Shown: one piece after another, positions 1 through 32,000 of the stretch
Numbering within the stretch: position 1 is the stretch's first letter
Layout: each line of letters starts with the position of its first letter
Assembly: GCF_001548275.1 (NCBI RefSeq)
Contig: NZ_AP014945.1
Span: forward strand, 90,001 to 122,000
Direction: 5' to 3'
Origin: Caldimicrobium thiodismutans
Lineage (GTDB): Bacteria > Desulfobacterota > Thermodesulfobacteria > Thermodesulfobacteriales > Thermodesulfobacteriaceae
DNA: 32,000 bases
Notes under the pieces: generated by a model
What the model saw: only the letters and a program-made list of their open reading frames with translations
The model's database searches: none
Told to the model about the DNA's origin: nothing
Translations under genes and position numbers: made by a program

Positions 1-428
1 GCCTGCTCTTTGGCAAAATTTCTTGTTCCGAAACATACCTTTTTATCGATAAGCTCTGGAATATTTTCAAACTTACAATCCACACCTACATCCACCACTT
101 TGACCTCAGCTCCTGAAAATCTGGCAAGAACATTTATGCCAGCTCCTCCTCTCAAGAAATTATAAATCATTTGCGCTGTAACCTCCTTAGGAAAAGCAGA
201 AACTCCTTCCTCCGTAACCCCATGATCCCCTGCAAAGACAAAACTTAGTTTTTTATTTATTTTAGGGTAGGGGGTTTCAAAAATAGCCACCATTTGGGCT
301 GCAAGTTCCTCAAGCCTGCCAAGGCTACCCTTGGGTTTTGTAAGATTATCAAGTCTTTCCCAGGCTTTCTTAAACCACTCCTCTTTTAAGGGCTCAATTT
401 TTATCTGAAAAGGCCATTCTTTAGCCAT
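1..428 (-). CDS. cobT: Nicotinate-nucleotide--dimethylbenzimidazole phosphoribosyltransferase (CobT), N-terminal part; runs off the window start
   Basis: Absent from the ORF track because it is truncated. My translation from ATG 428..426 reads MAKEWPFQIKIEPLKEEWFKKAWERLDNLTKPKGSLGRLEELAAQM...FAGDHGVTEEGVSAFPKEVTAQMIYNFLRGGAGINVLAR. It contains CobT-type motifs (LTKPxGSLGxLE, AGDHGV, FPxEVTxQM). A G-rich SD lies upstream. Confidence 0.85.
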   Translation of the reverse strand, partial: MAKEWPFQIKIEPLKEEWFKKAWERLDNLTKPKGSLGRLEELAAQMVAIFETPYPKINKKLSFVFAGDHGVTEEGVSAFPKEVTAQMIYNFLRGGAGINVLARFSGAEVKVVDVGVDCKFENIPELIDKKVCFGTRNFAKEQ

Positions 429-484
429 CCTGCATCCACCCCCTATGGTAAAATCATTTACCATAAATATACCCTAAAAATTTC

Positions 485-849
485 TTTTTCAAAGTTTTGT
501 ATAATTCCATATCTTTTGAGACTCTATAGGATTTTTTCTTTGGGCCTAACACAAATTAAATCTTTCCACATACCCGTTCCCCTTCGGAAAGAAAGGATAA
601 AAAATCTGCAAAATCTTTCCTTAAGTAGGGGTTTAAAATTTTATACCCCTTGAATTTTTTGTGGGTCTGTTGTAGCACAGACATTCTTGTCTGTGTTTCT
701 TTCATACATGGGAGTGTAATTTGCCTCCACAGGCAAGATTGCCTGTGTTACTTTCAGACTTGTATAACCTCCCTTGTATAGATATCTAATTCCCCTTTTG
801 CCCCACTTCCTTTTTCTTGTAAGGATATGAATTTATGCAAAGGTTTAAT
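485..849 (+). repeat. Repeat family R1, full copy: module A about 485-660, module B about 661-849
   Basis: Near-identical by eye to the reverse complement of 22494-22852. Module A recurs at 31635-31801 and module B at 4318-4431. It contains a palindrome plus T-run (627-660) and twin hairpins (676-695, 728-747). Confidence 0.9.
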
Positions 850-978
850 TCTTTGGGAATCCAAATTTAATCTTGAATAGATTTTTCAAAAGCTCAATAT
901 GTTAGATAGGACGAAGGTTTTAAGAGAGATTAAATATATTAATTACACCTTGAGGGGTACAATATAAATATTTTCTAT

Positions 979-1299
979 TTAAAAGTTTGAAGGATATATT
1001 CTGCTATTTTTTTTGGCCTCTTCATCAGGAATATAATTGTCCCCAAATTTCGGCATACCAGGCCCAGGGTTTCGCATTTTACTAATTATATCTTCAGGAG
1101 TTTTAATATTGTTGGCGTCAAGATCCTTTTTATGTAAAGTCTTGCTACGATTAATAATATTTCCTCCATTGGGATGACAAATAGCACAATGTTCCCTAAA
1201 TAGGACCTCCCCTGTTTTTCCTTTTAATGGTTCTCCAGAAAAGGCTAAAATAGAAGGGAAGCTTATACTTATGGCTAAACTTATGATAATTTTTTTCAT
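979..1299 (-). CDS. Class I c-type cytochrome (c6/c553-like), secreted
   Basis: Signal peptide MKKIIISLAISISFPSILA. Single heme motif CAICH followed by PNGGN, and GPGMPKF as the probable Met ligand region. Confidence 0.8.
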   Translation of the reverse strand: MKKIIISLAISISFPSILAFSGEPLKGKTGEVLFREHCAICHPNGGNIINRSKTLHKKDLDANNIKTPEDIISKMRNPGPGMPKFGDNYIPDEEAKKNSRIYPSNF

Positions 1300-1311
1300 C
1301 TTTTCACCCCC

Positions 1312-1629
1312 TTATTTGGTCCCATAATTAATAGTAAGATAATTGATTATTACCTCAACATCAGGCTCAGGAATTGGCGCTCCATATACTTTTATCATCT
1401 TATTAACTATTTCTGACCACTTATTTTTTGAAAATTTAGGTTGCATAATTATGTAATCTGTGCTATGACAAATATTGCAATAGGTCTCCACTTTCTCCTT
1501 TCCTTTCCCTGCTTTAAGTTCAACTTGGATAGGTGGAAGCTCAATAGATTTTACTGAATCCTGAGAAATAGCCCAAGAAACTCCACTAACTAATATTAAT
1601 CCAGAGATCCATATTATTATTTTTTTCAT
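1312..1629 (-). CDS. Monoheme cytochrome c, probable electron-acceptor subunit of sulfite dehydrogenase (SorB/SoxD-like)
   Basis: Signal peptide and CNICH heme motif. Lies 11 nt downstream of the molybdoenzyme gene on the same strand. Confidence 0.7.
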   Translation of the reverse strand: MKKIIIWISGLILVSGVSWAISQDSVKSIELPPIQVELKAGKGKEKVETYCNICHSTDYIIMQPKFSKNKWSEIVNKMIKVYGAPIPEPDVEVIINYLTINYGTK

Positions 1630-1640
1630 TTTTCTCCTCC

Positions 1641-2834
1641 TTATTCAACTACTATTTCTATTTTTTCTATTTTATTCCAAAGATAGCCTGCTGGATTCCA
1701 CAAACTTTCAAAGGGCTGAGATTCACCAATACTATTTGTAGCTCTTGCCATTAATACATATTTACCAGATTTTGTGGGTTTAAAACTATAAAACCATTGA
1801 ATCCATGAGTATCTACCTAAATCTTTGCCAAGCCTTGTGGTATGCCATGTCGTTCCTCCATCTATAGATACAATTACATCTTTTATACTATATCCCCCTG
1901 AAAAAGCTATTCCCATAATATTAATTTCTCTACCCCTTTTAAAGATAGCTCCATCCTGAGGTTCAATTATCAGAGATCTTGTAGTCATTCTACTAACGGG
2001 AACAGTCTTCTTAGGATTTGTTCCTGGTTCCACACAACCACAGGGATTATCAGGTATTCGATAGGCAGTTTTCATCCAGAATCCCTCAAAAGGTTTGTCA
2101 AGAACAGTAATTTCAATTAGGGCCTTTACCCAGTATGTTGCATACCAACCCGGGACAACAAGCCTTGCAGGAAAGCCATTAAGCATAGGAAGAGGTTTAC
2201 CATTCATTTCATAGGCAACTATGATGTCCTCTTCCAGGGCCTTATCAATGGGGAGAGTTTTTACAAAATCCGGAACAGAGGAAAGTGGCCCTGAATCAAG
2301 ACCATTAAAAGCAACTTCCACTGAGCCAATCTTTATCCCTGCCATGTTGAGTATATCTTTAAGTCTAACCCCTGACCAGGTCACATTTCCCATAGCACCA
2401 TTTTTCCATTGTCCCCCTGCTACTCTTGGATTAAAGAAACTTCGGCCATTTCCTGAACACTGAATAACAGCTGTGTAACTAACCTTTTCAAATTTACTTT
2501 TTAGATCTTCCATAGATAATTCAAAAGGTTGTTTCACATTGCCATTTATCTTTAGTCTCCATTTAGTTAAATCAACAGAGGTTGGAATATTGGCAATGTG
2601 CCATCTTACAAAAAGAGCTTCATTAGGAGTAATTAATTCTTTAAAATAATGAAGAGGGGTTTCGAGTTGAGGGGGCCTTGAGGTGAGAAGAATTAACTCT
2701 GTTTTTTCAGGAAATCTGACAAGCTTTCTTTCTTCAGCAAAAAGTGTAGAGGGAATATCGCTAAGAACTGTCATAGCAGTAATAGCTCCGGCTGTTTTTA
2801 AAAAATCCCTTCGAGTAAATTCTTTTTTTCCCAT
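1641..2834 (-). CDS. Sulfite oxidase/dehydrogenase-family molybdopterin subunit (SorA/SoxC-like), Tat-exported
   Basis: Twin-arginine signal TRRDFLKTAGA. Contains the Mo-ligand Cys context VIQCSGNGRSFF typical of the sulfite oxidase family, at about 400 aa. GGAGG SD precedes the ATG. Confidence 0.8.
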   Translation of the reverse strand: MGKKEFTRRDFLKTAGAITAMTVLSDIPSTLFAEERKLVRFPEKTELILLTSRPPQLETPLHYFKELITPNEALFVRWHIANIPTSVDLTKWRLKINGNVKQPFELSMEDLKSKFEKVSYTAVIQCSGNGRSFFNPRVAGGQWKNGAMGNVTWSGVRLKDILNMAGIKIGSVEVAFNGLDSGPLSSVPDFVKTLPIDKALEEDIIVAYEMNGKPLPMLNGFPARLVVPGWYATYWVKALIEITVLDKPFEGFWMKTAYRIPDNPCGCVEPGTNPKKTVPVSRMTTRSLIIEPQDGAIFKRGREINIMGIAFSGGYSIKDVIVSIDGGTTWHTTRLGKDLGRYSWIQWFYSFKPTKSGKYVLMARATNSIGESQPFESLWNPAGYLWNKIEKIEIVVE

Positions 2835-2905
2835 ATTTACCTCCTACGAAAAATTTGTTATGTTATTACCTAAGTTTTTGCATATATAGGGGTTATAATA
2901 GAAAC

Positions 2906-3065
2906 ATGGAAAAGAGAGTAAGGCAGGGCAACTCCATTTTACCTGGGCTTTTAAGCCCTCAGTGGAGTTTGTTGCCTGCCTGCTTAAACCATTATAAGTT
3001 GGTTGGGTTTGTAAACCCTCGTCAAGTTGGAGGATTGGTGAGCAGGTCCCCTGCCTTACTAAAAC
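2906..3065 (+). ncRNA. Candidate IS110 bridge (guide) RNA encoded in the left end
   Basis: TATAAT lies at 2894-2899. A 12-bp long-range stem pairs 2917-2928 with 3049-3060. Two internal hairpins (2945-2958, 3005-3018) are each flanked by unpaired segments. The segments around hairpin 1 match the insertion site (see findings). RNA ends are approximate. Confidence 0.55.
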
Positions 3066-3086
3066 AAAATAAAAGGAGGTCCACCT

Positions 3087-4313
3087 ATGCACTACACCTA
3101 CTTTGTAGGCCTTGATGTCTCCAAAAACTTCTTTCATGCCTGCCTCATTGATTCCTCTCAAAATGTCCTCTTTAACCAGTCCTACCCTCTTGACTACCAG
3201 GGCATCAGTTCCTTTACAAAAGCTCTCCCTCAAGGCTTAAAAAAATCCATCCTTATCGGTATTGAATCCTCCAGTTGTTATCATCTTAATCTCATCACCT
3301 ACCTCGTTAATCATAACTTCACTTGCGTCATCCTTAATCCAATTCTCATTAAAAATTTTGCTAAACTCTCTCTTAGAAAAACCAAAACCGATGCCATAGA
3401 CGCTAAAACTATCGCCATCTTCCTTTCTCAATTCCATCAAAAACTACCTCCCCAGGCCTTTACTTCTGAAGAATTTAAAGACCTTGCCAGAGAAAGAGAA
3501 AGAATTTCTCAAGAAATCGCTAAAAGAAAAAATAACCTCGAAAAACTTGTGGTCGTTACCTTCCCTGAACTTGAAAGAACCGTCAATATCTACAATACCT
3601 CCATTCTTAAACTTCTTGAAAAATTCCCCTCTGCTAAAGCTATTAAAAAAGCCTCTCTTGAGGAAATTGAAAATATACTCTCCTCTCAAAAAGGTAAAAA
3701 ACCCGCCATTTCTGCTAAAGAAATAAAAGCCCTTGCTGAATATTCTATAGCTCAAAATTGGCCCGCAAAAGAATATATTCTTTCCAGAACCATTCAAGAA
3801 CTCTTCTTCCTTCAGGAAACCCTTAAAGAAATTGAAAAACTTCTTAAATCCGCTTGTAAAGAGATTTCCGCTTGCCAGGACCTTGATATCCTCCTTTCTA
3901 TTGAGGGAATTGGAGAAATTACAGCGCTTCATTTTCTTGCTGAAATTCAAGATATAAAGAGATTTCAATCTTACAAACAATTGATTGCCTATGCAGGACT
4001 TGATCCTGCTGTTTATGAATCTGGAAACTTTAAAGGAAAGAGCAAGATTTCTAAACGAGGAAATAGGCATTTGAGAAGGGTTGTATGGCTTATGAGTATT
4101 AATGTAATCAGACACAATCCTATATTCTGGAGCTATTTTGAGAGGAGAAAAAGACAAGGATTGCCTTATAAAAAAGCGGTTTTGGCCACCGCTCATAAAC
4201 TTTTGAGAATTATTTATGCACTTCTCAAATATAAAAAATATTTTGATCCTTCTACTACTTATCATAATATTCCTTCTCAAGGAGGTTTTTACTATGCTTA
4301 TAATTTTTCATAG
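3087..4313 (+). CDS. IS110-family transposase/recombinase (DEDD RuvC-like N-domain plus C-terminal Tnp domain)
   Basis: N-terminus YFVGLDVSKNFFHACL. C-terminus EGIGEITALHFLAEIQDIKRFQSYKQLIAYAGLDPAVYESGNFKGKSKISKRGNRHLRRVVW. AAGGAGG SD lies 7 nt upstream of the ATG. Confidence 0.93.
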   Translation: MHYTYFVGLDVSKNFFHACLIDSSQNVLFNQSYPLDYQGISSFTKALPQGLKKSILIGIESSSCYHLNLITYLVNHNFTCVILNPILIKNFAKLSLRKTKTDAIDAKTIAIFLSQFHQKLPPQAFTSEEFKDLARERERISQEIAKRKNNLEKLVVVTFPELERTVNIYNTSILKLLEKFPSAKAIKKASLEEIENILSSQKGKKPAISAKEIKALAEYSIAQNWPAKEYILSRTIQELFFLQETLKEIEKLLKSACKEISACQDLDILLSIEGIGEITALHFLAEIQDIKRFQSYKQLIAYAGLDPAVYESGNFKGKSKISKRGNRHLRRVVWLMSINVIRHNPIFWSYFERRKRQGLPYKKAVLATAHKLLRIIYALLKYKKYFDPSTTYHNIPSQGGFYYAYNFS

Positions 4314-4317
4314 TTGA

Positions 4318-4431
4318 CTCCACAGGCAAGATTGCCTGTGTTACTTTCAGACTTGTAAAGCTTCCCTTGTATAGATATCTAATTCCCCTTTTACCCCACT
4401 TTTTTTTCTTGTAAGGATATAAACTTATGAA
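4318..4431 (+). repeat. Repeat family R1, module-B fragment split by the IS (its first ~11 nt are at 2861-2871)
   Basis: CTCCACAGGCAAGATTGCCTGTGTTACTTTCAGACTTGTA...CTTGTAAGGATAT is colinear with 725-840. Hairpin CACAGGCAA/TTGCCTGTG lies at 4321-4340. Confidence 0.9.
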
Positions 4432-4523
4432 ACTTGTGTATGGGGCTATTGGCAAACCTTTGTGTTTTCTCGTTACATGTTCCTTTATATTATTGGGCGG
4501 ACAGGAAAAATTTTTACCCCCTC

Positions 4524-4551
4524 TTGACAAAACAAAAATTTTTGTTATAAA
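4524..4551 (+). promoter_or_regulatory. Sigma70-like promoter for the DUF2325/iron-uptake locus
   Basis: TTGACA (4524-4529), 16-nt spacer, TATAAA (4546-4551). Confidence 0.5.
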
Positions 4552-4553
4552 TG

Positions 4554-4581
4554 AATTTCAATTTCAATTTCAATTTCAATT
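4554..4581. repeat. Tandem hexamer (AATTTC) x4 plus a partial unit, at the predicted transcription start
   Basis: Direct reading: AATTTC AATTTC AATTTC AATTTC AATT. Confidence 0.9.
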
Positions 4582-4612
4582 AAAATTATAGCTTTGGGGG
4601 GGTGAACTTCTT

Positions 4613-4900
4613 GTGAAGATTGTTGTTCTTGGTGGGTATGACCGCTTTGGTCCTTATCTTGAGAAATATGCAAAGTCCCTGGGTCTTGAAATAAATTTTA
4701 TCAATCAACCTAAAAAAGATCTGGAAAAATTATTAAAAAATGCAGATTACATTGTTGTTCTTACAAGATGTGTGTCCCATGAGATGGTGAGATGTGCCAA
4801 GGGCTTTTCCCCTGAAAAATGTATTTTTTGTAAACAGGCAGGTCTTTGTGCTATCAAAAAGATAATTGAAGAAAAAATCTTGAAAACTTTTAATAATTGA
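4613..4900 (+). CDS. DUF2325-like small protein (GTG start)
   Basis: MKIVVLGGYDRF...ADYIVVLTRCVSHEM resembles my recollection of the DUF2325 pattern (ivvlGG ... aD.vv..t..vsH). A G-rich SD precedes the GTG. Confidence 0.6.
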   Translation: MKIVVLGGYDRFGPYLEKYAKSLGLEINFINQPKKDLEKLLKNADYIVVLTRCVSHEMVRCAKGFSPEKCIFCKQAGLCAIKKIIEEKILKTFNN

Positions 4901-4947
4901 TTTAAAAATTAAAGAATTTGATTGAATTAAAAGAAGGAGGGAAGGCT

Positions 4948-5097
4948 ATGATAACCCTTCAAATGATTCGGAAAGCTCAAGAAGATTGGGCAAGAGGAAT
5001 TATTCAAATTGGAAAATTATATTTAGAAAATAAAAACTATTTTGATTTTGCAAAAAACTTTGCTCCTCATTACCTTTTAACCAAAGTGCTTAAATAA
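4948..5097 (+). CDS. Small hypothetical ORF (49 aa), below the ORF-track cutoff
   Basis: Strong SD AAGGAGGGAAGG precedes ATG 4948. My translation is MITLQMIRKAQEDWARGIIQIGKLYLENKNYFDFAKNFAPHYLLTKVLK, stop at 5095-5097. It may be a truncated remnant. Confidence 0.35.
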   Translation: MITLQMIRKAQEDWARGIIQIGKLYLENKNYFDFAKNFAPHYLLTKVLK

Positions 5098-5158
5098 ATT
5101 TCTTTGGGGAGTCTTTAGCTTTGTATATGAAGAATATATTATCTTATAACATAAAATT

Positions 5159-5177
5159 GAGATTGATTTTCAATTTA
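5159..5177. promoter_or_regulatory. Fur-box-like operator upstream of feoA
   Basis: GAGATTGATTTTCAATTTA matches 12 of 19 positions of GATAATGATAATCATTATC by my count. It is embedded in the inverted repeat AAATTGA...TCAATTT, 29 nt upstream of the ATG. Confidence 0.4.
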
Positions 5178-5205
5178 AAAATCAATATAAAAGGGGGTAG
5201 GAAAA

Positions 5206-5502
5206 ATGATGCCTTTAGGATTGATGAAAGAGGGAGAAGAGGGGGTTGTTGTTGAGATCAGGGATCAAGATAGTCTTCAAGAATTTGAAAACCATGAAAT
5301 TCCCCTTTGTTCTGGAGGCTGTCTTTTTTGTAAGAAAGAAAGGCAGAAATTTAAAAAAGTTTTTTCACTTGGATTAAGACCAGGGATAAGAGTGCTTGTT
5401 ATAAAAAACAAACCCGGCCAACCCATAATTATTTTTTTTGAAAACACGCAACTTGCTTTAAGTAGGGGTCTTGCCATGAAAATTTTCGTTAAAAAAACAT
5501 AA
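5206..5502 (+). CDS. FeoA-domain protein with a Cys-rich insertion
   Basis: FeoA-like ends (LMKEGEEGVVVEI ... LGLRPGIRVLVIKNKPGQPIIIFFENTQLALSRGLAMKIFV) are interrupted by an insertion containing CSGGCLFC. Confidence 0.65.
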   Translation: MMPLGLMKEGEEGVVVEIRDQDSLQEFENHEIPLCSGGCLFCKKERQKFKKVFSLGLRPGIRVLVIKNKPGQPIIIFFENTQLALSRGLAMKIFVKKT

Positions 5503-5519
5503 AAAAGGGAGGTGGAGTT

Positions 5520-5966
5520 ATGAGAAAAGGGGTGCTTTTTCTTCTAATGAGTTTTGCCTTTGTGAATTTAAGTAAAGCAGAGGAAATTACTTATCGGAAG
5601 CACATCAAACCTGTTATGGATTCTAAGTGCATAAGCTGTCACGGGCCTGATTCACCTGAGTATGATGGATTTAAAGAAGAAAAGAGTAAATGGCTTTCCA
5701 AGGGTAAGGGACCAAGGATGGATACATACAGTCATTTGATTTTTTATGTGGGCTGGAGGGATACAGGAGCCATCATGAGAAGGCTTGATGATGGGAAGAA
5801 TACTCCTGATGGGAAGCCAGGGAATATGTATAAATATCTTGGGGACACAGAGGAAGAAAGGCAGAGGAATCTTGAGCTTTTTAAGAAGTGGGTAGGAAAC
5901 TGGACCTTAAAGAGATGGAAGGAGATCACTAAGGAGGAATTAGAGGCTATTAAGGTGAAATATTAA
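5520..5966 (+). CDS. Secreted CXXCH protein (PSCyt1-like cytochrome c domain)
   Basis: Signal peptide MRKGVLFLLMSFAFVNLSKA. HIKPVMDSKCISCHGPDSPE resembles the planctomycete-type cytochrome c motif. Strong SD GGGAGGTGGAG. Confidence 0.6.
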   Translation: MRKGVLFLLMSFAFVNLSKAEEITYRKHIKPVMDSKCISCHGPDSPEYDGFKEEKSKWLSKGKGPRMDTYSHLIFYVGWRDTGAIMRRLDDGKNTPDGKPGNMYKYLGDTEEERQRNLELFKKWVGNWTLKRWKEITKEELEAIKVKY

Positions 5967-5981
5967 TAGTGGGGGGTGGGG

Positions 5982-6212
5982 ATGATGAGGCTTTCGGAGT
6001 TGAAACCAGGGCAGAGGGGAAGAATTGTTAAAATCAAGGGGGAGGGCACTTTAAGGAGAAGGTTTCAAACCATGGGAATTCTTCCTGGGGAGGAGGTAGT
6101 GGTTGAAAAGGTTGCCCCCTTAGGAGACCCTATTGATGTAGTAATCAAGGGTTATCATCTTTCTTTGAGAAAAAGTGAAGGAGATCTTATTGAATTGGAG
6201 GTGATAAAATGA
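5982..6212 (+). CDS. feoA: Ferrous iron transport protein A
   Basis: MMRLSELKPGQRGRIVKIKGEGTLRRRFQTMGILPGEEVVVEKVAPLGDPIDVVIKGYHLSLRKSEGDLIELE is a canonical FeoA. The track starts at GTG 5976; I prefer ATG 5982 behind the G-rich SD. Confidence 0.9.
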   Translation: MMRLSELKPGQRGRIVKIKGEGTLRRRFQTMGILPGEEVVVEKVAPLGDPIDVVIKGYHLSLRKSEGDLIELEVIK

Positions 6213-8365
6213 GGGAGATTAGAATTGCAGTTTGTGGAAACCCCAATACCGGGAAATCTACTCTTATCAATTCTCTTGCAGGAGCAAAGCTTCAGGTAGG
6301 GAACTGGCCAGGGGTTACCGTTGAAAAGAAAGAAGTTTCCTTAAAGGTAGGAGACCATCTTTTGCATTTCATTGACCTTCCTGGAGCCTATAGTCTTACT
6401 CCCTTTTCTCTTGAAGAAAAGATTACCAGAGATTTCCTCTTCACCCAGAGACCTGATGTGATCCTTTGTGTGGTTGATTCTACTAATCTTGAGAGAAATC
6501 TGTTTTTTGTGATTCAGTTAATGGAGCTTGAAATCCCTATGGTGGTTGCCTTAAACATGTATGATGAGGCTAAGAAATTGGGATTTAAGATAAATATTCC
6601 CCTTCTTGAGGAATTGCTGGGCCTAAGGATTGTTCCAACAGTAGCTACAAGGGGTGAGGGAGTGGAAGAATTAAAAAGGGCAGTGCTTGAGGCCTATGAA
6701 GAGGGAAGGCCTCCTAAAAATCTCTTTTATGGGGAAGACCTTGAAGCCATCCTTAAAAACACAAGGACTCATCTTCTCTTCTTTAATCCCGAATTAAAGG
6801 AAGAGGTTCTCACTAAAGGGATCATTTTAAAGGTTCTTGAGGGAGATGAGGAGTTATTAAAAAACCTGGGGATTAAATATGAGAGGAAGCTTCTAAAAAA
6901 TTATTTAGACCATATTGAAAGGGTTCACGGTATGGATTTTGAAAGTTTCCTTACAGATATACGCTATGGGTTGGCTGGTGGGGTTGCCAAACAGGTTCTC
7001 TCAAGACCTGAGGTAAGAAAAATCACCCTAACAGAAAAAATTGACAACATATTATTAAATCGTTACCTGGGAATTCCTCTTTTTCTGCTTATGATGTGGT
7101 TTCTTTTTAAACTTTCCTTTGACATAGCCAATCCCTATGTAGATTTTCTTGATGAAACCATAAATGGGCCTCTTAAAAATTGGGTAAGCTTTGGTTTAGA
7201 GACCCTTCATGCTCCTGAGTGGCTTTCCTCTCTTTTGCTTGATGGTGTGATTGGGGGTGTGGGAATTATCTTTTCTTTTATACCTGTAATTGGAATGATC
7301 ATGCTTTTAATTACCTTTCTTGAAAGTTCTGGTTATATGGCAAGAGCTGCTTTTTTAATGGATAGAATTATGCGAGCCTTTGGGGTTCAAGGTAAATCTT
7401 TCATTCCTATGCTTATGGGTTTTGGTTGTAATGTTCCTTCTGTTTATGCCACAAGAATCCTTGAACAGGAAAAGGAACGAAAACTCACCCTTTTTCTCTT
7501 GCCCTTTATGTCTTGTGGCGCAAGACTTCCTGTCTATGTAGTTTTTATTACAGCCTTCTTTCAAGCCTCATCCGGAACAGTTCTCTTTTTTCTCTATGTC
7601 CTTGGTATAGCGATAGCAATGGCTGTAGGGATTTTAATGCATAAGGTGGTTTATAAAGGAAAGAGCTCACCCTTTGTAATGGAACTTCCCCCCTATAGAT
7701 TCCCTACTCTTAGGGATTTGCGAGTTCATACCTGGATGAAATTGAGACATTTTGTTATCAAAGCAGGAACATGGATCCTCCTGATTAATGTTTTGGTATG
7801 GTGCTTACTTAATCTTCCCTGGAAGCCTGAAAAACCTGAAGATTCTTTACTGGGTAAAGTTGGAGAAAGTTTAGCTCCAGTCTTTAAGCCCCTTGGTTTT
7901 GGAGACTGGCAGAGTGCCTCAAGCCTGATGGCAGGCCTTCTTGCAAAGGAAGTTGTTGTCTCAACTATGGCACAGATCTATGTAGCAAGTGAAGAAGCTC
8001 AAGAGAAAAAAGAGCTTAACCTTCTTTCTGATATAAAGGAAATATCTTTAAATTTCTTTGAAAAAACCCGGGAAGCCCTTTCCAATGTAATTTCTACCTT
8101 TGGTATAGCCACCCTTTCTCCTGAAGTTAAAGAAGAGGAAAAAGGCTTAATTTCTGAACTTCAGAAGCATTTTACACCCCTTTCAGCCTTAAGCTTTATG
8201 GTCTTTGTTCTCCTCTACTGGCCATGCTTTGTGTATGGTATCGCTCTTAAGGCTGAACTTGGCACCTTTAAATTATACGGGCAGGCTATTTTGCTCCACA
8301 GTTTAATTGCCTGGTTTTGCGCTCTTTTGGTGTATCAACTGGGAAAATTATTAGGCTTTTCATAA
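6209..8365 (+). CDS. feoB: Ferrous iron transporter FeoB (G-domain plus membrane domain)
   Basis: GNPNTGKST P-loop, DLPG, NMYD, then a polytopic membrane region. ATGA overlap with the feoA stop. Confidence 0.95.
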   Translation: MREIRIAVCGNPNTGKSTLINSLAGAKLQVGNWPGVTVEKKEVSLKVGDHLLHFIDLPGAYSLTPFSLEEKITRDFLFTQRPDVILCVVDSTNLERNLFFVIQLMELEIPMVVALNMYDEAKKLGFKINIPLLEELLGLRIVPTVATRGEGVEELKRAVLEAYEEGRPPKNLFYGEDLEAILKNTRTHLLFFNPELKEEVLTKGIILKVLEGDEELLKNLGIKYERKLLKNYLDHIERVHGMDFESFLTDIRYGLAGGVAKQVLSRPEVRKITLTEKIDNILLNRYLGIPLFLLMMWFLFKLSFDIANPYVDFLDETINGPLKNWVSFGLETLHAPEWLSSLLLDGVIGGVGIIFSFIPVIGMIMLLITFLESSGYMARAAFLMDRIMRAFGVQGKSFIPMLMGFGCNVPSVYATRILEQEKERKLTLFLLPFMSCGARLPVYVVFITAFFQASSGTVLFFLYVLGIAIAMAVGILMHKVVYKGKSSPFVMELPPYRFPTLRDLRVHTWMKLRHFVIKAGTWILLINVLVWCLLNLPWKPEKPEDSLLGKVGESLAPVFKPLGFGDWQSASSLMAGLLAKEVVVSTMAQIYVASEEAQEKKELNLLSDIKEISLNFFEKTREALSNVISTFGIATLSPEVKEEEKGLISELQKHFTPLSALSFMVFVLLYWPCFVYGIALKAELGTFKLYGQAILLHSLIAWFCALLVYQLGKLLGFS

Positions 8366-8447
8366 TAAAGTTAAAATTTTCACAAAAAATGGCATTAAAT
8401 TTTTAATAGTGTAATATAAGAAATAATCTGCAAGTGGAGGGGAGGCT

Positions 8448-9590
8448 ATGAAGAGGGTTCTGATGGTTTCTACCTTAGTTTTGGGAATAATGTTTTCTTC
8501 AGGTTCTGCTAAGGCCCTTGAGTTAAATGAGAAGGTTTCTCTTGAAGCCAATTTGACCTGGGTTCACCAGTGGCTTGAGCATAGAAAAGGAGATTTTAAG
8601 GACAGGGATAGGGGGTCTTTAGTTCTTGATGGAAGACTAAACTTTAAACCTACAGAGGTTGATGAATTTTCATTAAGGGCAAGTTTTGCCAAAGAAAATG
8701 GCCTTAAAAAGGTAAATCCCTTTGTGCTTTCTCCTAATGCGGATGACCTAAGAGATGACCTTCATAACATTAATGGAAGATCAAGGGATCACCTTCAAGA
8801 GTTGTGGTATAAAAGAACCTTTAATTTACCTGGAAATTTCACCTTTAAGGCAACCCTTGGGATCATTGATGGAACTGCCTTTATTGATGACAATCGCTTT
8901 GCTAATGATGAGATAACTCAGTTTATGAATGAAGCCTTTGTAAATAATCCCCTTGCCAATATTGTGAGTTATGATTATGGTGGAGCCCTTGAATTAGAAA
9001 AAGGACCCTTTCATTTAAGAATTCTTGGGATGCAAAGTAAGACCGAGGAGTCAGAAAATAGTAGATTCCATCGGAAAAACTATAATTATTATGCCCTTCA
9101 GCTTGGTTATAAACTTGAATCAGCTCTTGGAGAGGGAAACTATAGAATCTATGGATTTACAACCAGTAAAAAATTTCCCGACTGGGAGGAAGAAAACAAA
9201 AAGGCCCGAAAGGGATGGGGAGTCTCCTTTGATCAGGATATTATAAAGGAAAGACTGGGAATTTTCCTCAGGGCAGGTTTTCAAGATGATTCAGCAAGGG
9301 TGGATTATAAGAATATGTATTCCCTTGGACTTGAGTATAAATGCAAGGTCTTTAATAGGGCTCTTACCTTTGGGGCAGGATACGCCTACCTAAAAGCCCC
9401 TTCTAAGCATGAAGAATTAAGATCCACAAAAGCCTTTGAGGCCTATCTTGCCCTTCCCATTTATGAAGTAGAGAAAAAATTTACTTCAACTTTTACTCTT
9501 GATTGGCAGTATATGAAAGATGATTTGAAGGAAGATCTTGAGGATCGGAGAGGTCATATCTTTGGCTTAAGAGTAAATTTTGGGTTTTAA
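8448..9590 (+). CDS. Outer-membrane beta-barrel porin (putative)
   Basis: Signal peptide ending SAKA. Alternating beta-strand pattern and a C-terminal LRVNFGF with terminal Phe. Confidence 0.6.
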   Translation: MKRVLMVSTLVLGIMFSSGSAKALELNEKVSLEANLTWVHQWLEHRKGDFKDRDRGSLVLDGRLNFKPTEVDEFSLRASFAKENGLKKVNPFVLSPNADDLRDDLHNINGRSRDHLQELWYKRTFNLPGNFTFKATLGIIDGTAFIDDNRFANDEITQFMNEAFVNNPLANIVSYDYGGALELEKGPFHLRILGMQSKTEESENSRFHRKNYNYYALQLGYKLESALGEGNYRIYGFTTSKKFPDWEEENKKARKGWGVSFDQDIIKERLGIFLRAGFQDDSARVDYKNMYSLGLEYKCKVFNRALTFGAGYAYLKAPSKHEELRSTKAFEAYLALPIYEVEKKFTSTFTLDWQYMKDDLKEDLEDRRGHIFGLRVNFGF

Positions 9591-10027
9591 AAGAGTCTAA
9601 TGTGCTTGGGTTTTTTTAACTTTTATGTTCAAATTTTTTCAAGGATAGGGGAAAGGATAAAGGGAGTCCTTTCCCGCAGGTGTTCAGAGTTTTATGATTT
9701 TAATACAAGGCAAAAATTTCTGGCAAAAGCAAAATAAAGCCTCTCTTCTCAAAGATCATCTTTCAAAAAAGTAAGAGGGATTTTTTGGTTTTAATATTTA
9801 TTTTTTTAATATTTAATTTTTTCCCAGGTATGAGATTGAACTTATGCTTGAAAAACACATTTTGGATTTGCTGATGGTATAAAGCTTTTACACTATAAAT
9901 ATCTATCAGAGCAGAGATACAAATTTGTAACTTTTGACATTTTTGTGCTCTTTTTTTTTGAATATCTCCTGATATATTAAAGATTTGGAGGGCCTTTTTT
10001 GGGTATAAATTTTGTTAAGAGTTTTAC

Positions 10028-11728
10028 ATGTATTTAAATATCGGGATTGGGCAGATTAATCCAAAGGTTGGGGATCTTTCTGGTAATTTTGAAAAGATAC
10101 TGAAGGCTTGGAAAGAGCTGGATAAGAGTTCACACCTTGTCTGTTTTCCTGAGCTTGCCTTAACAGGTTATCCCCCAGAGGATCTCCTTTTAAGAAGAGA
10201 CTTTCTTTCAGATTGTAAGAAATATCTGGATAATCTACTTAAGAAAAGTAAGGATTTAACCTCTCCCTGTTTAATTGGAATTCCCCTTTATAAGGGAGAT
10301 CTCTATAATGCAGCTTTTCTTCTTTACAAGGGAGAGATTGTAGGAGCGTATTACAAGCGATATCTTCCTCAATATGGAGTCTTTGATGAAAAGCGCTATT
10401 TTAAAAAAGGGGATAATCTTCTTTTCTTTGCGGTAAATGGCTTTAATATCGGGGTTTCAATCTGTGAAGATATCTGGTATCCCTCGGGTGTAGAGAGAAT
10501 CTATGCCTTGGCAGGAGCTGATGTTATTGTTAGTCTTAATGCCTCTCCTTATCATAAAGGAAAATATGAATTCAAAGAAAATTTACTTAAAGCCAGAGCT
10601 GAAGATAATCAATGTTATGTGGTTTATGTGAATATGGTTGGTGGACAGGATGAGCTAATTCTTGATGGAAGGTCACTTGTTATCTCACCTGAAGGTAAAA
10701 TTATAGCAAGAGCAAAGGTCTTTGAAGAAGATCTATTAGTAATTAGCATAGAAAAGAAAAAAGTTTGCTCAGGTAGGCTCCTTGAACCCCGTCTTAGAGA
10801 AGAGTCGTCAAGTGAGATACCCTTTGTTAAAGGAATAGGTATTAAAAAAGAGCTCCCCTTTTTTGAAGGAAAGGTCTTTAAAAATCCTGAAGAAGAGGAA
10901 GAGATTTATCTGGCTTTAAAACTTGCTTTAAAGGATTATTTTTACAAAAATGGCTTCAAAGGGGTTATACTCGGGCTTTCAGGAGGTATTGATTCTTCCT
11001 TAACAGCTGTTCTTGCAGTTGATGCCCTTGGAAAGGAAAAAGTAAAAGCCCTTTTTATGCCAAGTGAATTTACTTCAAGGGAGTCCTTTGAGGATACAAG
11101 GGAACTTGCTAAAAACTTAGGAATTCCTCTTATTGAAATTCCCATTACTGAAATCTTTCATAGTTATAGAGAAACTATCAAAAAAACCCTTGGTTTTGAA
11201 GATTTTACTGTAGCTGAGGAAAACCTCCAGGCAAGAATCAGAGCCAATCTCCTCTTTTATCTTTCCAATCGGGAAGGTCTGCTTGTTCTTTCAACCTCTA
11301 ATAAGAGTGAGTCTGCAACAGGTTATACCACCATTTATGGAGATATGGCAGGAGGCTTTGCGCCTCTAAAAGATGTATATAAAACCCTTGTTTACAGGCT
11401 TGCCCGTTATAGAAATTCCTTAGATCCGGTGATTCCAGAAAGGATTTTTAAGAAAGCCCCCTCTGCAGAGCTGAGACCTGGTCAGAGGGATGAGGACACT
11501 CTTCCTCCATATGAAATCCTTGATGAAATTCTCAAGCTCTACTTAGAAGAGGGCCTCACCCCTTCTGAAATCATAGAAAGAGGCTTTGAGGAGAAAACGG
11601 TTAACAGGGTTTTTCATATGCTAAAAATAGCTGAATATAAGAGAAAACAGGCTCCCCTTGGGCCAAAGATAACCAGAAGGGCCCTTGGAAAGGATTACCG
11701 AATGCCTGTGACCAATGGTTATTTATGA
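10028..11728 (+). CDS. nadE: Glutamine-dependent NAD+ synthetase (nitrilase domain plus NAD synthetase domain)
   Basis: N-terminal CN-hydrolase domain (FPELALTGYPPEDLL, ICEDIW). C-terminal PP-loop LGLSGGIDSS and SELRPGQ.DED.LPPY. Confidence 0.92.
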   Translation: MYLNIGIGQINPKVGDLSGNFEKILKAWKELDKSSHLVCFPELALTGYPPEDLLLRRDFLSDCKKYLDNLLKKSKDLTSPCLIGIPLYKGDLYNAAFLLYKGEIVGAYYKRYLPQYGVFDEKRYFKKGDNLLFFAVNGFNIGVSICEDIWYPSGVERIYALAGADVIVSLNASPYHKGKYEFKENLLKARAEDNQCYVVYVNMVGGQDELILDGRSLVISPEGKIIARAKVFEEDLLVISIEKKKVCSGRLLEPRLREESSSEIPFVKGIGIKKELPFFEGKVFKNPEEEEEIYLALKLALKDYFYKNGFKGVILGLSGGIDSSLTAVLAVDALGKEKVKALFMPSEFTSRESFEDTRELAKNLGIPLIEIPITEIFHSYRETIKKTLGFEDFTVAEENLQARIRANLLFYLSNREGLLVLSTSNKSESATGYTTIYGDMAGGFAPLKDVYKTLVYRLARYRNSLDPVIPERIFKKAPSAELRPGQRDEDTLPPYEILDEILKLYLEEGLTPSEIIERGFEEKTVNRVFHMLKIAEYKRKQAPLGPKITRRALGKDYRMPVTNGYL

Positions 11729-11823
11729 GAGCGCAAGCAGGGATAATAAAGATCGGGAAAAGATTTTCTGCCCGCAGGAAGGCTTAAAAAGTAGAAAAGA
11801 TTAAGAGGGGGAGGGAGCATTTT

Positions 11824-12510
11824 ATGAAAATTTTAGCGATAAGACATGTGGAAATTGAGCATCTTTCTGCCTTTGAAGGAATATTAAAGAACCTGGGGAT
11901 TGAATGGACCTATCTTGATACTCCTAAAGGAGAGCGACTGTTTCAGCCTCTTGAAGAATATATGGCCCTTTTTGTGCTTGGAGGATATATGGGGGCTTAT
12001 GAAGAGGATAAATATGATTTTTTAGCCTATGAATTTAAGCTCATGGAGGCCGCTTTAAAAAGGGATATTCCTGTTCTTGGGATCTGTCTTGGGGCCCAGA
12101 TGCTTGCCAAAGTGCTTGGTGCAAAGGTTTATCCTGGAGACAGGGGAAAAGAGATAGGCTGGATGGAGGTTATAAAAACTGGGGATCATCCCTATTTTTC
12201 AGATTTTCCTGAAAGATTAAAGGTTTTTCAATGGCATGGAGATACCTTTGATCTTCCAGGCGGAGCAGAAAGGGTTTTTTCTTCAGAAAAATATGAAAAT
12301 CAAGGCTTTGTTTATGGAAAAAGTGTTGGGCTCCAATTTCACCTTGAAGTGGATAAAGAACTTGCCCTTACCTGGAAAGAGGTTTATAAAGAAGAGATCT
12401 TCAGAGAGGGTATTGATTATCAAGTTTTTTCTGCTATCTCCGAGTCAGAAGAGAAATTATTAAAACAGATTAGTTTTAATTTTTTAAAAAGATTTCTTGG
12501 TGGAATTTAA
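11824..12510 (+). CDS. Class I glutamine amidotransferase (GuaA-N-like, stand-alone)
   Basis: Nucleophile elbow LGICLGAQ, and QWHGD / QFHLE near the C-terminus. Confidence 0.8.
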   Translation: MKILAIRHVEIEHLSAFEGILKNLGIEWTYLDTPKGERLFQPLEEYMALFVLGGYMGAYEEDKYDFLAYEFKLMEAALKRDIPVLGICLGAQMLAKVLGAKVYPGDRGKEIGWMEVIKTGDHPYFSDFPERLKVFQWHGDTFDLPGGAERVFSSEKYENQGFVYGKSVGLQFHLEVDKELALTWKEVYKEEIFREGIDYQVFSAISESEEKLLKQISFNFLKRFLGGI

Positions 12511-12511
12511 A

Positions 12512-15500
12512 TCAATGTTTTGTTGCCACTTCCTTTAAGCGAAGCTTTAATTTCAATAAATAATAATAGAATAAAGGAACATAGATCAAGGTTAAAAAGC
12601 TCCCAAAAATAAGGCCTCCAATAGCAACGGTGCCAAGGGGGGCTAAGCGTTCAAGTCCTAAGGCCCATCCCAAAGCAATAGGAATCATACCTACAGCTGT
12701 TCCGAAGGCAGTCATTAAAACAGGTCTCGTTCTTATATTAATACTTTCAAGAATGGCCCTTTCTAAGGTTTTTCCTTCTTTAATAGCCATATCAATGAAA
12801 TCAATAAGCAAAATAGAGTTTTTGGTAATTATTCCAGCTAAAAGGATTGTTCCCATTAATCCAGGCATAGACTGATGATATCCCATAGCAAGAATAGACC
12901 AGGCAGACCCGATAAGGGAAAGAGGAATAGCCACAATCACAGCAACAGGTGCAAGAAAGGATCTAAAGGCAGGAGCAAGAGTAAAGAAAAGTAAAAGCAT
13001 ACCAAGCAAAAGGGCTTTAACAATTCTCAAGATGGTATCCATCATCATTTTGACATCTCCTTCTTGCGATAAAGAATAACCTGCCGGAAGTTTAAATTTT
13101 GCCTTTTGAAGAACTTCAGTAAAACTATTCATAATGTGAGATATAGCAGTTGTTTCCCGATAACCTATTATGTCTAAAGTATATTTTAGACCCTGTCTGG
13201 TGATAATAGTAGGCTCTTTTTGTTTTTCTATCTCGCTAATAGCCAAAAGAGGAATCTTTCCTCGGGGAGAATCGAGATATAGAGAATTTAAATCAAGGAT
13301 ATCACTTCTTTGCTCTTTTCTATAAACAAATCTAATTTTTAGACTATTTTCATTGGATACATTAAAATATGAAATAGGTATCCCTCTAATCTTAGCAGTA
13401 AGTTGAGCTACAATATTATAAGGTGTGAGTCCATAAAAAAGTGCTTTTTGATTGTCAATTTTAAGATTATAAACCTCTTTATCCATATCCCATTTTCTGG
13501 AAACCGAAACCAGCCCTTTAGTTTGATAGGCTAAATTGAGAAGACTCTGTCCTAATTTATCCAGTTCTTCTAAACTATCTCCACTGAGCATAGCATCAAG
13601 ATTTCCTCTAATGGTTGAAAGAGGAGTAGCACCATAGTCAAATATATGGACATATTTTAAATTTGGAATTTGCCAAATTTTCTCTCTTAATTCTTTTTCT
13701 ATTTCCCAAATATTTTTCTTCCTATGAAATCTATCTATGTAATGAATGGTTAGATTAATAGTTTGAGGGTTCTCTGCCTCTCCCATTGTAAAAATACCTG
13801 GTTCTGAGCCAACACCTATAGAATACATTATTACTCTTTTGTCCTGAGTTAATATTTTAGAGATACTTTGAACAATTTTTTCCATTTCTTCTATGGAAAG
13901 ATTGCTGTCTGCAGTAATACTACCTTTTACAATTCCTGTATCCATTGGTGGCATTATTTCTCTACCAACAGTCGGAATAATTATGCGTAAGGAAATTATA
14001 AACATCATTACAGCAAATAGAAATAAAGGCAAAGATAGTTTTTTATTTTGAAATATAAAGGCAATAATGTCTATATAAATATTTTTTAAAGGTATAAGTA
14101 AGCTTTCAGAAAATTTGTAAAGCGTTTCTTCTATTTTGTTTTTGGTCCCCTTCTTTTTTAATAAATAAGGAGCAATAAGAGGAATAAAGGTAATAGAGAT
14201 AAAGTAAGAAACAATTACAGCAATGAGAAGGGTGGTGGCAAGCGGGCGAAAAATTTTTTGAGGATAATCTCCTACAAAGAGAATAGGAATAAGAACTACA
14301 GCGGTAGCAATTGTTCCAGCAAGGACTGCAAACATAACTTCTCTTGTGCCATTAAGAACAGCCTCCTTTGCCGGTTCTTTGAGTTCATGCAAGTGCCTCT
14401 CAATATTTTCTAAAACAACCACTGCATCATCAATTAACATTCCTAAAGCCAGGATTATCCCTGAAAGAGTAACAATATTAAATTCCAAACCAATAAACCA
14501 CATTATAGCTATAGTTGTCAGATATACAAAAGGAATAGAGAGAGAAGCTATTAACATCTGCCTAAAATTGGCAAGGAAGAAGAGTATTACAAGTGAGGTC
14601 ATAATGATGGCATCTCGTAAGGCCTCAAGCATATTCAAATTACTGAGATGAATTATTCTTTCTTGAGAGTCTGCGATCTCAAACCGTAGAGCAGGAAATT
14701 CTTTTTCTAACTGGGGAATAAGGTCCTTTACCTTTTTTATAGTGCGAAGTGTATCTCCTGTAAGCTGTCTTTGAATGGCAAGAGCAATAGCTTTTTTACC
14801 ATTTCCATAATAAAGAGAAGTATTAGTGTAATAATCATATTTAATTGTAGCAATATCTTTGAGTTTAATATTATTGAAAATATAAATATTTTTAATCTCA
14901 TCAAGAGTTTTTCCTTTATTTAGAGACTTTATAAGAATAGAGTTAGCAGTATTGGAAATAAATCCAATAGGTGCATCTAAATTGGTTTCCTGAATCTTTG
15001 TAATAACATCAGAAAGCCTAAGATTATATTGATTGAGTTTATCTCTATCAATTTCGATAAAAACCTCTTTAATATAGCCTCCGAAGACATCCACATTGGA
15101 AACCTCTGGTAAGGAAAGAAAATAATTTTTGATTTGATTTTCTGCTATTTGACGAACATCAGCAAGAGAAAGGGATGGATCCTTAGGAGAGACGGAAATA
15201 ACTATAACAGGAGGGGTTGCGTCTGTAATTTTATAGATTTGAGGCTCCTGAATGTCCTTAGGAAGAAAAGGTCTGATTTTAGAAAGTTCATTTTGAACCT
15301 CAGTTGCGGCAGTATTTATATCTTTTTCATATTCGAATTCAACTTTTATTACTGAAACTTCATCTTTACTAGTTGATTCAACTTTCCTAACAAGGCCAAG
15401 GGTATGAAGTTGTTTTTCAATAGGTATAGCAATATTTTCAGCCATATCTTTGGCAGAGGCTCCCGGTTCTATAACTACTACAGCAATTTGAGGCCTATTA

Positions 15501-15643
15501 GCATCTGGAAAGAGCTTTTGATACATATTCTTTATGGCTATCATCCCAAGAAGAGAAAAAGCAAGAATTATAGCCAAAATAAAATGCGGCCTTGTAAGCA
15601 CAAATTTGAGAAGTCCCTTTTTATTCGGCTCTTTAGTTTCCAT
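12512..15643 (-). CDS. RND efflux transporter permease (AcrB/CzcA superfamily)
   Basis: 1043 aa with 12-TM RND architecture and two large periplasmic loops. Third gene of the OMP-MFP-RND operon. Confidence 0.9.
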   Translation of the reverse strand: METKEPNKKGLLKFVLTRPHFILAIILAFSLLGMIAIKNMYQKLFPDANRPQIAVVVIEPGASAKDMAENIAIPIEKQLHTLGLVRKVESTSKDEVSVIKVEFEYEKDINTAATEVQNELSKIRPFLPKDIQEPQIYKITDATPPVIVISVSPKDPSLSLADVRQIAENQIKNYFLSLPEVSNVDVFGGYIKEVFIEIDRDKLNQYNLRLSDVITKIQETNLDAPIGFISNTANSILIKSLNKGKTLDEIKNIYIFNNIKLKDIATIKYDYYTNTSLYYGNGKKAIALAIQRQLTGDTLRTIKKVKDLIPQLEKEFPALRFEIADSQERIIHLSNLNMLEALRDAIIMTSLVILFFLANFRQMLIASLSIPFVYLTTIAIMWFIGLEFNIVTLSGIILALGMLIDDAVVVLENIERHLHELKEPAKEAVLNGTREVMFAVLAGTIATAVVLIPILFVGDYPQKIFRPLATTLLIAVIVSYFISITFIPLIAPYLLKKKGTKNKIEETLYKFSESLLIPLKNIYIDIIAFIFQNKKLSLPLFLFAVMMFIISLRIIIPTVGREIMPPMDTGIVKGSITADSNLSIEEMEKIVQSISKILTQDKRVIMYSIGVGSEPGIFTMGEAENPQTINLTIHYIDRFHRKKNIWEIEKELREKIWQIPNLKYVHIFDYGATPLSTIRGNLDAMLSGDSLEELDKLGQSLLNLAYQTKGLVSVSRKWDMDKEVYNLKIDNQKALFYGLTPYNIVAQLTAKIRGIPISYFNVSNENSLKIRFVYRKEQRSDILDLNSLYLDSPRGKIPLLAISEIEKQKEPTIITRQGLKYTLDIIGYRETTAISHIMNSFTEVLQKAKFKLPAGYSLSQEGDVKMMMDTILRIVKALLLGMLLLFFTLAPAFRSFLAPVAVIVAIPLSLIGSAWSILAMGYHQSMPGLMGTILLAGIITKNSILLIDFIDMAIKEGKTLERAILESINIRTRPVLMTAFGTAVGMIPIALGWALGLERLAPLGTVAIGGLIFGSFLTLIYVPLFYYYLLKLKLRLKEVATKH

Positions 15644-15659
15644 TTTCGTTACCCATTAA

Positions 15660-16850
15660 TTAGTCTTTGTTTAATAAAAATTTCCCTTTTTTACCAAGGG
15701 AGAGAAGTCTCAGTTTATCTTCCGAGCCAATGGCTACAGGGGTCCCTTCGGTGAGGTTTCCTTCTATTGCAGCCAGAAATTTATCCTGTGCAAGCACTTT
15801 AACAGGTATCTTTGAAAAATATCCCTCCTTATTAAGGGTTAAAACAAAGGTGCCATTGGTAAGATTAAGAAGGGCTGTCTTTGGAACAACAAGGCCATCA
15901 ACTATTTTGAGAGGTATATCTATATAAACAAGTGAATTAGAGGGAAATTTATCTGGAGCTCTATCAATCAATACCTCTGCAACCGCAAGGGAGTTATCAT
16001 TAGCTGAAGGATAGATCTTATGTATTTGATAAGCTCTTTGGATGCCATCAAAAGAGACTGAAACAGGAGATCCCTCTCGGAGGTCTTTTATATATTTTAA
16101 AGGAAAAGTAAAGATTATCTTTTTCTGTATAGATTCAACTTTTAGAATGGTAGCACCCGGCATAGCGAGATTTCCCTCTCGGAGGGTTACATTAGAAACA
16201 TATCCTTCAATAGGACTAACAATGTTTAGATAGCGAAGATCATGTGTTTTCTGAGCAATTTCCCTTTTAAGAGCCTTAATTTTTTCTTTTGCTGAATTTA
16301 TCTGAGCTATTAAGGATTCTACACGGGCTTTGGCATTCTCATAATTGGTCTTAGATTTCAAATATTGCATTTCCGCAATAGCTTTGACCTCATAAAGTTT
16401 TTTATCCCTTAAAAAGTTTTCTTTTTCATATGACAAATTGGACTGTGCACCCTGGAGTTCGGAACTTAAGCTTTCTACTTGGTGCTCAAGGGAGACCTCA
16501 TTATAACGGAGATTTTCAATGGCAAGCATAACAGGTTGAGCATCTATTTTAACCAGTAATTGTCCCCTTTTTACCTGATCACCCTCATTTACAAAGACCT
16601 TTTCAATATACCCCTGAAGTTTAGTAGAGATGGAGACCTCATTTACAGGTAAAAATTTTCCAAGGAATTGAACATTCTCTGTGACCCTTCCTTTTTGAAC
16701 CTTTATTCCCTCTACAGTATATATAGGCTCTTGAGGAGGGGGAATTTTAGCTATTTCTCTTTTTCTCTTTAATAAAAGAGTAATTCCACTCAAAATTAAA
16801 AAAACAATTACAATAAAACTTATAATTTTCTTTTTATTTAGTCCCTTCAT
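15660..16850 (-). CDS. Efflux RND periplasmic adaptor (membrane fusion protein, HlyD family)
   Basis: N-terminal anchor, long coiled-coil region and beta-barrel C-terminus. Operon context. Confidence 0.85.
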   Translation of the reverse strand: MKGLNKKKIISFIVIVFLILSGITLLLKRKREIAKIPPPQEPIYTVEGIKVQKGRVTENVQFLGKFLPVNEVSISTKLQGYIEKVFVNEGDQVKRGQLLVKIDAQPVMLAIENLRYNEVSLEHQVESLSSELQGAQSNLSYEKENFLRDKKLYEVKAIAEMQYLKSKTNYENAKARVESLIAQINSAKEKIKALKREIAQKTHDLRYLNIVSPIEGYVSNVTLREGNLAMPGATILKVESIQKKIIFTFPLKYIKDLREGSPVSVSFDGIQRAYQIHKIYPSANDNSLAVAEVLIDRAPDKFPSNSLVYIDIPLKIVDGLVVPKTALLNLTNGTFVLTLNKEGYFSKIPVKVLAQDKFLAAIEGNLTEGTPVAIGSEDKLRLLSLGKKGKFLLNKD

Positions 16851-16860
16851 AGTTTTACCC

Positions 16861-18156
16861 CTAATCTATTTTTTCAAGGACATAGTCTAAATAATACCAG
16901 CTTCTTTCTCTATTATATAAAGCTTCATAATATTTGCTTTGGGAAATAAACTTTTGACTTTGAGCGTATAAATAATCATATAAACTACTTACACCTTCTT
17001 CATACTTTATTTTTTCAATTCTTTCAACCTCATCAGCATATTTGATTTGATTAAAAATTGCGTCAACCTCAGCTTGAGCTGTCTTTATTTGATTTATAGC
17101 TTCAGTTAATCTTTTTTCAAACTCAAGTCTCGTTTTTTCTTCTTCAAGAAGGCTATTTTCAAAGGAAAGTTTTGAGGCTACAAGATCACTTGAGCGCTTA
17201 CCAAAATCAAATAAAGTAAAGTTAAGCATAAACCCAATCTGCCATACCTCTTTATCTTTTCCGTTTCCAAGATTCTTTTGATAATCAAGATCTAATATAA
17301 GTTGGGGAAAATAAGGGGCCTTAGCTTGTTCAATTTTTTTGCGAGATATTTCCTTTAAGATCTCCGCTTTTTTGGAAGAATAAAGTTTTGGGTAATAGGT
17401 TTTTAAAAAATTTTCCCTACTTAGTTCGATTCCTGATATCTCCCTTACGGAAATATCTTTTAAAACAAAATTTTCCTTTGGGTAATTAATAAGAATTTTT
17501 AATGTTTCTTTGAGAGTTTCTATGGTATTTTGAAGTGCTATGATTTGGCTTTCTACATCCCTTTTAACATAGGAAACCTTTAATAGGTCTACCTCGGGTT
17601 TTTTACCCACTTTAACTTGTGTTTCTATATCTTTGTATAACTGGGTTAAGGCATGGTTATAATTCTCCATAGCCTCTTTTTGCCTTTGAAGGGTTAAGAT
17701 TTTTAGATATATTGACCTCACATTGAAGGCAATTTCATTTTTAGTTAGATTTAGCAATACATCAGAAAGATTTTCTTTTAATTTAGAGATTTCTATTTCC
17801 TTTTCAATTTTAAAGCCTGTAAAAAGAGGAAGAGTATATTTTAATCCAGGGATAAAAATATTTTCAGCAGTAGCTTTTACTGGAACCTCGGGAGCTAAGG
17901 CTCGAGGAAAATTATAATGAGTATAGTTTAAAAATCCAGAAAGTGTTCCCCAGCGCTCTCCCTTTTTGCTTAAGGTCTCATATTTTGAGATATCCTTATT
18001 TACAAATTTTTGCCTTATTTCTGTATTTCTCTCTAAGGAGAGCTTAACAGCCTCTTCTATAGTAAGTTCATCTATAGCAAGAGAATAACCTGAAAAATGA
18101 TGAAGAAAAAATAAAAAAGATAGAATTAGGATGTTCCAGCCTTTTTTAAAAAACAT
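16861..18156 (-). CDS. TolC-like outer-membrane efflux protein
   Basis: Signal peptide and duplicated coiled-coil-rich OEP repeats. First gene of the efflux operon. SD GGGGAGGGAAG. Confidence 0.85.
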   Translation of the reverse strand: MFFKKGWNILILSFLFFLHHFSGYSLAIDELTIEEAVKLSLERNTEIRQKFVNKDISKYETLSKKGERWGTLSGFLNYTHYNFPRALAPEVPVKATAENIFIPGLKYTLPLFTGFKIEKEIEISKLKENLSDVLLNLTKNEIAFNVRSIYLKILTLQRQKEAMENYNHALTQLYKDIETQVKVGKKPEVDLLKVSYVKRDVESQIIALQNTIETLKETLKILINYPKENFVLKDISVREISGIELSRENFLKTYYPKLYSSKKAEILKEISRKKIEQAKAPYFPQLILDLDYQKNLGNGKDKEVWQIGFMLNFTLFDFGKRSSDLVASKLSFENSLLEEEKTRLEFEKRLTEAINQIKTAQAEVDAIFNQIKYADEVERIEKIKYEEGVSSLYDYLYAQSQKFISQSKYYEALYNRERSWYYLDYVLEKID

Positions 18157-18191
18157 TATCTGCTTCCCTCCCCTTAATTCAGACTTCTAAA

Positions 18192-18219
18192 ATTTTATAA
18201 CTTTATTGCCAAATGTCAA
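18192..18219 (-). promoter_or_regulatory. Sigma70-like promoter of the efflux operon
   Basis: On the minus strand: TTGACA (18219-18214), 16-nt spacer, TAAAAT (18197-18192). Confidence 0.5.
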
Positions 18220-18228
18220 TATACCGAA

Positions 18229-18282
18229 TTGCCTCATTAAAAATCTATTCGAAATTTTATCGTTGCCTCATATAAAAAATCT
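18229..18282. repeat. Direct repeat TTGCCTCAT(T/ATA)AAAAATCT x2 upstream of the efflux promoter
   Basis: Copies at 18229-18246 and 18263-18282. Confidence 0.7.
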
Positions 18283-18537
18283 CCTAAATCCAATTTAGAT
18301 CTTCTATTTAACCTTCACAAAGAAACTACCTATTTCGCCCCTCTTGAATTTACGAGCTTAGTTCTTTCGCAAAGCTTATTTCTAAGGAAAGAGTGGGTAA
18401 GGAGCTTTGCAGAAAGATAAGGAGATATCAGAAAATGCTTGAGAGATCATATTTAGAGAAAAAAGGGAATTATTTTCGGGAAAAAAATTGACAATAAAAA
18501 GAAGGAAGAGGTAAAATAATTCCCTTTAGAAAATTAA
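18280..18537 (+). repeat. Repeat family R2, copy a (promoter-bearing)
   Basis: Colinear with the reverse complement of 25436-25702. Differences are scattered substitutions and one ~12-nt indel. It starts with the palindrome CTAAATCCAATTTAG and ends with ...TTTAGAAAATTAA. Confidence 0.9.
18488..18517 (+). promoter_or_regulatory. Sigma70-like promoter inside R2a facing the glutamate synthase operon
   Basis: TTGACA (18488-18493), 18-nt spacer, TAAAAT (18512-18517). Confidence 0.55.
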
Positions 18538-18564
18538 CAAACAAGCAGGGGCTTTCCCTACTAA

Positions 18565-18634
18565 CACCTCTCACCTTTCACCTTTCACCTTTCACCTTTC
18601 ACCTTTCACCTCTCACCTCTCACCTCTCACCTTT
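18565..18634. repeat. Heptamer tandem array (CACCTYT) x10
   Basis: Unit order: CACCTCT x1, CACCTTT x5, CACCTCT x3, CACCTTT x1. Counted directly. Confidence 0.95.
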
Positions 18635-18801
18635 TCCTTTTAGAGATATGAACCTATGCCCTCCCCACCTGATACCTTTTACACAAGAAAACTTAGTTCT
18701 GACATAAAAATTTGGTTCTTCCAATTTGAATGGATTTGTTTTTTTAAAATTTAAGGTATAATAACAACATTCTGCTTGTTTAGAAGGAGGATTGATATAA
18801 G

Positions 18802-20325
18802 ATGGCTACTCCCCAGTTTGCCAGTTTTTATCCTGATTTTTATATAGAGCGTCTGTGGGATAAGTGTATTAAGTGTAAGAGATGTGTTAAAGAGTGCCCT
18901 TATGAGGCTCACATCTGGGATGCCAAGAAAAAGACCCTTCTTGAAGACCATATCAAGTGTGTAGGGTGCCATAGATGTGAGGCTATATGTCCAACTAAGG
19001 CCATTATCATTAGAAGACATCCAGCTCAATTTAGAGAACATGCCCTTTGGACATCCTGGTATATCAAAAATGTTTACAAACAGGCAGATCAAGGAGGGGT
19101 TCTTTTAACCTCAACGGGGTGTGCCCTTCCTTTTAAAAACTATTTTGATCACCTGGTTCTGGATGCCTGTCAGGTGACGAATCCCCCCATTGATCCCCTA
19201 AGAGAGCCAATGGAGCTCCGCACTTATATTGGGCCAAAGCCTGAGGCCCTTGAAATTGAAGAGGTTAATGGAAAGTTTAGACTTAAAAAGAAGCTTCCTC
19301 CTCTGCTGAAACTTGAGACACCTATTATGTTTGCAGCTATGTCCTATGGAGCTATTAGTCTTCATGTTCATCAGGGGCTTGCCAAGGCAGCGCGTGATCT
19401 CGGAACTTATTATAATACAGGGGAAGGAGGTCTCCATGCCTCCCTTTATGAATATGGCTCAAATACTATTGTGCAGTGTGCCTCCGGGCGTTTTGGTCTG
19501 CATGTAGATTATCTTAATGCAGGTGTGGCAATAGAGATAAAAATTGGCCAGGGAGCTAAACCTGGAATCGGGGGACATCTTCCAGGAGAAAAAGTCACAG
19601 AAGAGATCTCTAAGACTCGAATGATTCCCGTTGGAAGTGATGCCCTTTCTCCAGCCCCTCATCACGACATTTACTCCATTGAAGATTTGAGGGGACTAAT
19701 TTATGCTTTAAAGGAGGCTACAGAGTATAAAAAACTTGTCTTTGTTAAAATTGCAGCAGTTCATAATGTAGCTGCTATTGCATCAGGAATAGTAAGAGCT
19801 GGAGCAGATGCAGTGGTAATTGATGGGCTTAAAGGTGGAACCGGGGCTGCTCCAACTATGTTCAGAGATTATATTGGAATTCCCATTGAGCTTGCTATTT
19901 CAGCGGTGGATAAGCGACTAAGGGCAGAAGGCATTCGCCACAGAACAAGCATTATTGCCTCAGGTGGAATTCGCTGTAGTGCCGATGTAGTGAAGGCTAT
20001 AGCTCTTGGAGCAGATGCGGTTTATATTGGAACAGCAGCTCTCATTGCCGTTGGATGCACTATGTGCCAGAGGTGTTATACGGGAAAATGCCCCTGGGGA
20101 ATTGCCACTAATAAACCTGAACTGATTAAAAGGCTTCCCCCTGAGGTTGCCTATGAAAAGATCTATAATCTTGTAAAGGCCTGGTCTCATGAGATTAAAG
20201 AGATGCTTGGTGCTATGGGAATCAATTCCATTGAGAGTTTAAAGGGGAATAGAGATAAATTACGAGCTGTTGGTTTAACAAAGGAAGAGATGGAAATCCT
20301 TGAAGTAAAACACGCAGGGGAGTAA
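18802..20325 (+). CDS. Glutamate synthase FMN-binding domain protein (GltB domain 2) with N-terminal 2x[4Fe-4S] ferredoxin domain
   Basis: CIKCKRCVKECP and CVGCHRCEAICP motifs. Followed by the GltS FMN domain (IEIKIGQGAKPGIGGHLPG, ASGGIR, DAVYIGTAAL). Confidence 0.9.
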   Translation: MATPQFASFYPDFYIERLWDKCIKCKRCVKECPYEAHIWDAKKKTLLEDHIKCVGCHRCEAICPTKAIIIRRHPAQFREHALWTSWYIKNVYKQADQGGVLLTSTGCALPFKNYFDHLVLDACQVTNPPIDPLREPMELRTYIGPKPEALEIEEVNGKFRLKKKLPPLLKLETPIMFAAMSYGAISLHVHQGLAKAARDLGTYYNTGEGGLHASLYEYGSNTIVQCASGRFGLHVDYLNAGVAIEIKIGQGAKPGIGGHLPGEKVTEEISKTRMIPVGSDALSPAPHHDIYSIEDLRGLIYALKEATEYKKLVFVKIAAVHNVAAIASGIVRAGADAVVIDGLKGGTGAAPTMFRDYIGIPIELAISAVDKRLRAEGIRHRTSIIASGGIRCSADVVKAIALGADAVYIGTAALIAVGCTMCQRCYTGKCPWGIATNKPELIKRLPPEVAYEKIYNLVKAWSHEIKEMLGAMGINSIESLKGNRDKLRAVGLTKEEMEILEVKHAGE

Positions 20326-20330
20326 TAGCT

Positions 20331-21527
20331 ATGTGGAATATAGCTTTAAGGGCAAAAGAAATTTCTGGTTGTGGAATTGCAGGTATTATTCATCGCAAAG
20401 GGGAGCTTATCCCTGGAGAGATGATTCTTAAGGCCATTTGTTGTCAGTATGAAAGAGGAAACGGTCTGGGAGCAGGGTTTGCTGCTTATGGAATCTACCC
20501 TGAGCTTGCAGATTACTATGCTTTGCATGTAATGGCTCAGAGTAAGCAAGCTCTTGTTAAGGTAGAAGAGTTTCTGCAGAAATTTACCTTTTTAAACTTT
20601 CAAGAACCCATTCCTACAAAAAAGGTAAAGACCATAAAGAATCCTCCTATTTTTAAAAGATACTTTGTAAGACCCAAATTTGATGAGGTTGATGCAGAGT
20701 TTTGTGATCTCTCTGCAGAAGATGATCGCATGGTTCAGCTTGTTATGGAGATAAATGAGACCATAGAAGGTGCTTATGTGATCTCTTCGGGTAAAAATAT
20801 GGGGGCTTTTAAGGGGGTTGGCTTTCCTGATGAGATAGCTGAATTTTTTCGCATCAATGAATATAAGGCCTTTATCTGGACTGCTCACAATCGTTTTCCA
20901 ACCAATACACCTGGCTGGTGGGGTGGAGCCCATCCCTTTACTCTTCTTGATTGGTCAATTGTTCATAATGGAGAGATCTCAAGCTATGGAACAAATAAAA
21001 GATATCTTGAACTTTTTGGATATAAATGCACACTTTTAACAGATACGGAAGTTGTAGCCTATGTTCTTGATTTTCTTATAAGGAAACATGGTCTTCCTCT
21101 TGAACTTGCCTGCAAGGCCATGGCTCCTCCTTTTTGGATGGAGATTGACGAGATGTCTGAAGAGGAAAGAGAGCTTTATACTGCCATAAGAATCCTTTAT
21201 GGTGGAGCAGTTTTAAATGGTCCCTTTGCTATTCTTTTTGCTTACAACGGAGGACTTGTGGGTCTAAATGACAGAGTTAAGCTGAGACCTCTTGTGGCTG
21301 CCTCAAAGGGGGATATCTGCTATATGGCTTCAGAAGAGTCTGCTATTCGAGCTATTTGTCCTGATCCTGAAAAGGTATGGGCCCCCAAAGCTGGAGAACC
21401 TGTTATTGTGGAGATGGAAGAGGGAGTTATCCCCAATCAAAAGAGTTATCTCAATGTAAGATCAAAGGAGGTTAGTGAGGATGCCCTTAGACTTGGAAGT
21501 TTCCCCCTTTCATTACTCGCAGGTTAA
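20331..21527 (+). CDS. Class II (Ntn) glutamine amidotransferase, GltB domain 1-like
   Basis: CGIAGII nucleophile context 13 residues after the predicted Met. HNRFPTNT and HNGEISSYG motifs. Confidence 0.85.
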   Translation: MWNIALRAKEISGCGIAGIIHRKGELIPGEMILKAICCQYERGNGLGAGFAAYGIYPELADYYALHVMAQSKQALVKVEEFLQKFTFLNFQEPIPTKKVKTIKNPPIFKRYFVRPKFDEVDAEFCDLSAEDDRMVQLVMEINETIEGAYVISSGKNMGAFKGVGFPDEIAEFFRINEYKAFIWTAHNRFPTNTPGWWGGAHPFTLLDWSIVHNGEISSYGTNKRYLELFGYKCTLLTDTEVVAYVLDFLIRKHGLPLELACKAMAPPFWMEIDEMSEEERELYTAIRILYGGAVLNGPFAILFAYNGGLVGLNDRVKLRPLVAASKGDICYMASEESAIRAICPDPEKVWAPKAGEPVIVEMEEGVIPNQKSYLNVRSKEVSEDALRLGSFPLSLLAG

Positions 21528-22224
21528 TAGAATTATTCGGGAACATATCCTTAAGGGTGAAAAGGAGTTTATTCTTAGGGGAGTAAATGGTCACAGATAT
21601 CTCTTTGGAGGGATATCTGCTAAGATCTCTGCCCAAATTTATGGGACACCAGGACTTGATTTGGGCTCTTTTATGAGAGGCCCTGAGATCAGAGTTTTTG
21701 GAAATGTCCAAGACGGGGCAGGAAATACCATGGATGAGGGGAAAATTATTGTGCATGGCATGGCAGGAGATGTGGTTGGATATGCCATGAGAGGCGGGAA
21801 AATTCATATATACGGAGATGTAGGGTATCGCGTAGGGATTCATATGAAGGCTTACATGGAGAAAGTGCCTGTGATAGTGATTGGTGGAAAAGCAGGAGAC
21901 TTTCTGGGTGAATACATGGCAGGTGGTATTATCATTCTCCTTGGAATGCATACAATCTATCCAGAAAGACCCATTGCAGGTCTTTTTCTTGGAACAGGTA
22001 TGCATGGTGGAGCTATTTATGTGAGGGGAAAGGTGAAGGAGTCCCAGCTTGGTCTGGGCTTGAAACCTTACGCCTTAGAAGGAGACGATGAAAAGCTTCT
22101 GGAGAACTACTTAAAGGAGTATTGTGAGGATTTTGGCCTTCAACTCTCCGAGGTGCTAAAAGAAGATTTTATCAAGATCACTCCTTACACCCACCGGCCC
22201 TATGGAAAACTTTATGCTTATTGA
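21481..22224 (+). CDS. GXGXG-motif protein (GltB domain 3-like)
   Basis: Repeated G-rich beta-helix motifs (GNVQDGAGNTMDEGKIIVHGMAGDVVGYAMRGGKIHIYGDVG). I chose ATG 21481 behind AAGGAGG; the track starts at GTG 21475. It overlaps the upstream gene by 47 nt. Confidence 0.85.
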   Translation: MPLDLEVSPFHYSQVNRIIREHILKGEKEFILRGVNGHRYLFGGISAKISAQIYGTPGLDLGSFMRGPEIRVFGNVQDGAGNTMDEGKIIVHGMAGDVVGYAMRGGKIHIYGDVGYRVGIHMKAYMEKVPVIVIGGKAGDFLGEYMAGGIIILLGMHTIYPERPIAGLFLGTGMHGGAIYVRGKVKESQLGLGLKPYALEGDDEKLLENYLKEYCEDFGLQLSEVLKEDFIKITPYTHRPYGKLYAY

Positions 22225-22493
22225 GACTAAAAGAAGCTTACAGTTTTAAGGTTTCTCTCTTTTAGCTCATCTTTCATCACTTAAACCTTAAGGGCCTCAA
22301 AAGATATGCACTCACTTGTGTTTCCTTTAAAACATATAGGAAAAAAATTATTCCTAAAACTTTCTGCCTACGGCAGGCAGGTTAATTGGTTCTATCTTCC
22401 ATAGGATTCAAAATCGGTATCACAAAAAGGTTTCACCAAAATAAAGATATTTATGATGTCTGGCAGGGGAAAATTCAATACTTGCACAAGAAC

Positions 22494-22852
22494 TGCATAA
22501 ATTCAGATCCTTACAAGAAGAAGGAAGTGGGGTAAAAGGGGAATTAGATATCTATACAAGGGAGGTTATACAAGTCTGAAAGTAACACAGGCAATCTTGC
22601 CTGTGGAGGTAAATTACACTCCAATGTATGAAAGAAACACAGACAAGAATGTCTGTGCTACAACAGACCCACAAAAAAATTCAAGGGGTATAAAATTTTA
22701 AACCCCTACTTAAGGAAAGATTTTGCAGATTTTTTATCCTTTCTTTCCGAAGGGGAACGGGTATGTGGAGAGATTTAATTTGTGTTAGGCCCAAAGAAAA
22801 AAATTCTATAAAGTCTTAAAAGATATGGATGCATACAAGAACTGGTCAAAAG
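22494..22852 (-). repeat. Repeat family R1, full copy, inverted relative to 485-849
   Basis: Reverse complement is colinear with 485-849, differing only by scattered substitutions and 1-nt homopolymer indels. Unoccupied IS target: AG (= CT on the other strand) at 22607-22608. Confidence 0.9.
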
Positions 22853-22896
22853 GAGAAAATGGATTATCTTTAATTAAAAACTCTCAGGAGCATGAT

Positions 22897-23709
22897 ATGG
22901 AAGGTATACATAGGGCCAAAGGTTTTGAAAAGATTGTAGAGCCAGTAAGACTCACTTCAAAATCCCGAATAAAATTTCAATGTTATCCTGGAGTTCCTTG
23001 TTTTAAGCTCTGCTGTTCTGAACTTTATCTTCCCCTAACTCCCTATGATATTTTAAGACTCAAGAGATTTCTTAATCTTACTTCGGATGAATTTCTCCTT
23101 CGCTATACAGAACCTTTTATTCTTCCTAAGTCAGGGCTACCTATTGCCAGGCTCAAGATGCAGGATAATGAGGAAAAGACCTGTCCTTTCCTGGGAGAGG
23201 CAGGTTGCACTGTTTATGAAGTGCGTCCTTTAGCCTGTCGATACTATCCCCTTGGATTTGGACTCTTTCGGAATAGAGATGAAGGAAAAAATGAGGACTT
23301 CTTTTATCTTGTCAAAGAGGGATTTTGCCAGGGTTTAGAATCAGGAGAGGAGATTACAGTTGAAGAATATAGAATCTCTCAGGGGATCCCCGGGCTTGAA
23401 GAGCCTATCTTTGAGTGGGCTGAAATCATTATGAAAAAAGAATCCCTCGGGCCAGTTGAGGTGCCTGAAAAGAGTCTTGAACTCTTTTTTATGGTCTCTA
23501 CTAATCCGGAGAGATTTAAAAGCTTTGTCTTTGATACTAAATTTTTGGATATCTTTGAAGTGGATGAAAAAGAGCTTGTTGCTATTAAAGAAGATGAGCT
23601 TAGGCTTTTGCAATTCGGGTTTAAGTGGTTAAAAACTGTGCTCTTTGGAGAGAATTTGGTGAAACGCAGAAAGGAGTCCCCTTCAGTTAAAAAGGTTAAA
23701 CCCTTCTAA
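22897..23709 (+). CDS. YkgJ/UPF0153-family Cys-cluster (Zn/Fe-chelating) protein
   Basis: CYPGVPCFKLCC and CPFLGEAGCTVYEVRPLACRYYP motifs. The track start at 22825 lies inside repeat R1. ATG 22897 has GGAG 7 nt upstream, so I prefer it. Confidence 0.75.
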   Translation: MEGIHRAKGFEKIVEPVRLTSKSRIKFQCYPGVPCFKLCCSELYLPLTPYDILRLKRFLNLTSDEFLLRYTEPFILPKSGLPIARLKMQDNEEKTCPFLGEAGCTVYEVRPLACRYYPLGFGLFRNRDEGKNEDFFYLVKEGFCQGLESGEEITVEEYRISQGIPGLEEPIFEWAEIIMKKESLGPVEVPEKSLELFFMVSTNPERFKSFVFDTKFLDIFEVDEKELVAIKEDELRLLQFGFKWLKTVLFGENLVKRRKESPSVKKVKPF

Positions 23710-24593
23710 GAGATAACCTTTCTGAAAAACTTAAGAAAATTTGTGCAGGCTGGAGGAAATTCCTTATTTTTCAGATAACATAGGTAAAAATTTCTACGAA
23801 TAGAAAAGTCTTTTATTTTTATCTCTTTTAAGAGATTTAGAGATATTTCAAGCTCAACCGCTCTTTTAGACACAAAAGAGAGCCCAAGTCCCTCTTTGAC
23901 AGCAGATTTTACAGCCTCTGTAGACCCCATTTCTCCAACGATTCTTAATTTTTGCGGAAGAAGGTGAGCTCGCTCTAAGGCCTCAACAACATTTTTCCAG
24001 GTTCCTGAGCCCTCTTCCCTCTTGATAATGGGTAAGGTTTCAATCTCCTGCACCTGAATCTCCTTTTTTTCAAAATCAGAAGGAGCAATGAGAATTATTT
24101 CATCTTCACAGCAGGCTTCAAATTTAAGTTCGCTCTGCCTGGACTTAGCTCCAACTATGCCGAGTTCAAATTCCCCTCTCAAGACACCTTCAATTACCCC
24201 CTGAGTATCACTGACCTTGAGATAAACAGAGACCTTGGGGTATTCTTCTTTAAATAGCTTAATAATTTTGGGTAAAATATATTGTCCGGGGATGGTGCTG
24301 CCACCAATCTCCACAAGACCTGCCTCTTCGTCTTTAAAAGGTAAGAGCTCCCGTTCCAACTGGCGATAGATTTGAAGCATCTGCTTTCCGTAGGTGTATA
24401 CAACTTTGCCTGCCTTGGTAGGGATTACATTTCGGGTATCCCGATCCAGAAGCTTAACTCCAAAAATGTTTTCAAGCTCTTTTATGTGTATTGTGATAGT
24501 TGGTTGAGAGAGAAAAAGCTCTTTTGCTGTTTTGGAAAAACTTTTTGTTTCGTAAACTTTTAAAAAAACTTCAAGTTTACGCCAATCCAGCAA
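23706..24593 (-). CDS. LysR-family transcriptional regulator
   Basis: N-terminal wHTH (FSKTAKELFLSQPTITIHIKELE) and a LysR substrate-binding domain, at 295 aa. Confidence 0.9.
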   Translation of the reverse strand: MLDWRKLEVFLKVYETKSFSKTAKELFLSQPTITIHIKELENIFGVKLLDRDTRNVIPTKAGKVVYTYGKQMLQIYRQLERELLPFKDEEAGLVEIGGSTIPGQYILPKIIKLFKEEYPKVSVYLKVSDTQGVIEGVLRGEFELGIVGAKSRQSELKFEACCEDEIILIAPSDFEKKEIQVQEIETLPIIKREEGSGTWKNVVEALERAHLLPQKLRIVGEMGSTEAVKSAVKEGLGLSFVSKRAVELEISLNLLKEIKIKDFSIRRNFYLCYLKNKEFPPACTNFLKFFRKVIS

Positions 24594-24661
24594 AGGCTAC
24601 CTCAATTAATATTTTTGAAGAAATTATAATCCCAATTTATAGAAAATGTCAAGTATAGTTA

Positions 24662-25408
24662 TTAAATTTTTTTATAAATTAGAGGAGCAAAGAGGCTCAT
24701 GAGTGCAAAAGAAGCAGTTTCTGCTCTGAGGATGTGAGGGGAAAGGGAGATTTCTAAAAAACCTTTTTTTAATGCCTCTTCCCTTTCCTCAGAAGAAAGG
24801 CCTCCCTCTGGACCAGAAAGGAGAAAAATTTTTCTAAAACCACTTTTAATTTCCTTAATCACCTCTTCAAGGGTGAGTTTACCCTCGGTTGAGGCTAAGA
24901 TTTTTAGGCAATTCAAATGAGGTAATTTTTGGAGGGTCTCTTTGAGGTTTTCGGAGATTTCCATTTCAGGCAGGGTTAGCCTTCCCGATTGTTTAAGGGC
25001 CGAGAGGGCCTTTTCCCGTAAGCGTAATATTTTTTGAGATGTAATTTTGGGGATGGTAAAGGTAGAATGATAAATTATAAATCCTGTTATCCCAAGCTCA
25101 GTTCCTTTTTCAATGAGAAAATCGGTTTTATCCCCTTTGAGAGCAGGCACAAGGGCAAAACATTTAATGAAAGGAGATTTTTCCTCTCTCAAAATTTGTA
25201 ATAATTCAACTTCTACAAAGATCTTTCTTCCTTTTTCTTTAACCCTTAAAATTTCTCCGAGAAATTCTTTTCCCTTTCCATTTATAAGGATGACCGCCTC
25301 ACCTTCCTTTTTCCGGTAAACTCTGATCAGGTGATGAGCCTCATCTTGGGGTAATAGGCCCTTTTTTCCGGAAAAATCAAAGAAAAATCTGTTCCCCCCT
25401 TTTAGCAT
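24662..25408 (-). CDS. rsmE: 16S rRNA (uracil1498-N3)-methyltransferase RsmE
   Basis: RFFFD...EAHHLIRVYR N-terminus and GPEGGLSSEE / RAETA C-terminal motifs. The track start at 25435 has no SD. Met10 (25408) follows AAAGGAAAAG and gives the usual M..RFF N-terminus. Confidence 0.85.
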   Translation of the reverse strand: MLKGGNRFFFDFSGKKGLLPQDEAHHLIRVYRKKEGEAVILINGKGKEFLGEILRVKEKGRKIFVEVELLQILREEKSPFIKCFALVPALKGDKTDFLIEKGTELGITGFIIYHSTFTIPKITSQKILRLREKALSALKQSGRLTLPEMEISENLKETLQKLPHLNCLKILASTEGKLTLEEVIKEIKSGFRKIFLLSGPEGGLSSEEREEALKKGFLEISLSPHILRAETASFALMSLFAPLIYKKI

Positions 25409-25435
25409 CTTTTCCTTTACCCCGTAATGCCTCAT

Positions 25436-25702
25436 TTAATTTTCTAAAGGAATTTATTTTACCTCCCCCTCCTTTTTATTGTCAATTTTTTCCCCGAAAA
25501 GGATTCCCTTTTTTCTTTAAATATGCTTTCTCAAGCATTTTCTGATATCTCCTTATCTTTCTGCAAAGCTCCTTTACCTTTCCCCCCACTCTTTCCTTGG
25601 AAATAAGCTTTGCGAAAGAACTAAGCTCGTAATTTCAAGAGGGGGCGAAATAGATAGTTTTTTCGTGAAGGTTCAAGAGAGGGACTAAATTGGATTTAGA
25701 AG
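25436..25702 (-). repeat. Repeat family R2, copy b (inverted relative to copy a)
   Basis: See 18280-18537. The palindrome CTAAATTGGATTTAG lies at 25685-25699. Confidence 0.9.
25456..25485 (-). promoter_or_regulatory. Sigma70-like promoter inside R2b facing rsmE
   Basis: On the minus strand: TTGACA (25485-25480), 18-nt spacer, TAAAAT (25461-25456). Same geometry as in R2a. Confidence 0.5.
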
Positions 25703-25707
25703 ATCCC

Positions 25708-25736
25708 TTGACAAAGTATTTATATAAAAGTAATCT
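25708..25736 (+). promoter_or_regulatory. Promoter of mtaD with leaderless geometry
   Basis: TTGACA (25708-25713), 17-nt spacer, TAATCT (25731-25736), then 6 nt to ATG 25743. No SD. Confidence 0.45.
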
Positions 25737-25742
25737 AAAAAT

Positions 25743-27077
25743 ATGAAGGAAAAGATCCTTACAGCAGATTGGATACTCTCTTCTCCAGAGTTACCTCCTT
25801 TAAAAAATGGAGCTATAGTAATAAAGGGATCAAAGATAGAAGATCTTGGGCCTCAGAAAGAGATTTTATCCCGGTATCCTCATTATCAGATCTTGAATTT
25901 CAAAAATAAACTCCTTTTCCCAGGGCTTGTGAATGCTCATACCCATGTTCCTATGAGTATTTTAAGGGGTATAGCAGAAGATCTACCCCTTATGACCTGG
26001 CTCACTAAATATATTTTTCCTGTTGAGAGTCATCTTAAGAGGGAGTGGGTTTACTGGGGTACTAAGCTTTCTCTAATTGAGATGATTCGTTCAGGTATAA
26101 CCCTTTTTTGTGATATGTATCTCTTTGAGCCTGAAGTTATAAGGGCAACTGAAGAGGCAGGTTTAAAAGCCCTTTTGGGGGAAGGCCTTTTTGATTTTCC
26201 TTCTCCTGGCTATGGTCCATTAGAAAGAGGATTAGCCCTAACTGAAGAGCTTCTTAAGGCCTTTGAAAGGCATTCAAAAATAAAAATAGCTGTCTCTCCC
26301 CATACCCTTTATACTTGCTCTCCTGATACCATAAAGAAGTGCCTTAAACTTTCTCATAAATATGGCGCTCCCCTTCATATTCACCTTGCAGAAAATAAGG
26401 AGGAACTTGAAGAAATAGGGAAAAAATATAAAAAGAGACCTGTTGAGCTTCTGGATAGTCTGGGTGGGCTTCAAGAAAATCTTCTTGCAGTGCATTGCGT
26501 TAAGCTTTCTCCAGAAGAGGTTGAGCTTCTTGGGAAAAAGGGGGTCAAGATAGCCCATTGTCCAGAAAGTAACCTCAAATTGGGTTCAGGCATTGCGCCT
26601 CTTCCGGAGATGTTATCCGTTGGTTTAGTAGTTGGCTTAGGAACAGATGGCCCAGCCAGTAATAATGACCTTGACCTCTTTTCAGAAATGAAAACAGCTA
26701 CCCTTATTCACAAGGGTCTAAGAGAAGATCCCACTATTGTAACTGCCAAGGAAGTCTTTTTTATGGCAACGGAATGGGGAGCAAGGGCCCTTTTCTTTAA
26801 TGATACAGGAAAACTCCTGCCTGGCTATAGAGCAGACATTGCCTTTCTGGACTTGCAACATCTTCCTCTTCAGCCCGATTATAATCCTCTTGCCCTTCTT
26901 GTTTATAGTGCTAAGGCTGGTTATGTCTCAGATCTAATGGTTGATGGAGAATTTATAATGCGTAATTATCATCTCCTAAGTATTAAGGAAGAGCTGGTTC
27001 GTGAAAGGATTCACGAAATAAAAGAGGAGATTCTCCACATTTTAAGGAAAAATTTCTCCCCTTCTCTTGACAAATAG
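25743..27077 (+). CDS. mtaD: 5-methylthioadenosine/S-adenosylhomocysteine deaminase (amidohydrolase family)
   Basis: PGLVNAHTHVPM metal-binding motif, HLAEN, VHC and GTDG.ASNN motifs. 444 aa. Confidence 0.8.
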   Translation: MKEKILTADWILSSPELPPLKNGAIVIKGSKIEDLGPQKEILSRYPHYQILNFKNKLLFPGLVNAHTHVPMSILRGIAEDLPLMTWLTKYIFPVESHLKREWVYWGTKLSLIEMIRSGITLFCDMYLFEPEVIRATEEAGLKALLGEGLFDFPSPGYGPLERGLALTEELLKAFERHSKIKIAVSPHTLYTCSPDTIKKCLKLSHKYGAPLHIHLAENKEELEEIGKKYKKRPVELLDSLGGLQENLLAVHCVKLSPEEVELLGKKGVKIAHCPESNLKLGSGIAPLPEMLSVGLVVGLGTDGPASNNDLDLFSEMKTATLIHKGLREDPTIVTAKEVFFMATEWGARALFFNDTGKLLPGYRADIAFLDLQHLPLQPDYNPLALLVYSAKAGYVSDLMVDGEFIMRNYHLLSIKEELVRERIHEIKEEILHILRKNFSPSLDK

Positions 27078-27139
27078 ATTTTTTTTGTTTTTTTAGAGTA
27101 AAATCAACGATGTGAAAAAATCCATTCAGGAGGTGACCT

Positions 27140-29122
27140 ATGGCAGAAATTGAGGCCTTGCTTAAGGAGGAGCGTATTTTTTATCCTCCCCAGGAGGGAA
27201 AAGATCAGGCCTACATTAACAGTCGGTATCAGTATGATCAGATTTATGACTATTCCCTCAGGGATCCTGATGGGTTCTGGTCAGAGAGGGCAAAAGAGCT
27301 TATAACCTGGTTCAAGTATTGGGATAGAACCTGTTACTGGGATTTTCACAAGCCTGAGATCAGATTTTTTGAAGGGGGTAAACTAAATGCCTCCTATAAT
27401 TGTTTAGACAGACATCTTTTTAATCCCGATGTCAAAAACAAGGCAGCTATTATCTGGCAAGGGGAGCCTGATCAGGATGTGAGGGTTTATACCTATCAGA
27501 TGTTACACGATGAGGTCTGCAGATTTGCTAATATCTTAAAGTTCCTTGGGGTGAAGAAAGGGGATAGGGTTGCCATTTACATGCCCATGATGCCAGAGGC
27601 AGTAGCAGCCATGCTTGCCTGTGCAAGAATTGGTGCAATTCACAGTGTAGTTTTTGGAGGATTTTCTGCTGAGGCCTTAAAATCAAGAATCCTTGATGCC
27701 GGTGCCAAACTCCTCATTACCGCTGATGGAACTTACCGTGGAGGAAGGAGAATTAATCTTTTACATAATGCTGAGACTGCCATTGCAGATTGTGAATGTG
27801 TGGAAAAATATCTTGTTATCAATCGTTTTGGAGATGCCTTAACCCTCTCAGATGAGAGAGGCATTCTTTTTGATGATCTTATCAAGAATAAGGATTTTGC
27901 CAAATATTGCCCTTATGAAGAAATGGATGCCGAGGATATCCTTTTTATTCTCTATACTTCAGGATCAACAGGAAAGCCTAAGGGGATCTTCCATACAACC
28001 GGAGGATACCTTGTTTATACTGCTCATACTACTCAGTGGGTCTTTGATGTGAGACCTGAAGATATTTTCTGGTGCACTGCTGACATTGGCTGGATTACAG
28101 GCCACAGTTATATTGTCTATGGCCCTCTTGCTCTCGGGGCTACAGTCTTTATGTATGAAGGTGTTCCCACTTATCCTGATCCTGGCAGGTGGTGGGAGCT
28201 TGTAGATCGTTATAAGGTAACCATTTTTTATACAGCCCCTACTGTTATTCGTGCCCTTATGAGGGAGGGAGAGGAGTGGCCTGCTAAATATGACCTTTCA
28301 ACTTTGAGGGTGCTTGGAACTGTGGGAGAACCTATTAATCCTGAGGCCTGGATTTGGTATCATAAAAATGTTGGGAAGGGAAGGATCCCCATTGTTGATA
28401 CCTGGTGGCAGACTGAAACTGGAGGTCATCTGATCTCACCTCTTCCCTATGCTATTCCCCAAAAACCCGGTTCTGCAACTTTGCCTTTGCCAGGGATTGA
28501 GGCTGTTATTCTCAGAGCAGATGGAACCCCGGCTGATGTGAATGAAGGGGGTCACCTTTGTATTAAGAGAGCCTGGCCTGGTATGGCAAGAGGAGTATGG
28601 GGAGACCCTGAAAGATTTAAAGAGATTTACTTTAGCAGATTCCCGGGATATTATCTTACTGGAGATGGCGCTCGTGTGGATGAAGATGGTTATTTCTGGA
28701 TTATGGGGAGATTAGATGATGTTATTAATGTCTCCGGACATCGCATTGGCACTATGGAGCTTGAGTCTGCCTTTGTGGCTCATGCAGCTGTGGCTGAGGC
28801 TGCGGTTGTGGGTATGCCTCATGATATAAAAGGCGAGGCTATTTATGCCTACATTGTGCTAAAAGAGGGATTTGAACCTTCTGAAGACTTAAAGAAAAAA
28901 CTTGTCCAGCACATTCGTAAAGAGATCGGGCCTGTTGCAACCCCAGATGTTATTCAATTTGTAAGTGGTCTTCCAAAGACCCGTTCTGGAAAGATTATGA
29001 GAAGAATATTAAGAAAAGTTGCAGCTGGCGTTTACGATGATCTTGGAGATACTTCAACCTTAGCGGATCCCTCTGTGGTTGAGGAGATCATTCAGGGAAG
29101 AAAGGAAATTTTTGGAAAGTAA
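27140..29122 (+). CDS. acs: Acetyl-CoA synthetase (AMP-forming)
   Basis: YTSGSTGKPKG, WWQTETGG, YLTGDGARVDEDGYFWIMGRLDDVINVSGHRIGT and PKTRSGKIMRRILRK motifs. 660 aa. Confidence 0.95.
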   Translation: MAEIEALLKEERIFYPPQEGKDQAYINSRYQYDQIYDYSLRDPDGFWSERAKELITWFKYWDRTCYWDFHKPEIRFFEGGKLNASYNCLDRHLFNPDVKNKAAIIWQGEPDQDVRVYTYQMLHDEVCRFANILKFLGVKKGDRVAIYMPMMPEAVAAMLACARIGAIHSVVFGGFSAEALKSRILDAGAKLLITADGTYRGGRRINLLHNAETAIADCECVEKYLVINRFGDALTLSDERGILFDDLIKNKDFAKYCPYEEMDAEDILFILYTSGSTGKPKGIFHTTGGYLVYTAHTTQWVFDVRPEDIFWCTADIGWITGHSYIVYGPLALGATVFMYEGVPTYPDPGRWWELVDRYKVTIFYTAPTVIRALMREGEEWPAKYDLSTLRVLGTVGEPINPEAWIWYHKNVGKGRIPIVDTWWQTETGGHLISPLPYAIPQKPGSATLPLPGIEAVILRADGTPADVNEGGHLCIKRAWPGMARGVWGDPERFKEIYFSRFPGYYLTGDGARVDEDGYFWIMGRLDDVINVSGHRIGTMELESAFVAHAAVAEAAVVGMPHDIKGEAIYAYIVLKEGFEPSEDLKKKLVQHIRKEIGPVATPDVIQFVSGLPKTRSGKIMRRILRKVAAGVYDDLGDTSTLADPSVVEEIIQGRKEIFGK

Positions 29123-29135
29123 TTAGAGATTTTAA

Positions 29136-29157
29136 GGCCCCTCACAGGGGCCCTTTT
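29136..29157 (+). terminator. Intrinsic terminator after acs
   Basis: GGCCCCT-CAC-AGGGGCC is a 7-bp GC-rich stem, followed by CTTTTACCTTTT. Confidence 0.65.
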
Positions 29158-29164
29158 ACCTTTT

Positions 29165-30325
29165 ATGAAGGATTTTGAAATTTTTTATCCCTTAAGAATT
29201 GTTTTTGGTAAAGAAGCCCTCAAAAAATTTTCACAGGATCTTCCCCTATATGGAAAAAGAGTGTTATTCCTTTATGGCAGAGGCTCCATTAAAAGTTCAG
29301 GTCTTTATGAAAAAATTCTTAATCTTTTTAAGAAGTATAAAATTAAAGTAAAAGAATATGGCGGGATTAAACCCAATCCTCCGCTAAGTCAGGTTTTTGA
29401 GGCAATATCCTTAGCTAAGAAGTTTAGGCCTAAGTTTATCCTTGCTGTAGGGGGAGGAAGTGTAATTGATGCAGGAAAGGCTATTGCCTGTGGTTATTAT
29501 GCACAGGACAGGCTCTGGGACTTTTTTGAGAAGAAAGCTATACCAATTCAGGCCCTACCATTAGTTGCTATACCAACTATTGCAGGAACAGGTTCCGAGG
29601 TCAATAATGTAACAGTTATTGTTAACGAAGAGAAGAGGATAAAACTTAGCCTGAGATCTCTTTTACTTTTTCCCAGGTCAAGCTATCTTGATCCTACTTT
29701 GACTTTTAGTGTTTCAAAGCCCTATACTGCTTATGGGGTGATGGATGCCCTTTCCCATCTCTTTGAATATTTTCACTTTAGATTACATCCAGAAAAGGGT
29801 TTGCCTGAGGATTTTTTAATTCTCCTTATGAAAACCCTTCTTAGGGAGGGAAAAAGGGCCTTTGATGAACCTAACAATTATTCAGCCAGAAGCCAGATTA
29901 TGTGGGCATCAGCGCTTGCCCTCTCTCCTTTTGTAAGAGCTGGTCTTGGAGGATATAGATTTTTTCTTCATTCCTTAGAGCATCCTTTGAGCGGAGCCTA
30001 TGATCTTCCTCATGGTCTTGGCTTAAGTATCCTCATGCGTGCCTTTCTTAAAAGATTTGGTCATCACAAAGTGGTTAGAAGATTTTTTCTTGAGGTCCTT
30101 GAAGTCCCAGAAGGTAAAGATCTTGCCAGAAGGGGGCTTAAGACCTTTGATAGTTTATTAACTTATTTTGAATTACCAAGATCTCTCAAGGCCTGTGGTC
30201 TTTCTCGGGAGGATTTAAATTTTCTCATTGAGAAGGCCTGGGAGATACTCTTTATCTGGAAGGCAGAAAGGGAATTTAATAAAGATATTGTTAAGGAAAT
30301 CTATGAAATAGCTTATGAGGGTTGA
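29165..30325 (+). CDS. Iron-containing (group III) alcohol dehydrogenase
   Basis: GGGSVIDAGKAIA NAD-binding motif and the metal ligands context LSHLFE / HSLEHPLSG..DLPHG. 386 aa. Confidence 0.85.
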   Translation: MKDFEIFYPLRIVFGKEALKKFSQDLPLYGKRVLFLYGRGSIKSSGLYEKILNLFKKYKIKVKEYGGIKPNPPLSQVFEAISLAKKFRPKFILAVGGGSVIDAGKAIACGYYAQDRLWDFFEKKAIPIQALPLVAIPTIAGTGSEVNNVTVIVNEEKRIKLSLRSLLLFPRSSYLDPTLTFSVSKPYTAYGVMDALSHLFEYFHFRLHPEKGLPEDFLILLMKTLLREGKRAFDEPNNYSARSQIMWASALALSPFVRAGLGGYRFFLHSLEHPLSGAYDLPHGLGLSILMRAFLKRFGHHKVVRRFFLEVLEVPEGKDLARRGLKTFDSLLTYFELPRSLKACGLSREDLNFLIEKAWEILFIWKAEREFNKDIVKEIYEIAYEG

Positions 30326-30327
30326 AT

Positions 30328-30987
30328 TTAAACTGCCTTCCATTCGGTAATTAAGAAGTTATCAATAATAAAGTGATTTTTGATCTGGAAGTGTCTAATT
30401 CTCTTAAGACTTTTAAAGCCTTCACCTCCCACAAGGGTAGGCACATTTTCTCCCCCCACAACCACAGGTAAATGGATAATTCTCAATTCATCTACAAAAC
30501 CAAGACGCATAAATTCCCAGTTTATAGATGCCCCTCCTTCAACCATAAGTTTTTTAATTCCCCTTTGATAGAGCACAGGTAGAAGCCTTTCAAATTCAAC
30601 AAGCTCTTCACCAGCATAAAGGACCTCAGCCCCAAGTTCTTTTATTTTTTCAATTCGCTCTTTGGGAGCTCTTTCAGTGGTAACAATGATGGTTTGGGCA
30701 TCCTTTGAAAAGATACTGGCATTGTAGGGGACATTGGCTGTTGAACAGGGGATAATTCTTATAGGATTTTTTCCTTCCACATGACGAACGGTTAAACTTG
30801 GATCGTCAGTTCTAACAGTTTCACAGCCAACCATGATTCCATCTACTTCAGCTCTAATGCTGTGAAGGTATTTATAAACCTCTCTGGTCATGAGGCTCAT
30901 AAGTTCCTTGGAGGAGGCACCTCTATAAAGGGTTAATTTCCCATCTAAGGTAACCTCTGAAACAATAATAACATAAGGTCTATTCAT
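30328..30987 (-). CDS. RibD C-terminal-domain reductase (2,5-diamino-6-ribosylamino-4(3H)-pyrimidinone 5'-phosphate reductase-like)
   Basis: SEVTLDGKLTL, DDPSLTVR and LMVEGGASINWEF motifs. 219 aa. Confidence 0.75.
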   Translation of the reverse strand: MNRPYVIIVSEVTLDGKLTLYRGASSKELMSLMTREVYKYLHSIRAEVDGIMVGCETVRTDDPSLTVRHVEGKNPIRIIPCSTANVPYNASIFSKDAQTIIVTTERAPKERIEKIKELGAEVLYAGEELVEFERLLPVLYQRGIKKLMVEGGASINWEFMRLGFVDELRIIHLPVVVGGENVPTLVGGEGFKSLKRIRHFQIKNHFIIDNFLITEWKAV

Positions 30988-31606
30988 CTTCCACCTTCCC
31001 GAAGTTTTTATAGAGATAAAAAATTCTTTGCAACAGAGAAAGGGCTGTAAGAATAGTTATGAGTTTAAGCCCGAAGGCAAGCCCAGTGTTAAAATGAGCC
31101 TTTTCTAAGATCGTAAAAATGGCGAGGGCAAGATGAGTTTCTGGGCGGCCAAAAAAACCAACCCCCTCTAAGGGGTCAAGGATTTTTCCTTTGATTTTTA
31201 CCTCAAAACCGATTTCAGAATAAACAACAGGTTTTATAAAGGAATGAAGTAAAGAGAGGGTTATGGCAAAGGTAGCCCAGGTAGGACCTGCGTAAATATA
31301 TCCGATTGTTCCAAGAATTAGGCCATCTACCCACTTATCCGCAATCCAGTCAAAGACCGCTCCAAACTTAGTAGGTCTTTCCATAAAACGGGCTACCGCT
31401 CCATCTATGAGGTCAAAAAGTCCAGACAAAAGTAGGAGTAAAAGGGCGGTAAGAAGATTATCATAATAATAAGCTAAGGCAGAGGCTGTGCCAGTTAAGA
31501 TGGAAAGTAAGGTGATGAAATTGGGGGGAGTTTTAAGCTTGTAAAAGACATAGGCCAGGGGAAGGTAGAAGCGTTTTAGAGACTCCCTCTTTTCTGTAAG
31601 ATTCAT
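30980..31606 (-). CDS. CDP-alcohol phosphatidyltransferase family protein
   Basis: DLIDGAVAR(x8)GAVFDWIADK matches D(x2)DG(x2)AR...G(x3)D(x3)D. Multi-TM. 8-nt overlap with the downstream reductase gene. Confidence 0.85.
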   Translation of the reverse strand: MNLTEKRESLKRFYLPLAYVFYKLKTPPNFITLLSILTGTASALAYYYDNLLTALLLLLLSGLFDLIDGAVARFMERPTKFGAVFDWIADKWVDGLILGTIGYIYAGPTWATFAITLSLLHSFIKPVVYSEIGFEVKIKGKILDPLEGVGFFGRPETHLALAIFTILEKAHFNTGLAFGLKLITILTALSLLQRIFYLYKNFGKVEDE

Positions 31607-31615
31607 AATAATTTA

Positions 31616-31643
31616 ATTTTAAAGAACTAAGGGGTTTTGTCAA
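31616..31643 (-). promoter_or_regulatory. Sigma70-like promoter of the phosphatidyltransferase gene; its -35 lies at the edge of the R1 repeat
   Basis: On the minus strand: TTGACA (31643-31638), 16-nt spacer, TAAAAT (31621-31616), then 9 nt to ATG 31606. Confidence 0.45.
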
Positions 31644-31801
31644 GGCAGTTGTATAAGTCCATATCTTTTGAGACTCTATAGGATTTTTTCTTAGGGCGTA
31701 ACACAAATTAAATCTCTCCACACAATCCCCCTTCGGAAAGAAAGGATAAATAATCTTTAAAATCTTTCTTTTAAGTAGGGGTTTAAAATTTTAAACCCCT
31801 A
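31635..31801 (+). repeat. Repeat family R1, module A only
   Basis: Colinear with 485-650. Ends in the perfect palindrome AGGGGTTTAAAATTTTAAACCCCT (31777-31800). No module B follows. Confidence 0.85.
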
Positions 31802-31978
31802 CCCTGGATACCTCAAAAGCAGAAACAGTTGCCTCTGTTCCATACTTTTTACCACCCCTCCTCAAACACCTTAGGTCTGCCCCTACATTAATGATGAAAA
31901 CTGTCTATTTTTAAAAAGGGATTGCACAAGGAAAGAGCTAACATTGATTTTTCATAAAAGAAGCCTTAAAATAAAGCT

Positions 31979-32000
31979 ATGGAGAAAAAGCTTCCCATCG
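31979..32000 (+). CDS. Possible 5' end of a leaderless CDS running off the window (MEKKLPI...)
   Basis: TTGATT (31944-31949), 17-nt spacer, TAAAAT (31967-31972), then 6 nt to the ATG. Only 22 nt are visible, so no product can be assigned. Confidence 0.25.

What the first reader, a model, noticed from the sequence alone, without database searches (positions are those of the whole stretch)
2872..4317. IS110-family element delimited to the nucleotide against two unoccupied paralogous sites
The 408-aa ORF has IS110 hallmarks: an N-terminal DVSK DEDD-type domain and a C-terminal GIGEITA...AYAGLDP...SG...ISKRGNRHLRR domain. DNA right of the ORF (4318 onward, CTCCACAGGCAAGATTGCCTGTG...) is colinear with repeat R1 at 725-840 and with the reverse strand of 22494-22608. 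DNA left of 2872 (ATGTTATTACCT) matches the R1 bases just 5' of that point: GTGTAATTTACCT in the 22.6-kb copy and GTGTAATTTGCCT in the 0.7-kb copy. Joining 2871 to 4320 recreates an intact repeat (...TTATTACCTCCACAGG...). CT is present at both junctions (2870-2871, 4318-4319), consistent with an IS110-type core dinucleotide. There are no terminal inverted repeats. The right end is only TTGA after the stop codon, and the left end is 215 nt non-coding.
Basis: partly seen in the sequence, partly recalled or inferred. Interest (0 to 1): 0.7.

Follow-up and report, generated by a model that had tools for sequence, protein, structure and literature searches.

The report
IS110 insertion sequence with bridge RNA

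Summary
The left end is wrong.

- **Family.** The 408-aa ORF has both IS110 Pfam domains and all catalytic residues. It is identical to three annotated transposases of Caldimicrobium thiodismutans.
- **Boundaries.** Three independent copies at other loci (L001, L052, L053) share sequence with the window from 2843, not 2872. All read ...AATTTAC-CT|CCTACGAAAAATTTG...CATAGTTGA|CT-CCACAGG. The element is therefore 2843-4317 (1475 bp), flanked by CT at 2841-2842 and 4318-4319. LE is 244 nt and RE is 4 nt.
ATGTTATTACCT lies inside the element. It is a 6-nt match that about 6% of shuffles reproduce.
- **Bridge RNA.** LE encodes an IS621-like bridge RNA at about 2914-3063. The target loop is LTG TTTACCT, a hairpin, then RTG GTGGAG, matching TTTAC-CT-CCAC. 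The donor loop is LDG AGTTGGTT, a hairpin, then RDG GTTGGAG, matching the RE-CT-LE junction. The helices show compensatory changes, and the RTG covaries with the right flank in six lineages.
- **Open point.** In this copy only 8-10 nt left of the element match R1.

This is a new member of a known kind, of low to moderate interest.

The parts
2835..2840 (+). Left target half (LT, ATTTAC). This is the only part of the left flank of this copy that matches R1.
   Evidence: 8-nt contiguous match ATTTACCT to R1 when anchored at 2842. The match to the LTG is shown.
2841..2842 (+). Left copy of the core dinucleotide CT
   Evidence: All copies read AC-CT|CCTACG. The LTG and the RTG both end on CT.
2843..4317 (+). 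The IS110-family element proper (1475 bp)
   Evidence: BLAST gives 100% identity over 1-1475 to L001, 99.3% to L052 and 99.0% to L053. The flanks diverge outside these ends.
2843..3086 (+). Left end (LE), 244 nt non-coding. It starts with the right donor half CCTACG.
2856..2864 (+). TG-n-TATGTT, an extended -10-like box. On the excised circle it would lie 16 nt downstream of TTGACT (RE TTGA plus core CT).
   Evidence: Read directly from the joined sequence. The same position reads TTGACT-17-TATAAT in L057 and TTGACT-17-TATAAA in L058. This is inferred and expression was not tested.
2894..2899 (+). Internal TATAAT box about 15-20 nt upstream of the structured RNA. No -35 match.
   Evidence: Conserved in the L055 and L056 relatives. 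The promoter scan found no full sigma-70 site.
2914..3063 (+). Predicted bridge RNA (structured core)
   Evidence: 35 pairs, 96.7% paired, 10 pairs with compensatory changes, 0 of 500 shuffles as good. The covariance model scores 187.7 bits here and 72 bits in the untrained relative L014. Fold z-score is -2.76.
2938..2944 (+). Left target guide (LTG) TTTACCT, same sense as LT plus core
   Evidence: Best anchored match in LE. The LTG followed by the RTG in this order occurs in 1.7e-4 of shuffles.
2945..2958 (+). Distal hairpin of the target-binding loop (GGGCTTTTAAGCCC)
   Evidence: 100% paired across relatives, with one compensatory pair.
2962..2967 (+). Right target guide (RTG) GTGGAG, the reverse complement of CT-CCAC
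   Evidence: It covaries with the right flank in six lineages.
2997..3004 (+). Left donor guide (LDG) AGTTGGTT. [quoted passage not shown]
   Evidence: Invariant in all relatives, as is the RE end AGTTGA.
3005..3018 (+). Distal hairpin of the donor-binding loop (GGGTTTGTAAACCC)
   Evidence: The U-A pair changes to C-G in 3 of 7 sequences.
3026..3032 (+). Right donor guide (RDG) GTTGGAG, the reverse complement of CT-CCAAC, against the donor CT-CCTAC (1 mismatch)
3087..4313 (+). Recombinase gene, 408 aa. D10, E60, D102, D105 and S312-G313 are present.
   Evidence: Pfam. PDB alignments to IS621 and ISCro4. IS621 catalytic residues from PMC11208158.
4314..4317 (+). Right end (RE), TTGA. It is the end of the left donor half.
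4318..4319 (+). Right copy of the core dinucleotide CT
4320..4432 (+). Right part of repeat R1. It begins with the right target half CCAC, which is the 5' arm of the perfect 8-bp hairpin at 4321-4340.
   Evidence: 92-96% identity to R1. Hairpin found.
497..840 (+). Unoccupied R1 copy. Its target TTTGCCTCCAC at 720-730 has one mismatch to the LTG.
22494..22838 (-). Unoccupied R1 copy. Its target TTTACCTCCAC at 22603-22613 is a perfect match.

Best explanation
Window 2843-4317 is an intact and probably active copy of an IS110-group insertion sequence of Caldimicrobium thiodismutans.

**Shown:**
- It encodes a DEDD/serine recombinase.
- Its ends are CCTACG... and ...AGTTGA, each abutting a CT dinucleotide.
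- It is found at four or more different loci with identical junctions. In three of these it splits a full or longer copy of the dispersed intergenic repeat R1 at ...AATTTAC-CT-CCACAGG....
- Its 244-nt left end contains a conserved structured RNA with two stem / internal-loop / hairpin modules.

**Inferred by analogy with IS621 (PMC11208160, PMC11208158):**
- This RNA is a bridge RNA.
- Its first internal loop pairs with the target. [quoted passage not shown] The two overlap on CT.
- Its second loop pairs with the RE-CT-LE junction of the excised circle.
- The recombinase tetramer then exchanges strands next to CT through a phosphoserine intermediate. This inserts the circle without a target-site duplication.
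- Excision would place TTGACT (RE plus core) 16 nt upstream of TG-n-TATGTT, giving a circle-specific promoter.

**This copy.** It lies 7-8 nt upstream of the start codon of a SoxC-like molybdoenzyme gene. It keeps that gene's GGAGG ribosome-binding site, because LE starts with the same CC as the right target half.
For: - **Domains and catalytic residues:**
- **Protein identity:** identical protein annotated three times in C. thiodismutans, plus a 407-aa variant.
- **Junctions:** identical in L001, L052 and L053, and at the orthologous locus L054.
- **Repeat R1:** split at positions 230-234 in L052 and L053.
- **Guides:** the LTG and RTG are the best anchored matches in LE. Their joint occurrence in this order has P = 1.7e-4.
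- **RNA structure:** 10 of 35 pairs have compensatory changes, 0 of 500 shuffles reach the observed score, and slid controls pair at only 30-61%.
- **Covariance model:** it finds the RNA in the untrained 41% relative L014, immediately upstream of its recombinase gene.
- **RTG/right-flank covariation:** GTGGAG with CTCCAC; GGGAG with CTCCC; AGGGAG with CTCCCT; AAGGAG with CTCCTT; TTAAGGAG with CTCCTTAA; AAAGGAG with CTCCTTT.
- **LTG/left-flank match:** TTTTTCCT in L057.
Against: - No expression or activity data exist.
- Rfam has no matching family.
- The LTG does not match the left flank in the two most distant relatives, L058 and L014. In L056 it matches only if that element's LE is 3 nt longer.
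- The donor guides rely on two wobbles (LDG) and one mismatch (RDG).
- The 4-nt identity CTCC at both junctions means flank comparison alone cannot fix the exchange point. CT is chosen because both target guides end on it.
- Two alternative basal pairings of the RNA are possible. One is a closing stem P1 plus P4, and the other is a long stem under the target-binding loop.
- The promoter scan found no full sigma-70 site in the linear sequence.
Confidence: 0.88

Rival explanations
1. The element is 2872-4317. On this view ATGTTATTACCT at 2860-2871 is the left half of an R1 target.
For: There is a 6-nt identity TTACCT plus scattered matches to R1 when anchored at 2871, and CT is present at 2870-2871.
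Against: - Bases 2843-2871 are present and identical in copies at three other loci. In those copies they are preceded by genuine R1 sequence ending AATTTACCT.
- The same 29 nt are conserved in relatives at 84% aa identity that are inserted in non-R1 sites.
- The TTACCT match is expected in 6% of shuffles.
- In the relatives this position reads TTAACT or TTATCT.
Confidence: 0.02
2. This copy did not insert into a pre-existing R1. Instead it marks a rearrangement breakpoint. Either it inserted at a pseudo-target formed by the SoxC-like gene's ribosome-binding site (GGAGGTAAAT, the reverse complement of ATTTACCTCC) and later recombined with a copy sitting in R1, or a half-site recombination deleted the left part of R1.
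For: - Only 8-10 nt left of the element match R1, whereas L052 and L053 keep 233 and 106 nt.
- The retained 8 nt are essentially what the LTG reads, one base more than its 7-nt match.
- In an 80%-identical orthologue (L059) the gene follows a soxB-like gene after 45 nt, so synteny breaks at the element.
- The genome holds four or more near-identical copies that could recombine.
Against: - R1 is modular and occurs in truncated forms: module 1-155 alone at 31649-31800, and 129-345 in L053. A solo right module is therefore plausible.
- The same arrangement is present in a second sample (L054).
- At 80% aa identity, synteny may differ for unrelated reasons.
- This rival concerns the history of this copy, not what the element is.
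Confidence: 0.35
3. The conserved LE structure is a cis-regulatory leader or antisense element that controls recombinase expression. It is not a guide RNA, and target choice is made by the protein.
For: - Earlier literature proposed regulatory roles for IS110 non-coding ends (cited in PMC11208160).
- The LTG fails to match the left flank in L058 and L014.
- There is no direct evidence of transcription here.
Against: - The loop sequences that vary between relatives track their right flanks in six lineages, while the donor-side loops stay constant along with the element ends.
- The module sizes and their order match the IS621 bridge RNA solved by cryo-EM (stem, LTG, stem-loop, RTG; stem, LDG, stem-loop, RDG).
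- The recombinase is homologous to IS621 and ISCro4.
Confidence: 0.07

Closest known systems
IS621 (E. coli, IS110 group): bridge recombinase and bridge RNA (PMC11208160, PMC11208158; PDB 8wt6)
   Same: - Both have a DEDD RuvC-like domain and a Tnp domain with a catalytic Ser-Gly. E60, D102 and D105 carry the same numbers in both proteins.
- Both use a CT core and have a long LE and a very short RE.
- The LE RNA has the same layout: stem, LTG, stem-loop, RTG, then stem, LDG, stem-loop, RDG.
- The target is a hairpin-bearing intergenic repeat.
- A -35 box is supplied by the RE-core junction of the circle.
   Different: - The protein is about 80 aa longer between the RuvC and Tnp domains. Sequence similarity is distant (E 3e-17, mostly over the C-terminal domain).
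- The RTG match is longer (6 nt, against a 4-base RTG) and the contiguous LTG match is shorter (7 nt, against a 9-base LTG).
- A covariation-supported closing stem (P1) may join the 5' and 3' ends of the RNA.
- There is a second, internal TATAAT box.
- The host is a thermophilic member of the Thermodesulfobacteria.
ISPpu10 (Pseudomonas putida, IS110 group; bioRxiv 10.64898/2026.03.19.712850)
   Same: [quoted passage not shown]
   Different: In ISPpu10 the stem-loop is described as a GC-rich 5' extension of the target. Here the perfect 8-bp hairpin is on the right side and overlaps the right target half (CCAC is part of its 5' arm). Whether the hairpin matters here is untested.
ISCro4 transposase (PDB 9t56)
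   Same: It is the best solved-structure match (E 4e-20). The alignment covers the E60 and D102/D105 segments and the YESG serine loop.
   Different: It is 341 aa against 408 aa, and only local alignments are obtained. Its RNA and target were not compared here.
IS1111 group of the IS110 family
   Same: Same recombinase family, with site-specific insertion into repeats. This element has an imperfect 10-nt subterminal inverted repeat (2846-2855 against 4302-4311, 9 of 10), which recalls IS1111 STIRs.
   Different: IS1111 elements have a long RE that carries the bridge RNA downstream of the gene. Here RE is 4 nt and the RNA is in LE, so this element belongs to the IS110 group.

Membership tests
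IS110 family (recombinase) | N-terminal DEDD RuvC-like domain (PF01548) | tested here: met
   PF01548 at E 9e-34, covering profile positions 1-155 of 155. D10, E60, D102 and D105 are present. E60, D102 and D105 align to the IS621 and ISCro4 residues. D10 is read from the DVSK motif.
IS110 family (recombinase) | C-terminal Tnp domain (PF02371) with the conserved catalytic serine | tested here: met
   PF02371 at E 1e-27. YES312G313 aligns to IS621 YES241G242.
IS110 family (element) | No terminal inverted repeats and no target-site duplication beyond the shared core | tested here: met
   The ends are CCTACG... and ...AGTTGA. The empty site ATTTAC-CT-CCACAGG is restored by removing the element plus one CT. 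Only a subterminal imperfect inverted repeat is seen.
IS110 family (element) | Sequence-specific insertion at the same position of a repeated target | tested here: met
   Four loci have identical junctions, three of them within R1 at positions 230-234.
IS110 group (as opposed to IS1111 group) | LE much longer than RE, with the structured RNA in LE | tested here: met
   LE is 244 nt and RE is 4 nt. The RNA lies at 2914-3063, upstream of the gene. The criterion is taken from PMC11208160.
Bridge RNA | Two modules, each a stem, a 5' guide, a stem-loop and a 3' guide, conserved with covariation | tested here: met
   6 helices and 35 pairs, 10 with compensatory changes, 0 of 500 shuffles as good. 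The architecture was compared with the IS621 description.
Bridge RNA | Target-loop guides complementary to the left-bottom and right-top strands of the target, overlapping on the core | tested here: met
   TTTACCT and GTGGAG match TTTAC-CT-CCAC, with P = 1.7e-4. RTG/right-flank covariation holds in 6 lineages. The LTG/left-flank match holds in 4 lineages and fails in L058 and L014.
Bridge RNA | Donor-loop guides complementary to the RE-core-LE junction | tested here: inconclusive
   AGTTGGTT against AGTTGACT gives 6 Watson-Crick pairs and 2 wobbles. GTTGGAG against CTCCTAC has 1 mismatch. Guides and ends are invariant across relatives, so there is no covariation to test.
Bridge RNA | The RNA is transcribed and bound by the recombinase, and reprogramming the loops retargets recombination | not testable with these tools
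   This needs RNA-seq and recombination assays.
Bridge RNA | Promoter reconstituted across the RE-LE junction of the circle | tested here: inconclusive
   The window circle reads TTGACT, 16 nt, TG-n-TATGTT. L057 reads TTGACT-17-TATAAT and L058 reads TTGACT-17-TATAAA. These are consensus matches only. There is also an internal TATAAT at 2894-2899.
Rfam RNA families | A match to a curated covariance model | tested here: not met
   No hit at gathering thresholds over the whole window. Only chance-level hits (E above 3) appear in 2780-3120.

The most novel reading that the evidence does not exclude
The copy in this window may be the product of a bridge-RNA-guided (half-site) or inter-copy rearrangement rather than a simple insertion. 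On this reading, the recombinase or homologous recombination joined the element to a pseudo-target that is the ribosome-binding site of a SoxC-like sulfite-dehydrogenase operon (GGAGGTAAAT, the reverse complement of the LTG-read motif). That would have removed the left part of R1 and the operon's native upstream genes. It would be a natural example of an IS110 element reshaping a sulfur-metabolism locus in a thermophile through its RNA-specified target. It would also show that a target motif resembling Shine-Dalgarno sequences creates many genic pseudo-targets.
Probability: 0.2. Interest if true: 0.45.

Novelty: new member of a known kind. Interest (0 to 1): 0.27.

Why it matters
- **Annotation.** The result corrects the element's ends to 2843-4317, not 2872-4317, and corrects the circle junction that would be used for PCR. 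It also gives the 11-13-nt target.
- **Biology.** It adds a thermophile-derived IS110-group recombinase with a readable bridge RNA and natural guide/target covariation across several lineages. This is a plausible but unremarkable addition to the catalogue of bridge recombinases. It does not change what is known about the family.
- **Method.** It shows how a short fortuitous match inside an element can mimic a target half when the real flank has been truncated.

Tried and rejected
- **Rfam.** Searches at gathering thresholds (whole window) and at a permissive E-value (2780-3120) gave nothing meaningful.
- **Promoter scan.** The scan of 2700-4500 found no full sigma-70 site on either strand. There is therefore no evidence for an outward promoter driving the SoxC-like gene.
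- **Metagenome scan.** The scan with the protein found only relatives at 41% identity or less. The genome scan found one 85% relative, cut by a contig end.
- **Exact-protein look-ups.** The look-up for the window protein returned only a 1.5-kb Logan contig. The variant P0122 and the SoxC-like protein were not on record. The complete C. thiodismutans genome could therefore not be surveyed for all element and R1 copies.
- **Is R1 the leader of a paralogous gene family?** I tested this because R1's left end overlaps the start of ORF 22825-23709. The equivalent frames at the other two copies stop after 11-18 codons, so this idea was rejected.
- **Inverted repeat pair.** I tested whether the pair at 18279-18537 and 25436-25704 flanks paralogous genes. 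It does not. The neighbours are an outer-membrane efflux protein and an amidohydrolase with no similarity to each other.
- **MFE folding.** The minimum-free-energy fold of the LE alone closes the internal loops. It was not used as the structure; the structure came from covariation.
- **One paper could not be read.** The half-match recombination preprint (10.64898/2026.08.31.748434) was not held, so only its abstract informs the rearrangement idea.
Full report
**1. What is in the sequence**

- The ORF 3087-4313 (+) encodes 408 aa. It matches both IS110 Pfam domains: PF01548 at 9e-34 over the full profile, and PF02371 at 1e-27.
- Its only solved-structure relatives are two bridge recombinases, ISCro4 (9t56, 4e-20) and IS621 (8wt6, 3e-17).
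- In those alignments E60, D102, D105 and S312-G313 fall on the IS621 residues E60, D102, D105 and S241-G242. These residues, with D11, form the composite active site (PMC11208158). D10 sits in the N-terminal DVSK motif.
- The protein is identical to three GenBank entries of Caldimicrobium thiodismutans (BAU22495.1, BAU22927.1, BAU23149.1). A 407-aa variant (BAU22624.1) is in the same genome. The window therefore very probably comes from that 1.81-Mb genome, which holds at least four copies.

**2. The repeat**

- R1 is real. The segment 497-840 (+) and the segment 22494-22838 (-) are about 345 nt long and 96% identical. The segment 4318-4429 matches R1 positions 231-343 at 92%.
- R1 is non-coding. 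The frames entering its left end stop after 11-18 codons in two of three copies.
- R1 is modular. Positions 1-155 occur alone at 31649-31800, and L053 has only positions 129-345.
- On the + strand R1 carries several hairpins, two of which were scored as terminator-like or noted by eye. The one at 4321-4340 (CACAGGCAAGATTGCCTGTG) starts two bases after the core.

**3. The boundaries**

- *Other copies.* A Logan contig holds the identical protein (L001). Two contigs of assembly GCA_017880035.1 hold 99%-identical copies at unrelated loci: L052 next to tuf/secE/nusG, and L053 next to a mannose-1-phosphate guanylyltransferase gene.
- *Extent of shared sequence.* BLAST shows that window 2843-4317 is shared end to end with all three.
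- *Flanks.* All three read ...GTGTAATTTAC-CT|CCTACGAAAAATTTG...TTTTTCATAGTTGA|CT-CCACAGGCAAG.... In L052 and L053 these flanks are R1 positions up to 234 and from 231.
- *Relatives in other targets.* Relatives at 84%, 57%, 49% and 41% aa identity sit in non-R1 sites, yet start CCTAC/CCTAT and end AGTTGA in the same way. The right end therefore does not depend on R1.
- *Result.* The element is 2843-4317, which is 1475 bp. CT lies at 2841-2842 and at 4318-4319. LE is 244 nt and RE is 4 nt.
- *The exchange point.* CTCC is present at both junctions, so flank comparison leaves a 4-nt ambiguity. I place the exchange at CT because both target guides end there (section 4).

- Anchored at 2871, the match to R1 is 6 contiguous nt. 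Anchored at 2842, it is 8.
- TTACCT appears somewhere in 6% of shuffled LE sequences.
- The motif is not conserved in the 84% relatives, which read TTAACT or TTATCT.

**4. The bridge RNA**

- *Target loop.* The best LTG is TTTACCT at 2938-2944. The best RTG is GTGGAG at 2962-2967. They flank the hairpin GGGCTTTTAAGCCC (2945-2958).
- *Significance.* Finding both guides in that order and within 5-40 nt happens in 1.7e-4 of 200,000 shuffles.
- *Donor loop.* This loop is built the same way. AGTTGGTT (2997-3004) matches AGTTGA-CT with two wobbles. It is followed by the hairpin GGGTTTGTAAACCC (3005-3018) and then GTTGGAG (3026-3032), which matches CT-CCTAC with one mismatch.
- *Architecture.* This is the stem / guide / stem-loop / guide layout, twice over, described for the IS621 bridge RNA.
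- *Covariation.* On an alignment of seven LE sequences, a six-helix structure is 96.7% paired. It has 10 pairs with changes on both sides, no shuffle reaches that, and slid controls pair at 30-61%.
- *Covariance model.* A model built from six of these sequences finds the RNA once in the window (187.7 bits). It also finds it, outside the training set, just upstream of the recombinase gene of the 41% relative L014 (72 bits, E 9e-16).
- *RTG tracks the right flank in all six lineages*:

| Lineage | RTG | Right flank |
|---|---|---|
| window | GTGGAG | CTCCAC |
| L055 | GGGAG | CTCCC |
| L056 | AGGGAG | CTCCCT |
| L057 | AAGGAG | CTCCTT |
| L058 | TTAAGGAG | CTCCTTAA |
| L014 | AAAGGAG | CTCCTTT |

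- *LTG matches are less general.* The LTG matches the left flank in the window lineage and in L057 (TTTTTCCT). It matches with wobbles in L055. In L056 it matches only if that LE is 3 nt longer. It does not match in L058 or L014.
- *Alternative folds.* Two basal pairings are possible. One has a closing stem, 2918-2928 with 3049-3059, plus 2979-2984 with 3041-3046. The other has a long stem under the target-binding loop, 2922-2932 with 2971-2981. Compensatory changes in L057 and L058 favour the first, and L014 looks like the second.
- *Rfam.* It has no matching model.

**5. Expression signals (inferred)**

- On the circle, RE TTGA plus CT gives TTGACT. This lies 16 nt upstream of TG-n-TATGTT (2856-2864).
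- The same position reads TTGACT-17-TATAAT in L057 and TTGACT-17-TATAAA in L058. This echoes the junction promoter of IS621.
- In the integrated state the -35 position reads TTACCT.
- A second TATAAT box at 2894-2899 lacks a -35 box.
- The tool's scan of the linear sequence finds no full promoter on either strand.

**6. This particular copy**

- Left of the element only ATTTACCT(CC) matches R1. Next comes the start codon of a TAT-signal molybdoenzyme of the sulfite-oxidase/SoxC type (1641-2834, minus strand), followed by two small genes, one of them a cytochrome c.
- The gene's GGAGG ribosome-binding site (the complement of 2840-2844) survives, because LE begins with the same CC as the right target half.
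- The same arrangement occurs in a JGI metagenome contig (L054). There the LTG has acquired one mutation, TTTCACCT.
- In an 80%-identical orthologue the gene follows a soxB-like gene after 45 nt, so synteny breaks at the element.
- Two histories fit: insertion into a solo right module of R1, or a later rearrangement between copies or half-sites. I could not obtain the whole genome to decide. I give the rearrangement reading about 0.35 as a history of this copy, and 0.2 for the stronger RNA-guided version.

**7. Verdict**

- The object is a well-behaved IS110-group insertion sequence with a predicted bridge RNA. It targets TTTAC-CT-CCAC beside a hairpin in a dispersed repeat, much as IS621 and ISPpu10 target REP-like sequences.
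- Its transposase is already annotated. The corrected ends, the target and the bridge RNA are new details.
- It is a new member of a known kind, with interest of about 0.27.

Noticed in passing
window 18279-18537 and 25436-25704: A second dispersed non-coding repeat, about 260 nt and 86-97% complementary, occurs as an inverted pair. The pair flanks a 6.9-kb segment that holds glutamate-synthase-type genes and the unoccupied R1 copy at 22494-22838. The outward-facing neighbour genes (an outer-membrane efflux protein and an amidohydrolase) are unrelated to each other.
   Followed up: partly
window 18565-18634: Ten tandem copies of the heptamer CACCTTT (95% matches) lie directly next to one arm of that inverted repeat and upstream of the gene at 18802.
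   Followed up: no
window 4554-4581: There are 4.7 perfect tandem copies of AATTTC, just upstream of a DUF2325 gene (4613-4900) and downstream of the R1 right module.
   Followed up: no
window 25458-25468: A near-cognate, unoccupied target TTTACCTCCCC (one mismatch in the right half) lies inside the second repeat family. The target motif is the reverse complement of a Shine-Dalgarno-like GGAGGTAAA, so pseudo-targets near gene starts may be common.
   Followed up: partly
window 31649-31800; L053 2625-2730: R1 is modular. Positions 1-155 occur alone at the end of the window. L053 has only 129-345. The occupied site in the window has only about 223-343.
   Followed up: partly
L054 (JGI 3300038964), position equivalent to window 2941: The orthologous copy at the same locus in another sample carries a T-to-C change inside the left target guide (TTTCACCT). 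That change would mismatch its own target.
   Followed up: no
L058 1337-1482 and L014 83-228: In the two most distant relatives the right target guide matches the right flank over 7-8 nt, but the left target guide does not match the left flank. Possible causes are off-target or half-matched insertions, flank turnover, or a different register of the left guide in those lineages.
   Followed up: partly
window 2846-2855 and 4302-4311: An imperfect subterminal inverted repeat (ACGAAAAATT against AATTTTTCAT, 9 of 10) brackets the donor core region on the circle. It is conserved in the 84% relatives. It is A/T-rich, and its significance was not tested.
   Followed up: partly
window 2922-2928, 2975-2983, 3041-3046, 3049-3055: Four mutually complementary segments (GGCAGGG, CCTGCC, AGCAGG, CCCTGCC) allow two exclusive folds of the LE RNA. 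L014 shows an analogous arrangement. This could be a conformational switch or simply redundancy.
   Followed up: partly
L059 2440-2505 compared with window 2832-2845: The SoxC-like gene of an 80%-identical relative lies 45 nt downstream of a soxB-like (metallophosphatase / 5'-nucleotidase C) gene. In the window that upstream gene is absent, and the element plus the R1 module stand in its place.
   Followed up: partly

Follow-up and report, generated by a model that had tools for sequence, protein, structure and literature searches.

An IS110-family element and its termini

The window analyzed here, a stretch of 32,000 nucleotides from Caldimicrobium thiodismutans (contig NZ_AP014945.1), carries on its plus strand an IS110-family element at positions 2843-4319 (1477 bp including the right core copy), flanked on the left by a minus-strand gene for a TAT-signal molybdopterin oxidoreductase (1641-2834). 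The recombinase gene (3087-4313, plus strand, 408 amino acids, stop codon TAG at 4311-4313) encodes the Pfam domains DEDD_Tnp_IS110 (PF01548) and Transposase_20 (PF02371), and its product scored 240 bits against the NCBIfam equivalog NF033542, "IS110 family RNA-guided transposase" (cut-off, 140 bits). Its relatives in the PDB were ISCro4 and IS621, and the catalytic residues D10, E60, D102, D105 and S322 were found within the motifs GLD10, GIE60, KTD102AID105 and S322KRG. As in elements with a bridge RNA, a non-coding left end (2843-3086) lies ahead of this sole protein gene of the DEDD (RuvC-like) plus Tnp (Ser) type.

The ends of the element were set by five close and seven distant orthologous insertions. 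Roughly 3200 homologues were found at E ≤ 1e-40, and the closest relatives were a copy from a Thermodesulfobacterium metagenome-assembled genome (L001), which represents the same insertion as L052 (84-85% protein identity), as well as L053 (84%) and two copies from assembly GCA_017880035.1, L051 (99%) and L054. The distant set (L055, L056, L057, L058, L060, L061, L062/63/64 and L013; 41-58% protein identity) consisted of elements with equal termini (CT-CCTAC... and ...TAGTTGA-CT) and an alignable left end.

Homology among the window, L051, L054, L052 and L053, which are five independent insertions with unrelated flanks, starts at CCTCCTACG (2840-2848) and ends at TAGTTGACTCC. At the left end, identity was observed from CCTCCTACGAAAAATTTG (window position 2840 onwards), the DNA further left being unrelated, and at the right end it extended as far as CATAGTTGACTCC, with unrelated DNA further right. 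Empty sites are present in the window itself: the uninterrupted copies of the repeat R1 (approximately 710-735 on the plus strand and 22600-22625 on the minus strand) read GTAATTT[G/A]CCTCCACAGG, corresponding to the site GTAATTT[G/A]C-CT-CCACAGG, and L051 and L054 interrupt intact R1 copies precisely where the window, at approximately 722 and 22610, has no insertion. Taken together, the aligned ends and the empty R1 sites place the junctions at TATTTAC-CT-CCTACGA (2834-2849) and TAGTTGA-CT-CCACAGG (4311-4326). Since CTCC (2841-2844) is common to both junctions, the crossover can only be placed within these four bases; the CT of the family was taken as the core, and it flanks the element at 2841-2842 and 4318-4319, the left copy being assigned by junction comparison with the uninterrupted R1 copies and L051-L054.

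The left target half (LT, TATTTAC, positions 1-7, 2834-2840), where homology among the independent insertions ends, also supplies the neighbouring minus-strand gene with its spacer and with the first base of its start codon region, and the right target half (CCACAGG, 4320-4326) is the beginning of the right module of the R1 repeat. On the donor side, the right half (RD, CCTACGA, 2843-2849) is the left terminus of the element, with CTCCTAC invariant in all orthologues, and the left half TAGTTGA together with the right core copy (4311-4319) reads TAGTTGACT, also invariant in all of them. The right end is just 6 nt long because the stop codon of the recombinase sits within the left donor half. 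An extra CCT was observed at the left junction in L052 and L053. The non-R1 left flank was considered as the record of a deletion, an assumption that is unneeded: R1 is modular (its copy at 31649-31802 consists of the left module alone), and the flank is a typical ribosome-binding site for this subfamily.

A first-pass annotation of this DNA had identified the right junction and the R1 target, both of which agree with the right-end alignment and the empty R1 sites. Its left end, at 2872, was 29 bases too far inside, these bases being identical in the five independent insertions with unrelated flanks. What it had taken for the local left flank (GTTATTACCT, 2863-2872) and for the start of the left end (TAAGTT, 2871-2876) both lie inside the element, and the donor that it proposed, TAGTTGACTAAGTTTTT, falls with the left junction at 2841-2843. 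The left junction TTTAC-CT-CCTACG (core 2841-2842) yields instead the donor CATAGTTGA-CT-CCTACGA or, with a longer right side, ...CATAGTTGA-CT-CCTACGAAA; as recombination partners, the donor would be CATAGTTGACTCCTACGAAA and the target GTAATTTACCTCCACAGG. The true left flank, TATTTAC-CT (2834-2842), has TTTACCT in common with the target loop described below.

Structure of the left-end RNA and its predicted promoter

The fold of positions 2900-3086 had a minimum free energy of -64 kcal/mol (z = -2.76), a value equalled by none of 200 dinucleotide shuffles. Five helices were recognized on the plus strand. P1, a closing stem of 12 bp, is formed by AGTAAGGCAGGG (2917-2928) and the perfectly complementary CCCTGCCTTACT (3049-3060), and seven of its 12 pairs were altered on both sides among the orthologues. 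Within it, P2 (CAAC 2929-2932 with GTTG 2971-2974), the basal stem of the target arm, was 100% paired with all four pairs altered on both sides, and P3 (2945-2958), the hairpin capping the first internal loop (hairpin 1), showed such changes in three of five pairs. The donor-arm stem P4 (CCTGCT..ACCA, 2979-2991, with 3036-3046; tested as 2979-2984 and 2988-2991 with 3036-3046) had five of ten pairs altered on both sides, while P5 (3005-3018), capping the second internal loop (hairpin 2), carried a T-A to C-G change in four sequences. Over the alignment of 11 sequences, 94.3% of the cells were paired and 20 of the 36 pairs were altered on both sides, G-U pairs occurring among the changes; none of 500 column shuffles was as good, and sliding the partners by one to three columns reduced pairing to 32-54%. 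An unguided RNAalifold run recovered all five helices. Compensatory changes among the orthologues thus preserve the 12-bp stem and both hairpins of the first-pass annotation, along with two more stems.

A covariance model built from ten of the orthologue sequences scored 175 bits on the plus strand of the window versus 18 bits on the minus strand, and it matched an element left out of its construction (L066-L074, 46% protein identity) at 135 bits. No match was obtained in 48 loci of other IS110 subfamilies. The 49 distant IS110 loci considered (22-45% identity) could not extend the covariation set, because L013 alone among them matched. Searches against Rfam 15 returned no family at the gathering threshold and none at E ≤ 10 on the plus strand of 2700-4500, and a pattern scan of viral contigs for the donor loop gave no match.

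An extension of the target arm, GGCAGG (2922-2927) with CCTGCC (2975-2980), was evaluated as an alternative to P1; it is mostly paired, with no double-sided changes versus the seven of P1. The thermophile element CazIS110-1 of Caloranaerobacter azorensis is described as having a bridge RNA of approximately 170 nt with a target and a donor loop, together with an abundant RNA comprising the target loop only (bioRxiv 10.1101/2025.10.25.684509). The element analyzed here resembles it, by that description, in being a thermophile IS110 element with a two-loop bridge RNA; in the window, the GGCAGG/CCTGCC pairing could close a stand-alone target arm, yet without support from covariation.

A promoter split between the two ends was observed at the sequence level in 12 of 12 elements, as TTGACT followed, once the ends are joined, by 16-18 nt and a -10 box, mostly with TG. 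In the window, the -35 box TTGACT is made up of the right end and the core (4314-4319), and it would stand 16 nt from the extended -10 box TGT TATGTT (2856-2864) after joining; the -10 box is usually better in the other elements, as in L055 (TTGACT-17-TATAAT). The predicted junction promoter exists only in the excised circle, and calling of sigma-70-type sites in the integrated state returned none between 2780 and 3120. The first-pass annotation had placed the promoter at TATAAT (2894-2899). The box is indeed present, but it has no -35 partner and is kept only in L051-L054, and the corresponding place in more distant elements is taken up by a 5' stem-loop; its role may be that of an internal promoter confined to the window lineage.

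Candidate guides in the two internal loops

In the scheme described for IS621, the first loop of the bridge RNA binds the target and the second the donor, with the 5' sides of the loops matching the top strand in sense and the 3' sides complementing it (PMC11208160). The strand polarity of the loops in the window, which the first-pass annotation had left unsettled, agrees with that scheme. The other motifs that it had named were also found where it had put them, namely both hairpins, GTCAA (3021-3025), AAGTTGG on both sides of hairpin 2, and the loop segments CATTTTACCT (2935-2944) and TCAGTGGAG (2959-2967).

The left target guide (LTG, AUUUUACCU, 2936-2944, plus strand) has the sense of LT and core on the top strand and would pair with the bottom strand. 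It abuts hairpin 1 and agrees with the local flank at seven of nine positions (seven contiguous, TTTACCT, with 2938-2942 matching LT) and with R1 at eight of nine. Family-wide, the agreement of LTG with the left flank amounted to 49 of 102 positions versus 43.7 expected (p = 0.13; permutation p = 0.17-0.27). The guide varies little, and the matches were bimodal among sites, with 4-5 of 6 at nine sites and 0-2 of 6 at eight.

On the 3' side of the loop, bases 2962-2967 (GUGGAG) of the right target guide (RTG, 2959-2967, plus strand) pair with top-strand CTCCAC (4318-4323), and further pairs are possible for C2960 with G4325 and for U2959 with G4326. Across 11 guides, the positions preceding the invariant GGAG were compared with those following the invariant CTCC in the flank of the same element. 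At the first two variable positions, 20 of 22 were complementary versus 10.3 expected by permutation (p ~2e-5), and at the first three, 27 of 33 versus 14.5 (p ~2e-5). The clearest case was L053, where the guide UAGGGAG differs from that of the window in three bases and the flank CTCCCTA fits it; in the L066-type element, five distinct insertion sites read CTCC[C/T]TT, compared with a predicted CTCCCTT. Covariation of loop and flank across orthologues, which had been named beforehand as a check, was therefore found for RTG, whereas that of LTG was not significant. As judged from these comparisons, the first internal loop is the target-binding loop, as had been proposed.

Short matches as such carry little weight: 6-7 nt matches to the target at any position were both present in 5.5% of dinucleotide shuffles. 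Since unanchored matches of this length are common by chance, the weight rests on the fixed register and on the covariation among orthologues. Two further complementarities, TTGCCTG (2972-2978) with CAGGCAA in the R1 hairpin and ATTATAAG (2991-2998) with the right-end CTTATAAT, are not kept in orthologues and stood at chance level. The abundance of chance matches is also what a different explanation would draw on, in which the recombinase mRNA would have this structure as a cis-acting leader that affects translation or stability and has no guide function. The structure is indeed followed directly by the Shine-Dalgarno sequence and start ATG of the recombinase (3075-3089), with no terminator after the structure. 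A leader of this kind would, however, leave unexplained why the 3' side of the loop changes with the element's own right flank (p ~2e-5) and why loop order, polarity, core pairing and handshake positions are as in IS621, and the recombinase belongs to an RNA-guided family; we consider it very unlikely.

In the second internal loop, the putative left donor guide (LDG, AGUUGGUU, 2997-3004, plus strand) was assigned by complementarity, with eight pairs, of which two are wobbles and one of these two falls on the first core base; in L056 and the L066 type, this place reads GUUGAUU, with one wobble fewer. The core is represented in all four guides, LTG ending in CU, RTG and RDG in AG, and LDG having UU (wobble). 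The right donor guide (RDG, UCGU...GGAG, 3019-3032, plus strand) would be discontiguous, by analogy with that of IS621 (A157-U158 / C162-G165), in which the hairpin is followed by two paired bases, two flipped-out ones, one in non-canonical contact with T12, and four that form core-proximal pairs (PMC11208158). In the proposed register, UCGU (3019-3022, right after hairpin 2) pairs with ACGA (2846-2849) and GGAG (3029-3032) with CTCC, CAAGU (3023-3027) being looped out and U3028 standing opposite T2845. Looping-out is probable, since the positions immediately ahead of GGAG differ freely among elements although the DNA opposite them stays constant; a contiguous guide (GUUGGAG with CTCCTAC) was rejected in its favour, as the bases beside GGAG are free to vary despite the invariant TAC. 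Compensation was observed in L013 (AU with AT) and in L057 and L061 (UUGU with ACAA, at RD position 15), and none in L055, L060 and the L066 type. Because guides and donor ends are nearly invariant, the donor-guide pairing rests on complementarity and on the analogy with IS621, by which the register is reassigned to LDG at 2997-3004 and RDG at 3019-3032 with a loop-out.

The donor guides tentatively proposed in the first-pass annotation were TAAGTT (2995-3000; core plus left end) and GTCAA (3021-3025; with TTGAC of the right end), and both readings fall because the left boundary had been misplaced. The model to which they belong, with a start at 2872, the donor TAGTTGACTAAGTTTTT and the promoter at TATAAT 2894, has in its favour that these strings stand at their places and that GUCAA, complementary to the right-end TTGAC, is nearly invariant. 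Its boundary is refuted by the five independent insertions, which agree over the 29 bases preceding 2872 although their flanks are unrelated. The model as a whole is barely conceivable, given also the lack of conservation of the 3'-side AAGTTGG (AAGATGG or ATCATGG in relatives) and the absence of TATAAT from more distant orthologues. Pairing between the guides themselves (CUCCAUU with AGUGGAG, and UUGGU with GUCAA, in single-sequence and consensus folds) was also rejected: it is rich in wobbles, lacks compensation, and loses its CUCC side in L013 and L060. It was read as a by-product of the way in which the two sides of a loop imitate opposite strands of a single duplex.

The bases that follow each GGAG fit the handshake rule of IS621 (PMC11208158) at U2968 and G3033. 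In the target loop, UU (2968-2969, plus strand) can pair with donor A7 and G6 (4317 and 4316) and not with target C7; in the donor loop, G3033 of GA (3033-3034, plus strand) suits target C7 (2840) as a pairing partner but does not suit donor A7. The handshake U and the donor A7 are invariant, and target position 7 is C in 18 of 18 insertion sites. By analogy with IS621, these bases would pair with position 7 of the other DNA (donor A and target C), which would favour strand exchange.

Considering all of the above, we regard it as very probable that 2914-3065 (plus strand) is the gene of an IS110-group bridge RNA with a target loop, a donor loop and a split promoter. Direct support comes from the ends of the element, the RNA structure, the covariation of RTG with the right flank, the match of LTG with the left flank, the split promoter, the recombinase family and the catalytic motifs; the original identification as an IS110 bridge RNA is thus borne out by structural covariation, by RTG/flank covariation and by the NF033542 assignment. 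In the proposed mechanism, whose chemistry is taken from IS621 together with the making and binding of the RNA, excision would join the ends and create the promoter (TTGACT, 16 nt, TGT-TATGTT) that drives transcription of the bridge RNA. In this RNA the stem P1 would close two arms, with the target-binding loop followed by the donor-binding loop, and the RNA would load onto the DEDD/Ser recombinase (3087-4313) for insertion at sites of the type ...TTTAC-CT-CCAC..., with CATAGTTGACTCCTACGA and AATTTACCTCCACAGG as recombination partners.

The bridge RNA follows canonical logic, and this kind of system is already known. With IS621 of E. coli (Durrant et al. 2024, PMC11208160; Hiraizumi et al. 2024, PMC11208158; PDB 8wt6) the element shares a left-end RNA upstream of a DEDD/Ser recombinase, the order of the loops (target, then donor), the strand polarity, the CT core in the guides, a 9-nt LTG abutting the capping hairpin, a putative discontiguous RDG with a loop-out and, opposite T12, a non-canonical pair, candidate handshake bases immediately after RTG and RDG that suit position 7 of the other DNA, and a predicted circle-junction promoter. 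The differences concern both protein and RNA. The recombinase of IS621 has 326-341 amino acids versus 408 here, and phmmer aligned only the C-terminal domain (E = 3e-17); here, both arms are closed by a 12-bp stem, and the window lineage has a degenerate form of the 5' stem-loop. RTG has 4 nt in IS621 and at least 6 here, the proposed RDG loop-out 2 nt versus 5; donor and target share CTCC here rather than CT alone, LDG would pair with the core by wobble, and the right end is reduced to 6 nt with the stop codon within the donor site. The seekRNA of the IS1111 group (PMC11187229) is likewise the guide RNA of a member of the same DEDD transposase superfamily. In that group, however, the guide RNA lies in a long right end, with subterminal inverted repeats of 7-17 bp (PMC11208160), unlike the left-end RNA and 6-nt right end found here.

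Shine-Dalgarno targets and the antisense reading frame

The target CCTCC is the reverse complement of the Shine-Dalgarno sequence GGAGG. That of the molybdopterin oxidoreductase gene lies at 2840-2844 on the minus strand and consists of LT position 7, the core and the first two bases of the element; the start of this gene, as the reverse complement of 2830-2849, reads TCGTAGGAGGTAAATATGGG. Insertion rebuilds GGAGG because the element starts with CC. In 15 of 18 independent sites the left flank showed GGAGG followed by 4-11 nt and ATG or GTG on the opposite strand, with a called gene in 13 of these. From this pattern, this IS110 subfamily is seen to insert in an orientation-specific manner on Shine-Dalgarno sequences of opposite-strand genes.

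On the minus strand, a reading frame that is codon-aligned with the recombinase gene spans the whole element (2844-4280). It is open for 470-486 codons in nine of 12 elements, among them L053 (486-1934, minus strand); in the window, two in-frame stops divide it into ORFs 3444-4280, 3237-3440 and 2844-3233, the last of which spans the entire bridge RNA gene. The frame opens behind a TGA that arises from the final sense codon, and its stop TAG corresponds to CTA (2844-2846) of the left terminus, giving TAG-GAGG followed by 4-9 nt and the host ATG. The lengths of the left ends are all multiples of three, and the left end is open in this frame in nine of ten elements (0 stops versus 3-9 in the other antisense frames); summed over the ten left ends, one stop was found in the antisense frame versus 67 and 57 in the other two. 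Synonymous-codon shuffling is unable to test a codon-aligned frame, and host codon usage was compared instead: the recombinase gene of the window contains three TTA, CTA or TCA codons versus 19-22 predicted (P = 4e-6). Other IS110 subfamilies (loci L002-L050) had no such antisense frame, high-GC cases excepted, and Pfam gave no match to the frame. The ATG in the right-end AACTATG was rejected as an antisense start, since it lies in another frame and would yield peptides of 2-22 amino acids in most elements.

As the bridge RNA region can also be read as an open frame on its antisense strand, some of its sequence conservation may stem from something other than the RNA. At the extreme, the region could be mainly the 3' part of a minus-strand protein gene (ORF 2844-3233; 470-486 codons in relatives), the RNA structure being a by-product. 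The open left ends, their lengths in multiples of three and the avoidance of codons creating antisense stops (3 seen, 19-22 expected) would all fit such a gene, but coding does not account for double-sided pair changes with G-U intermediates on the plus strand or for the covariation between guide and flank; in addition, the frame has no Pfam match and is broken by two stops in the window copy. This explanation is extremely improbable as a replacement for the RNA; it fails only in that role, as a minus-strand gene can coexist with the RNA.

A tentative proposal, which we hold to be possible but rather unlikely, combines the two: the bridge-RNA gene would be dual-coded, its opposite strand carrying the final 70-90 codons of the antisense frame, and the element would be built for read-through by host ribosomes. 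The frame would open just behind the remnant of the host Shine-Dalgarno sequence at the right junction and end at the built-in TAG of the left terminus, right on the rebuilt GGAGG of the displaced host gene. The target loop would be hard-wired to ribosome-binding sites, RTG being the Shine-Dalgarno-like GGAG and LTG resembling an anti-Shine-Dalgarno sequence plus spacer. If this were true, either a hed-like protein would be made or the downstream host gene would be kept expressed through translational coupling and protection from polarity, and RNA structure and antisense frame would constrain one another.

Insertion at translation initiation signals and an antisense frame are both described for IS900 of Mycobacterium avium subsp. 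paratuberculosis. Its target motif CATGNNNNNNTCTCCTT and its use of translation initiation signals are given in a passage of PMC8141618 that cites Doran et al. 1997, and its 'hed' is a frame on the strand complementary to the transposase, covering the whole element and without its own ribosome-binding site or start codon (PMC8141618). The elements analyzed here are similar in having an orientation-specific initiation-signal target (CAT-N(5-11)-CT-CC) and an element-spanning frame on the complementary strand. They differ in the phylum of the host, as they occur in Thermodesulfobacterium and relatives, in that insertion within the Shine-Dalgarno sequence rebuilds GGAGG, in that the antisense TAG touches this GGAGG, and in the two stops of the window frame.

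The results add a bridge-RNA system whose extent is fully defined, from a lineage of thermophiles (Thermodesulfobacterium and relatives), together with target, donor, guides and a covariance model that reaches relatives at 41% protein identity. The IS900-type taste for translation initiation signals, long known, becomes readable from the target loop of a bridge RNA through the shared CTCC and the Shine-Dalgarno-like RTG, linking two bodies of work, that on bridge RNAs and that on IS900-type target preference. Bridge recombinases from thermophiles are of practical interest as stable enzymes, and the location of a bridge-RNA gene within a selected antisense frame is a constraint to be considered when re-engineering such RNAs or reading their conservation.

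Insertion at Shine-Dalgarno sequences and the R1 repeat

Across the subfamily, formed by the IS110-family element of the window and its relatives at other loci (L-numbers), the target was the Shine-Dalgarno (SD) sequence belonging to an opposite-strand gene, and the orientation of insertion was constant. The motif GGAGG followed, after 4-11 nt, by ATG or GTG was found in 15 of 18 insertion sites. Sites of the SD type lie at window 2830-2849 (minus strand) and in the left flanks of L052, L053, L055-L058, L061, L063, L013 and L066-L072. The right target guide (RTG) of the bridge RNA in many elements literally reads AAGGAG. Insertion restores GGAGG, yet the host gene is severed from its upstream region.

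The elements at L051 and L054 were inserted at the module junction of R1, a modular intergenic repeat with several perfect hairpins, where the sequence (GGAGGTAAAT) mimics a ribosome-binding site. In the window, R1 copies are located at 497-840 (plus strand) and 22494-22838 (minus strand), while the left module occurs alone at 31649-31802 (plus) and the right module alone at 4320-4432 (plus). The window element has R1 on its right side only, with one of the perfect hairpins (CACAGGCAAGATTGCCTGTG) immediately right of the insertion point.

Other repeats were also present in the window: AATTTC in 4.7 tandem copies at 4554-4581, 230 nt beyond the right end of the element, a 15-mer in 2.3 copies at 9789-9822, and CACCTTT in 10 copies at 18565-18634. 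Inverted repeats of approximately 260 nt (18279-18537 and 25436-25704; 86-97% complementary in three blocks) flank a 6.9-kb segment that carries one R1 copy.

Antisense reading frame

An antisense frame of 470-486 codons, codon-aligned with the recombinase and overlapping the bridge-RNA gene, runs across the whole element and was intact in 9 of 12 elements (for example, L053 486-1934, minus strand), resembling the 'hed' frame of IS900. The window copy (2844-4280, minus strand) has two in-frame stops, with ORFs at 3444-4280, 3237-3440 and 2844-3233. The lengths of the left ends are all multiples of 3, and the TAG that ends the frame touches the SD sequence of the host gene. Read on the minus strand, the right end (window 4308-4319) is GGAG-TCAACT-ATGA, placing the remnant of the host SD sequence 6 nt ahead of an ATG. 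This ATG shares bases with the TGA by which the codon-aligned frame is closed, and peptides starting from it would be just 2-22 aa long in most elements.

In L062 (approximately 195-240), L063 and L064, and partly in L058, the donor arm is separated from the 3' strand of the closing stem P1 by an insertion of 45 nt. The insertion folds as a terminator-like hairpin with a T run (CCAAAAAATCTTTGATTTTTTGG), and its length preserves the antisense frame.

Target-guide matching and junctions

Considering all loci, matching of the left target guide (LTG) to the left flanks was bimodal (4-5 of 6 positions at nine sites, 0-2 of 6 at eight), unlike the right side, which matched at every site. At several poorly matching sites the flank fits after a one-base shift, because SD-to-ATG spacing varies. 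The bimodality is reminiscent of the 'half-match' insertions named in the title of a 2026 preprint.

The left flank of L058 (950-972; TTTTTCATAGTACC followed by CT) repeats, with changes, the right end of the same element (TTTTTCATAGTTGA followed by CT), and may be a remnant of an adjacent copy or of a donor-like site. Both relatives with 84% identity, L052 and L053, have UUGU replacing UCGU in the right donor guide, and the left junction of each is longer by one CCT (..CCT CCT CCTACG; L052 1245-1260, L053 473-488). If this CCT is part of the element, the target of L053, TTTTTAC-CT-CCCTA, would fit the L053 guides across 15 nt.
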